Of a stretch of DNA of 64,000 bases, positions 1 to 64,000 are shown one piece after another; position 1 is the first letter of the stretch, and each line of letters opens with the position of its first letter. The notes below the pieces were generated by a model. The model saw only the letters and a program-made list of their open reading frames with translations. It was not told the origin of the DNA and made no database searches. The position numbers and the translations under genes are program-made. Source of the DNA: Podarcis gaigeae. Taxonomy: Eukaryota. The stretch lies in assembly GCA_964106915.2 (NCBI GenBank), contig OZ066915.1; one strand, written 5' to 3'.

Positions 1-89
1 CCAAATTTGGCATGACCATGCCATCGTCAAGAGTACTGTCGCCTACTCTGCCAAAATTCAGATCAGTCTATGGAACTGATTACTAACTA

Positions 90-306
90 CAGTGGAACCT
101 CGGGTTACATACTGTCCTCCTTAAGAACGCTTTGGGTAACAAGCTCCACTAACCCAGAAGTAGGTCTCCTAGTAGCGAACTTTGCCCTGGGATGCGAGCG
201 AAAGTCGTGCAACAATGGCATGGCAGCAGCGGGAGGCCCCATTAGTGAAAGCGCGCCTCAGGTTAAGAACAGTTTCGGGTTAAGAATGGACCTCCTGAAC
301 GATTAA
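90..306. mobile_element. Tc1/mariner-type MITE, one end truncated
   Basis: TA|cagtggaacctcgggttacatac terminus; homologous, in opposite orientation, to the complete copy at 34665-34890. Confidence 0.75.
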
Positions 307-1547
307 ATCTGCAAAAAAATTGAGTCAGAAGTCTTCCAGACTTGCACATTTTGAGAACATATTGCAACTTTCTGTTCTGTTAACTTTTCCTAGCGTGTGC
401 TCTGTAGTTTATGTTCTGTTTTATATTTGAGCCTGTTTGAATATCACTCCCCCTAACTTCTCCCCATTGACATACCCCCAACTGCTGTGGACTACAATTG
501 CATTCCCTTTCTGCTCATTTTCAGCCCAATCTCTTAACTGAGGAAAAACATGAGTGCAAGGTCTGTTCCCAGATTTCTCCCTTGAATAATCCATATGAAG
601 TGTGGATTGGGGTTGACAGGTCTTGTTGCTGAAGATATTTATATCAGCATTCTCACAAATTGATTTGAGAATCTTGTTAAGAAGCAATATATAAATTTAA
701 GGCTTATTTTTTAAAAACCTACTATAGAAAACTTGAGATGCAAAGAATGCAGGAGAAATTGAATGTTACACTATATGCATAGGAGACCTGCATTTATACT
801 TGTTTCCCTTCTATTTGGCAATTGTTGAAGCTTTGCTTTTATATTTAAGGATCATGCTACTGATTATAATTGGTCGTGAATTGCATTACCTAAATTGCTT
901 GAAAAGAAATGTCTTCGTAGCATGATTTGCAAGTGGCGTCCCAAGAGATTTAGACATTGTCTTTTCTGAAAAGGTAGACTCCTCAGTCTTTCATCTTAAT
1001 AATGAATTTAGCCACCAAAAATGAAAAACAGAGGAAAGGCAAGCATTGTCTCTGCATATCTCTGCAGGCATTGTCCTCATGTTTTGTAATCACAATAAGA
1101 CTGGTGGGATCCGCCTGTGCATTACAGTATGACTCAATCTGCAGGTTTCATTTATTAGTCAGTTAAAGCAAAGGAGGTGTGCTTGTAGTGACATAACATA
1201 TTTGCTGTATGTAGCAACACTGGTATGTGAAATGTTCAAGGAGAAGATTTTAGTGGCAGATAAATGGTAATTCAGTAGCCTAGCTTGGCGGGAATTCCCA
1301 GAACGTATGTGAAGCAGTAGTGGCCAGTGAGGAGAGCAGCTGCTGCACACCTTGTCTTCTGCCAGCAAAGTTTCTACAGTTACCAAGAGACAGAGAGGTG
1401 AGCCAGTGGGAAGGTTGGCACAGGCCTTCTGGCCACCTGGCCCCTGCCCTGTCAGTAAGTGGCAGCAGCTCTGCTGACAGGAGGCTGGGTGGGTGGTGTT
1501 GCCTCCCCCCCCTCCCAATGCTTTGCAGATACTGACTTTCCTCTTTA

Positions 1548-1875
1548 AAAGGTAAAGGGACCCCTGATCATTAGGTCCAGTCGCGGACGACTCTGGGGTT
1601 GCAACGCTCATCTCGCTTTATTGGCCAAGGGAGCTGGCGTACAGCTTCCGGGTCATGTGGCCAGCATGACTAAGCCACTTCTGGCAAACCAGAGCAGCGC
1701 ACGGAAACGCTGTTTACCTTCCTGCCGGAGTGGTACCTATTTATCTACTTGCACTTTGACATGCTTTCGAACTGGTAGGTTGGCAGGAGCATGGACCGAG
1801 CAACAGGAGCTCACCCCGTCACGGGGATTCAAACGTGGGTGGCACTGTGGGTTAAACCACAGAGCCTAGGGCTTG
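1548..1875 (-). mobile_element. Sauria SINE with inverted 5' head
   Basis: Minus-strand body 1548-1834 with (ACCTTT)-type tail, + strand head from ~1835, and 16-bp TSD ctgactttcctcttta at 1532-1547 and 1876-1891. Confidence 0.93.
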
Positions 1876-3409
1876 CTGACTTTCCTCTTTACTTTGGCTT
1901 AATTTTGTTGCTCATACAACAACTGGAGGCTCCTGGATTCTGAGAGGTGACATGTTCTTTCCCCTGCACACCAACTGTTGCTACCCTTGTGACGAAACAG
2001 AACTTTTCTGGCAGATTACTTTTAAGAGATTTAGGCTGAAGCACAGGTCCACCGCTCTCTCCACAAAGTGGGCCTTCAAGAAAACTAGTTAATGACTAGT
2101 TTAACCATCTGCATTAGAATGGCATTCTTATGGCATTCTGTGGCATTGCCTTGAGTTATAGCAAAACTGTTGGTAAGAATGATGGGGTATGGAGTGCTGC
2201 CTGTTGTTTGGAACCCGATTCATAAATCGATTTAAGGCTATCACCCCCTTCTTGATTTGCTGGTACTGCTTGCGGGGAACAACGGTGGCAGTACTCAGTG
2301 AGCGTGTGGCTACCTAAGGAAGAGTGAATGAATTTTACCCTATTCTCTCAATGAAAACCTGGCTTTGGAAGACAGCAGCCTGCTTGGGAGTAGGGCTACT
2401 GCGCATGAACACACATCTGTGTAATTGCTGCATAGGCGACTAGGTGCCCTTTACACTACAGTTTGTTGGCATTTCTTTTGGATCAGTACCCTCTGTTTGC
2501 TTTTATGAATTGAGGAGAGACTAATTTTTGAGCTTGTGGGTCAGGGGAGAGTGAATGTAACATTGTTTAGCTGGTGTTTTGTTAGTATTGTTTTATTGAA
2601 GATTTAGGAATTGTGTTGTTTAACCTGCAATTATGTATTATTTTGTCGTCGTCGTTTGCAGTGGAGGCAAAACATTTCTAAACATTTTCTCCTCAGAATC
2701 TCAAAGCCATACACTCTTTCCTGTCCTACAGACTTATAAGCTGTGGATCACTCAACAGATCCTAATGCAGTAGTATAGCCATCGCAAAGAAGTTTGGTTT
2801 CTGTGCTTGGCTGAATATGTCTCCACTTCTTTCACCAAACCTGGAAGATAGTCTCCCAAAACTCAGACATAAAGGAGGTTGACTGTGCTTAGTCTGGTGT
2901 GATGAACTCTGCACATGAGCAGAGATTATTATTTCACATTTTCAGGACTGAACCAAGCATTGCAGATATGTTCTGCTGTGCTCTGGTGTACCCTGGCTCA
3001 AATGAAAAACAAAACAAAACATTTTTTGTCTGTTGGTTGGAATACTTAGTTCTTTTAATTTAGAGAAAATTTGTTCTGGATAATGAATAATTAAATTGAT
3101 TTTTTGGGGGAGGAAAATTGTATGTAACTGGAAGCAAGTTTTACTCACATTTTAAAAGTTTTCAGTTTTTTTGCAATGGATGTGTAAACAATACATGAAT
3201 TCAGAAACTTACGTCATGTGGTATGATTTAATTTCTAAATAAGAGGTATGGAGTCAGTTTTGTCAGAAAATCATACTTAGGCCCTCTCTAAATGGAAGCT
3301 TTTTCCCTGCCCACAGATAAGAACAATTGTGTTGTTTGTTCTTTAGAGAGGAGGAGACAGTGACACTTTGGACATGTGCTATACAAATCATATTGTGATG
3401 AAAACAACA

Positions 3410-3492
3410 AGGTTTTTGTTTTGTTTATATCCCGCCCATTTGGCTCAGTTTCTCTAGCCACTCTGGGCGGCTTACAACACATCAGACATTAA
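3410..3492 (-). mobile_element. L2 LINE 3' terminal fragment
   Basis: tttatatcccgcccat...agccactctgggcggctt is the reverse complement of the 3'UTR of the L2 at 63110-63190. Confidence 0.75.
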
Positions 3493-3954
3493 AAAACAAA
3501 ATATCCTATACAAGCAACAAACAAACCAATAAATCAATAGAAACCAACAACAACAAACAGTTTACAGTTATACCCAAATTAAAATAACCACCAACCCCAA
3601 CTAAACATTTATCCAACACCAACCTGACAAAAACAGAGGAACCAAAATTAGAACCATTTTAAACATTATAAAACATTTTAGCCAGTTGCCTCAATCCAAG
3701 AGTTGTTCCAGCAGTGTTTGAATGGCCTCCCAGGAGCCTCTTTTTATCTGTTCAAAGTGAGTGTGGCCCTGCCCCCTAGGCCAGGTAAAAAGGGAGCGGT
3801 CTTTCTTCCAACACTCAGGCAGCAGCTGGTTAAAAACTTCTCACCCTGCCAAGTCAAAATGTTACCAGCTACCACTTGTAAACCACTTTGGGATTCACTT
3901 GAATGGAAAATGGCACAGAAATACACTTAATCTGAAATACTAAATAAATGTGAG

Positions 3955-4290
3955 TGTTGGAAGATTCAGGCCAAAAGTATTTCTTTACACAGTGCACGGT
4001 TAAATCATGGGATTAGTTCCTGCAAGAGGTGCTGATGACCACCAACTTGGACGGCTTTAACATAGGATTAGACACATTCGTGAAGCATGAAGCTATGCAT
4101 GGCTGCTAGCCATGATGGCCGTGTTCTTACCTCCAAATGTAGTATGCTTCTCAATACCAGTTGCTGGGAATTGCAGGTGGAGAGAGCCCTCTTGGTCTCG
4201 GGTTATGCCTGTGGCTGGTTGGCCATTGTGAGAACATAATACTGGACTAGAAGGGCTTTTGGCGCCTGATTCAGCAGGGTCTTCCTGTAT
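3955..4290 (+). mobile_element. CR1 LINE 3' fragment (old)
   Basis: Degenerate ORF2 end (ttctttacacag...ggattagacacattc) and 3'UTR; similar to 46275-46518. Confidence 0.75.
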
Positions 4291-5647
4291 TTTTTCTCTA
4301 CTTGGCAATGAAAAGGGTTTCCCAGAATGATTTGGAACCCGCTAAGCAAAGGAATGAGAGGGCAAGAGATGAGGGATAAAGCAAACTGTTCTCAAGAGTT
4401 CCCTCTTTTTATGTTCTGGTTTAGTTGCCATTAACTGTTTACTCCTTTCTCTCCTCCTCTCACACCTGCTGCCGCTGCGTCTAGCTAGGCATAGACAGCC
4501 ACTTACTGCTCAGTTGCGGAGAACTGGCAGTGTTCATTGGTGGCAGTTTGGGCAGGGCTGCATGTGCTGTAATGACTGTGATGAATGCTGTGGGAGCAGA
4601 GAAGAAAAGCTTGGCAGGCTGCTGTCAGAGCCTGTGGCGCACATGTGAAATTCTCCAGCAGCAGTCTGTATTGGAGCAGCTGTGAAATCATGGAGAGAAG
4701 CCAGACAGCTTGGAAACAGCCATTCACCACTTAACCCTCAGCCGTGGGAGCCCATTTACAGAGGGGATAAATAAGGCAACATGCTACTCCTACCCCCTGC
4801 AATGTCTCCCTCCTGTTTCTAAGCCTCTCTTTCCTGATCTATCGAAGCCCCTTCAAGCACCCTTGGAACACTTGAGGAACCTAAGGCAAAGTAATCCAGT
4901 TAATAAAATGGACTTAGTTTTCTTATAGAAATGGCTAGGATTTCTGTTACATGCCTTCAGAAGATGACTGTTCAAAAGAAAAATATGCGACAATCTAATT
5001 AAAACTACTTCTTTTTAACTTGATGCATTTTCAAGCTCAGAATTCTCATCATAGAAATTATTGTCCTAATTGTGGTAATAGAGCTAATTATTTCATTGAT
5101 TGTGGCATCTACACAGTCTCTGTTTGAGTCACAGCTCTACCTGTAGCTTTCATTCTGCATGAGAGCTATAGCTGCAGAGCTAGAATTAGCCTACAGATGG
5201 AATTACTTATTTTTCACTAATTTTTAGCTGATAGTAGAAATGTGAGGTGCTATTGAACACATCTGTATTTGCTTGTAGCAATGACGTCTGTGATGGGTTG
5301 GCTGAGCTGGTGTAATGGCATGAAATGTTCATTTGATGAGTTAATAAAGCAGCTCAACATCTGGGTAAGAAGGAAAAGTTCAATTGAAACACAGAAGGTG
5401 GGGTCTGGAAAGAGAGAATAGGGTTTCTGAGGATCGGAGAGCCCAAAGAAAATGAGGCTTAAAAAGTGTGCAGAGTAGGCAGTAGATGGAAGAAGCTTGG
5501 GGGAAAGAGGTACACAGCTAAGTGGGGCTAGGTACACAATTAACAGCACTCCCAATAATTTTAAGGATAATTTTAAAAGTGAGACAAACACAACTACTTT
5601 GAGAGTGGGTAATTTAGAGTAGCAAGGGAAAGGGCATTTGATTATTT

Positions 5648-5845
5648 CCACTGCTGCATCACACTGTTGACTCATGTGGTCCACCAAGACCCCTAGATCC
5701 TTTTCACATGTACTGCTAGTAAGCCAGATGTCCCCCATCCTATATTTGTGCATCTGGTTCTTCCTGCCTAAGTGCAGAACCTTACATTTGTCCCTATTGA
5801 AATTCATTTTGTTCAGGTCATTTTGAATTCTGATTCCGTCTTCCT
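5648..5845 (-). mobile_element. CR1 ORF2 internal fragment
   Basis: Minus-strand translation MNFNRDKCKVLHLGRKNQMHKYRMGDIWLTSSTCEKDLGVLVD...SQQCDAA is the canonical CR1 post-RT motif. Confidence 0.9.
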
Positions 5846-6170
5846 CACAAGGTTTTTCTAAATTGTTGTGCAGAGTAGACTGTAGGTATAATACTAGCAG
5901 CATATAAGTCAGGATTCGTGCATCTTGGAAACTTTTGGTCATGTTCCTTTTTTGAATAGCACAGCTGTGGGGGAAATGTACTTTTTGCACAGGGTATTTG
6001 TAATACAAGATGCTTGGCCAATCACAAGTGGGTAAGGGGGTGGCTCATCAGGGCCTGGCGCTCCTTTTTGCTACGTGCATTTTCTTGGAGCAATCCTGGT
6101 TTGTTTCTGGTGGGAGAGGGTGATTGCTGATGCTCCCATTTTGACCAGCAGGGTAATTTTGGATAAATTA

Positions 6171-6355
6171 CCATATTTTTTGCCCTATAGGGCACACCTA
6201 GTTTTTTTTTTGGGGGGGGAATAAGGAACTCCCACCGGGCTCCCTAGGCTGTACGGATATCTGCCCAAAGCCTGCACTCACCCCATAGGATGCACACACA
6301 TTTCCCCTTCATTTTTGGAGGAGAAAAAGTGCGTCCTATAGGGCGAAAAATACGG
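6171..6355. mobile_element. Tc1/mariner(pogo)-type MITE
   Basis: TA flanks; TIRs ccatattttttgccctatagg / cctatagggcgaaaaatacgg. Confidence 0.85.
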
Positions 6356-7225
6356 TACAAAAATTATAAATAAAACTTGTTCGGTTTGCAAACAAAGCAT
6401 TTAAATGACTACTTTTTTACTGGTGGGACAGGGGCATGGGTGTAGCCAGGATTTTTGTTAGGGGGGGATAGGGTTTGGGAGGGCAGAACCTCTGTTTTGT
6501 ATTGATTTTTACTTATTTGGGGGATGGCTGCTGCCCCCCTGCCCTCCCTTGGCTATGTTCATTGGGGAGGGGCACAGGAAGGAAACAAGGTCGGAAGGGG
6601 GCCATGGTTGGAAAAAGGTTGGGAAACACTCGGCTAATCTATTTTGTGTCCCAAGATGAGAAGTGAATGTAGAATTTCGGTTTTCAAGATTGGGCTAGAG
6701 CTGTAGAATGTACAGTTCTTTACTCATGCTTAAATTAGTGTTTGCTGGAGCTCTCTGTCCACTATTACTAAGCAGGTTTTGTGTTTTCTCTTTTGTGAAA
6801 TATATACAAAATAGTATGTGTTTAATTGGCATATATGACAAATATGACCCAAGTGCATGCTTCATAATAACCGCTCTGTAAACTTCTGATGAAAGGCGGT
6901 CTACAAATTTAATAAATAAAATAAAAACTACTACTACTCTGAGTTTGTGACATGTATCTATTTCCTTTTTTATGGAAAGCTGCAAATATATATGTATCTG
7001 CCCCTGGAGTATACAAAATTGATTCTATTTTGTGCATAACAGAGGTGTAGGAAGAGGGAGTATTTTCCTTCAAAGAAGGAAAAGTTGAAAAACTAGGTCA
7101 AAGATTCAGTTTGAGAGGCATGAGGCTTCCATCCCTCCACTCTTCCCCCATTTCCTATCTATGAAACTCTTTCCTCACCCTCACCTGGTTCACTTGATTT
7201 TATATACCAGTGAGTGAGAAGCTGC

Positions 7226-7226
<1 letters not shown>

Positions 7227-7271
<45 letters not shown>

Positions 7272-7292
7272 TTATTTATACCCCGCCCATCT
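7227..7292 (-). repeat. (AAT)n microsatellite forming the tail of a minimal L2 insertion
   Basis: (aat)n followed by tttatttataccccgcccatct, the reverse complement of the L2 3' end. Confidence 0.85.
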
Positions 7293-7313
7293 TTTCCCAA
7301 ATAACTCATTTGC

Positions 7314-7685
7314 GTAAAGGTAAAGGACCTCTGACGGTTAAGTCCAGTCACAGGTGATTCTGGGGTTGCAGCGCTCATCTCGCTTTACAGGCCGAGGGAG
7401 CCGGCGTTTGTCCGCAGACAGTTTTTGCGGGTCATGCGGCCAGCATGACTAAGCCGCTTCTGGTGCAACAGAACACCGAAACCAGAGCAGTGCACGGAAA
7501 CCCTGTTTACCTTCCCACCGGAGCGGTACCTATTTATCTTCTTTCACTTTTTGGCATGCTTTCGAACTGCTGGAGCTGGAACCGAGCAATGGGAGCTCAC
7601 CCCATCGCAGGGATTCGAACTGCCGACCTTCTGTTTGGCAAGCCCAAGAGGCTCAGTGGTTTAGACCACAGTGCTCCTCGCGTGC
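7314..7685 (-). mobile_element. Sauria SINE, full length
   Basis: tRNA-like head with B box (gttcgaatccc on the minus strand), ACCTTT tail, 11-bp TSD aactcatttgc at 7303-7313 and 7686-7696. Confidence 0.95.
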
Positions 7686-9500
7686 AACTCATTTGCCCAG
7701 TTTTATCTAAATCACACCTGAGAGAAAGCGAAGCCCCTTTACACAAGAAAGCAATTTCCTATAAAGACTGAACTATTTTTTACTGAGATTTTCCTGTGTA
7801 AGCAGCACTAAGTTTTTCTGCGCTCTTATGATGTACTGGAAAAAGCTGGCTGGGGTCAGAGGACTGGCATAGGAGAATAGCATACTATTTGGTCTGGTGT
7901 AATTAAACTCTTTTGAGTGGAATCACTTTTTAAAAAGGTTTTAAAAGGTTTCCTATTTGTTGAATTGACAAGTATTTTTCTGTGTTGAATGTGTGTATCA
8001 ATTTTTGTGTGAGTTTAGCTCAGTTTTTTCAAGGAGATGACATGATTAATTGGGCTCTAAATAATCTAATACAGATCATTAATTGGGCTTTAAATAATCC
8101 AATACAGATCATGTTTATCATTCTCACTACTTAATGCAGCTAATAATTCTGTCGAATTTTCATTGACATGGGAAGGATGTTGAAATCTGCAGACTGGTAC
8201 ACATTTAACTGTAGAGATCCTGTGGGGTATGCCTTTCTGTTAGTCTAAAAGCATTAAGAAACAACAGATTCTATCAACTTTTTTGAGCATTTGAGTAATG
8301 CTAAATTATCGCTGGTGCTCATTCCATTCTGTCAGATATATGCAGATTTATGCATATCATGATTTTTCTGGGTTTTGTTTTAAAAACAGGGTTTTGCATG
8401 AAATGGCAGATGAAGACAAAATTTTGACAAGAAATGCCCATATTGTATAGCAGTATTTAAAGTAGCACCTGCTAAGCATTCTTCAGTGGCACTACTTGCC
8501 TCAAAGATAGAATGGAGTGAAGTTTAGAATCTCATATCAAAGCATGATTGTATCCATAGGTGTTGGAATTAATACTAATTTATATTATCTAATGTGCTGT
8601 ACAGTTTTTGAAACAAGCAGCATTAAAAAAAATTACACAGATTTTTTCTGAGCAACCGATTCATTTTGACTGCAGCAATTGAAAGATAAACAAAATACTG
8701 TATTTTTTATGGTAGATGAGTGTCTTTATATTAGGGAGGGGATGGAGCTCTCAAAAATTCTTTGTTTCATTCTGGTTTGGCTTTTACAGAGTATTTTATT
8801 GAACATGCTTTGTTTGGTAATTTTTATGAGGCCTTTCATAATTACAAATAATAAATAAAGTTTACTTTTCAAGCACATGGCAAAAGTTTATCTGGTTGTG
8901 TAGTACACAGTTGCATTGTAACAGAGTTATTCATGTGGAGCACAAAGTTGGGCGAATGTAGTTCAATTTTCCAAAGCCAATAGGTAAACTTGTGATTTGC
9001 TTTGTGCTTTGCGTTACAGGAAGAGAATCGTATTCATAAATGTTTAGGGACCCTTCTTACTAAAATATCTTCATAAGTAGCACTTTGGCAGCTCTGTGTT
9101 TTCATGTTTTGTTGCTGCATCTCTGAGGAAGGTTATATCTGTAACATTGCCATTCTGTCTGGTTATACCCTGTTTGGTGGCTTTTGAACTCTGAGATGAG
9201 TGCTGGAATTATCCAGATCTGTGAAAAGAAAAATTTATAACCATACTTTAAGACATACAGAAGTTAAAATACTAAAACAAATCCCTTTTAGATTAAGCTA
9301 AGCAGAAGCCAGAGGGTTTTCTTCTGACTCTCAGAAATGGCTCCTAGGGTTCTCTGTGATGTTCTTTATAACATACCTAGGAGATGCTGCTGGACTCCAA
9401 CCAATATCAGTCGCAGCCAGAATGGCAAATAGGGATTATGGCAGTTGCAGCCCAACAACACCTGGAAGGTACCAGGTTAACCTTTCCTAGAGGAGATTGA

Positions 9501-9503
9501 ATA

Positions 9504-9547
<44 letters not shown>

Positions 9548-9866
9548 AATTTATTATTTATACCCCGCCCATCTGGCTGGGTTTCCCCAGCCACTCTGGG
9601 CGGCTTCCAACAAAATATTAAAATACAGTGGTCTGTTAAACATTAAAAGCTTCCCTAAACAGGGCTGCCTTCAGATGTCTTCTAAAAGTCTGGTAGTTGT
9701 TCTTCTCTTCGACATCTGGTGGGAGGGCATTCCACAGGCCGGGTGCCACTACCGAGAAGGCCCTCTGCCTGGTTCCCTGTAACTTGGCTTCTCGCAGTGA
9801 GGGAACTGCCAGAAGGCCCTCAGCACTGCACCTCAGTGTCCAGGCAGAACGATGGGGGTGGAATAT
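9501..9866 (-). mobile_element. L2 LINE 3' fragment with (TCA)n tail
   Basis: ORF 9636..9923(-) ends LLAVPSLREAKLQGTRQRAFSVVAPGLWNALP...REAFNV, matching the C-terminus of ORF 61350..63110. Confidence 0.95.
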
Positions 9867-11474
9867 GGTCTGAAATGAGTTGGGCAGCAGCAGCAGCGAT
9901 TCCCTTTGCAATCTAATAGGCACTCCAGGAAAGAGGCATCAACAGCCCTCAAACAAAATGCTCTTTATAATTAATTCATTATCAGCACTATTATTTATAC
10001 TGTTCAATGCCAAAACAAACCTCCAAACAGATTACAAGTAGTAGACATACGTTTTTACATAAGGCAACTAAATTGATAAAGCCTACCTGTTTAATGTGAG
10101 GGCAGCGTAATGAACTTGGGGAAGTGTGTACATACATTCAAAATATGGCAGGAGTTATTCTAAAATTAAACATATGGGGAAAGAGGCAAAAGACCTGCTA
10201 AATTGTATAGGTTGAAAGTATGCCTGCATTGTATAGGGTGGAATATAATAGAGGGTTATTATGAGATGCTGTCCGGCCCCATTATGAGGAGCATCTGGTT
10301 TGGAACAAATTATCCCCCGGGGATGCAGGGGAAATGTATATTATTGCTCAATTGAGGAGGATAGAATTTGGCATTGAGAGTTCAGGGACACATAATAGTA
10401 ATTCAGAGAGGTCATAGCACCATAGGGTAAAACGTGTGCCAAAGACATTTAGAGAGATACAACATGTACAAGTTATCTACATGCTAATGCTAGAAGCTTC
10501 TGAGTCAAGATGGATTTTTGGTCTTAGAGGACTGCACAGATACAGTGGGCACAATGGAAACCTGGTAGACGGAGTGGGGATGAAAGCCCTTTGAAGCAGC
10601 TCACTATTCTCCTTTCAGCCTCAAGCTAGTGGCACCAGGGTTGGGGAGACAACTCTCCCGTACTCCTCCACTGCCTCTGCCTCTTCACTTAAAGGACAAG
10701 TACAAGCTGCTTCAAGGAAGGCTTTTGCAAAGCATATTAACGGAGCCTCCAGCACTAAGCAGGACACAGACACCCCAATTGGCCAATGCAATGGAAGGGG
10801 GAGCCAGCTTGTTCTGGGCACGTGCCTGAGCTTACTGCACGGAGGTCTCTGGCACACCCAAACCCAGCACTCAGCAGGATCATACCATGTCCCCCTGGGC
10901 GCCAGCTGATGTGACAAGGATCCTGCTAGGTGCAAGTGTACAAGAGAGCTTTCTACAGGGAGTTCTCTCTCACGCACATGAACCCGGCCAGTTTGGAAGA
11001 GCATGTAACAGAAAGTAAGGCACTACCAATGGGAAGGTTTCTTCCTTTGAAAGGAAGTGGGGGGAGTTCCCATTAGTAGCACCTTGCTGCCTGCTGCCTG
11101 CCTTGAAGTCCTGACTTTGGGACTTCAAAGCACCAAATCCGCTGATTCATTTGTGACCCACTCCTGTCAAATTTGGCCCATGACAATTTTTTACATTTTG
11201 TGGCTAAAACTTGAATTTACATTTACTTTGGATAATAAGGATTTGTATGCAGTGTATTCACTTGGAATTATATTCTTCTTTGGAACTTTGCTAGAAATTT
11301 GGGTTACATTTTTAAACCTTTACTTAGTTTTCTAGAGGGGGTCATGGTACTGCTATTTCATTTTAAAATCTACTTTTCTAGTAAAGTGCCCTGGTAGAAC
11401 CATGATGCACAAAGCAGAAGTAGGGGAGACCATAGCCTGAATCTATCCTGTGAGTATCCCTGACTCTATCCTGT

Positions 11475-11617
11475 GAGTATCTCAACTGGTAGGCCATGAG
11501 ACTCTACATCTCAGGAACATGCATTTGAGCCTCACGTCAGGCAAAAGATTCCTTCCTTCCAAGGGTTTGGACTAGATGGCCCTCATGGTTCCTTCCAACT
11601 CAACAATTCTATGATTC
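11475..11617 (+). mobile_element. tRNA-derived SINE with CR1-type tail (degenerate)
   Basis: Degenerate tRNA-Lys-like head and tail ttccaactc...attctatgattc; homologous to 24353-24495. Confidence 0.7.
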
Positions 11618-12509
11618 CTCAGTGCTGAAGTAGTTTTCAGGTAGTATTTAATGTAGTTTCTTGTGCCAGAAAGTCATGTTTGCAAATAAATCCATAGATG
11701 TTATTAGCCCGTGAAAACATTTATCAATAACGGTTTTCCATGCTAAGTAAAGATCTATTTTCTGTGTTTTCTCCAGTAAGCATTGGCCTCATATTGTTGT
11801 TGCATATTGTTTCTCTCTGTCACATTTTGATGTTTAAAAAGAAAGCACATGTTGTGCTAGGCATTCTGTAGACCTAAGCAGATTAGACTGGTTTCAAATT
11901 ATATAGCAAAAGCATGGCAAACTGGGTGACACCAGCAAAAGGAAATCAAGGTCCCGTGAAGTGATGAAAATGTTTTGGTCAGCGAGAGAGTGGAAGATTG
12001 ATACTTTTCTGCTGATACTTTCACAGTTCATATCTGCATCCTTTACTGGAAGCTCCCATTTTAAATAAGTACTAAAAATAGCCAAGGCTCTGTAAGTTTG
12101 GGTAGGATAATCTAAAAAATGTGGTGTCAGCTCTGCAAGGATATAGTGTTTTGTGGGTTATTTCTCCTTTATTATACAATACTTTATTGTAAAGAACAAG
12201 GCTGTGAAAGATCAAACTAGTAATGACCAGTTATTCCATTTTGCAAAATATGAGGGATATTGCAAATGCTGATAGCAAATGAGATATTTGCCTACTGCTA
12301 TTTCTTTGATGATGGAAATCTATATGCTTTGTATATACATGGCACTTCAGGTGATAAATGTTTAGCAAGGCTCCTAACACAGTGGCAAGTGAAACCTCAT
12401 CCAGGGCTCAGGGAATCAGTAGCAGTAGTCTTCTCTTAATTGTAATTGGCCCTGTCATTTTTGAATATAAAGCAAATGAAGTGGCTTATTATTAGCTCTT
12501 GTTCCAGCT

Positions 12510-12772
12510 GAGAGCCAGAGTGGTGTAGTGGTTAAGAGTGGTAGACTCGTAATCTGGTGAATCAGGTTTGTCCCCGCTCCTCCACATGCAGCTGCTGGGT
12601 GACCTCGGGCCAGTCACACTTCTCTGAAGTCTCAGCCCCACTCACCTCAGAGTGTTTGTTGTTGGGGAGGAAGGGAAAGGAGAATGTTAGCCGCTTTGAG
12701 ACTCCTTAGGGTAGTGATAAAGCTGGATATCAAATCCAGACTCCTCCGACTCCTCCTCCTCTTCTTCTTCTT
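12510..12772 (+). mobile_element. Squam3-like tRNA-derived SINE
   Basis: gagagccag.gtggtgtagtggttaagag head (A box), body shared with 47898-48140, (CTC/CTT)n tail. Confidence 0.85.
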
Positions 12773-14507
12773 ACTTAGAAGAGTAACTGGTTTTTTTTTA
12801 CTGTTTATTTAAGTCGATTGTGCAGTATTGCTCTGGAGAGAGGCTGCACTGAGGAATTTGGGAATGGTTTTGACTGCTTCCTTTGCTGCTGCAAGCTTCT
12901 TTGTAGCCCTCTCAACACAACTATAAGCTAATTTTTGAGATTTGGTACCCTGTTTTAGTTACTTAATATATTAACTTATGTATAAATCTGATAAATCCCC
13001 TAAAGGACATGTGCCAGGTCATGCGATCTTCATTTTCATCCAGGAAGACTAAAAAACTGACAAAGACAGTTCTAGGGTTAGTTTTCTACCCCAAGATACC
13101 TACCAGTGTATCTTGAAGTAGTAGAATGCATCAGACAGAGCTCATGTGTGTTGTGTCAGGAGAATAGCACTTTAATCTTCTCCACTGGATCAATTTCAGA
13201 GATACTTTTCTACCCAAGCATAAGTCAAATGTGTCTCGGGTCTAGTAAAATGTCCCAAAATAAAGCCATGTACTATAGAATATCAGAAGAAGGACCTTCT
13301 AGTTGGGTTTTGGTTGAAAAAACACATGGGATCATTTTTTTTAACCACATTATGTTATCATTGAGGAAGAAAATGTAAATCCTGCAATGAAAAGTGCATC
13401 TGAGGTGGATTTTAACCCATTCTTTTTTTTTACATAAAAAGGCAAAGTTTTATGCCATTCACCAGATCAATTTCTATTCTCTGAATACACATTGCCAGAA
13501 TGATATCTCACACTGCTTTACCTACTGGAGTCTGTAGATGCCTGTGGTTGCAAATAAAAACCACACCATCACTTTGGCTTGAAAATGTGTTGGATCTGTA
13601 GACTGAAAGATTTGTAGCTGTTATTGCAGCAGCTACTTATTAGTCAGTACAACAACAGGCTCCTATCAACTTCAGTACATCTTTTATGTGCATAACTTGC
13701 TAAAAATGCCTTTCATATTTGTTGCTTTCTTGTTGGCCATGCAGGTTTATATGTCAATATGTTATAATGATCATGGAAGTTTGCAGGAAATAGTGTTAAG
13801 ACACAGTGCCAGTTGGAGGCTGGCAGAGACAAGGCTGCTAATGGCACACTCAATGTACCATTTGTTTTAGATTTGCTCTGATTGACAATCGCTGTGTTGT
13901 AGTTGTCAGGCTTGTAGCTTTAGGGAAGAAGGATTTATTCTGAATAATTACAGTTGAATGAGACATTACTAACTCTGCTTTATATGTTTAACAATTTGCT
14001 AGTGTCCATTTAATGAAACAATACAAGCAGTCTGAAAGCTGTCTGTTGGCATAGCACTTCAAAGTGTAGACTGAATGAGTGTGATTTCTTGGCCTTCGGT
14101 AATCAGTGTGGCACATCTTCATCCCCAAACTTCTGAAGTGGCAGTTTTTCAGAAAGCATGATGGCTAGAAATTTCCTAAAGAAGGAATACAGTGTGGCAG
14201 GTTCAAGTTCCAGAGCTGCTTCTGTTTGGGCACATAATGGGCAGGGTTTCATTCATTTATATTCTATTAAGATCTGTTAAGATTTTCACTAAAATCAATG
14301 ATGACAAGGATCCTCAATTTTATATATGTACAGTGAATAGTCAGAAAGTTCTTAAGTACCATGAACCATACCTTTAACGTGTGAATGTACCACTTAGAAA
14401 TACTGCTTCTTTTGATATGTTTGTTTTATTGATGTTTGGTTACAGTCACACACACCCGTTTTATAAATAAAGTCACTGACTTTTTTTCTCCCCATCTCAC
14501 CTCTTAG

Positions 14508-14684
14508 GAAACCTAGGATAAATTCTCAGCTTGTTGCACAACAAGTTGCTCAGCAATATGCTACACCACCGCCTCCTAAAAAGGAGAAGAAAGAGAAGGT
14601 GGAAAAGCAGGAAGAGAAAAAACCAGACAAAGAAAAAGAAATTAGTCAAAGTGTTATAAAGAAGAGTACCAGCAAGAAGACCAA
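14508..14684 (+). CDS. RYBP: RYBP internal coding exon (177 nt, phase 2-2)
   Basis: Polypyrimidine tract + AG (14506-14507) and donor AA|gtatgt. Translates (R)[58 protein letters not shown](K). [15 protein letters not shown] is the RYBP form (YAF2 has [15 protein letters not shown]). Confidence 0.97.
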
Positions 14685-15132
14685 GTATGTTTCTGGACCT
14701 TCCTTTCCCCCCTCTGTATCCTCATGCAAATGATCTCATCAGATATGTTATGCTTAATTCCTAGAAATGTACACTTTTGTTCTCTCAGCCTTGAAATATC
14801 ACTCAGATCCAGAATACCTTTAATTTCCAGGGACATTTCCACTGACGCTCAGATGATTTTATTCAGTCATCCTTCCCTTGCCTGTGTCACCACAGTCTCT
14901 TGATTCACTTGACATGTTTTGTCCTTTTCCAGGGTGGGTGGAGAGGAAAGTATATTATTACCTTCTGTAACTGTAGCCTGTAGCTTTATTGACTAGTGGG
15001 AGGGTTGCATGCGTTCATTGCATCGTGGCTGGGTGTGTGAAGGCACACTCTGGCACAAGTTGTCAAAGTTTCAGAGTTGATATTTTTACAGTAGAAAGCC
15101 CTTTAGCATTTCTTCTTGCCTCCTTCTTTCAG

Positions 15133-15231
15133 GCCAAAGTCCGATATTGTGAAAGATCCCCCAAGCGAAGCAAACAGCATACAGTCTGGGAATATGACAA
15201 CAAAGACCAGTGACTCAAATCATACCTCAAG
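15133..15231 (+). CDS. RYBP: RYBP internal coding exon (99 nt, phase 2-2)
   Basis: Acceptor tccttctttcag|G and donor AAG|gtaact. Translates PKSDIVKDPPSEANSIQSGNMTTKTSDSNHTS(R), matching mammalian PKSDILKDPPSEANSIQSANATTKTSETNHTS. Frame is continuous with both flanking exons. Confidence 0.97.
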
Positions 15232-18200
15232 GTAACTGTTTTAAAGTAAAGAACTGCGTGATTATAGGCTTGCTGAATTAGCGTTTCTATTTGGAGTGGG
15301 AAAATATTTAGGTTCCATGCTACTGAACGGGGAGTGGGGTGGTAATTTTTCCTTGCAACCCATGCATTAGCTTACTTCCTTGAATGGAGTGTGACAAGGG
15401 GTTGTGCCTCAAATTATTATTATTATTACTTTGCACTGCCATTTCCTGGTAGTTGTGGTGTTATAATTAGGGATAATTTCAGCTCACCAATTCAGATACT
15501 GTATACTAGATTGTGGACACTGAATGTTGGGTCTTTCTATAACCTGTGTGTGCCGGGACCTGCAGGCTGTGGGGCAGGCTAAAACCTATATAGTGGTAAT
15601 TGCAGTTTCCCTTTTCACAAGATCACCCCCACAGTAGAGGCTGTAGCCTCCTTTGCGAGGTCTGAGTCCATTGCCCATCAATAGGCCTCTCATCAAAATG
15701 GGAAAGAAAGGATAGTTCCTTTGAGGCTTGGGTGTCAATACACTAGAACAAAATGTACATGTGGTAAAACAAATAGGAAGCTTAACACCATTCCTTCTTA
15801 AAAGAGCTGCCACAGGTGACTCTGGTTGTCAATCCTTTTTTCAGTCCTTCCTTTGCCTTCCAACCCCCCCCCCCCAACCCACTACTTACTTATTCATTAG
15901 CATAATACCTGCTTTTCCCAGGAAAAAAATAAGAAAATTACCACAAGGTCTAGTTTTCTTTTAATTGCTCTTGCATGCAGTTGCGAGTGGGGGTGGGGTG
16001 GGGGAATCATTGCCAGAGAGAACAAGGAAGCAAATCCAGATTCTATAGCAACTTCTTTTTCTGGCCGTACTTATGAGTTACCTTGTTAAGATAACTTGTG
16101 AAATGACCATTAATGCCATCTAAATGCTGTTTCTTTCATTATAAATCATGCAGACAGAATGTCTTCCAGATAGTTGTAGCACCTTAGCCGATGTGATTTG
16201 AACCATTTAAAGCTTTATTTCAGTTGGTAAACCGAGTTTTCCTTTCTCTAATTTGTTATTTGGGTGGAGGGGCAACTACCGGCAAGTTTGGCTTTAATGG
16301 AAAGCTACTGTGCTGGCAATTGTAGAGTAATAGGATGAAAATGTTTTTAGTGCTATGCAGCACTGGATATTCCTTCTGTTTTTAATCCTTTTAAAAGTGA
16401 GTAACTCCCTCAAGTACTTCAAGCTCTACTCATCTAGAAACGGTATTTGCATTTTTTTCACAATATTTTGATTCCTTGTTTTGGGTTGTGGCTACTACTT
16501 TATGGCATATTTTTAACTTTGACTTTTAAATACCCTATGTGCTTAAAGTAGGTAGCAAGCAAAATTACTGAGAGATGTTAAACCTAGATTTGAGCCATTC
16601 AAACCCTGACTTGAAATTCCTTTTCCTCTGCATGAGTAAAAGTAGGGCGCCACGAGGGTGTTCCTCAGCGTGGTGCATCATCAAGCGTAAGCACATTGAA
16701 ATTAGGAAAGATGGGCTGTGGAAAGATGAGATGTGGCTCTCTGCTTTATTAAAGCATCCCAGCCTGTCTAAAATTACATGGCAGGGTCTGGAACATCCTA
16801 CCTGTGAGCCCAATTTGGCTCGCCAGGCTCCTCATTTTGCCTGCTAGGCTGTTCGGGGCAAGCCACACCCACCTACAGTTGGCAGATAAGAGTGGGTCTT
16901 GGCTAAAAGGGGCTTAGCAGACACTCCTAATTGGCAGCGTCTGCAGAGCCCCTTTTGCAGCACTTCCCAAGCATCCAGCAACTAGCTGATTTCTGGGTGG
17001 TTTGCAGATGTTGTGCAAGGGGCTTTGCAAGCCCTATGCTTGATGCTTTGGTTTGCCTGGTAACCAGCTGAGTCCCACCAGTGGAAGCCCTGTGCAAGGA
17101 CTTCTGCTTGAGCAGCAGGGCTTTCCCCCGGCACCCCATTGGCTTGGGGTGGGCAGGTGAGAAGAACCTCCAGAACAGGCCAGTGGAGAGGAGACAGAAC
17201 TATTTCCCTATGCATTTGTTTTATTGCTTTAGACTGTGGGTCTAGGAAATGGTTTCCTATAGAGTTGAGAATTTCAGGAAGGGGGAAGCGACCACTTAGT
17301 TACCTTGGCACAAAAAAAGCAATCTTTTTATTCCCTTGGCACTAGGAGATAGGCTTACTTGAAGAAGACATATTTCCCCCTTCATCTCAGTGACTTATTT
17401 GTATTATTAATTTTATTGTATAATAAGATACTCATTTTTGAATCACTTCCTATGAAGCATCTCAAAGCAATTTAGCAGTAGAATAAAAAGAATTTTAGAG
17501 CAATTGCATATATACAAACAATTTCAAATCCAGTACAGATATGAACTGGGAATACTAAGAATTGATAAGGGTGAAAGGAGGTTCAGGGTCAATATTCATA
17601 TTGTTGCTGACATGGTCAGATAAGGTACTCAAAACTGTGGGCTGTACCTAATATTAATCTTACTTGGAGTAGATCCATTGAAATTCCTGACCATGGCTTA
17701 GATCAATTAATTTCAAAGTGTCTACTCTGAGTAGAACTTAGTTGTATGCAAAACCTCATTTGAAGAATAAAGTTTGGTGCTGCTGACTGTGTTCATATAT
17801 GTATTAAGGATTGATTAAGGATTATTGTCCACAACCCATACTTCCCAGCAGGAGATTGACCTCATATCTTTAGCTGAAGTGGTCATATATTTAAATTAAG
17901 GTCTGGGTGTTGCAGAATCGCCAAACTAGGAGAAGAGTCTGCATTGGACTAAATTTGGCATCCCTATAAAAATAACTCCTTTTAAAACTGCTACTGGTTC
18001 TAGTTGTATTAACCCTTCTTACCTTGAGTCAGCTATTTGAACTCCTCCCAAATCTCCCCATAGAGTACATTTTTTAGCTGCTGCAAAGCAGCCACTCACG
18101 GTTTCTTAAGATCTTAATTACAGTAGTTACAAACGTAGGACTGCCTTCAAATGAATCCACTTCTTTGTACTGTGTTGTTGTTACAGGATGAATGCACTGC

Positions 18201-18984
18201 AGCCACATGTAATATAAGTGGATGCCTTATGAGTTGGCATGTTGATTGCGTGATAGCGTGAACTCTCTAAGAGGTTCATGAGCTATAAACTGCAACTTTC
18301 TATTTCTAGACAGGACAGACAGAACTAACGATTTGCATAATGACTGTGAATTTTTCAAACCTTGTTTTCTCCAGGCATATTCAGAAGGGACTATTGAGCA
18401 ATTTTCTACATGGCTTATTTGGGTTGCTTCTCTGTATAAATTCCCAGCAGGTGGAAAGGAATGCCAAGTTGTGCTGGTGCCTGTGGTGTTTGTAGCGGCA
18501 GAGATCCCCTTTGCAAATGACATCACCACTCGCAGGTGCTTTCTTGTGGTTTTGTATTGCAAAATCACGGCTTTGGGGCACTTGACAAGATAACGAATTC
18601 CAAGCACAGAATCCTTGTATTCCGGAAGGGACCCTGAGGCTTTCTTGATACCTAGATCGCTCTTGTCATATTTCCGTTCTTTCTGGCTAAGCTCCCAAAA
18701 TTGATTCCCCAGCTACGTGTGCTCACTGGGGATTGAGCGTGCTTTGGCGAAGCCTTTCTGGACTCATCATTTAGAGAGAGCAAAAGGTCAGGTGTTGAGT
18801 GAGGGGAGGGGCAGCAGTTGATTCGTTTAATGCATAGCCATTCATCAGTGGGCTGATACCTCTGCTGTCTTTTGACCTGTTCCTTGTAAGTTAGCCGAGA
18901 GAAAAAACACACATTTTAACAGAAGGCTCATCTGTTGTCTGTAATTGGTATTCTTTTTTATGATTCTTCTTTATTCTTGTTAAG

Positions 18985-19237
18985 GCCCAGACTGAAAAAT
19001 GTGGACAGAAGTACCGCCCAGCAGCTGGCAGTCACAGTGGGGAACGTCACAGTAATTATCACAGACTTTAAAGAAAAGACTCGCTCCTCCTCCACATCTT
19101 CATCGACAGTGACCTCCAGTGCAGGATCAGAACAGCAGCATCAGAGCAGCTCGGGCTCAGAGAGCACAGACAAGGGCTCGTCCCGCTCCTCCACGCCAAA
19201 GGGCGACATGTCCGTAGTCAACGATGAATCCTTCTGA
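18985..19237 (+). CDS. RYBP: RYBP terminal coding exon (RING1B-binding YAF2/RYBP domain and Ser-rich tail)
   Basis: Acceptor ttattcttgttaag|G. Translates [83 protein letters not shown]-stop (3' part of ORF 18935..19237), near-identical to the mammalian RYBP C-terminus. Confidence 0.98.
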
Positions 19238-22200
19238 GAATTGCACATGGAATTGTGGGGAACTCAATGAAATCAGGGTATGAAATTCAAAATATTCCAT
19301 CTGTCCACTAGGCTGTAGTCCTGGGAAAGCTGCCGGTGCCACTTTTTCTCTTCCTCTTCCTGTGCTTCAACGTACTTTATGGACATCGTCCCCTTGAACT
19401 GATGACACCAGGATCGTTTGAGAAGGCTACGGGCATCCGGCCACCGACGAATTTCGCACCCTGACAATTACTTTTTGACACTTACGTATTCCATTGTTTT
19501 ATATGATTTTCCTAACAATCATTTATAATTGGATGTGCTCCTGACTCTACTTTTTTATAAATCTGCTGTGCACAGTCGTCCCGCCCCCATGAATATTGGA
19601 AGCTTTTTGTTTTGTTTTGTTTTGGGTGAGGGGATATGATGCGGGTGGGAAGGGAGGGCTGCCGGAGGATTTTTATTTATTGTATTCACAAACTACATCC
19701 TCTCATTCTTCTCCCCCCACCCCCACCCCAGCATATCCTGTTGAGTTCAGTTCTCCCTCTTCTTCCAGTTATACTGTGTACTATCAGTTTTGATATAAAT
19801 TATATATAAATATAAATATATATATAAAAATAAATAAATAAAATATATATATAGGGTTATTTGAAACCAATACATGGAAACGCTGGTGCTTGAAACACTG
19901 TGAAGTGAAACAATTTAAGATCTGGGACGGTGAGTGCCCTTTGGAAAGTGCTTAAACAAAACCGGAACCAGTTTTAGATTAACAAGAGTGTTCCTGGAGG
20001 TTCAAATGGAGATAGGACCTGGCTTTCTTCTTGTGCTTTGGCTGAAGAGTACTGGACAAAGATAGATGTCTATTTTCTTATTTTCTGTTCCTTTTTTTAA
20101 ATCCAAAAGGTGCTCCAGGTAACTTGCATTCCCAGTAGGATATCTACAAAACAATAAAATTCCAGCCTTTTCCTACAGTAGTGTACAAATTTTTAAAACT
20201 GCAGTCTACACTGTTTTCAGAATACCTAGTATTAATGTACATGATGGCTGCACATAAACGTTGCCTAGTTCTCGCATAACTGATCTCACTTTAACTGTTT
20301 CACAACTTTTTATCTAGCCATTGTCCAGCTCTGTATCGGTTATGGGGGGGGGGGGGTAACATTGAATATCTACGGGGCAGGGGATATCTGCTAGCATTTG
20401 TGATTTAAGGCAGCCAACAGCCTAATATTGAGGGTGCCACCCTTGCCCCTGCTATCATAACTAGGCCACTATGTCACACAGCTTATTCTCAGTGCAAATA
20501 TTTTATTTCTGACTCTGCTCTTTCATTTCTAATTAATTCATTGTGTATCCTGAGAGATCTCTTTTTTAAAAACAACAACAGTCCGTCATCGAATGATGAT
20601 GTCTTTGGGTTTATTGGTGTTTAGACGTGTCTAGATAAAAATAAACTGCTATGGAAGCTGAAGTTGAGAAGAACTTGCATACCGGCAAGCTAGGAGCAGA
20701 ATGGCCAAATAGCTTCTTATTCTTTCTAGAAAGGTTTTTCTGAGTGTAAGCTGCTTTCCAGTTTCAAGTTGTGTTGCAGTTTTTTCCTAGCTCACATGTT
20801 ACCCTACTTAAAACACTAGAATGAAGTGATGGAACACTGTTTTAGAAAATTCATTATGTGTGTGCTTTTTTAGGCGACCCAGAGTGCTTCGCTGTAATTT
20901 CAGTAGCCCCTTTCCCAATTATCAAAATGGATACCCGGTGGGCCACTTGGCAGAACTCGGTGCTAGAAAAATTACTGTACGAATTTCTTGCTTGAAATAT
21001 ATAAATTATTTCTGTTGTATAGAGTTGCATTTTTATCAGATTAATTTTAAGTAGCAACAAACACAAGCTCCTCTCATATCAATCTTAAATTTTAACCTAT
21101 ACTTAACTGAATAAAAGCCGCTCTGCTCAAAGAGGTAAGATTAGCAGAGCAGTGCCTTGGCAGCTGCAGTTCAATTCTGAACATGGTGGGTTTCTCACTG
21201 TTCATATATCAAATTATTCTTTTTTGAACTCTTATTCTTAAAAGTATTTATTAAAAAGAAAAAAAGAAACAAGAACCAAAGGAAAACCAGATGATTCTCG
21301 TAAGCTCTGAAATACAATAGGTGTAGTTTTTAATAGTCCACATCAATCCACATTTTTTAGCATTGGTATGATATTGTAAAGACATTCCTTTTCCAAGTTT
21401 TCCTATTCCTTTAAAGGATCTCAGGGAGGTAAATTGGTCAGCCATAATTTATTTTTGGAGAGAGAGAAAAAATAATTTTTAAAGAGATGTTTTGAACTTA
21501 AGTCCCAGATGTGTGTATTTTGCACAGCTTTTTTTAAATGAATGAACCAGAAAGAATTAGGCCTATATGCATTTGGCCCCTTCCCAGCAAAAACCTGATC
21601 TACGGGCATGGGCAATAGGAGTGCATCTTCAGTGGCTTCCTAGAATAAGGCCTTTGGAGTAGGAAAAAAACTGTGTGTGTTGAATAAAATTGCTCAATAT
21701 GGTGAGCACCACCCACCAAGCGCTGCTGCTCCAGTCATTTCAGTGCGGCTTTTTGTGGGCCGTCATTCAAATAGTGCATAGCAGCAGGGATTGGTGGGTT
21801 CTGCCTGGTGGAATATGCCCTTTAGGTTAGGTAACAAAAGCTTTAACAGTAACAAACTGCTCACTGGCTTACCAATTCAATGAAATCCTCTTTGGGTTTT
21901 CTTTAGTTTTCTCCCTTTTTAAATATATATATATATATATGTGCCTCTGGCATATTAGCCTGTTAGAATAAAGTATGCAAATCTGTCTTTGGCACAAGTG
22001 GTGTGACTGAACTGCATTTGGCTGAAATTGTCAGCTAAGCATTCAAACTTCTTTTGGGCCGCATTTTTAGCTGTTGCGTTGCGAACTCTGCAATCGATAA
22101 CAACAACCCCTCCCTTTTCTTTTAAAGAAAAGCATGTTTAAAAATGGAATTTCCTTCACTTTTCTGCATTTCAGTTAACCATACAGTAGTTTTGAGAGCA

Positions 22201-23245
22201 TGTTTTTAAAATACTAGTGTAGAAGAAGGGCCAGAAATGCTTCGTAGCAAGTGGCACAGAAAGCAGGCGAGGACAAAGCACAGTGTTAACATTTGCAAGT
22301 TTCAATTTTTACACTTTATATATACACACACACAGACAAACACACACACACACACGTACGTGCACACCATACGCACAACAGCTTGCTTGACTTGCTCAGT
22401 TTGAAATAGTCATGCAAAGGGAACAATTAGAATAAGAAGAAAACCAATTGGATAGGCAGTTTTGATTGAAAATCTTTTGCTTGTTAAAAATCAGTTAGAT
22501 TTAAAAATTGGGCAGTAGTTGTACTCATTGAGACACTTCCATCTGCCTTATCAGTACCATTTTCAGTCTACTTTTTTAAAAACGACAAGAACCGTAAACG
22601 TAAATTATTGAAAATTTATTACTTGCTGACTATAATAACCTTTGCTTGTATGTAACCGAAAAAAAAATGGTTTTAAGAGCCAACATTTAGAATATGACAA
22701 TGGAGCTGAACAGTTTTTAATGCGCAAGCAGTTCTGTTCTTGTGTATGACTTGTAACCTTAATTTACTGTGTAAAGATGGTTACATTATTTCTTTAGCTT
22801 TGTTTGTTTGGAGACAAATAGAGAATGCTTGTTTAAGTATGTCAAGACATAATTTTATCTTGTGGATTTTTACGTTAATGTATTATACGAGCTATATTTT
22901 TCATTTGCCCAGAAAGACAGCTTGTATAACGCTTTTGAAAGTTTTCTGCTCTGTAAAGTCTTTAGAGCTGACAGTCCTGTTAAGTTTGTTTAATCTTCAT
23001 GCTAAAAGTGTCAATGGTGGTTTTGTGAACTGGTCAGAAAAATTCACAGGTCTTAAATGTTTTCGGAAAATTTATATTGGACACTGCTCTTTGTCTAGCA
23101 AATAAAAGATGTTAATATATTCCTGTTACCGGCATGTGCACGACTGTTATTAGAAGCCACTTTATCATTTTCCTGCTTTAAATAGAAATGTCTATTTATG
23201 AATTCTGCTTGTAGTTTTTTCACAAATAAAATAGTAACATTTAAT
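19238..23245 (+). other. RYBP: RYBP long 3'UTR (~4 kb)
   Basis: Follows the stop codon, is AU-rich and has no recognisable interspersed repeats. Ends with AATAAA at 23101 and 23225 followed by a U/GU-rich tract; TE-like sequence resumes beyond ~23500. End position is inferred. Confidence 0.75.
23225..23230 (+). terminator. Probable distal polyadenylation signal of RYBP (second candidate at 23101-23106)
   Basis: AATAAA preceded by a U-rich tract and followed by tttctattctttggtgttg (~23256-23274). Confidence 0.7.
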
Positions 23246-24352
23246 TAAACCTGAATTTCTATTCTTTGGTGTTGAGGAAAGGACTAGTCAGTTTGCTGTG
23301 CTAGCATGTTTGATTTTAGTATTGCTTAATTTACTTTGTTTGCAAGAAAAAGTGTATATTTATTGATATTTCAATTAAGCAAATCTGTGTAGACAGCTGA
23401 TCTTGTTAGATTGGATCGTGTGTCAAGCTTAGTGAAACTATGTTTTAGTGTGAACACATAAGCTTGTGAACTACTAGTATGTAAAAGGTTTCCTGCACTG
23501 GACTGAATTAAGCCACAGCTTGGCCTAGTTTGCTGGATGATGGCTGTTATGCCAACCAAGGCTCATGGTTTTGCGCTCTCCAGACTTATCACAAGTTATG
23601 ATGAAGGATTATTTTGGTTTTGGGCTCATTCTTAGTCTGGAAAGAGCTAAACCATGAGCCCCGGTTCAGTCTATGTGCTAAGCCAAGTGTGGCTTAGTAT
23701 GATGCAATAGCAAATTGACCCAGGAGAAGAGAAGCAAGATGGTTGTGTTCTCTGTCCTGTGAGCTCACATGTTTGTCCTAAGCCTTGGTTTAGCTTAGCC
23801 TGATGTCCAAACCAGGTGTCTTTGTTTCCTGTACTTAATCCTACGAGTGACAGTCTGTACTCAGAATCCCAAAGACCTTGAGACAGATAGCTGATCATTT
23901 GAAACGTTTTAAGTTGGCATTGTGATATACTGACAGTTTTGTTCTCTGAAATACTGCTTTGTGGCCATGTAGTACATCAGTTTTTGTTTTTTGTTTTTTA
24001 AATTCTTTGTGCTTTTCTGGCTCTTTCAGTAGTGGAAACAGGTTTAAACAGCAGCAGTAAAAGCTAGCTTTAAACACTTGTGACTGGAAGAGCAAAGCCA
24101 CATATTAGTTAGGCAATTTTTTCCTGCCCATTAGTACCTATCAAAGGTGGCAATTCAACCTTTCTGTTGAAAGGGAATTGCTATGTCTCCATTATTCAGA
24201 AGTAGAGTTGTGTTATCTTTTCAGCAACCAGAGTTTGAGTGTGGGTATAGAGTACTATTATACGACATATCTGCATCTGGCATGCGATACCACTCTCCAT
24301 GCCATGTGGCAAGTTTATGAAAGTGACCAGCAGCACAATCCTATACAAGTGT

Positions 24353-24495
24353 ATCATAGAATTGTAGAGCTGGAAGAGATTACCAGAGCCATCTAGCCCA
24401 ACTCTCTGCAGTGCAGCAATCTTTTGCCCAACGTGGGGCTCGAACCCACAGCACTGAGATTAAGGATTCTCATACTCTCCTGACTGAGCTATCCC
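24353..24495 (-). mobile_element. tRNA(Lys)-like-headed SINE with CR1-type tail
   Basis: Minus strand reads gggatagctcagtcagg...ttaatctcag...gggttcgagccccacgttgggc (A and B boxes), then ...ttccagctctacaattctatga. Confidence 0.8.
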
Positions 24496-24560
24496 ATTGA
24501 AGAACTTACTCCTATTTAAGAGAAATCACCCATAGTTTGGTCTTTCTATGTGGGCTAAGG

Positions 24561-24696
24561 CAGGCATAGGCAAACTCGGCCCTCCAGATGTTTTGAGACT
24601 ACAATTCCCATCATCCTTGACCACTGGTCCTGTTAGCTAGGGATCATGGGAGTTGTAGTCCCAAAGCATCCGGAGGGCCGAGTTTGCCTATGCCTG
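24561..24696. mobile_element. hAT-type palindromic MITE (young)
   Basis: Long terminal inverted arms caggcataggcaaactcggccctcc / ggagggccgagtttgcctatgcctg; gctaagg duplicated on both flanks (7-8 bp TSD). Confidence 0.9.
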
Positions 24697-25392
24697 GCTA
24701 AGGTAACCAGTATCAAGTAGTTACATGTAAATTACTGTTGGGTAAAATGGTTGTCTGAATGCAACCTGAACTTGCTTTTTTTTTAATTGAGGAAAGCCAC
24801 AGAACCAGAACTGCTCTCCTAGGCTACATAACCCAGGCAGACTTTAATCATTACAACTGAGTGAAGTTTCTTTGAACAGCCTTTTCTTAAAAAGTAGCAA
24901 GAGCTGGGTAGCAATTGTGACTTTGAGTCAGGAGCAAGGAGGCAATGTTAACTAGTTAGTCTTTGCCTCATTTATAGGAAAGGACAGTTTATAATACTTG
25001 TCAAAAAGTTCACAATCTGTTATAAAGCTTCAGCTGATAACATCCATAAAACTATTAACTCAAGATCCTCCAGTGGGTGAGAACCAGCGTACATAGAAAT
25101 TGCTTCAAAGAGCTGTAGAGGCAGTGCTTAAAGGAGCAATGTAAGCCATTACACGCTTTAATCTCAGTTGGAAGCTTGTCAAAATTTGTGCCAAGAATAA
25201 GGAGCTAGCTTTTCCTCTAGGGAGCCCAAAGCACATGTTAGACACATCCTGGAACACGCCTTACACAGTTGACAGGCAAGAAAGGGAACAATTTGTATTA
25301 AATGAGCAAGATCTTAGTAATACGCTTTTTTTCTTGAGATCATATTTTAATACCAAAATGTTCAGGTTCTTGCAAACTTTTGTTGCACACAT

Positions 25393-25469
25393 GGTAAAAA
25401 GGTAAAGGAACCCCTGACCATTAGGTCCAGTCGTGGCCGACTCGGGTTGTGGCGCTCATCTTGCTTTAT
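25393..25469 (-). mobile_element. Sauria SINE 3' fragment
   Basis: aaaggtaaaggaacccctgaccattaggtccagtcg...gcgctcatct matches the other copies. Confidence 0.9.
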
Positions 25470-25627
25470 ACTCCCACCTAACTTAGTTATATATATTTTT
25501 AGCTGGGAAGCAACAGCAGGCGAAATGACTTCTAGGTGAAAGTTATTGCTCCCAGGGCGGGGCGATGTGAGTCCCTGTTTGTGTGTGAGTCCCTATTTGT
25601 GTGTCCCATGGACTGCCTAGAAAGGGA

Positions 25628-25750
25628 TAGGGAACCTATGGCCCTCCAGATGTTACAATTCCCATCATCCCTCACAGTTCACTTTGCTGACTGGGACTGA
25701 TGGGAGTTGGGTCCAGGCACATTCAGAGAGCCACAGGTTCCCCACTCCCA
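25628..25750. mobile_element. Degenerate hAT-type MITE related to 24561-24696
   Basis: Shared ggccctccagatgtt...caattcccatcatcc...gatgggagttg core. Confidence 0.65.
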
Positions 25751-28209
25751 GTCTAGCTTCTTAGTGGGAGACTGGTTGCTGTAGAAACTGCAGGCTTTGG
25801 AATTGCTCTCCAAGCTAATAGTGAAGAGGGTCACAAGACCAGTTATTCTCTGCGACTTCATACAGTGTGTATGTGCAGTGTTTTGCCTTTCCAACCCTAC
25901 AGACATATTTTTTGGGTAGGGCACTAAAATAGCCAGTTTTCTAAAATTACTGCCCCATAAATTCTTCTAAATGGAACAATTCTAACTAGTCCTACAATCC
26001 CTTCAAAAATGAGCAACTACGTTTTGGATGAACTTGGTGATTTTGATTATCTGTTGATATTTACAGGTCGCCTATATGTGCATTAAAGTTAGGTATTGAA
26101 AATTGTGTGGCTGAGCTGTGACCCACAGAGTCACAATAGATTTTCAGTTTAGCTTCTTGCTGCGAAAAACTTGCTCGTCTATTCATTCAGAGGATTATAA
26201 ATGCAGCCCCCAACTATATTTTGAAGAAACATCCCCATAGATTTCCTGAAAATGAAAACACTCCCGAGAGATGCTTAACAAAATGATCCGGTCAGCATAG
26301 CCAGGGAACGGAAAATCCTGATCATTCTGCAAGCGCCGTGCTTGCTTGGCCTTCATTTCCTCCTGCAGGCAGGTGAGTCACAAATATCTGAAGCGTGTAA
26401 TGTGACAGATTTCACTAAAGTACTATGAAATTCCCTGTGTAATACACATTTGTGTGCCACACAACCGGTAGCATTTAGGAAGTATTAATTGGCTGCAGCT
26501 ACCAGAGCTGGCTGGGATGTTGAGACAGGAAAGCTGCAAACTAGTGGAATCCCAAGTTTACGCCAGAGAAAGCTAGAAGGCAAAAAAGTGGTTAGTTTTT
26601 TATTTGGCTTCGAAAATGCAGTTCATTCTGAAGAAAAGTTCCTGTTACAGAGCTGAAAATGGCCATACCCTTATTGAAGGGTGGAGTTAATTTGAAATGT
26701 GTTGTTGCTGTTATTCCATGTTCTTCACTTTGCCTACTGAGAGGTGGTTGTGCAGTCAACCATTTTAATTCCTTTAGATGAGTGCACTCAATTGGGTCCA
26801 TGTAAACGTGGCTGAAACACCTTCCCTTCTTTATTTTTACAACTCTCCAATACTGGAGGTGGGGAAAATATCTGTATTGCGCTGCACGTAACAGTGACGT
26901 TTGAAACCTCTGTTCACTGAGCTGGGGTGATGGTGGAAGGATGTTCACAAACATTTAAATGACTCAGATAAGGAATGTTTGACAACGGCTCCTTCACAGA
27001 AGCTAGATTGCCATTTACCTGAGCCCTAGGGACAGAAGTAGCATTGTGGGGAGGGGATAACAAGGAAGAAAACAGAGAGAGAGAACACGTTGATATATTG
27101 ATGCTAGAAGCCTCAGAACCAAGATGGGTGAGCAGGAGTGCCTTCCAGATACCTTAGGATTTCAGGAAGCAAATACTCTGGAGAGTAACAAAGAAAAGCA
27201 AGATAAGTAAATCACTCCAAAGGTTTGCAAGAGTTACAGGAATAGGCTTATGAAAAAAGTAGAAAGATACAAGAGGTTTTCAGGACTGAGACTCTGTGCC
27301 AGTGGAGCTATCGAGTTTAAACTGACTGTGCTGGTGTGCCCTAAAAGTTATATAGCATTCGATGGGGTTCTGACCATTGTGGCACCTGCTGTCTCTCCAA
27401 CACTAAAGAAACCATGAGTAAAGAAGTGGTGTTTAGCTGCGTTTAGGCACCTGTAAGCAATACAGTGTTCTTTTTCTATAGCTGTTTTTAGCACTTCGTT
27501 TCTACTTACCCCACTCTAAGTATTATTTTGCCTTCCTTGTTTTCATGGGCAAGTTGAATAACTTAAGGTGAATGGTGTTCTGCTGTTTTTCCATTTTCTA
27601 CTGGCATTGTTTCCTATGCAGAGGTGCATAGCCTCTGCTGCTGTTTTATCCCTAAACACCAAGGGAAGAACATAAGGAGAGCCTGTTGAATCAGGCCAGC
27701 GACCCATCTAGTCCTGCACCCTGAGCTCAAAAGGCACTGTGGAAGTCAAGACAGCTGAACTCTGCTAAAAGGGCACAGACAACTGAGGGTCTTTACAAAC
27801 TCTGTTCAGGTGGCCATGCCAAACGTTTCAGGGATGTTTGCTCAAAACATAACCCCACAGGACACTTGCTTGGATGTTGTAATCCAAGAACTGGTCATCT
27901 GACTTGCAGAACTTGAAAGAGGCGTCACTATCAAGATGGCAACATGCAAAAAAAAAATCCTCTCTGGATTTCAGAATAATTGGGAGCAGATAAGATTTCA
28001 TCCCACCCTTGGCAGAATGAGAGAATGTGGGAGTCTTGGAGATGGTTGGCCCCCATGATGGGGAAAGGGAAGCTGTGAAAAGGCCATGGTCTCATGGTCT
28101 GCATTGTTGGGGGAGTTCCATTGTTCCTTATTTCACAATTATGTACCTGAACCGCAAGACAAGACCAAAAAAAAATTATTATTTTCCTGGCAAGTGCAAC
28201 TCTTCAAAT

Positions 28210-28747
28210 CAGGGGTCGGCAAATTTTTTTAGCGGTGGGCCGGGGAGGGGGGGGAGCTGAAATAAGAGGCGAGGGGGGCAAGTAGTCCTCCCCTCCCCCC
28301 ACCCCCAGCCACTGTGCTTACCTTCCCAGGGGCTGCCGCTGCTGCTTCTCATGGGTAGGCAAAGCGAACTTGTCCGCTCCGCTCTCTGGCCCACCGGAGC
28401 ACCAGGGTGGGGATGGGGACAGGAGGAAGAGGCCGAGCGACGACAAGAGGAAGAGGCTGAGCAGCGACAGCTCTGCCGGTGATGGGAGGAAGAAGCCCAG
28501 TGGCGGCGGCTCTACCAATCAAACGCCACACCAGGTTTACCTCAGCGCGGGGACGTCTCTGCCAATCAAATGCCGCTGAGGTAAACCAGGTGTGGCGTTT
28601 GAGAGGCAGAGCTGCCATCACTCAGCCTCTTCCTCCCGTCGCCATTGCTGGGAGTCTCTGCGGTGGTTTCTGGCTTCACGGCGCGGGCCAGATTTAGGAC
28701 CCAGGTCGGCATGATCCAGCCCGGGGGCCGTAGTTTGCCAACCCCTG
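28210..28747. mobile_element. Non-autonomous hAT element, GC/CpG-rich
   Basis: TIRs caggggtcggcaaa / tttgccaacccctg; imperfect 8-bp TSD cttcaaat / ctttacat (6/8). Confidence 0.85.
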
Positions 28748-29109
28748 CTTTACATGGTAGTAAGAGATTGACAGAACTGCTTCTGTAGATGGGGTTGGTT
28801 ATGCTCAATCTGGAGGCATGAAGCTGACATTTTGTGAGCTGCAGATCTGAAGGAAGGATGTGAGGCCTGGTTTCTTTTTCACCTGGGCTTTTTCACCATC
28901 GGCAGCCATACCACTGGTGTGCTCATCGTTCCAGTTCCGCATGCTCTGCCAACAGCCTCTTCTGATGTTACCCAGTTGGCATCAGTGCTACTGTAGTGTG
29001 GTCTCCTCACACGCCACTCATGTAAGGTGTGAAGCCTAATGCTAGTACAGAAAAGGCTTCTGACTTGGCTACTCACGCAAGCATAATCCCAGATCCCACT
29101 GAGTAAATA

Positions 29110-29368
29110 GCGTATTTTTTGCTCTATAAGACTCACTTTTTCCCTCCTAAAAAGTAAGGGGAAATGTGTGTGCGTCTTATGGAGCAAATGCAAGCTGTGC
29201 AGCTATCACAGAAGCCAGAACAGCAAGAGGGATTGCTGCTTTCACTGTGCAGATATCTCTCTTGCTGTTCTGGCTTCTGAGATTCAGAATATTTTTTTTC
29301 TTGTTTTCCTCCTCCAAAAACTAGGTGCGTCTTGTGATCTGGTGCGTCTTATAGAGCGAAAAATACGG
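29110..29368. mobile_element. Tc1/mariner(pogo)-type MITE
   Basis: TA flanks; TIRs cgtattttttgctctataagac / gtcttatagagcgaaaaatacg; related to 6171-6355. Confidence 0.85.
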
Positions 29369-31085
29369 TAATTTGTGGGTTGGTTGGATTCAGAACTTCC
29401 TTCAGAAGAGAGAACTTAGGCACTTGTTTGCATGAAAAGGTTACACTTCATTATTTGCACTTTCCAGACACACGGGTATTTTTATTTCAGCAAGCTTTTT
29501 CGGCTAGATGACAAGGGGTTCACTTTGTATTATTTTTTTTGAAACCTACATATCTTCAATTGTGCTGTACCTTTCTAAAAACTACTTTTAGCTGTTCAAA
29601 TGGCTTGTTTGTAAATCCCCTTGAGATATAAGTAAAAGGTCTTTCATGAATCAATAGTAACACACATTGTGATCCTGTCCTTGTCTACTGAGAAGCAAGT
29701 CCCACTGCGTTTAAGGGGGTTTATTCTTAGGTAAGTGGGTTATGAGATTGTGGCTCAAATCTCCTGTTTTATGAATGCAGCTGGTGGGACATGCAGTTAG
29801 CCAAGGTCTAAAGAGCTGTTGCACATGCTCACAGCTGGGTGTGTGGATGAGGATGTTTGTTTGTTAACAGAGCCTGGAGCTGTGTTTGTACCAGTTCCTT
29901 GTTGCAATATTTCTTTCATCAGCTCTTCCTCAGGTGAGGCCCTCACGTAGCATGGGGTGTTGCTATATTGAAGCATTGTTGAAACAAAAAGTCACGTGTT
30001 TTCAAAGTTCACTGAACAGCTGTTTCTGTTCCTGATCTCTATCAGGAAGAGAGTACAAGGCCTTTGCATTTTACTAAACTGCATTTGCAAATAGACTTCT
30101 GCTCCAGGGAATGACAATTGCCACATTTTGTATTGGGCTGTCAGCAGTGCTGTCCCCCGCCCCCCCCCCCAAAAAAAATAGCTTTAAAAGCTCAACAACT
30201 TTGGCCAAAAAAAGAGAAAAGCTCAACTTTTCTGTCTGGATCTTCACTTTGAAATATGGCAACCCTAGTTAAGAAGGGATCATAGGGGCTGGGATCCTTT
30301 TGTGGGGCCCACTAAAATACTTGAGGGGGTCAGGGCCTCCTAAAGTTGATGGGCACTGCCATTCAAATGGTTTCCATATGTCTTGTGGTTGATTATGTGT
30401 GATGCCACTTACATGAGCTCCCCCAATATTATCTAATTTGGCATCCCTGGAAGGGATGGTCCCATTTTGACCTTTTAACACTTTAAATCTGGCAGGACTG
30501 AATTATATTAAATTGCCCAAGGTCACATACTGAGCATCATGGCTGCGGAGAGATTTGGACTCATACTCTTCAGTTCCAACACTGATCTACTGTTTATACA
30601 CAGGGCTAGTCATATTTGTTCATTCCATGCATGTAAAATTCAACGTGCAGCCTTGTACCCAAAAAACCAAATTTGGGTTCCTTGCTGTTATGGAAGATGT
30701 GCAGTCCAAATTGTGCAAAACCTCACATACAGGGAGCTCCGAAGAAAGCAGGAGAATAGTGCATATCTTTGCAAGTGTGCACCATTTATTGGGATTGTGG
30801 GATCTGTGTTTTTCTTGGCGAAGAGTTCAGGTTTGGAAGGTTTGTTTTGCACAGAGTATTATGGCTGCTGCCTTACCATTCCTTTGCTGGCAACCAGCCC
30901 AGGGGGTATTGATTGATGTTTCGCCAGTGGGAGATAATGAGAAGGAGGTTGCCCCTTGATAAGTGGGGAATCTCTCTCTCAAGTGTTTGGAATGAGAGAC
31001 CCTTCAGAGCCTTGAAAGGATAACACTCCTCCAGCTGAGAGGAGGAAGCTAGAGAGAAATGGCAAAGAGGAGTTGTGAGAAGGAG

Positions 31086-31091
<6 letters not shown>

Positions 31092-31117
<26 letters not shown>

Positions 31118-31118
31118 C

Positions 31119-31151
<33 letters not shown>
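31092..31151. repeat. Compound microsatellite (GA)n-(GC)n-(CA)n
   Basis: Read directly from the sequence. Confidence 0.9.
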
Positions 31152-32047
31152 CATGCATTTAGAGCACATGACTTCCCCCCAATAATCCTGTAGCCGACCC
31201 CTCACACAGCTGCAGTTCCCAGCAGCCTAACAAACTAATTTCGAGGATTCTTTAGAAGACACGTGCTTTTAATGTATGTTGTATATGCAGCCTCAGGGTT
31301 TATGGCTGCAATGAAGTGTAGTCCAATAGTATGGCTAGGTTCTTACAAGACTCAGGCCACAGATCCATGACACAAATATTTCTTGGGGGGGAGGGAACCC
31401 TGCATAAGTTGTAAATTTAGGCAAACTTTCAGAGAGAAAGCTGTCCTGTAAACAAAGTATGATTTAAAAAATTAGAAGGGATGGGAGATCTGGGGGCCGG
31501 TGCAAAAGTCCTAGTGCTCAGGTATAGCTTGACGAAGGTGTGCTTTTTTTTGCTTCCTTTGCTGGGATATTTGTTAACCAAGCATATACTGCAGTGAGTA
31601 TGTGCTACATGGCTCAAGTGTGCCCTCGTCCAAAGGAAATGAAACCTGATAATGCAGGCTTTGAAACGTATCACCGCTTGCAGATCTGGAGGATGGACAA
31701 AATGAAGAAAACTGGTCATAGGACAAGGGGCAAGAGGACAAGAGGAGAAAGGAGATGTGCCAGAGGGGCTTGAAGAACGAGGAATAACTAGGATACACCC
31801 TGATGAGTGAACAACTCCATCGTGGTAATTTTAGGCTAAGGCTCGGCTGGTGCCTTTATCACAGTGTGATTCCTTCTGTTATGGTGGGATGGTGGATTAG
31901 TGGCCATGAAGGGACTGTTTGGGCAGCATCTTCATGGCAGGCATGGTGCATTCTCAGGACTAAAGTCAGCTGATCTACACATTCAGAATTACAATATACT
32001 ATTGACCTCCAACACCTGGACCAATTCAGACTGTCACCACGTCACGG

Positions 32048-32119
32048 TGATTCGAGCCGCCGACCTTCTGATCGGCAAACCCAAGGCTCAGTGGTTTAGA
32101 CCACAGCGCCACCCGTGTC
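32048..32119 (-). mobile_element. Sauria SINE 5' head fragment
   Basis: gattcgagccgccgaccttctgatcggcaa...gaccacagcgccacccgtgtc matches the head of the 7314-7685 copy. Confidence 0.85.
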
Positions 32120-34664
32120 ATAAAGGTCTCCAATTGTTCTCCCAGCAGATGCTTCAGGCTCTGGGTTTTCATTTATAAAAAGTAAGTCTCTAGCCCCCCT
32201 AGAAAGAATGTTATGCGTTGGAGTCAAAATGTCTCTAAATGTCCAGACTGGTGCTGCTCAATCTTTTCATGGGAAGTAATAATAACTTACAGCTCAAACC
32301 TCTATTGAGTTCTCTTTTGTTAACAAGGCTCATAGTAATGAGATACTAGAAGAACTTAGAGGGTGCTTGCTTCTCTGACAAATTGGTCTAATAAAATAGT
32401 ATATGTCCCCCCCCCCCAAAAAAAAAGGACTAATAAATTGGAATTGGCACAAGGTTTGAAGCACAAAGACTCTTTGTAACTGATTGACAAAGCTTTCTTA
32501 TGTATACAACTAAATATGAAAACAGGATTTTGGGTTAACACAAACTGTTTTATCACTTTCTATACAGATTGGTTGTCTGGGATAAGAACTTACTATGTTA
32601 TTTGGATGTTATTGTGGACCTGTTGCCTTAAACACCATCATCTGGGTTAGGGTAGTATATTTTATTACTGTGCAATGTTGATATAGGCTATAAGAACATA
32701 ATAGATAAATAAATTTTTCAAAGTACGTTACGAAGCAAAATATGCAGGTATCTTTCTAAAAGATCTCTTTGCAATGAGCCAGCCTAGCTGCTCCCACCAT
32801 TTAGTGTTTTCAACCAGTAAGTGAAGTGAGAGCTGTGATTGATAAGTGATAGCAATAAGAACACCTGGTGTGTATATAACTTTGGCGAACACAATAATAT
32901 TGATGGCGCTCACTGCAGAAAGTCATGTTCTGATGCCTCATTCATTATTTGCTGCTGGATTCCATTCATTCCATGAAAAACCCACATGTTACTATGAATT
33001 TGCAAGCAAGAAGCAGAGCTGGAATCTAAAATGTGCTTTGTGTGAAACAAGGATAGGCTTTAGAAATAACTGCTGTGCTGTGCTTGCCAATCCAAAGGGA
33101 GGGTTTCATAGTCATAGAGATGTCAAGTGTGATGGGTGCCTGACATGCATGCTGTGACAATAATGTAATTTGCAGACATTGGAGTACAATAGCAAGGAAA
33201 GTGGGGAATTACTGATGTGAAATGTTCGTGATAGCAAATGATCCTGAAATTGTGGCATTTGGGGAAAGAAAAAGATAGGCAGGCAAGACACAGATGGCAA
33301 GATTACGATCGGCAAAGCATGCTCTTTTCTGGATGCTTAAAAAAACCATTTCTATGTTTCAATGGCTGTATGCAGAGCATCAATCTTGGTTTTATTATAA
33401 CTGAGTGTGGGTGGGATCGTTACAGCATGGAAGTGAACCACAATGGTGCCACATTGACCGACTGGTAGTAGAGAAAACCCTGGGCACCTAGGCTTGTTTC
33501 TTTCCTACCTAGAACAAAATATTAACATGTTTAGCCAAAAAATCACAATCCACAAATGTAGATCTTTTAAATATGGAAGCAGGCTCAGAAACAGTTCTAA
33601 CAGCACAGGTTTTCTTTCCCCACAGGTTTGCCCGTTAACCCACAAACTTCCACACTCTTTAAGTGACTGTTAAAACACAAATACCAAATGGCAGTATATC
33701 ATTTGGAAGATCTGGGTTCTATTTTCATCAGCTGTTGCCCTGAACTATTTTTTGCCATTCCAAAAAAAATCCAAGCATCCCACATTGATACCTCTGATAT
33801 TAAACAAAAAGGAAAAGGAGTTTGGGGTCCTTAAATTGTTGCATTTCTTGTATCCGAAAATAAAATGAAAATTCTTCACGTACTAGAATGTGCATCTAGT
33901 TCAGAATTGTTCTCTTCTGGATTCTGGCTGTTGTGGAAAAACATCCAGACATTCTTATGAGGAGAAAAGATCTGGTTCAGCCTCAGCAGGAAACAGGAGC
34001 CTCAGGACCGGTTGAAGTATATAATAATGGTGAGTGTTGTCAGTAGCCTACAGCACTACAGAGCACTATCAGCTTCTCTGTGATAATGTGTTTTGTGTGC
34101 ATTGCTTTGCCAAAAAGGGGGGGGGGGCTGGAGTGAGCCTATCTTTTATGTTCAGGCCACAGAAGAAAACAGGAAATCATCTTAACCAGCAAAAGTGGGT
34201 TCTCTTGTGCTGGAGGGCTTTTTCGATGGCGCATTTAGCACTCCTCTGGTGCTAGATAAGCATTAAGCACTTCTGTTGTGCATGGGAGGTTTCAAAGCCC
34301 CACTCTGACTAACACATGCTGTTGTGTGAAGAACGAGCTTCCAAGACCCCCTCCTTAGAAACCATCCTTTAATGAATCGTTTCTCTTGAAAAGTATTTCA
34401 CTTTCTATCTTTGGGACAAGGTTGAGTGGAGGGACAGAGCTGCTCTCTTGAGTTGAGCAAACTGCAAACTGTGGTCTGGCTCCTAAATATTAAGAGTTAG
34501 ACTGCTTTATTATTTTTGCATGGCTGATGCTGGCCTTTAATGGTATTTTGAAGGAAATGGATGCTTTAAATGGGTTTAGTGTTACATTTATTGTGTATGT
34601 CTCAAAGCAACAGACAAGGTTGCAGGAACCAAAAACAACAACAACTCATAATAAAATGAGTATA

Positions 34665-34890
34665 CAGTGGTACCTCAAGTTAAGTACTTAATTCGTTCCA
34701 GAGGTCTGTTCTTAACCTGAAACTGTTCTTAACCTGAAGCATCGCTTTAGCTAATGGGGCCTCCTGCTGCCGCTGCACCGCTGGAGCACGATTTCTGTTC
34801 TCATCCTGAAGCAAAGTTCTTAACCCGAGGTACTATTTCTGGGTTAGCAGAGTCTGTAACCTGAAGCGTATGTAACCTGAAGTTCCACTG
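34665..34890. mobile_element. Tc1/mariner-type MITE, complete
   Basis: TA|cagtggtacctcaagtta ... taacctgaagttccactg|TA. Confidence 0.88.
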
Positions 34891-35007
34891 TAAATTGTGA
34901 CTTATGAATAGGCGGAACAAGACTACATACACATGAGTGATAGCCATTGTGGTGTGACAAAACAATTTCTCCAAATTTCTCAGTTTTTTTCACTCCTGTA
35001 CCAGCAG

Positions 35008-35428
35008 CATGTTTGGCACCAGCTTGGCTGCGGGAGTTGCCAGAAGGAGGCATTCAAGGCACCAGCCAACAGTCTTAGGGACTCCACTGCAGATTTGTGC
35101 AGGCTTTTCTTCTCCTTGAAGATATCATGGAATGCTGAGAAGGTTTAGAATCAGAGCTTTCCTTCTTCTAGATGGGCTACTTTCCCAGGTTGAGGAGCCC
35201 CATCTTCCCCTCATCTACAGCACATGCAGAAACTGCCTTCTTGACCATTGAACCCACTATTGGTCTTATCTGATCATTCCACTGGAGCCTGTCTTCACCC
35301 ATCAGCTACCCTCTCTTGGCTTAGCCAGCCAGTCAAAGCCATTCCCAGGGTGTGGCTGCCATTGCATGCTGACAACTTCTAGGAGCCACAAGTGAGAGCT
35401 GAGTGCAGGGTGATGACCAATGGTTGGT
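35008..35428 (-). mobile_element. RTE-related retroelement 5' region fragment
   Basis: Contains tttccttcttctagatgggctactttcccaggttga, the reverse complement of a motif I recognise from RTE-clade 5' regions. Family assignment is from memory. Confidence 0.55.
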
Positions 35429-35431
35429 CAT

Positions 35432-35816
35432 CATTGGCTCCCAGTACATTTCCGAACACAATTCAAAGTGTTTGTGCTGACCTTTAAAGCCCTAAGTGGC
35501 CTTGGTTCAGTATACCTGAAGGAGCGTCTCCACCCGCATCATTCAACCCAGACTCTGAGGTCCGATGCCAAGGGCCTTCTGGTGGTTCCCTCATTGCGAG
35601 AAGAGAAGTTACAGGGAACCAGGCAGAGGGCCTTCTTGATAGTGGCACCCAGCCTGTGGAACGCCCTCCCATCAGATGTCAAGAAAATCTGACGTTTTGA
35701 AGACATCTGTTTAGGGAAGTTTTTAATGACTGATGTTTTAATGTATTTTTACTATTCTGTTGGAAGCTGCCCAGATTGGCTGGGGAAACCCAGCCAGATG
35801 TGCTGGGTATAAATAA

Positions 35817-35864
<48 letters not shown>
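35432..35864 (+). mobile_element. L2 LINE 3' fragment with (TTA)n tail
   Basis: HWLPVHFRTQFKVFVLTFKAL... matches the end of ORF 61350..63110. Confidence 0.95.
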
Positions 35865-36361
35865 TAGAAATCAATGTGGGACTGGACTTTGCTTCTGCCT
35901 GCAAACTTATCTTTCCAAGCATTGATGCTACTTGCTTTGGTAGACATTTGTAGCACCATGACAGGAATAAAATCCCAGCTGCCTCTTGCAGATATCAGTA
36001 GATGTCCACAACAGCCATCCTGCACAGCTGTCGATCAGCCTGGGGCTGCCTTATTCTTACAAGGGATCATAGTTTCTAAGAATGCCACTGCATTTTGGTC
36101 GCCTTGCTCCAGCAAACTAAAGGTGTGATCCTTTACACCACAGGTGGCAAACTGCAATGTAGGGATGGATCCACTCCCCAACACAATTTTTTTTCTCTGG
36201 CTTCCTGAAGTTTGGGAAGTTGTGACAAAAGTGGGAGGGTGGGAAAGTAAACACGATGCTGGGATGAGTGCCCCATCCTTAGTAATTAGACAAATGGTCT
36301 GATGAGTGGGGAAAGAGGTCATAAGTCCTCGCCTCAGCTGATCTACATGGATCAGATGAAG

Positions 36362-36372
36362 AGGTGTGTGCA

Positions 36373-36433
<61 letters not shown>
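36362..36433. repeat. (GT)n(GA)n microsatellite abutting a SINE tail
   Basis: Read directly from the sequence. Confidence 0.9.
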
Positions 36434-36435
<2 letters not shown>

Positions 36436-36436
36436 A

Positions 36437-36682
36437 GTAAAAGGCAAAGGGACTCCTGAACGTTAGGTCCAGTTGCGGACGACTCTGAGGTTGCAGCACT
36501 CATCCCGCTTTACAGGCCAATGGAGCCGGCATTTGTCCGCAGACAGTTTTTCTAGGTCATGTTGCCAGCATGACTAAGCCACTTCTGGCAAACCAGAGCA
36601 AAGCACGGAAACGCCATTTACCTTCCTGCTGGAGTGGTACCTATTTATCTACTTGCACTTTGATGTGCTTTCAAACTGCTAG
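36437..36682 (-). mobile_element. Sauria SINE, 5'-truncated
   Basis: Colinear with the other copies from the tail to tgctttcaaactgctag. Confidence 0.92.
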
Positions 36683-36777
36683 TTCAACAACATGCAGAGG
36701 GTCCCTGATCTAGGCCATTGCCTCCACTGTTTGGCTCTGAAGTTGCCACCCTGGTGCCTGTGAGTACCATGCTGTCC

Positions 36778-37148
36778 GTAAAGGTTAAAGGGACCCCTGA
36801 CAGTTAAGTCCAGTTGCGAATGACTCTGGGGTTGTGGCGCTCATCTCGCTTTACAGGCCAAGGGAGCCGATGTTTGTCTGCGGACAGTTTTTCCGGATCA
36901 TGTGGCCAGCATGACTAAGCCGCTTCTGGCACAACGGAACACCAACACCAGAGCAGCGCATGGAAACACCGTTTATCTTCCCGCTGGAGCGCTACCTATT
37001 TATCTACTTGCACTTCAATGTGCTTTCAAGCTGTTAGGTGGGCAGGAGCTGGGACTGAGCAATGGAAGCTCACCCCATCGTGGGGATTCGAACCACTGAC
37101 CTTCTGATCGGCAAGCCCAAGGCTCTGTGGTTTAGACCACAGCACCAC
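36778..37148 (-). mobile_element. Sauria SINE, near full length
   Basis: Tail through tRNA-like head, colinear with 7314-7685. Confidence 0.93.
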
Positions 37149-37983
37149 ACACAGAGAGAGATGCTTATACCAACCACTGGCATGCTTCACTGGGAGGATT
37201 GGTGAAGGAGTGACTGCATCCCTTGGATCAAAAAAAGTGAGTCATCCCTGCTATACACACTTTACCTGGGGAGTAAGTCCTGTGGAGCTTAATAGGACTT
37301 CTCTGATTTGATCTGTGTAGGCTCGTGCTGAGTATCAGCTGCTTCTCAGGAAGATGCAAGAGCAGCTTTCTGTCCATCCTCAAGTTGACAAAATGTCGCA
37401 AGCAGCAAGGGGCAGCTCCCTCCCTCGCATAGCTAAACGACAGTCCATTAAGATTAATGGCATGACTCAGACTGAGCACCAATAAACTGGAAGAGAAAGG
37501 AAAGCTGATTCCTTAGTGAAATGGAATTCAATTCTGTGTGGATCGGTTTTCAAGTAATATGCCCCTGAGAATGTTACAAAGCAAACGAGAGACTGTCAGA
37601 GTGACGCTAGTGGGGGGGGGGGGTTAAGCTCAGCATCTGGAGCCATCAAGAAGGGGTTGCTAAACAGACCTAGAACATCTGGCATTGCTGAAGCCAAATC
37701 AGGACCAAGGACTCCTAACTGTACGTCCAGCACTCTTGTTTCATTTCCATTTTATTCATGTCCCTCCCCCACCCCCACTGCTAGTATAAAGAAAGAAGCG
37801 GGAAGGGGAGACGGTGACCTCTTTAATAAGGTTAAAGCTTAGTCACATTATTCTGCCCATTCCTGCACATACTATTGGATTTTGGATTTTATAAAAAAAA
37901 ACATGGAATAAAATACTGCTTAGTATTTTAAATATTTGCAAGTTGCTCTGGAACCTTTGTTTCATAGAAAATGATGAATAAAC

Positions 37984-37985
<2 letters not shown>

Positions 37986-38014
<29 letters not shown>

Positions 38015-38054
38015 CTTCGTCTTCTTCTTCTTCTTCTTCTTCTTCTTCTTCTTC
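37986..38054. repeat. (CTT)n microsatellite
   Basis: Read directly from the sequence. Confidence 0.95.
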
Positions 38055-39256
38055 AAGCAATTTTCTCCCACCCCATCTCTGATAGCAGAAGTCACCCTAG
38101 GTTGGAAGAAAAATGTTTAAAAGGGCCAAGCACAGCAAAGTAAGATGGAGGAGAGGGACAGGAATCGCTTCCCTTCTCCACAGACTCCATTTCATGAGAA
38201 GGGTAGATGTGTCGAGGCTGAGCCAAGAAACACACCAGAGTCAGGAAGACTTTGTTGCTCAGGCAAGGTCCCATCCCAAACACGAAGCCATTTGGCTGGC
38301 CTCTCTGTCCAAGAGGACCCAATGTTTGCTGTTGGCATCCATCTGTCTCAGGAGACTTCAGGAGAGTTACAGCGCCTGCTGTGGCTGTAGAGACCGATAC
38401 AAGAGAGACATGTTTTGTTGCAGCTGGGGTGTATAAAGGCATCCAGTTGTGCTACTACAGATGCACCATGGAGTTTCTTCTCACTGCACTCCTCCCAGCA
38501 GTCATTCCTCCTCTAGTCACTGCTGTGGATGCACAACCTGTCTGTCTCCAGGCACTGCAGTCATCTGCAAGGGATTCCCACACAGCAGGGTTAATCTTCC
38601 ACATCTGTGGATATGTATCTTTGTGTTACAAAGGGCAGAGTTGGTCTGCCCATGGGTCAGGTGCCTGACGCCAGCTCCCTGCAGAACACGTCCCGGGGGA
38701 TCCTGCCCCTTTCCATTCTACATACATGATGAAGCCAGCATAGACGTCGCTGAGACAGAACTGCAAACATGCTGGGAATGTGGGCATGGGAGAGCACATC
38801 TTAGTTTGAGATTCTCTCCTGCCATGTGATGCCCAAAACCTTCCTGAGACAGCACATATAGAAGGCATTGAGGCTCAGTCCTAGCAGGTGTAAGTTGCCC
38901 ATGACTCACTTCCATGAAGCAGCGTGCTCAACATTAGTCTGCATTAACGTGGCCAGTCCTGACCCAAGGAACTATCCCAACCTTGACATAGCTTATCACC
39001 TGGGGCAGCTGTAGGGTTCTGGCCTCGGCAGCTCCTGATAGGCTGCTCCATCATATCTACTTTGGCTGTGTGCAAATGAAGGAAGTGCATTTCGCCACCA
39101 GTTTGCCTAGGTAAAAGCCCAACTTTCCTTCTATGGGATGATGCTGGTGTACAGCTCCTAACCTGGCTTTTCACTTCTTCACTGGTCATTAGGGGACAGG
39201 AGTAGCACTGGAATGGAAAGCAGAGGGAGCTGGGAGAAAGGAATAGAATGGAACAG

Positions 39257-39261
<5 letters not shown>

Positions 39262-39300
<39 letters not shown>
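39262..39300. repeat. (GA)n microsatellite
   Basis: Read directly from the sequence. Confidence 0.95.
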
Positions 39301-39304
<4 letters not shown>

Positions 39305-40425
39305 GCAGGGGTAAGAATCCTCAGGACTGAGGGGATAAATTGTAACCCCCCACCCATATTTGCTTTTGGCCCCACCCACCACTGGCATATGAAGGAAATG
39401 TAGCCACTGGGTTGGAAAATGTCCCCTGCCTCTTTTCAAGAATGAGAAACCTTGATCCATGAATTACTATTTTTTAAAAAACCCCAGAGTGGGCCATCTC
39501 TCCTGAGCCAAGCTTGCATAGGGCGAGAGGGCAGTTCAAATGTGGTTTGCCCCACTGAGCCAACCTCTCCTGCAGTGCTGCAAAAATTCAGGAGATGGCA
39601 ATTCAGCCAGAGCCCCCACTATTCGTAAAAAAAGTCATGCAGGGGAGTCTTATTGATTTCCCATTGAAATACTTAAGACGTTTCACCCTCCAGTGGAAAC
39701 CTTTGGTCTAGAAGGGAGGCGGCATCTTTTTTGAGCAATGCAGACTGACAGGCCCTTTCAGATGTGTGCTTTAGCCTGCCATAACTGCCAGCTCTGCCAG
39801 CAGCTTATCCTGCAGCTTTTACTGTCTGAATCTTTTTCTTTTCCCCCTCTGAAAAGTAGAAATTCCACAGAGGCCTTGAGTCAGCACAGGAGTGCCACAC
39901 ATTAACCTCTCTTTTCAATAGGCTTTTAGGAGAGGAGGCAGAGGGAAGTCTAGTCACACTGGCAAAGTGTCTGGGACAGACGCTGAGAACTCGCAGAGCT
40001 GTTTATGAGGGGAAATCAACCGATTTGGCAAGCCCTGCTTAATAAGATGAAAGAGTGAAAACACTGGCGGAGAGGATTATTCTCCGATCTGGTGTGGCAC
40101 AGTGGCCAAAGGCTGCAACCTCTGTTTGCACTTTTCTGGAATTGAGCTACTTTTCTCAAAAAAGGCACAGGATTATGCTGAGCTAGAGAGTCTCCAGTTC
40201 AAGTTTTACCTTAGCCATTAACTCACTGGGTGGACTTAGGGTACCACCCTTGGTTTACTTTCTCCCTGCCCCTCATAACTGAGGGGCAATACTTTATTGT
40301 GCATTACAAAGGGTGGTTATAAGAGTTACATGCATTTTAAGTCCTTTGAATGTGTTGACCACAAGTCACCTGAAGTTAATTATGACCAAGTCTCCACGGG
40401 AAGCAAGGTGACTTGATATAGTTCA

Positions 40426-40765
40426 TGTTGTTGTTTTGTCGTTTAGTCGTGTCTGACTCTTCGTGACCCCCTGGACCAGAGCACGCCAGGCACTCCTGTC
40501 CTCCACTGCCTCCCGCAGTTTGGTCAGACTCATGTTTGTAGCTTCAAGAACACTGTCCAACCATCTTGTCCTCTGCCGTCCCCTTCTCCTTGTGCCCTCC
40601 ATCTTTCCCAACATCAGGGTCTTTTCCAGGGAGTCTTCTCTTCTCATGAGGTGGCCAAAGTATTGGAGCCTCAGCTTCAGGATCTGTCCTTCCAGTGAGC
40701 ACTCAGGGCTGATTTCCTTCAGAATGGATAGGTTTGATCTTCTTGCAGTCCATGGGACTCTCAAG
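40426..40765 (-). mobile_element. Bov-B (RTE) LINE 3' fragment
   Basis: Open frame RVPWTARRSNLSILKEISPECSLEGQILKLRLQYFGHLMRREDSLEKTLMLGKMEGTRRRGRQRTRWLD...KSQTRLND is the Bov-B ORF C-terminus; short (CAA)n tail. Confidence 0.95.
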
Positions 40766-40887
40766 ATATTTCATATTTAAATCTAAATTAATGTTTTAAT
40801 TTTTTTAAAAAAAGTGAAAGGGAGGATAAGCCACAAGGGGACTTGGGCAGACTTGCTCTATTCATTTGTTTCAGTGAGACTTGTAGG

Positions 40888-41048
40888 ACATGCTGTACCT
40901 TTAAAGCACATTTTTCTCTCAAAGAATTATGGGCACTGTAGTTTACCCCTCACAGAATTACAATTCCCAGCAGCCCTTAACAAACTACAGAGCCCAGAAT
41001 TCTTTGAGGGGGAAATGTGCTTTGAATGTGCTTTAAAGGCATAGTGTA
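40888..41048. repeat. Palindromic MITE-like repeat (related copies ~31200-31290, ~49625-49805, ~59490-59765)
   Basis: Inverted arms cctttaaagcacatt...aatgtgctttaaagg and a core of cccttaacaaacta / caattccc shared with the other copies. Confidence 0.65.
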
Positions 41049-42424
41049 TCTGTACCCTGATTGGATTATAGATGTAAGTAGTAGAAGTAGTAAGAATAAT
41101 AATATTATTTAGTAAATTGAAATATAATACATTTATTTCTACTAGGCTTCCTCACCACTAGCTCTCCCTCTTCTGCCCACCCACAAGTCAGCCGCCACCT
41201 CATTTGTGCATAGCCTCAACATGAATGGGAACATGTGGAGACCAAATGCTAGAGTTTCCACTGCAGTAGTAATATTAAAAAGAGAGGGACAACCTCTCCT
41301 GAATTTCCTCCTTCACAGGACTTCACAGGCAGCCCAGGTAAGTGGAGGGGAAGAAGCTGAGGAAAAACCGGTAAGCATCTGATTTGAATTATTGCGACTG
41401 ATAGCAATCAGGCGAGAGAGAGAGCTCCAGCTGGAGGGCCTGTGCGTCATTCATTCATTCAGTTATTTATTTATTTAGATTGGCTTGATTTATGACACTC
41501 CAATTGCCTAGGTGGCGGCTGGAGCAATCGCTCACTTCTGCTTTCTGATTTACATCCTGCCGCTGGAATGAAGCTTGGAAAGGGCTCTGAGGCTAAAAGG
41601 GAGGCAATATTGTTCTCTGTGTGGTTAAAATGAAAAAGCCGAAGATCAAAGGTTGCAGCCCATGTGCTCGCCCAGAGGCTCTGATCCTGGAGTCTGGGCA
41701 GGGTCTCAAAAGGCAGAGCGAACTCCCACAAGACATCTGCATAGCTTCCGTTGAGCTCTAATAATTCCTGGTTTAGAATCTCGCCCCTTGAGGCTCCCAG
41801 TTGTGAGCTCTCAGATGTTGCAGGCTCCCATTTACAACCAGAATAATTACAGACGGACACTTTTCTTACATTTTAGTGTCTGCAGAAGACAGAGAGCATA
41901 GCATCACCTTTCTGTCTTTCCTCTGTGTGTGAGCATTACTCATTTCATGACATGCCTTGCAGTGTGACCTCTCCATTCTGTAGCTCTGTGTACCCTTTTA
42001 AATCTTCCAAAGAACCTGTGTTGCTCTTCAGCTGTGTCAACCCATGGCAAGACTATGGTATGAACCTGCATACGTATACAGGAATCTCCCAGGCTTTGAC
42101 ACTTGGCATGCTGCCATTACAAATATTATAGAAGGAAGAGGTACGAAGGTTTGCAAAGGCAACCTGTGCAGTGACAGGCCAAAAGTCCAAAGCTTACCTG
42201 GCAGGGGAGACACCTTGATCAAAAGTCCAAAGCTGGGTTGACTTCTGCACATGCCAAGAGTTTCAACAAGCACCACCATCTTGTATTTTTACACCTGAAA
42301 GTCAGTCTGGATTGGCCTGATTCCATAGCCTGATAGACTGAAGTGAAGGATTCCTAAGATGGTCTGGTGGTTGGCTCCCCCCACACACATAGACTGATCT
42401 ATGGCTTCCTTGATGCTAACTGCT

Positions 42425-42993
42425 TTGGACTACTGCAATGCACTCTACGTGGGGCTACCTTTGAAGGTGACCTGGAAACTACAACTAATCCAGAATGTGG
42501 CAGCTAGACTGGTGACTGGGAGTGGCTGCCAAGACCATATAACCCTGGTCTTGAAAGACCTACATTGGCTCCCAGTACGTTTCCAAGCACAATTCAAAGT
42601 GTTGGTGCTGACCTTTAAAGCCCTAAACAGCCTTTGTTCAGTATACCTGAAGGAGCATCTCCACCCCCATTGTTCAGCCCAGACACTGAGGTCCAGCTCC
42701 GAGGGCCTTCTGGTGGTTCCCTCACTGTGAGAAATGAGGTTACAGGGAACCAGGCAGAGGGCCTTCTCGGTAGTGGCGCCCACCCTGTGAGCAGCCCTCC
42801 CATCAGATGTCAAGAAAATAAATAACTATCTGACCTTTAGAAGACATCTGAAAGTAGCCCTGTTTAGGGAAGTTTTTAATGTTTGATGTTTTATCGCATT
42901 TTTAATATTCTGTTGGGAGCCACCCAGAGCGGCTGGGGAAACCCAGCCAGATGGGCGGGGTATAAATAATAAATTATTATTATTACTATTATT
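42425..42993 (+). mobile_element. L2 LINE 3' fragment
   Basis: LDYCNALYVGLPLKVTWKLQLIQNVAARLVTG... plus 3'UTR and (TTA)n tail. Confidence 0.95.
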
Positions 42994-43584
42994 TGGACTT
43001 AGGACCACCTGATCCTTGTTCAGAGATCCATCCTTCCTTCTAGTTTTTAAATGCTGTTATGCAAGCATGGCATGTGAAGCTGTTGCTATTTCTGCCCAGT
43101 GCTGCTCTTCCAACTGTTGTGGCCAAGAGGGCTGTTTATGGAAATTAAATGGCTGCCCAAGGGGACTAGTGGAAAAGTGGAGCAGAAGGTATAGTAGCTG
43201 CATGCATCATTTTGAAACATTTAACTCATTCTCTCAATCAGTTGCCTCATTCCTAGACTTAAAATAATAATAATAATGTATCAGTGCTGATTTGAATGGG
43301 AAATCATTTTATTCTGTTCAGATTTAAGATTGGCCATTGGCTAACAGCAAGGCTGAGTTTGAAAAACATGGTTGAATGGTCAAAACACAAAATATTGGGC
43401 TTTTTCCAAGGCAAATGTGGCCAGCTGGCACCTAAGTCGTCTTCCAGGGTATGTTTAATCATCACAACCATTCTTTAAAGTTGGTTCCTTCCCAAAGTAC
43501 TTTCATTCTGTTTGTGATTTGAAGGCTTTAATTCAAGCCTTTTATTCAGTCCTCCATTCAGTTTTCAGATATTCTTTTGTAGAC

Positions 43585-44001
43585 NNNNNNNNNNNNNNNN
43601 NNNNNNNNNNNNNNNNNNNNNNNNNNNNNNNNNNNNNNNNNNNNNNNNNNNNNNNNNNNNNNNNNNNNNNNNNNNNNNNNNNNNNNNNNNNNNNNNNNNN
43701 NNNNNNNNNNNNNNNNNNNNNNNNNNNNNNNNNNNNNNNNNNNNNNNNNNNNNNNNNNNNNNNNNNNNNNNNNNNNNNNNNNNNNNNNNNNNNNNNNNNN
43801 NNNNNNNNNNNNNNNNNNNNNNNNNNNNNNNNNNNNNNNNNNNNNNNNNNNNNNNNNNNNNNNNNNNNNNNNNNNNNNNNNNNNNNNNNNNNNNNNNNNN
43901 NNNNNNNNNNNNNNNNNNNNNNNNNNNNNNNNNNNNNNNNNNNNNNNNNNNNNNNNNNNNNNNNNNNNNNNNNNNNNNNNNNNNNNNNNNNNNNNNNNNN
44001 N
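43585..44001. other. Assembly gap (417 N)
   Basis: Run of N. Confidence 1.
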
Positions 44002-44233
44002 CTAAAGCCTGGGGGCCGGATCTGGCCCAATCACCTTCTCAATCCGGTCCGCAGGCTGTCTGGGAATCAGCATGTTTTTACATGAGTAGAATGTGTCCTT
44101 CTATTTAAGATGCATCTCTGAGTTATTTGTGGGGCATAGGAATTTGTTCATCCCCCCCAATATAGTCTGCCCCCCCCACAAGGTCTGAGGGACAGTGGAC
44201 CAGCCCCCTGCTGAAAAAGTCTGCTGTCCCCTG
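44002..44233. mobile_element. hAT-type MITE with left end lost in the gap
   Basis: gggccggatctggccc subterminal motif and right terminus aaaagtctgctgtcccctg. Confidence 0.65.
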
Positions 44234-46045
44234 ATCTATCTATCCGGAATATAAAACAATGTGGGATGCTGTAGTATTCAGCAGGACACAGTTTCATGTA
44301 CAGTATTTCAACTTTCCTTTTTTCAGGCCAAAACAGAAGTGATGTGTATCATCTCTGTGATCTCCCACTTTTTAAAAGAAAACAACAGTAACTTTTTTAA
44401 AAAAGTGGCCATTGACACAATTGCACCTGAGTGGAAGCTTGAGTGGTGACATTGATACAGTGTCTGTTGAGGTGTCCCAATATACTGTCCTGACTGATTT
44501 TATGGGATCAATTTCAGTTCTTGATAGGGCTTCTTCTTCTTTTCAGCTAGAGCTCACCAGAACTCAACTCTGACATCTCTTAGGTGGGCATCCTTGCCAT
44601 TCTAAGAGAACATGGGAGAAGTTCACGGTGAGCTCCGGCACCTCTTTTTCCAGAAAAATAGTGCTGGTTATTGATGATGACTGAAGACATGAAGTTATCT
44701 ACTGCATGCTCTCTCCCTTCATCTGGAGGGCTACAGCTTTGTTCCCCAAGAACAATACCAAATTTGCATGGTTCTGTAAGGTGCCATCCTGCATGCCTAT
44801 GTTCTGGCCATTTTCATTAGGCACCTGGAAATGATGGATTGCAACCAGCGCAAGGGTAAGTAAAATTCTGCCTTGAGTATATGATTCTGTCTTGCGCTAA
44901 TGATTCTGACTTGACATTATGACATGTAAGTGATTTAGGAGAGCTAGAAGATATATCTGAAAATGTGGGACCTTAAGGTAGCAAAACATGTAGATCAGCC
45001 AACAGATCTGAACGACTAGTTCTGTGGTGAGTAGGCTGGGCACTTTTCTTTCCAGATTGGCTCCATGGGCCCATGCAGACTACAGTCTAGGCTTATCAAA
45101 GCCAGGCATCTCATCAGTCCCAGGTGGTATGTGCAGGGAAGGTGGGGATTTTAACCCAAAAGAATCTAGAAGGCCACAGCTTCCCCACCTTGGGTCTAAG
45201 CCAATGGAGGTGTAGCTCCATAATAGGTGGAGTTGAAGACCTCCAGGAGAATGTGGAAAGAGCTGGGAATTCACTCATTAGTGACTGTGATGGGTCGCTG
45301 TGTCCATCTTTTCTTAACCCTAATTATTTCTGTAATTTTCTTCAAAGGAACCCAGCTAGGCCTTAGGCGTTGAGTAATGTAGAAAGTTATTACTGCTATT
45401 ATAATATATGGCAGAGCGGTAACTCTTTGCTTCTCTGGTGCTGGGAGTGTGTCACAATTAACCTTAACAACTGGGTTTGGCTGTTTTGTAGTGGAGCTGA
45501 TACGGTGTGGGAATGTCATCTCATTAAGAGCTGTGTTGGAGACAAGCGCCTTCCTGTTCTTCAGTGCATGAGAGGAAGACGTTTGCAGTTGCCCTCCTAC
45601 TTGCAATTAGAGAAAAACCCCTGCTGTTTGCTGGGATGCTTGTGGGTTTAAGGCAGACTATTAACATTCCTTAATCATTGCATTATTTTTAGCAGCTTTT
45701 AAAGCAAGGGCAGCGCGGAGAAGGGCTCCAAGTTGTAGGTGAAGCATTCCATGATGAATGACTGTGTACGTGAACGTTTAATTGAGACACTGCCAGAACG
45801 CAAATGATTGTCACCCTGGAAAGGTCAGACATGAGGCATGCGTTTTGTAGCCAAAAGATAAAATGTACCAGCCTTGGATCTGACCTGCACAACATCACAG
45901 TGAAGACGTAAGAAGAGTCCTGCTACATCAGACCAAAGGCTCATCTAGCATCGCATTCCCCATTTCCCAGATGCCTCTGGGAAGCCCATATTTCGAGCAG
46001 CTTGTGAAAGAAGCACAAAAATTTGCTCCCACAGGAGGCAGTGAA

Positions 46046-46518
46046 ATTTGCTCCCACAGGAGGCAGTGACGGCCACCGACTTTGATGATGATGAAGATGG
46101 TAAAAACAATTTTTATTATTATTTACATGCCGTCCATGTTTCCACTCTGGGAAGCTCCCAACAAATTATTTAAAACACAGTAAAACATCAAACATTAAAT
46201 ACTTCCCTATCAGATGTTTTCTAAAAGCCAAACAGATGTTTACTTCCTTGACATCTGATGGGAGGGCAAGGTTGCCTTAAAAGAGGATTGGATAAATTCA
46301 TGGAGGATAACGCTGCCAATGACTTCTAGCCACCATGGCTGTGCTCTGCCTCCATGAACAGAGGCAGCAATGCTTATGAATACCAGTTGCTGGAAGCCAC
46401 AGGAGAGCAGCAGAGCATTCATTTGCTCAGTTCCTGCTTGTGGATTCCCCACAGACATCTGGATGGTCACTGTGAGAACAGGATGTTAGACTGAATGCAT
46501 TGGCCTGATCCAGCAGAG
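46046..46518 (+). mobile_element. CR1 3' fragment interrupted by L2 (~46085-46268) and by an LTR; tail resumes at 47140-47153
   Basis: Removing the LTR and one TSD copy restores ggcctgatccagcagagctcttcttatgttc, the CR1 terminus also seen at 50880-50912. Confidence 0.8.
46085..46268 (-). mobile_element. L2 3' fragment (degenerate) nested in CR1
   Basis: ccactctggg...aaacatcaaacattaaa...cttgacatctgatgggagggc is the reverse complement of the L2 3' end. Confidence 0.75.
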
Positions 46519-47134
46519 TGTGATGGCCTGGGACTCGGGCTCAGACTCGGAACCAGAGGTGTCTCAGTCCGCACTGGGTCCTTTGCCTCAGGCGGCAGCT
46601 GAACCAAGTCTGGGGTCTGATTCTGAAGAGCCACAGTCTGCCCAGTTTCCCCTGCAACAAGCACCAGCTGGGCCAAGTCAGGGGCCTGAGCCAGCGCCCT
46701 GGCTCCAGATGTGTGGATTACCACATTGCCTTCAGCTGGGCAATCACTGACAGCTGCTCCACTACCTGCTGGGTTAGGAGAGGCTGAGGCGGCCTCTGGG
46801 ACTAGTAACCCACCGACATCTCCTGAGCTGCAGAGACTAAGGGCTGAGAGAAGGAGAGACCTGAATGCTCACAGGAGGAGTGCTCGCCTTTGAGACAGGG
46901 AGGTGAGTTACCGGGGGATCAGGACTGGCCGTTACCCCAACAAAGATAAAAGGCTGTCGGACCCCGCCCCAGGTTGCGGGAGCAATGTTGCTGTTTGCCA
47001 GAACCTGCCTGAGATCCAGTGCCTGACCTTGCCTGGTTTTCTGCCTTGGCCCTGCCGGACTGACTCCTCGCGGAACCCTTGAATTTGGGACTGGACCTGG
47101 ACCGCGTTACCCGGGTTACCCCTGGCCCAGCACA
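46519..47134 (+). mobile_element. Solo LTR (616 bp)
   Basis: TG...CA termini with imperfect inverted repeat tgtgatgg / ccagcaca; perfect 5-bp TSD cagag at 46514-46518 and 47135-47139. Strand is inferred from TATA-like gataaaagg at ~46946. Confidence 0.88.
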
Positions 47135-47897
47135 CAGAGCTCTTCTTATGTTCAATAGCCCTCACCTATAGTTCCCCCATCAAGTGGTATTCAGTTACAT
47201 ACTGCTTCTGAATAACCAGTTGAATAACCAGAATAGCCTTCATAACCAGTTGCCATAGCTAAGATGACCCTCCAAAGATATGCCACTTTCAAAGGCATCA
47301 CTAACAATTACATGTTGGGTGTCCTGAATCTGCTGCGATTCAGCTTCAGTCCATTCTTCCATCACGATAAACCATGGCTAATGGTTTACCAACCACACTC
47401 CTGCTTCCCTTCTTCCTACTTGTGAACAGGAGAAACAAGCACAGTATTGGCTTTGTATTACATTCGTTCTGGGAACCGTGCTTGGTTTCACTCCAAACTA
47501 ACCACAGTCCAAAGTCAAGGTTTGTTCTTCTCCTGCCAGTTGTGGTTCCCCATTTTGTACATGATGTTAAGCCAAGGATTGGTCCTGTTCACTCATGGGA
47601 GAGATCTGCCTGTTCACGGTAAAGCATTAATCATGGTTTACTGTGATGTGCAAACGCAGCCATGGGGTGACCTCAAGCAGGAATGGGGGAGTCCTTCAGA
47701 GCTCCTGTGTGAGGTGGTAAGAAGAGCCACAGTGGCTAAAAAAGCTGTTTTAAACTTATATTAACACACACACACATTTTAAAGCCTAAACCCCCCCCCA
47801 CTAAGTTGAAAACAGCCTTTCTAGCCATTGTGGCAAACTGCTGTGGTGGCTCAGGCAATCCCTTAGCCAGAAGACGATGCTCTGAAGGCCCCTCCTT

Positions 47898-48140
47898 CAG
47901 TGTGGTGTAGTGGTTAAGAGCGGTAGACTCGTAATCTGGGGAACTGGGTTCGCGTCTCCACTCCTCCACATGCAGCTGCTGGGTGACCTTGGGCTAGTCA
48001 CACTTCTTTGAAGTCTCCCAGCCCCACTCACCTCACAGAGTGTTTGTTGTGGGGGAGGAAGGGAAAGGAGAATGTCTGCCGCTTTGAGACTCCTTCGGGT
48101 AGTGATAAAGTGGGATATCAAATCCAAACTCTTTCTTCTT
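47898..48140 (+). mobile_element. Squam3-like tRNA-derived SINE
   Basis: A box tggtgtagtggtt, B box gggttcgcgtctcc; colinear with 12510-12772. Confidence 0.87.
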
Positions 48141-51100
48141 CCTTGACCCTTTCTTGAGCTGAGGCAAGACCAGAGAGGGGAGAGGGTGGGCAATTGAGCA
48201 GTGCCTTGCTTCCCTTGGTGGGCAATTGGCTGGCCAAGCTAATGAAGAGGCCTAGGGAGGGCTGCTGATCCTTGGCTCCCAGCTCATGAGACAATTGTCC
48301 CAGCCTGCCTCATTGGCACTGATCCGACCCATATCCACGTGACCTTAGCAGGGGTGCTGTATCATGTGCCTTCAGACCTTTTTCAGGAGCCCCGTGAGGT
48401 GATCTCTGCCCCATCTCACAGCGCTAAACTCAGGTGTTTGGTGGCGGCAAGGTTATGCCCTGCGATTATTCTCTATACTAATTTTATGCTAATTGCCTTA
48501 CTGCCTCTTAAATAGTTGCTTGCCGCTTTCATTATTTACAGGTCTCTGGTTTTAATATTATATATCAGAAACAAAGAAAGTGTCACCTCTTTCCTCCCCT
48601 TCACATTTCATAGCGCTGAGCCGTAACAAGTTAACTTTATTACCCTAGCCCACTCCATCTTTCAAATAAGCATTGCATTGGGGACGGGGGGATATTTAAA
48701 TCCCCCCTGGTGAAACAAGCTGGTCCTAACTTCGTATTCTAAAGTAGACCAAAAGCACACTACGCTGTTGCTAACAAATACGCTGACTTTCTCTGAGCAG
48801 CTGTGCATCCACAGAGACTTAGCGCATCTAATCGCACCTCCATCACAAAGGAGAATTTCTGTGCCCACTTAGGATGCTTCCAAAAAACGTTCTGCTCTGG
48901 AGCTGGCATTTACACATTGCCTCCCGAGGCTCTGGCTGCTTGCTTTGCATCACTCGGTGTGGTCTCGCTACTTTATATGGCTGGTTTAAATGCAGGCAGG
49001 TGGTAATCTTGATTGACCTGATTGCTGTGGGTTATTGTTGCCCTCTTAGCTCCACAGTTGTGTATTTTCCCCTAGCCTAATTCTACCCGTGAGCTGCTGT
49101 CAATTCTCACAGTCGGGTAAATCATAAGAATCAAGCACACTGTGCCATAAAAGCTTACGAGCCAGGGAGTATGTCAAATGTTTCCTCCATATTAAAGGAT
49201 CTTCTGCCTTTAAGCTTCTTTTATGTTGTTTGTGTGTGTGTGTGTGTGGCAGATTCGTGGCCATATGTGGTGGGTGGTATTAAAACAGATGCAGAGGATT
49301 TTGTCCCGCAAATGCTTTGTTTCGCTTTTGAATGATATGTTGGTGACATTCTTATTGTGAACTTTTAAATGGAATGAGGCAAATGCCTGCTTCTTCCATT
49401 AGAAATAACAGCTCTGCATGAAACAGCAGCCTGTACATGCATGCATTTGCTTCTTTGGGCGTCTCAGTGGGATCTTCATGAACTCTGCTGCTCGCAACAG
49501 ACATTCTCTCCCAAAGTGTCCTTTGCATTTTTGATGCTCCCAAGCTCTCGCCGACTGTGCATTTATTTCTTTGAAACGGTTCTATTTTGTGTGAGAGAGT
49601 GGACGGAGGCCGCATTCAAACCAGACATTTAAAGGACTATAATGCCACCTTAATCAGCTGTGGTGCCCCACAAATAATTCTGGGATCTGCTGTTTGTTAA
49701 GGGTGCTGAGAATTGTTAGGAGACCACTGTTCCCTTCCCAGAGCTGCAATTCCCACACTGGTTTAACAACCAATCTCTCTTCACAGGGAACTCTGGGAAT
49801 GCATAACTTTGCCTTCAATTGTCTTAAATCAGAGTCCTGCATAAGGTAGCTCATGAGCAAAATGCCTTGGAACCTTTCCTGCATTCTAAGCTCTCTAATT
49901 TTGCAATCCTGCTCTGAGCTGTCAAAAGGGGAAGACTTGAACAGCACGGAGACGATGTGAGCAGCGTACTGAAAACAGTGAGCTGTGTTCTGAAGGGTTG
50001 CCATCCATACCTGAGAATAAACCAAGGTGCATTTGGAACACTCCAGCATATAACAAGTCAGTGTCCAAGGAAATCAGCCTTTTGGCCTGCAGGAAAATGG
50101 CTGCTTTATATATTAATTTTTGTGGGGGTTAAAATAACATCCATGAAGGGTGACATTAGACTTTGACTCATCATAGATCAGGCAACCAACGCTTGGCCTG
50201 AAAATTAGTGGCTTGAGAATTTGTGTTGCCATTTTTTTATGCACAACAATGCAAATATTGGTTCTACTTCCCTGTTTACACACACACACACAAAACTGTT
50301 ACATAAAAATATATACTTCATGGAAAGAATAACATGTATAAAGTAGGCCTTCCATTGGAGAATATTACACACACCTTCTGTGTCAGGAGGGACTAGCGTG
50401 ATGGTGTGTCTGTCTGCTCCAGTACAAAGCTGTGGGGCATTTTTTATCAGCTATAGGACAGCTATAACATCATATTTGAATGTTTGCACTTCCTGAGCTA
50501 ATCTGCAAACTGCAGTTCACCTATCCTTCAAAATCTGCAATGCATTTCTCCAACCAAAAGATGTGTACAAAAATGCAAATATTAGGGGAGTGTGGCAAAA
50601 AATGCATGTATTAGTGAAAACGACATGCATTGCTTTATTGTGTTAGGAAACGTCTGCTGTAAGCAATATGTATGTTAGGACAAAATTATGTATAAAAATG
50701 TGTAGCTCTAGAGAAATGTGTGCTAAAATACTGGTTAATTTTCAGGGGACCTTTTTATAAAATAAAAATCTCAAACTGAGGGCTGCAGGACTGCTTGTGT
50801 GCACCAAATTTTGGCCTCGCACAGTATGCCATATTATCAAGGTCCATTCCAGATGGGATGCTGGACTAGATGGGCCATTGGCCTGATACAGCAAATTCTT
50901 CTTCTGTTCTTAATATAGCCAGGTCCAGGGTACAAGGTCCTTCAGGTCGATTGCTGTTCTTGGAGCATGGGAAGTGAGCTGGATCTGAGCTGGATTCCAT
51001 TTGCCAGATGAGGATAAAGTTCTGGGCTTCCATCTAGCCACCACAATCCAGAGCTGTCGGATACCTGCTGGTCACAGGCCTGGTGTTGCACATGCCTATT

Positions 51101-51683
51101 TCTCTTCCATGCTTCCAGGGGATGAAGTGACATAGTCCGCAGAGACACATTAGTCTAAGTTCCAACCTGCAACCATAAACCAGAAAGCTCCTGAATTCAT
51201 TTCATTCTCTGATTTTGTGTCAGTGAACTTTTCAGGGAGTAAAACAGGAGTTGGAAATGAGCTGGAGGACACTTGTCGTCATCCCTTCCTGTATACGTGA
51301 CAGGTTGTTTTAATGATTAACTGTGTACTTTGACAACTTGCATCTTGCTTATCTGATCATGGTTCTTGACCTGCGGTTTTGTAAGGACAAGTCTTCTGTT
51401 CAGCTTTGTGTCTCTTTCAGTTCTGTTATGGCTCGTGAACACATAAAACTTGCTTTCTAGCAAGATTATTAATTTGTGCTTCTTGCATCCCGGGATACGA
51501 AATCATGTTAACAGGATCAGAGCTTTCGTTGGCTGCAGTGGGTGCCATGTTCAGTTTTATATCAGAACGAGCTATCATTTGTGAATGATCTGAAGGCACA
51601 TGAATGTGGCTGAAACCTTTCAGAAGTCCTTCCTCTTCTTGATGACTAAAGATGACTTTAGTCCTTCCTCTTCTTGATGACTA

Positions 51684-52096
51684 CATTACTATAATGTATA
51701 GAGTGCATTAACCTATTTACCCCATGATAAATTACATATACATTATCCTTTAAATAAGACATTATACGTATATGTATAATTATGCATTAATATATTTACC
51801 CCATGAATATCCTATATATACTATCTTCTATATATTTTACATAATACATATTAATTATTCGTGCATATATATTATTACCATACGACTATTATTTAAGTAT
51901 TATTAACCTATATCTTTGACTTAAGAATATTTATGTATATCGTGCATTATTGTACAACCTCATGGATATCCATCAATCACTACCCTCCATAATCTTACAT
52001 TCAGACATTACCTGCAATCATTCTCTTCAACACGGAAGTGTATTTTATACATGGTTATCTCTTAATCTAGCTTCTCACGTGAGAATCATCAACCCC
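51684..52096 (+). pseudogene. NUMT: mitochondrial control region (D-loop) domain I to start of central domain
   Basis: Abrupt AT-rich, G-poor segment with ETAS-like units ATGTATA...TGCATTA...TATTTACCCCATGA (51694, 51772; degenerate at ~51850 and 51933) and F-box-like ctcacgtgagaatcatcaaccc (52074-52095). Confidence 0.88.
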
Positions 52097-54437
52097 TGAG
52101 TATAAGCCCCCCCCCCCACTAGGAGGAGATAACTCAATCTTGATTATTAGGCCTGTCTTATACTGAGTCAGATCACTGCTCCATCTTGCCTAGGGGTGTG
52201 GAACCTTGTTGTTGTTGTTAGCTTGAGGGCCACATTCTCCTCTGAGTAATCTTCTGAGGGCCATATGCCAGTGAGCAGGACCAGAGGCAAATGTGAGTAG
52301 AACAACCAATTTACATGTTTACCTTTATTACAGTGGGCTAGTTTCTACAAACACTCGTACACTGCTCTCAATTCTTTGTCCAGAGAAGTAAGAGGCCTTG
52401 TTAGAGTAAAAAGTCTAAAAGGTATTGGCATGTGGCCAGAAAGAGACCAGAGTGGGTACCAGGCAAGCCTCTCTGGAGAAAGCCAGGGTCAGAAACTCAG
52501 GTATATAATCTAATTGCCAAATGGCACCTTAAACCTAGGTTATTGTCACCACAATGGAATGTCAAGGCGCTGCTTTTCTTGTTGTTCTTTGTGATTATTA
52601 CTCATTTCGTTTCTATGCCACTTTATATTTCAAGGAACAAATCTCAAAGCATTTTGCAACACATTAAAACATCAAATAAAACAACCCAGAATAAAACAAA
52701 TTCAAGCTTTGAGGGAAATATTTCAGATGCTTCTTTAAGTGGCATTTTGCTTTCCGCACTTGCCAGTCTGGCACCCAGAGATCTCCACGTGGTGCCACTT
52801 GCAAAAATGCACCTGGTGCCTGGCTAATTTGTAACACTGGAGAGAGCCTTCCTAAGCCAGAGTACCACCACTGAAATGGCCATTCCCCCCAGAAACCACT
52901 CATTGTACCTGAGATGGCAAGGGAACCCAGAGGATCTGAGAAATCACTCCTTGCAAGGTGTGTGGCCTCCCAGGGGCCCTAGCTCTCTGGGCTGATGGCA
53001 GAAGCCAGAGTGTACTTCTCTTCTGCTCTCCACTGCTGGGGCAACTGTCAACTCAACCACTTACTGGGCAGTTGTTGCTTTACACCAGGTGTAGGGAGTC
53101 TTTTTTAGCCCGGGCAACCTGGCATGCCAGCAGGGGGGCACAGCCAGAGGCAAAAAGTGGGCAGAGGGATGGATGGGACTGTAATGTAATGCATGGCTCT
53201 ACATTCCAGCCATGCAGAAGCCAGAGTTTTCTGCATCCCCATCTCTCCATCTTCTATTCAGGAAAGTGAGAGGCATGATCATAGCTCAGAGGCACATTCC
53301 AGCAGGGCAAAATCACTTAAGGAGTGTTCAGAGCATGTCTGGGGAGGGAAATCACTTGGGGAGGAGGCGCAGTTTGGGGAAGAGTCCCAAGAGCCAGAGA
53401 AAAAATCTGGAGGGGACTACATTTGACTCCGGGCCTGAGCTTCCCCTACCCCTGCTTTATACAACTGAGCAAAGCGAAAAGGGGAGAAAACCTTTGCCTT
53501 TGGGCTGGTGGTTATGTCCCAAGACAGATGTCTGTTTTGTGCCAATTAATTACTCCAAACAACAGGGAAACTTCTCATTCAGCTTTCCATGGTGCAGCAA
53601 AGGCTCCGCTTTGAGGACAGCATGAGAAATCTGGTGCGAATCCACACCCGTGGGGAACAGAACAGTTAACAGCAGAGCTGAACCGTCGTCTCTCTGCACT
53701 GCCAGCGGCGATATCAGAAGTGAAGCGAAGCATCGTCTGTGAGCAAAGCCCACAAATGCTACTGCGAGGAAGAAGATGGGGGAAGGGCGGTTGTCGATTT
53801 GCTAATGAAGATTAATGTGATAGCTGATAAGGAAGGTTCTGCTCCAAATTGCTATTATCCTGCAAAATCCCTCCTGTAAAACAGCCAGAAAGCATTTTCG
53901 TTGTGGCACTGGAGAGTGTGTGTGCGCGCGCGAGTCCACGTACATGGCGTTTTACAAAGAATGATGACAGGTCCCTGCTCTGAGAGGCTTACAATACAGC
54001 CAAAGATATAAGTGGGGTAATGCAGAGAGAACAAGGTAGATAGAGGCAGGGAGGACATGCAATTATTTCATCCATGTGTACCTTGGCACAGTTGACAGAG
54101 GGGTATTGAAACTAGAGGGTTTCCATGTTTGATGCTTGGCCACTGGTTAGATATTTAATAATGGAATCTGCCATTCTTTTCAAGTCTGATTGCCTTTTCC
54201 ATTGGTGGTTAGTCTCTATTGGTATGCAAGCATCAAATTGTCCCCACTAAAATATGGCGATAGAGCTATTGTCAGGGTGCTGTCAGCGGCTCCTGATTGG
54301 TTGCCCAGGAAAGGAAAAGTTTCTTACAGTCCTTTCTTATTTCAAACTTTACAGATAGAGGCTATAAAACTCAACCTCTAGGATAATGGCATTGTCCCAA
54401 GTGAATCTCCACCCCCCCTTTCTCTCCCACTTCCTAA

Positions 54438-54506
54438 TTCTTCTTCTTCTTCTTCTTCTTCTTCTTCTTCTTCTTCTTCTTCTTCTTCTTCTTCTTCTTC
54501 TTCTTC
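54438..54506. repeat. (TTC)n microsatellite
   Basis: Read directly from the sequence. Confidence 0.95.
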
Positions 54507-54514
54507 ATCTCCTC

Positions 54515-54822
54515 TATGGATACCGGCTAAGTGCCCTCTGTCTTTGAGCTCTTTGCTCTCCTACTTTTAAGGCTTGCCAGGTTCTGGGAGATGGTGGGTC
54601 TGGAATGCTTTCTAGTGACAACATGTCGGCCAGCTGCTGCTCTGGCTCTGCCTGCTCCTCCTCTCCTATTATTTCCCACCTTTTCCCCTCATCTGCCTCT
54701 GAGCTGTGACCTCCTGCAAACCACTGTTGTAAATCTATACTTTCTCCCTCTTCCTCCTCCCTGGAAGGGTCAGAATGGGGAGGTGGTCTCCACCACTCTT
54801 CCTCCTCCTCTGCCCAGTCCCA
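54515..54822 (-). mobile_element. Probable LTR fragment (Gypsy-like)
   Basis: Minus strand begins gggactgggcagaggaggaagagtggtgg and has the purine-rich style of the 46519 LTR; no termini or TSD resolved. Confidence 0.45.
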
Positions 54823-55249
54823 GCTATTGAGAATAAGTCTCTCTTGAGGAAGGATGCAAATCTTCAAAACATGAGGAGAATTCTGTAGCATCTTTGAAAG
54901 TGATAGTTTTCTGTGGGCGGAAATCTAGAGAGGGGGAATTTAATTCAGTGTGTGGCCCGTGGCTTCTGTCTCAAAGTACTCTTATGGCCCACTTGATCTG
55001 AGAGGTTGGACTGCCCATCTCTAGGTGTTGTTGGACTCCATCAGCCCCAGCTGGCACAGCCAATGGCTAGGGGTGATGGGAGTTATAGTCTAACAGTGCC
55101 TGGAGGGCTACAGGGCCTCCACTCCTGCTTTTTAGAACATATGGGGCAGAGATCCTAGTGGGGAAACAACTGTAACCTTCAGGTAGTCTGTTATTCACCT
55201 GGGTAAATGAGAAGTCAAAATGAGGAAGTGAGAGGCTAGAACCTGAACC

Positions 55250-55470
55250 AGTGGCTTCAAGTTACAAGAAAGGACTACTAAACATCAGGGATAACTTTCT
55301 GAGAGTAAGAGCTGTTCCGACAGCAGAACAGACGCCCTCGGGAGGCTGTGGACTCTCCTTCCTTGGAAGTTTTAAAGCAGAGGTTGGATGGCCAAATCTG
55401 TTATGGATGAGATTCCTGCATCACAGAGGGTTCAACTAGATGACCCTTGGGACCCTTTCCATTTCTATGA
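55250..55470 (+). mobile_element. CR1 3' fragment
   Basis: aagttacaagaaagg...aactttctga...ttttaaagcagaggttggatggcca...ctagatgaccctt...ttctatga. Confidence 0.8.
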
Positions 55471-56084
55471 GAGAACCTTGTGTCAAGGAGATAGTTTAGG
55501 GTCATCTACCATGTCTGGAATGGATTTCAGACATGAGAGGAGATGTGGGCCTGTAAACGCCAGCACCAAACCGGCTCAGTTGTACAAGCTGTCCAGATAT
55601 CTGGGGAACACTTATTGCTTCTGAACTTAATTCTATAGCAGACAGTGCTGAAGTCACTGGGGATCTGGAAACAGATGAGTTGCTGTGTTCGCACAGTGGT
55701 GACAAATGACTGTGGAGGATAAACGGGGCATGTGGCGAAAGGAAAGCTCTCTGTTGAGTTCCGACTGAAGCAGATGCAATTTGACAGGGCATAGGTGTGA
55801 TATGTATAGGGGCTTGACTGTATCCTTAATGCACGCTCCCTCGAAGGGCCATAAATCCTTCCCCCGAATCAACTGTGTTCAGCGTGAGAAACGAGAGCAA
55901 TTTACAGGGAGCTGCAGGGAGCTGCCCCCCTCCCCATACACAAGTAAATACAGTTAGTCAATAAGGATATCGAGGCCCTGCATGGAACGTAGGTCAGGCT
56001 GCATCTCCCCCAGTGTTGTCTACTTTGACTGGCAGTGGCCCTCCAGGGTGTAAGGAAGGGGTCTTTCACAGCACGTGCTACCTG

Positions 56085-56204
56085 ATTCCAGGGCAGCTGA
56101 GCCCCTACCTGCCTGCACACTGTCTCTCCAGAGTGGTACATGCTCTGGTTATCTCCCCCTTGGACTACTGCAATGCACTCTACATGGGGCTACCTTTGAA
56201 GGTG
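56085..56204 (+). mobile_element. L2 ORF2 internal fragment
   Basis: PYLPAHCLSRVVHALVISPLDYCNALYMGLPLKV matches ~62590-62693. Confidence 0.9.
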
Positions 56205-57679
56205 GCCTTTCAGATAGGATGGACCTAAGCCATATACGGCTTTATTGCTCATAACCAGCACTTTGACTTGTGCCCAGAAACAGACCAGTGCAGCTGGCAC
56301 AACTGATGCTCAGCTGGGATGCAGTAGTCCTTACCTGTCACGTTCAAAATCAGCCTACATTAAAGATGCTCATGGTCTGCCCATCTACATGTTACCTACA
56401 GCATGCAGGGCCAACAACACCTGCTAAAGCACAGCTTCTTCATTCCAACCTTTTCCTTTCTATTTCCTTTTAGAGCCACCTTATTTTACGCATGCATCCC
56501 AAATTCAAGCAGATTATCTGTGCCTCTTTCTCTTTCTCCCTCTCTCTCATTTTTCCTCCTATCAACAAGTTGGCCCAATAAAAGCAATCCTTTCTGGTTG
56601 TGTTTTATTCCTGTTAACACTAAACCAGCTCATGGGGAACTAAAGCAGTTTGTTTTTTCTTTGTAGCCAATTTTTATGCTGCCCATGGATATTCCTGGAA
56701 TGTTTTGGAGAACAATGGGCCATTTTTAGATCTTGCCAATTTTACAGCATCACATTCAAGAATTACTACTACTATTATTTCCAAGGAAACCAGGGCTGAG
56801 ACATCGTACCTTTTTATGCACTTTCTCCCACCCTGAGGATGGTCACGTGGCACATTCTGCCTATTTTTAGTTCCACAAACATATCAGCAGGACGGAGCCA
56901 TTAAAAGAAAAGGGTGGGATAACAAAATAGGGATGTTATGTTGCTGCTCCAGATCAGGCTTGCCTCAATAAAAAGTCATTTGGAAAACAGGCAGCCAAAG
57001 CCATGGCAATCTCTTCGGAATAATGCATAAACCAATGGGACGCGGCGAGACATACATTTTGTCGCTTTGCATTTTCCTATCATTCCATAAAACATGGGAA
57101 AGCAGTGCTGAAAATATTTGCATTTTACAATGGTGTCCATCCATCATCCATTCGCAAGCCTGTTCTCCGTACATTCCTGGAGTAATAAAAGTCTTACATT
57201 TTAGAGAAGTCCCCCTCCTTGTCAGCTTCCCTTACACCATTTCATCGATGCACACAGAGGTACAGAATGCAGATCAGAAAAGTGGCTAGAGCATTGATGT
57301 GCTGCTGTGTATATAAAGGTCACTGGATAATCTGGACTGGCCACACACACACTCTCAGCAAAGCCTACATCACAGGGTTGTTGTGGATGCTTAAAAATAC
57401 AAGGAGGGCGAGATCCCTGTACAACACTACCATGAACTCTTTGGAGGAAAGGTGGGATTTAAAAAACCACAAAACCACAAATAACATAATACAAATACAG
57501 AGGACTTTCAAATTATCTTCTGATGTTCATCCTTGATTTGGCTGTGATTTTGCATTTCAGGGGGTTTAACTGGCCAACCTTTTGGGTCCCTTCCAACTCT
57601 ACAGTTCTGAACAGAGATATTTGTACCCTGATTTGTTTTTCTGGAAACATGAGGAAGACAGAAGAAACGCACCCAGCAC

Positions 57680-57970
57680 CAGGGCCATCTTTACCTAGGG
57701 GCGCAAGGGTTGTGGGGCACCCTGGCACCAAATTCTGGGGGGCACCAGATGGCTGGAGGGCATGCAGCTTCCCTCCCAAGCCTCTGCGGGGGTTGCTCTC
57801 CTCCTGCAGCGGCATGGGAGAGAGTTGCGTGCCCCCTTTAAAAAAAGCATAACAACTCTTAGCTGTCTCCCTGAAAACAGCTCAACAACTTTGGCCTGCC
57901 CCCCCCCCCAAAATTGGAGGAGCTGGGTGGTTTTTGCACCCTGGCGCCGCATATGCTAAAGATGGCCCTG
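57680..57970. mobile_element. hAT-like MITE
   Basis: Perfect 14-bp TIR cagggccatcttta / taaagatggccctg; TSD not resolved because an L2 fragment abuts the right end. Confidence 0.8.
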
Positions 57971-57974
57971 CCGA

Positions 57975-58286
57975 CCCACCCCCATCAGTCTACCCGGACA
58001 CTGAGGTCCAGCGCCGAGGGCCTTCTGGTGGTTCCCTCACTGCGAGAAGCCAAGTTACAGGGAACTGGGCAGAGGGCCTTCCCGGTAGTGGCACTGACCC
58101 TGTGGAATGCCCTCCCATCCGATGTCAAAGAGAACAACAACTACCAGACTTTTAGAAGACATCTGAAGGCAGCCCTGTTTAGGGAAGCTTTTAATGTTTG
58201 ATGTATTACGGTATTTTAATTTTTTGGGGAAGCCACCCAGAGTGGCTGGGGAAGCCCAGCCAGATGGGCGAGGTATAAATAAATAA

Positions 58287-58340
<54 letters not shown>
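57975..58340 (+). mobile_element. L2 LINE 3' fragment with (AAT)n tail
   Basis: HPHQSTRTLRSSAEGLLVVPSLREAKLQGT...REAFNV plus 3'UTR. Confidence 0.95.
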
Positions 58341-59937
58341 TTGTCCATGAAGTCGGGGAGGGGGGCATAGTTTGTCCCGAATCCAGATCCAGCTGGTGAG
58401 GGCGTCGGGTCTACCTGCTGCCCAACCCAACTTGCTCAATACTGTCATTCGCAGCATCCTCTCCGAGATTCAGAACTAGGCCTTTCTAAGCTCCGGAAGC
58501 TTCATTCCAAACATGTGTCATCTTAAATAGTTTTTGTTTTTGCACAATATTGTTATTGGCCCTCAGGCCTTCGTGGAGCTAAGTCTGGCAGGGTATAAAT
58601 TGTAAAGTAAACAAAGCCTTGACAACTGAGCAATATCTTCCCTCATTAAACTTCTAGGGTTCTGTGATCAGTGACCTCTTGCACTGCAAGAAAGGTTTCT
58701 TTCCAGCAACCATCCGTGCTGGCCAGCTGCCACTCTGAAAACACTTTTTTAAAAGGCTCTTCAGAAATAAAGCGAAAATCAACATCTGCTTGCCATATAT
58801 AACACCTGCAGCAGAGTTATCTCCGGGTCACCTAACAACACACTGTTGCTCATCTGCAGTTCTGTTTAACTGCCTTACGCTCTGCGCAACTTGTGCATGT
58901 TAAGGTCCATGTGCTATTCATTCGTTTAAGATATTTTCAGGCTGCCCTTCACCCTCACAGATACCAGGGTGGTGTACAATAAGCATGGTTTTAATTAACC
59001 GCACCACAACATATAAACAGTAAAACAGCAAGACAAAACCTTCAGGAAAAAAGCAACCCACGGCTAATTTAGAGGCAGCTAAAACAATAGAGTAGATCAA
59101 GGGAGCTTGTGGGATCTGCTTTGTTCCTAGAACCCCAAAGTCCACCAGCTGGAGCCAAAGTGGCTTAGAAAGAGAGGTGGACATAGAATGAAGGAACAGG
59201 ACTCCCCTGAGTACATCTCAGCCCAGGAATTTGTTTTCAGTGTGAGAATTGAGCATACAGTCATTTCATGCAAAAATCAATTCCTAGTTTCTCCTTAGGC
59301 TTGCTTCATTTCAGCAGTCTAATTTGGGGGGGGGGGAGGTGGTGTTGCTATGGTTAAACATTTGGGGGTCAGAAATCCTTGGTGATCCACTGCAAATTAC
59401 ACATAGATCTACCAGTAGATCTTAATCTTAAAATTAATCTTAATCTTAATCTAACTTCCGCCTGCCCCAGGAGTTAAGACTCCATCTGCCCTATACATTT
59501 AAAGCAGTATCTCAATACTTTAAACAGTCATGGATCACTCCCGACGCCACCCCACAAGAATCCTGGCAACAGTAGTTTGTTAAGGGTGCTGAGAGATGCT
59601 AGGAGCCCTCTATTCCCTCACAGAGATAAAATTCCCATAGCGCTTTAACACTCAACTCCTCTTCCCAAGGAGCTCTGAGAATTGTGGCTTTGTGAGGGGG
59701 ATGGGGGGGTCTCTCTCAGCATCCTTAACATGGCTCTTCAAAGTGGTATGGTGCGGTGTTACATGCATTGTGCAGTTGGGGCCAAACCTACAAAACAATC
59801 TGTACAAGCAGAAATGAATTGATGAGGTGCTGAAAAGCTTATGAAGTCCAGCACCAGTCATACCACTATACCTCCCATGGAGAAGAGACTCAGGCAGAGA
59901 TCTTAAGACATGAACGAGTTGCCCCCCAACCCTGACC

Positions 59938-60130
59938 CCTTTAGGGCTTTAAAGGGAAGCCCCAGTACCTTGAATTAGACTCAGAGGTTGACAGGAACCT
60001 TTCAGAAACAGAGTAATACACGACTCCACCTGTTTAGAGAGGTTCAGAGACTGGTAGTTCAGCACTAGTTGAAGCTTCTAATTCTTCAAGGGCAGCCCCA
60101 TGTATAATTCACTAAAGTAATCCAGTTGCA
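59938..60130 (-). mobile_element. Old L2 ORF2 fragment
   Basis: tttagggctttaaagg...ccttgaatt and cttcaagggcagccccatgta...taatcca are reverse complements of L2 ORF2 motifs. Confidence 0.55.
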
Positions 60131-60449
60131 GACATCACCATGACCAGAATGTCCCTGTACAGGAGCATTTGTAGCTCATGAACTAGCTGAAGCTGGTAAA
60201 AAACTCCACATTTTTTGTGATTGCATTTTCATGAAACAAGGGAAATGGCATTAGGTACTTGTGCACTACTTCAGTAGTGTGTGTATGCATGCACACACTC
60301 ACTATTCCTCCCCCCTCCACTCATTCATGAACTGAAATTTGTTCCCACCACGATAATTTGAGGATGCTGCAGGCTTCTGCATTAGAGACACTAAAATTAC
60401 TTTGCTATAGGGAGGAGAAGACAGTAATAGGAGTAAGCGTTGCTCTCAG

Positions 60450-60596
60450 CAGTGGCGTAGTGTGGGGGGTGCAGGGGGGGCTGGCCGCACGAGGCGCAAC
60501 ATCTGGGGGTTAGGGTTAGGGGGCGCAAATCCACGGGTTAGGGGGTGCAAATTACTTGCCTTGCCCCGGGTGCTGACAACCCACGCTACGCCACTG
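60450..60596. mobile_element. hAT MITE (147 bp) containing TTAGGG repeats
   Basis: TIR cagtggcgtagtgtggg / cccacgctacgccactg (16/17); perfect 8-bp TSD gctctcag at 60442-60449 and 60597-60604. Confidence 0.93.
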
Positions 60597-60905
60597 GCTC
60601 TCAGTCTATGCTCCTGCACATTTTCATTAACTCCACAACCAGAAGAGGAGCAAAGACAGATTAGCCATTTGTTAACCTGAAACTACTAGTCCTGTGAACA
60701 GGGCCTCTGTCAGAACTGGGAGAGTTTCAATATGCCTTTGGGAATGTTGTATGAATCTTGCTCTCTCATTTTCCAGACGGCAACCTGATTATGAGACAAC
60801 AGAGCACTTGTTGTCCATGCTGCAGTCTCTTTAAAGAAGCATATAAGACATGCCTCCCTCCAAGTTGGTCAGAAGATGGCCTTGATGTAAAGTTGTGTTG
60901 CCTTT

Positions 60906-63195
60906 TGCAACTGGACTTCTCTGCGACCCATCCCCTCTGCAGGGAGGTGGGACCGATTCGGATGGTCCGCCCCCGCCACTTAATGGATCCAAATGGTTTC
61001 CAGAGAGTGGTAGGGGATGCTTTATCCCATGTTGGTGGCCTTTCAGCCGATTCCCTGGTGGCCCGCTGGAATGTGGAGTTAACCAGGGCTATTGACTGTT
61101 TGGCTCCGAAGCGCCCTCTCCGATTGCATGGAGCCCGGAGAGCCCCGTGGTTTTCCACGGATCTGAGGGCAATGAAACAATCGTTGAGACGGCTAGAGCG
61201 CCGGTGGCGGATAACTCATTCTGAATCTGACCGGACACAGGTTAGAGCTCAACGTCGAGCCTACCAAGTGGCGATAGCGACGGCGAAGAAGACTTTTCTT
61301 CACCGCCTCTATTGCATCTGCAGAAAACAGCAGCAGGAGACTCTTTCAGGTGGTTCACAATTTAGCGGAACCACCTGCAACATCAGGGCCCAGTACGGGC
61401 CACATGTTCTCCTGCAATGATTTTGCAAATTTTTTTGCAGATAAAATCGCTCAGATTCGGGAAGAAGTAGACTCCACCGTGGGAGCAGGGCCGGGGCGGG
61501 AGAGTGCTAGAGTCCTGTCTGGTCAAGTTGTGTGGGATCAATTCCAATCTGTTACCTCTGAGGATGTGGACAGGCTGCTTGGACGAGTGAAGCCAACCAC
61601 CTGTCTCCTGGATCCTTGCCCATCCTGGCTTATAAAAGCTAGCCGGGAAGGACTGGGCGATGGGCTTCGTGGGGTGGTGAATGCTTCCCTCCGTGAGGGA
61701 GCCTTCCCAGACCCGCTGAAAGAGGCAGTTATTAAACCGCTTCTTAAAAAACCATCTTTAGATGCGGCCACGATGGCCAATTATTGCCCAGTCTCAAACC
61801 TTCCATTCTTGGGCAAGGTGATTGAGCGAGTGGTTGCTGAACAACTCCAGGCACGCCTGGAAGAAGCGGACCATTTGGATCCCTTCCAGTCGGGATTCAG
61901 GCCTCATCATGGGACTGAAACTGCCTTGGTCGCACTGGTTGATGATCTCCGGCGGGCTAGGGACAAAGGTGAGAGCTGTTTCCTAGTTCTGCTGGATCTC
62001 TCAGCGGCGTTTGATACCATCGACCATGACATCCTTCTGGACCGTCTTGAGGGGCTGGGAGCTGGGGGCACTGTCATACAGTGGTTCCGCTCCTTCCTCC
62101 TGGGCCGTGTTCAGAAAGTGGTGGTGGGGGATGAGTGTTCAGACCCCTGGGCTCTCACTTGTGGGGTGCCTCAGGGTTCTGTCCTCTCCCCCATGCTTTT
62201 CAACATCTACATGCAGCTGCTGGGAGGGATCATCAGGAGGTTTGGGCTGGGTGTTCATCAGTATGCAGATGATACCCAGCTCTACCTCTCTTTTAAATCA
62301 GAACCAGTGAAGGCGGTGAAGGCCCTGTGTGAGTGTCTGGAAGCGGTTGGAGGATGGATGGCGGCTAGCAGATTGAGGTTGAATCCTGACAAGACAGAAG
62401 TACTGTTTTTGGGGGACAGGAGGTGGGCAGGTGTGGAGGATTCCCTGGTCCTGAATGGGGTAACTGTGCCCCTGAAGGACCAGGTGCGCAGCCTGGGAGT
62501 CATTTTGGACTCACAGCTGTCCATGGAGGCACAGGTCAAATCTGTATCCAGGGCAGCTGTTTACCAGCTCCATCTGGTACGTAGGCTGAGACCCTATCTG
62601 CCTGCAGACTGTCTCGCCAGAGTGGTACATGCTCTGGTTATCTCCCGCTTGGACTACTGCAATGCGCTCTACGTGGGGCTACCTTTGAAGGTGACCCGGA
62701 AACTACAACTAATCCAGAATGCGGCAGCCAGACTGGTGACTGGGAGCGGCCGCCGAGACCATATAACACCGGTCTTGAAAGACTTACATTGGCTCCCAGT
62801 ACGTTTCCGAGCACAATTCAAAGTGTTGGTGCTGACCTTTAAAGCCCTAAATGGCCTCGGTCCAGTATATCTGAAGGAGCGTCTCCTCCCCCATCGTTCT
62901 GCCCGGACACTGAGGTCCAGCTCCGAGGGCCTTCTGGCGGTTCCCTCACTGCGAGAGGCCAAGTTACAGGGAACCAGGCAGAGGGCCTTCTCGGTAGTGG
63001 TGCCGGCCCTGTGGAACACCCTCCCATCAGATGTCAAAGCGATAAACAACTACCTGACATTCAGAAGACATCTGAAGGCAGCCCTGTTCAGGGAAGTTTT
63101 TAATATGTGACATTTTAGTGTATTTTTCATCTCTGTTGGAAGCCGCCCAGAGTGGCTGGGGAAACCCAGCCAGATGGGCGGGGTACAAATAATAA

Positions 63196-63252
<57 letters not shown>
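60906..63252 (+). mobile_element. L2-clade LINE, 5'-truncated (~2.35 kb), young
   Basis: ORF2 homology runs from ~60906 across a +1 frameshift (T run 61294-61297) into ORF 61350..63110, followed by 3'UTR and (TTA)n tail. The endonuclease domain is absent. Confidence 0.96.
61350..63110 (+). CDS. L2 ORF2 reverse transcriptase domain and C-terminus (partial; part of a truncated retrotransposon)
   Basis: Motifs PLLKK, QSGFR, LDLSAAFDTIDH, GVPQGSVLSP, YADD, LNPDKTE, SRLDYCN and LHWLPV in 586 uninterrupted codons. Confidence 0.93.
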   Translation: MVHNLAEPPATSGPSTGHMFSCNDFANFFADKIAQIREEVDSTVGAGPGRESARVLSGQVVWDQFQSVTSEDVDRLLGRVKPTTCLLDPCPSWLIKASREGLGDGLRGVVNASLREGAFPDPLKEAVIKPLLKKPSLDAATMANYCPVSNLPFLGKVIERVVAEQLQARLEEADHLDPFQSGFRPHHGTETALVALVDDLRRARDKGESCFLVLLDLSAAFDTIDHDILLDRLEGLGAGGTVIQWFRSFLLGRVQKVVVGDECSDPWALTCGVPQGSVLSPMLFNIYMQLLGGIIRRFGLGVHQYADDTQLYLSFKSEPVKAVKALCECLEAVGGWMAASRLRLNPDKTEVLFLGDRRWAGVEDSLVLNGVTVPLKDQVRSLGVILDSQLSMEAQVKSVSRAAVYQLHLVRRLRPYLPADCLARVVHALVISRLDYCNALYVGLPLKVTRKLQLIQNAAARLVTGSGRRDHITPVLKDLHWLPVRFRAQFKVLVLTFKALNGLGPVYLKERLLPHRSARTLRSSSEGLLAVPSLREAKLQGTRQRAFSVVVPALWNTLPSDVKAINNYLTFRRHLKAALFREVFNM

Positions 63253-64000
63253 TTGGCAGCAGTGGAGAGAACTGGGCCGGCTACTTCCCTGGAGATTAAA
63301 ACACGTCACCGATTGGTTGTATAATAAAGTGTAGTCAAGCAGCTGTTTTAAGTCTGTGCCATATAAGTTTCTTAAGATCCCTCCTGCTCTTCAAGAACAA
63401 GTGGGGGCCCATGACAAAATGATGATGACGATGGTGATTATTTCTGCAGACATTGAGTTTATATTGAGCAGAAGGGCTGCACAGCTTAGTAGAAGAACAC
63501 CTGCTTTGCTGCCAGTCAGTGTTTTCACTACTGAGCTAGACGGACCAACGGTAGAAGGCAGCTTCCTATGTTGCTATGCACATTGCATCCGCTGACACCT
63601 GTCTCTTGTGTGTGGCTGTAGTTGTCCTTTTGGCTGCTTAAGCAATGACACAAAGAGAAAGGAATCAGAATACCGGATTGTGATTCCTTCAGCCAGAGTG
63701 ATGTACCCTTTTACTACAGAAAAGGCAGAGCTGTTGCCTTCATGCCCTGCTTTCAGCTTCCTGAAAGGAACTTACCATTGCAGTGGTAAGTTTCTGACTT
63801 CATCCAGCAGGGCTTGCCTCATGCCTCTTCCTTCTTTTATCTTCCCTTATCCTACCTCTCTCCTTCCCTTTGTAGACCTCCGGAAGACTTTGATTCTGTG
63901 CAGTGTTGTCCTGTGCTTTAGAGGTTTAATATATAATTACAATTCTTTCCAAGCAGGGTTGCCCAGTTGCAATCCAAACATCTGCCAGGTTTGGCAGACA

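Follow-up and report, generated by a model that had tools for sequence, protein, structure and literature searches.

In L1 insertions made by twin priming, the two TSD copies enclose an inverted 5' piece followed by a 3' piece in normal orientation. About 70% of these cases have 2-5 bp of microhomology at the 5' junction; microhomology is also found at the inversion junction, and small deletions or duplications occur at the join. The rates of 5' inversion in the accessible text of Kojima 2010 (PMC2912911) are 30.9% for L1, 0.84% for SVA (4/477) and 1/5,554 for Alu, with denominators that differ from that of the Sauria SINE count reported here. In the available part of Yamaguchi 2014 (PMC4245944), 5' inversion is taken to be almost restricted to L1 in human cells. 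Apart from one 5'-inverted insert of Nimb-2_DR, a non-L1 LINE with TSDs of ~12 bp, in chicken DT40 cells, the paper describes no 5' inversions other than those of L1 in human cells, and neither ZfL2-1 nor L1 in chicken cells gave any. The inversion was proposed to require an overhang of 10-20 nt.

The tail (ACCTTT)n of the Sauria SINE is published in PMC6007223 and PMC13295347, and a Tn-TA target signature is given in the accessible text of both for Bov-B and the Sauria SINE. According to the available part of PMC13295347, the partner LINE has no ORF1. The words inversion, inverted, twin and microhomolog- are absent from that part, twin priming is found only in the reference list of the accessible PMC6007223, and the available portions of PMC4476161, PMC5389967, PMC13141329 and PMC13174262 mention it for L1 only. 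Our literature search, with subscription papers and supplements (e.g. Kojima Additional File 2) outside its scope, returned no report of a 5' inversion in the Sauria SINE, Bov-B or any RTE element. The surprise of twin priming by RTE machinery, which the original prediction did not know to be well documented, is lowered by the Alu/SVA (PMC2912911) and Nimb-2_DR (PMC4245944) inversions. The twin-priming mechanism is known; together with RTE machinery, a short Pol III RNA and a reptile it appears to be undescribed.

The locus analysed here lies at 1532..1891 of a 64,000-nt stretch of the Podarcis gaigeae genome (contig OZ066915.1), which is called the window. A direct repeat of 16 bp, CTGACTTTCCTCTTTA, is present at 1532-1547 and at 1876-1891. 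The two copies are 100% identical and were taken as the TSD, which encloses both parts of the element as had been predicted; the TSD score was 16, and no score of at least 10 was obtained in 150 mismatched flank pairs. The TSD copy at the 3' end of the SINE (1532..1547) reads TAAAGAGGAAAGTCAG in the sense of the element and starts with TA. The non-inverted body follows on the minus strand at 1548..1834, corresponds to consensus 65-351 with 94% identity and ends in the ACCTTT tail without poly(A); it would be the product of the first-strand cDNA. The tRNA-like head is found on the plus strand at 1833..1875 (consensus 4-46) and would be the product of the second-primer cDNA. When the head was taken as 1833-1879 with CTGA included, it was 96% identical to the consensus, so both strand assignments of the original prediction were recovered. 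Read in element sense, the copy has the order TSD, inverted head, body, ACCTTT tail, TSD. The consensus of 351 nt was built from 30 unselected full-length copies of this genome rather than taken from Repbase or SINEBase, and the focal copy differs from it at 22 sites, 15 of which are CpG changes.

A motif resembling a B box, GTTTGAATCC (consensus GTTCGAATCC), lies at 1825..1834 on the minus strand, separated from the A-box-like motif TGGCACTGTGG at 1840..1850 on the plus strand; we take both to be the Pol III motifs of these names. Since the two boxes are on opposite strands, the copy is predicted to be dead and without function. An Rfam search of the split copy gave no tRNA match. The insertion is real and old, and probably inert.

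At the inversion junction (1833..1834) the dinucleotide AC is common to body and head, as had been noted before. It is shared when the consensus of the 30 unselected copies is used, and 3 nt are shared with the consensus of the closest copies, which start with GGAACG, giving 2-3 nt of microhomology. The loss at the breakpoint depends on the assignment of CTGA, the first 4 bases of the TSD copy on the 5' side of the element (1876..1891). With CTGA as head, consensus 51-64 is lost (14 nt, TCAGAAGGTCGGCG), which agrees with the ~14 nt stated originally; with CTGA as target, 47-64 is lost, which is 18 nt. CTGA is present in both TSD copies and is therefore target DNA. The described overlap of head and TSD exists, but its bases stand opposite CCGA in the consensus (47-50), and the strict microhomology is 1 nt, weaker than claimed. 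Three of the 4 bases pair, and 4/4 only with a source RNA of the CTGA variant (4 with CpG tolerance). The 30 copies have CCGA in 11, CCAA in 6 and CTGA in 5 cases at these positions, with 8 other or not read. The putative second priming site is located here.

Two copies in the window had been used as intact heads for comparison: 7314-7685 belongs to a longer, older subfamily, and 32048-32119 is a head fragment only, on the minus strand and without a body. A closer intact comparator is found at ~36779-37152. A distance of ~100 bp separates this full-length copy from a 5'-truncated Sauria SINE at 36438-36682; both are on the minus strand, and a (GT)n(GA)n microsatellite adjoins them.

The family assignment rests on the tail of the focal copy, CCCTTTACCTTT, which is of the (ACCTTT)n type, on the consensus length of ~350 nt, on a tRNA-like head with presumed A and B boxes and on high copy number, with 41,243 exact matches of the tail motif genome-wide. 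Tail, length and copy number fit the Sauria SINE/Squam1 as it is described in the accessible text of PMC13295347, PMC6007223 and PMC10702118. The repeat content would by itself suggest a host of the lacertid type among the lizards.

We read the locus as one insertion of a Sauria SINE whose first 46 bases were inverted within one 16-bp TSD, likely by twin priming on the SINE RNA at insertion and likely by a Bov-B/RTE protein, with a probability of roughly 0.8.

The presence of the insertion in other sequenced genomes was examined in 8 of 24 public runs, which were compared with the focal locus (X19, X1, X2, X3, X4, X5, X22 and X15). Both outer junctions were present in contigs of X19, X1, X2, X4, X5 and X22, that is in six runs from five studies with five organism labels; X19 and X1 have the same label and come from two studies. 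In these six runs the left-flank contig reaches 1567-1572, which is 20-25 bases into the tail, and a second contig begins at 1851-1852, 24-25 bases within the plus-strand head, and continues into the right flank. The contig of X3 covers 1806-2300 and crosses the internal junction; its body side has 28 letters (31 required), 11 gap positions are of unseen placement, and the left contig of this run ends at 1538. X15 showed the left junction only; its right flank had no coverage and was uninformative. In the 8 runs, no contig bridged the internal junction with at least 31 letters on each side, and no contig or long read spanned the whole element. Because the inverted copy occurs in contigs of several organisms, it is genuine and predates their divergence.

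An assembly artefact is extremely unlikely: the outer junctions in six runs and the X3 contig, which runs from 1806 through the junction to the right flank, speak against it, and only the lack of a read or contig over the whole element speaks for it. The misassembly that the original prediction had named as a refutation was not borne out. Its second refuting condition, an un-inverted orthologue, was answered in part: no un-inverted allele of the focal insertion was seen among the contigs listed from the 8 runs, but an empty site was not seen among them either, nor an outgroup without the inversion.

The recurrence of such copies was followed by a genome scan, as had been proposed, for TSD-bounded 5' inversions and their junction microhomology. 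The first pattern, a tail on one strand and then a head on the other, gave 72 matches, all of which were extracted and aligned; when both anchors were required in normal orientation, 21,358 intact copies were obtained. The 72 matches comprised 46 second complete elements, 25 candidates that were examined for a TSD and one that was left unclassed. Firm copies, with a TSD score of at least 10, numbered 11 of the 72 (the focal locus, L077, L081, L085, L088, L098, L102, L116, L117, L124 and L132), and 14 of the 25 examined candidates had no firm TSD. Weaker scores of 7-8 were obtained for L092, L094 and L105; 16 of the 150 null pairs reached at least 7. From a second pattern with 84 matches, all extracted, the firm copies L178, L195 and L206 were added, the weakest being L195 with a TSD that is a TAT repeat. 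The firm total is 14, the focal copy and 13 other loci. The rate of 5' inversion is ~0.05%, or ~1 per 1,900 head-bearing copies (11 vs 21,358), and is a lower bound because copies without an anchor are missed.

Several matches were dropped from the counts: L210, a nested element (TSD score 14), L217 and L095, which matched in the tail repeat, L208 with an 8-bp TSD, and the abutting pieces without a TSD in L078, L093, L115, L182, L184, L221, L241 and L244. In L078, L093, L221, L241 and L244 the inverted and the non-inverted piece abut with no detectable TSD; these could be twin-primed inserts with a target deletion or decayed TSDs.

A subfamily that shares the focal junction was also considered and rejected. 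Among 40 scored candidates, the junction query matched at full length only at the focal locus. A third pattern gave 67 matches, most of which were Sauria copies lying within a different tRNA-like repeat, and the 37 that were aligned or read (L032, L041, L048, L051, L133-L145, L031-L060) contained no firm inversion besides the focal one. The same internal junction was observed at different loci in the pairs L088/L094 and L077/L117. Descent of each pair from one inverted master was not adopted, as the shared changes are almost all at CpG, with one non-CpG site per pair; recurrence is preferred over a common master here, but is not proven.

The marks of twin priming were then evaluated across the set. 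Microhomology was scored in 16 copies, 13 firm (L116 was excluded) and the 3 weaker ones. At the 5' junction, where the 3' end of the TSD was compared with the RNA in register, the strict mean was 2.9 nt, with at least 2 nt in 12/16 and none in 2/16, against a mean of 0.35 for random placement, which never exceeded 1.31 in 20,000 draws. The end of the TSD is set by the downstream copy, which has no contact with the inverted piece, and circularity is thereby avoided. The internal junction, for which no null was computed, showed microhomology in 9/16 and extra or unaligned bases in 7/16. The inverted piece ends at consensus 1-5 in 13/16, which is partly due to the design of the patterns. In L178 and L206 it starts at 23, and the missing 5' bases are gone, with none remaining beside the TSD.

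In another reading, the element was inserted in the ordinary way, and a template switch in replication or repair later turned the head around, with a loss of 14-18 nt, before the sampled species diverged. Such switches too leave microhomology, and all informative orthologues have the inversion, so that its timing is unbounded. Local inversions do exist in the family, as seen in seven flips of the head hairpin and in a 26-nt tail inversion in L273. One break, however, would have to fall exactly between the TSD and the start of the SINE, with the first bases lost, and it is where the TSD end meets the RNA that microhomology is in excess. The mirror control, a head followed by an inverted tail as in 3' inversions, gave 42 matches, of which 31 were complete or near-complete second elements and 11 had a partial antisense piece. 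An enclosing TSD with a score of at least 10 was found in none of the 42, compared with 11 of 72 for 5' inversions. A flip after insertion is therefore unlikely, and twin priming at insertion is preferred.

The breakpoints on both sides of the inversion were compared in 17 copies, the 16 above and L116, whose breakpoints were set by eye; those of L132 were taken from the start of the alignment. The gap or overlap had a median of 7 nt and was at most 20 nt in 12/17, and the positions were correlated (Spearman 0.66), with 0 of 100,000 permutations giving a value as low for the gap. The priming sites cluster near consensus 115-122 and 185-192, and one 8-nt window holds 6 of the 17 (P 0.0008). Unpaired RNA at the priming sites was not supported, as the paired probability was 0.67 vs 0.62 in the background. 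When a related intact head was folded, a hairpin was predicted at 46-63, and the stretch lost at the focal locus corresponds to its loop and 3' arm; a pause of the reverse transcriptase at this predicted hairpin is possible.

The coupling of the breakpoints bears on whether a single target received copies of two SINE RNAs, each started from a different DNA end, as a 3'-truncated antisense and a 5'-truncated sense piece. Two TSD-bounded inversions, L124 and L132, would fit this, as their pieces have large overlaps at the join (130 nt and 54 nt, respectively), and may have arisen from two RNA templates; the Bov-B-like L324 fits as well. For the set, the median of 7 nt and the Spearman value of 0.66 are what is expected of a single RNA, and the focal locus has a gap of 14-18 nt. 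Two templates are very unlikely at the focal locus and would in any case still mean priming from both DNA ends. The preferred reading remains twin priming on one SINE RNA.

The enzyme was addressed by the target signature. For comparison, 106 intact copies in the extracted loci were used, in which a firm TSD was present in 62 and, among these, a TA start in 46. All 14 firm inverted copies also have a TA start. A TT within -13..-9 was present in 11/14 inverted and 35/46 intact copies, with a background of 0.27, and the frequency of T at -11 was 0.86 and 0.78, respectively. The T peak lies at -10 to -12 in both; since the TA anchor was sought at most 3 nt from the TSD start, this peak is the independent part of the signature. 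At the focal locus the TT is at -10/-11 from the TSD start (1901..1902, minus strand), which is the Tn part of the published RTE signature. The median TSD was 13 bp in inverted and intact copies alike, and longer TSDs in the inverted copies were looked for and not found. The two sets did not differ in signature (Fisher P = 1.0) or in TSD length (Mann-Whitney P = 0.88). The L1-type site TT/RRRR occurred in 0/14 and poly(A) in 0/14 firm inverted copies, and neither was seen in the intact set. The inverted set thus has Tn-TA and TSDs of the length expected for RTE/Bov-B insertions (~10-15 bp), and its target signature is of the Bov-B/RTE type and not of L1.

The source of the protein in trans might instead be a lizard L1 or another non-RTE LINE. 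Many L1 families exist in lizards, 20 in Anolis according to the available text of PMC5389967, and the focal TSD of 16 bp fits the L1 peak at ~15 given in the accessible part of PMC4245944; the focal target, GT/AAAG, is one base off an L1 site. TSDs of at least 16 bp are, however, also found in 6/62 intact copies, the Tn-TA signature and TSD length are those of intact copies in a set where TT/RRRR and poly(A) are both absent (0/14 each), and a Bov-B-like copy, L332, has the same geometry in cis. Twin priming by L1 or another non-RTE LINE is quite unlikely, and the Bov-B/RTE protein is favoured.

The LINE in question was found with a 3' motif that has 15,389 matches in the genome, and its copies have (CAA)n at the 3' end. 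Of 30 copies, 4 had open frames of 397-499 codons within the extracted stretch, and the one copy tested contained Pfam RVT_1 (E 1.8e-40). This (CAA)n-tailed LINE with an RT domain and the SINE share 15/16 nt at the 3' end, a short match with an E of 0.026. We take the LINE to be Bov-B-like, a name that is presumed from its tail. A scan in a narrow window, which shows existence and not a rate, gave 14 matches in inverted orientation vs 5,425 in normal orientation. L332 was the only clean case of the 14 and is 5'-inverted within a perfect 12-bp TSD, with 2 nt of microhomology and an 8-nt overlap. In L324 (G000:C1:92217656-92217730), an 11-bp TSD encloses an antisense piece of 467 nt and a sense piece of 41 nt. 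Each of them begins at the 3' tail; possibly both ends of the DNA served as primers at the end of the RNA. The other 12 matches had no convincing TSD.

The proposal that RTE machinery can twin-prime even on a SINE RNA of ~350 nt is supported by the recurrence with different breakpoints, the marks of twin priming and the Bov-B/RTE target signature, and from these sequence features the involvement of RTE machinery is inferred. At the focal locus, the Bov-B endonuclease would nick at a TA that follows a T stretch at a distance of ~10 nt, and the reverse transcriptase would start on the SINE RNA at the ACCTTT tail and proceed to about position 65. A second nick, 16 nt off, would release a 3' overhang ending in TCAG. 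This overhang would pair with CCGA/CTGA at RNA 47-50 and prime a second cDNA to the 5' end of the RNA, and the two cDNA ends would be united via the 2-3 nt of microhomology, with the loss of 47/51-64.

The focal copy and its relatives share with L1 twin priming the arrangement of the two pieces between the TSD copies and, across the set, microhomology at the 5' junction. They differ from L1 in the 351-nt tRNA-derived element, a partner LINE that has no ORF1, the ACCTTT tail without poly(A), the Tn-TA target and the rate of ~0.05% vs 30.9%. As with the 5' inversions of Alu and SVA in the accessible text of PMC2912911, the RNA is that of a SINE, the inversion is made in trans and such copies are very rare; unlike those L1-driven, poly(A)-tailed elements, the Sauria SINE has 14 firm cases and an RTE signature. 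The TSDs of 10-16 bp satisfy the overhang proposed for Nimb-2_DR in the available part of PMC4245944, where the insert differs in being a single event in cultured cells, of another clade and in cis. Tail, target signature and shared 3' end are as described for Squam1 and Bov-B in the available parts of PMC13295347 and PMC6007223.

We lean towards the wider view that target-primed reverse transcription is in general capable of twin priming wherever the second nick leaves an overhang of at least 10 nt. In the germline of a reptile, the single-ORF Bov-B/RTE protein would then do so both in cis and in trans, with an RNA as short as ~350 nt, with neither ORF1p nor poly(A) and with preferred RNA sites at ~115-122 and 185-192, and the dozens of copies would be a natural record of both nicks and of the extent of the first cDNA. 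Inversions of a SINE with an RTE signature in a lizard would allow the candidate causes to be told apart, as ORF1p, poly(A), a long RNA and the mammalian host are removed and the ~13-nt overhang is kept. They would also mean that second-strand cleavage can precede the end of first-strand synthesis, even on a 350-nt template. RTE-dependent SINEs are also present in cattle, snakes, marsupials and plants, where the count is repeatable.

Three further observations were made in the extracted copies. L273 (G000:C19:21740137-21740475) is a full-length SINE with its final 26 nt inverted in place and a TSD score of 9, the best of the mirror matches. In L180, L196, L205, L212, L219, L223 and L232 the head hairpin (consensus 12-37) is rewritten and reads GGCTCTGTGGTTT in sense, often with a deletion; these seven are template-switch-like flips at one stem-loop. 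Among the 67 matches of the third pattern (e.g. L031, L034, L052, L054 and L055), most Sauria SINEs sit 15-25 nt past the B-box-like motif of the other tRNA-like repeat, often right after GTCCT, and the TTT of that motif, one turn upstream, possibly sets a target hot spot.
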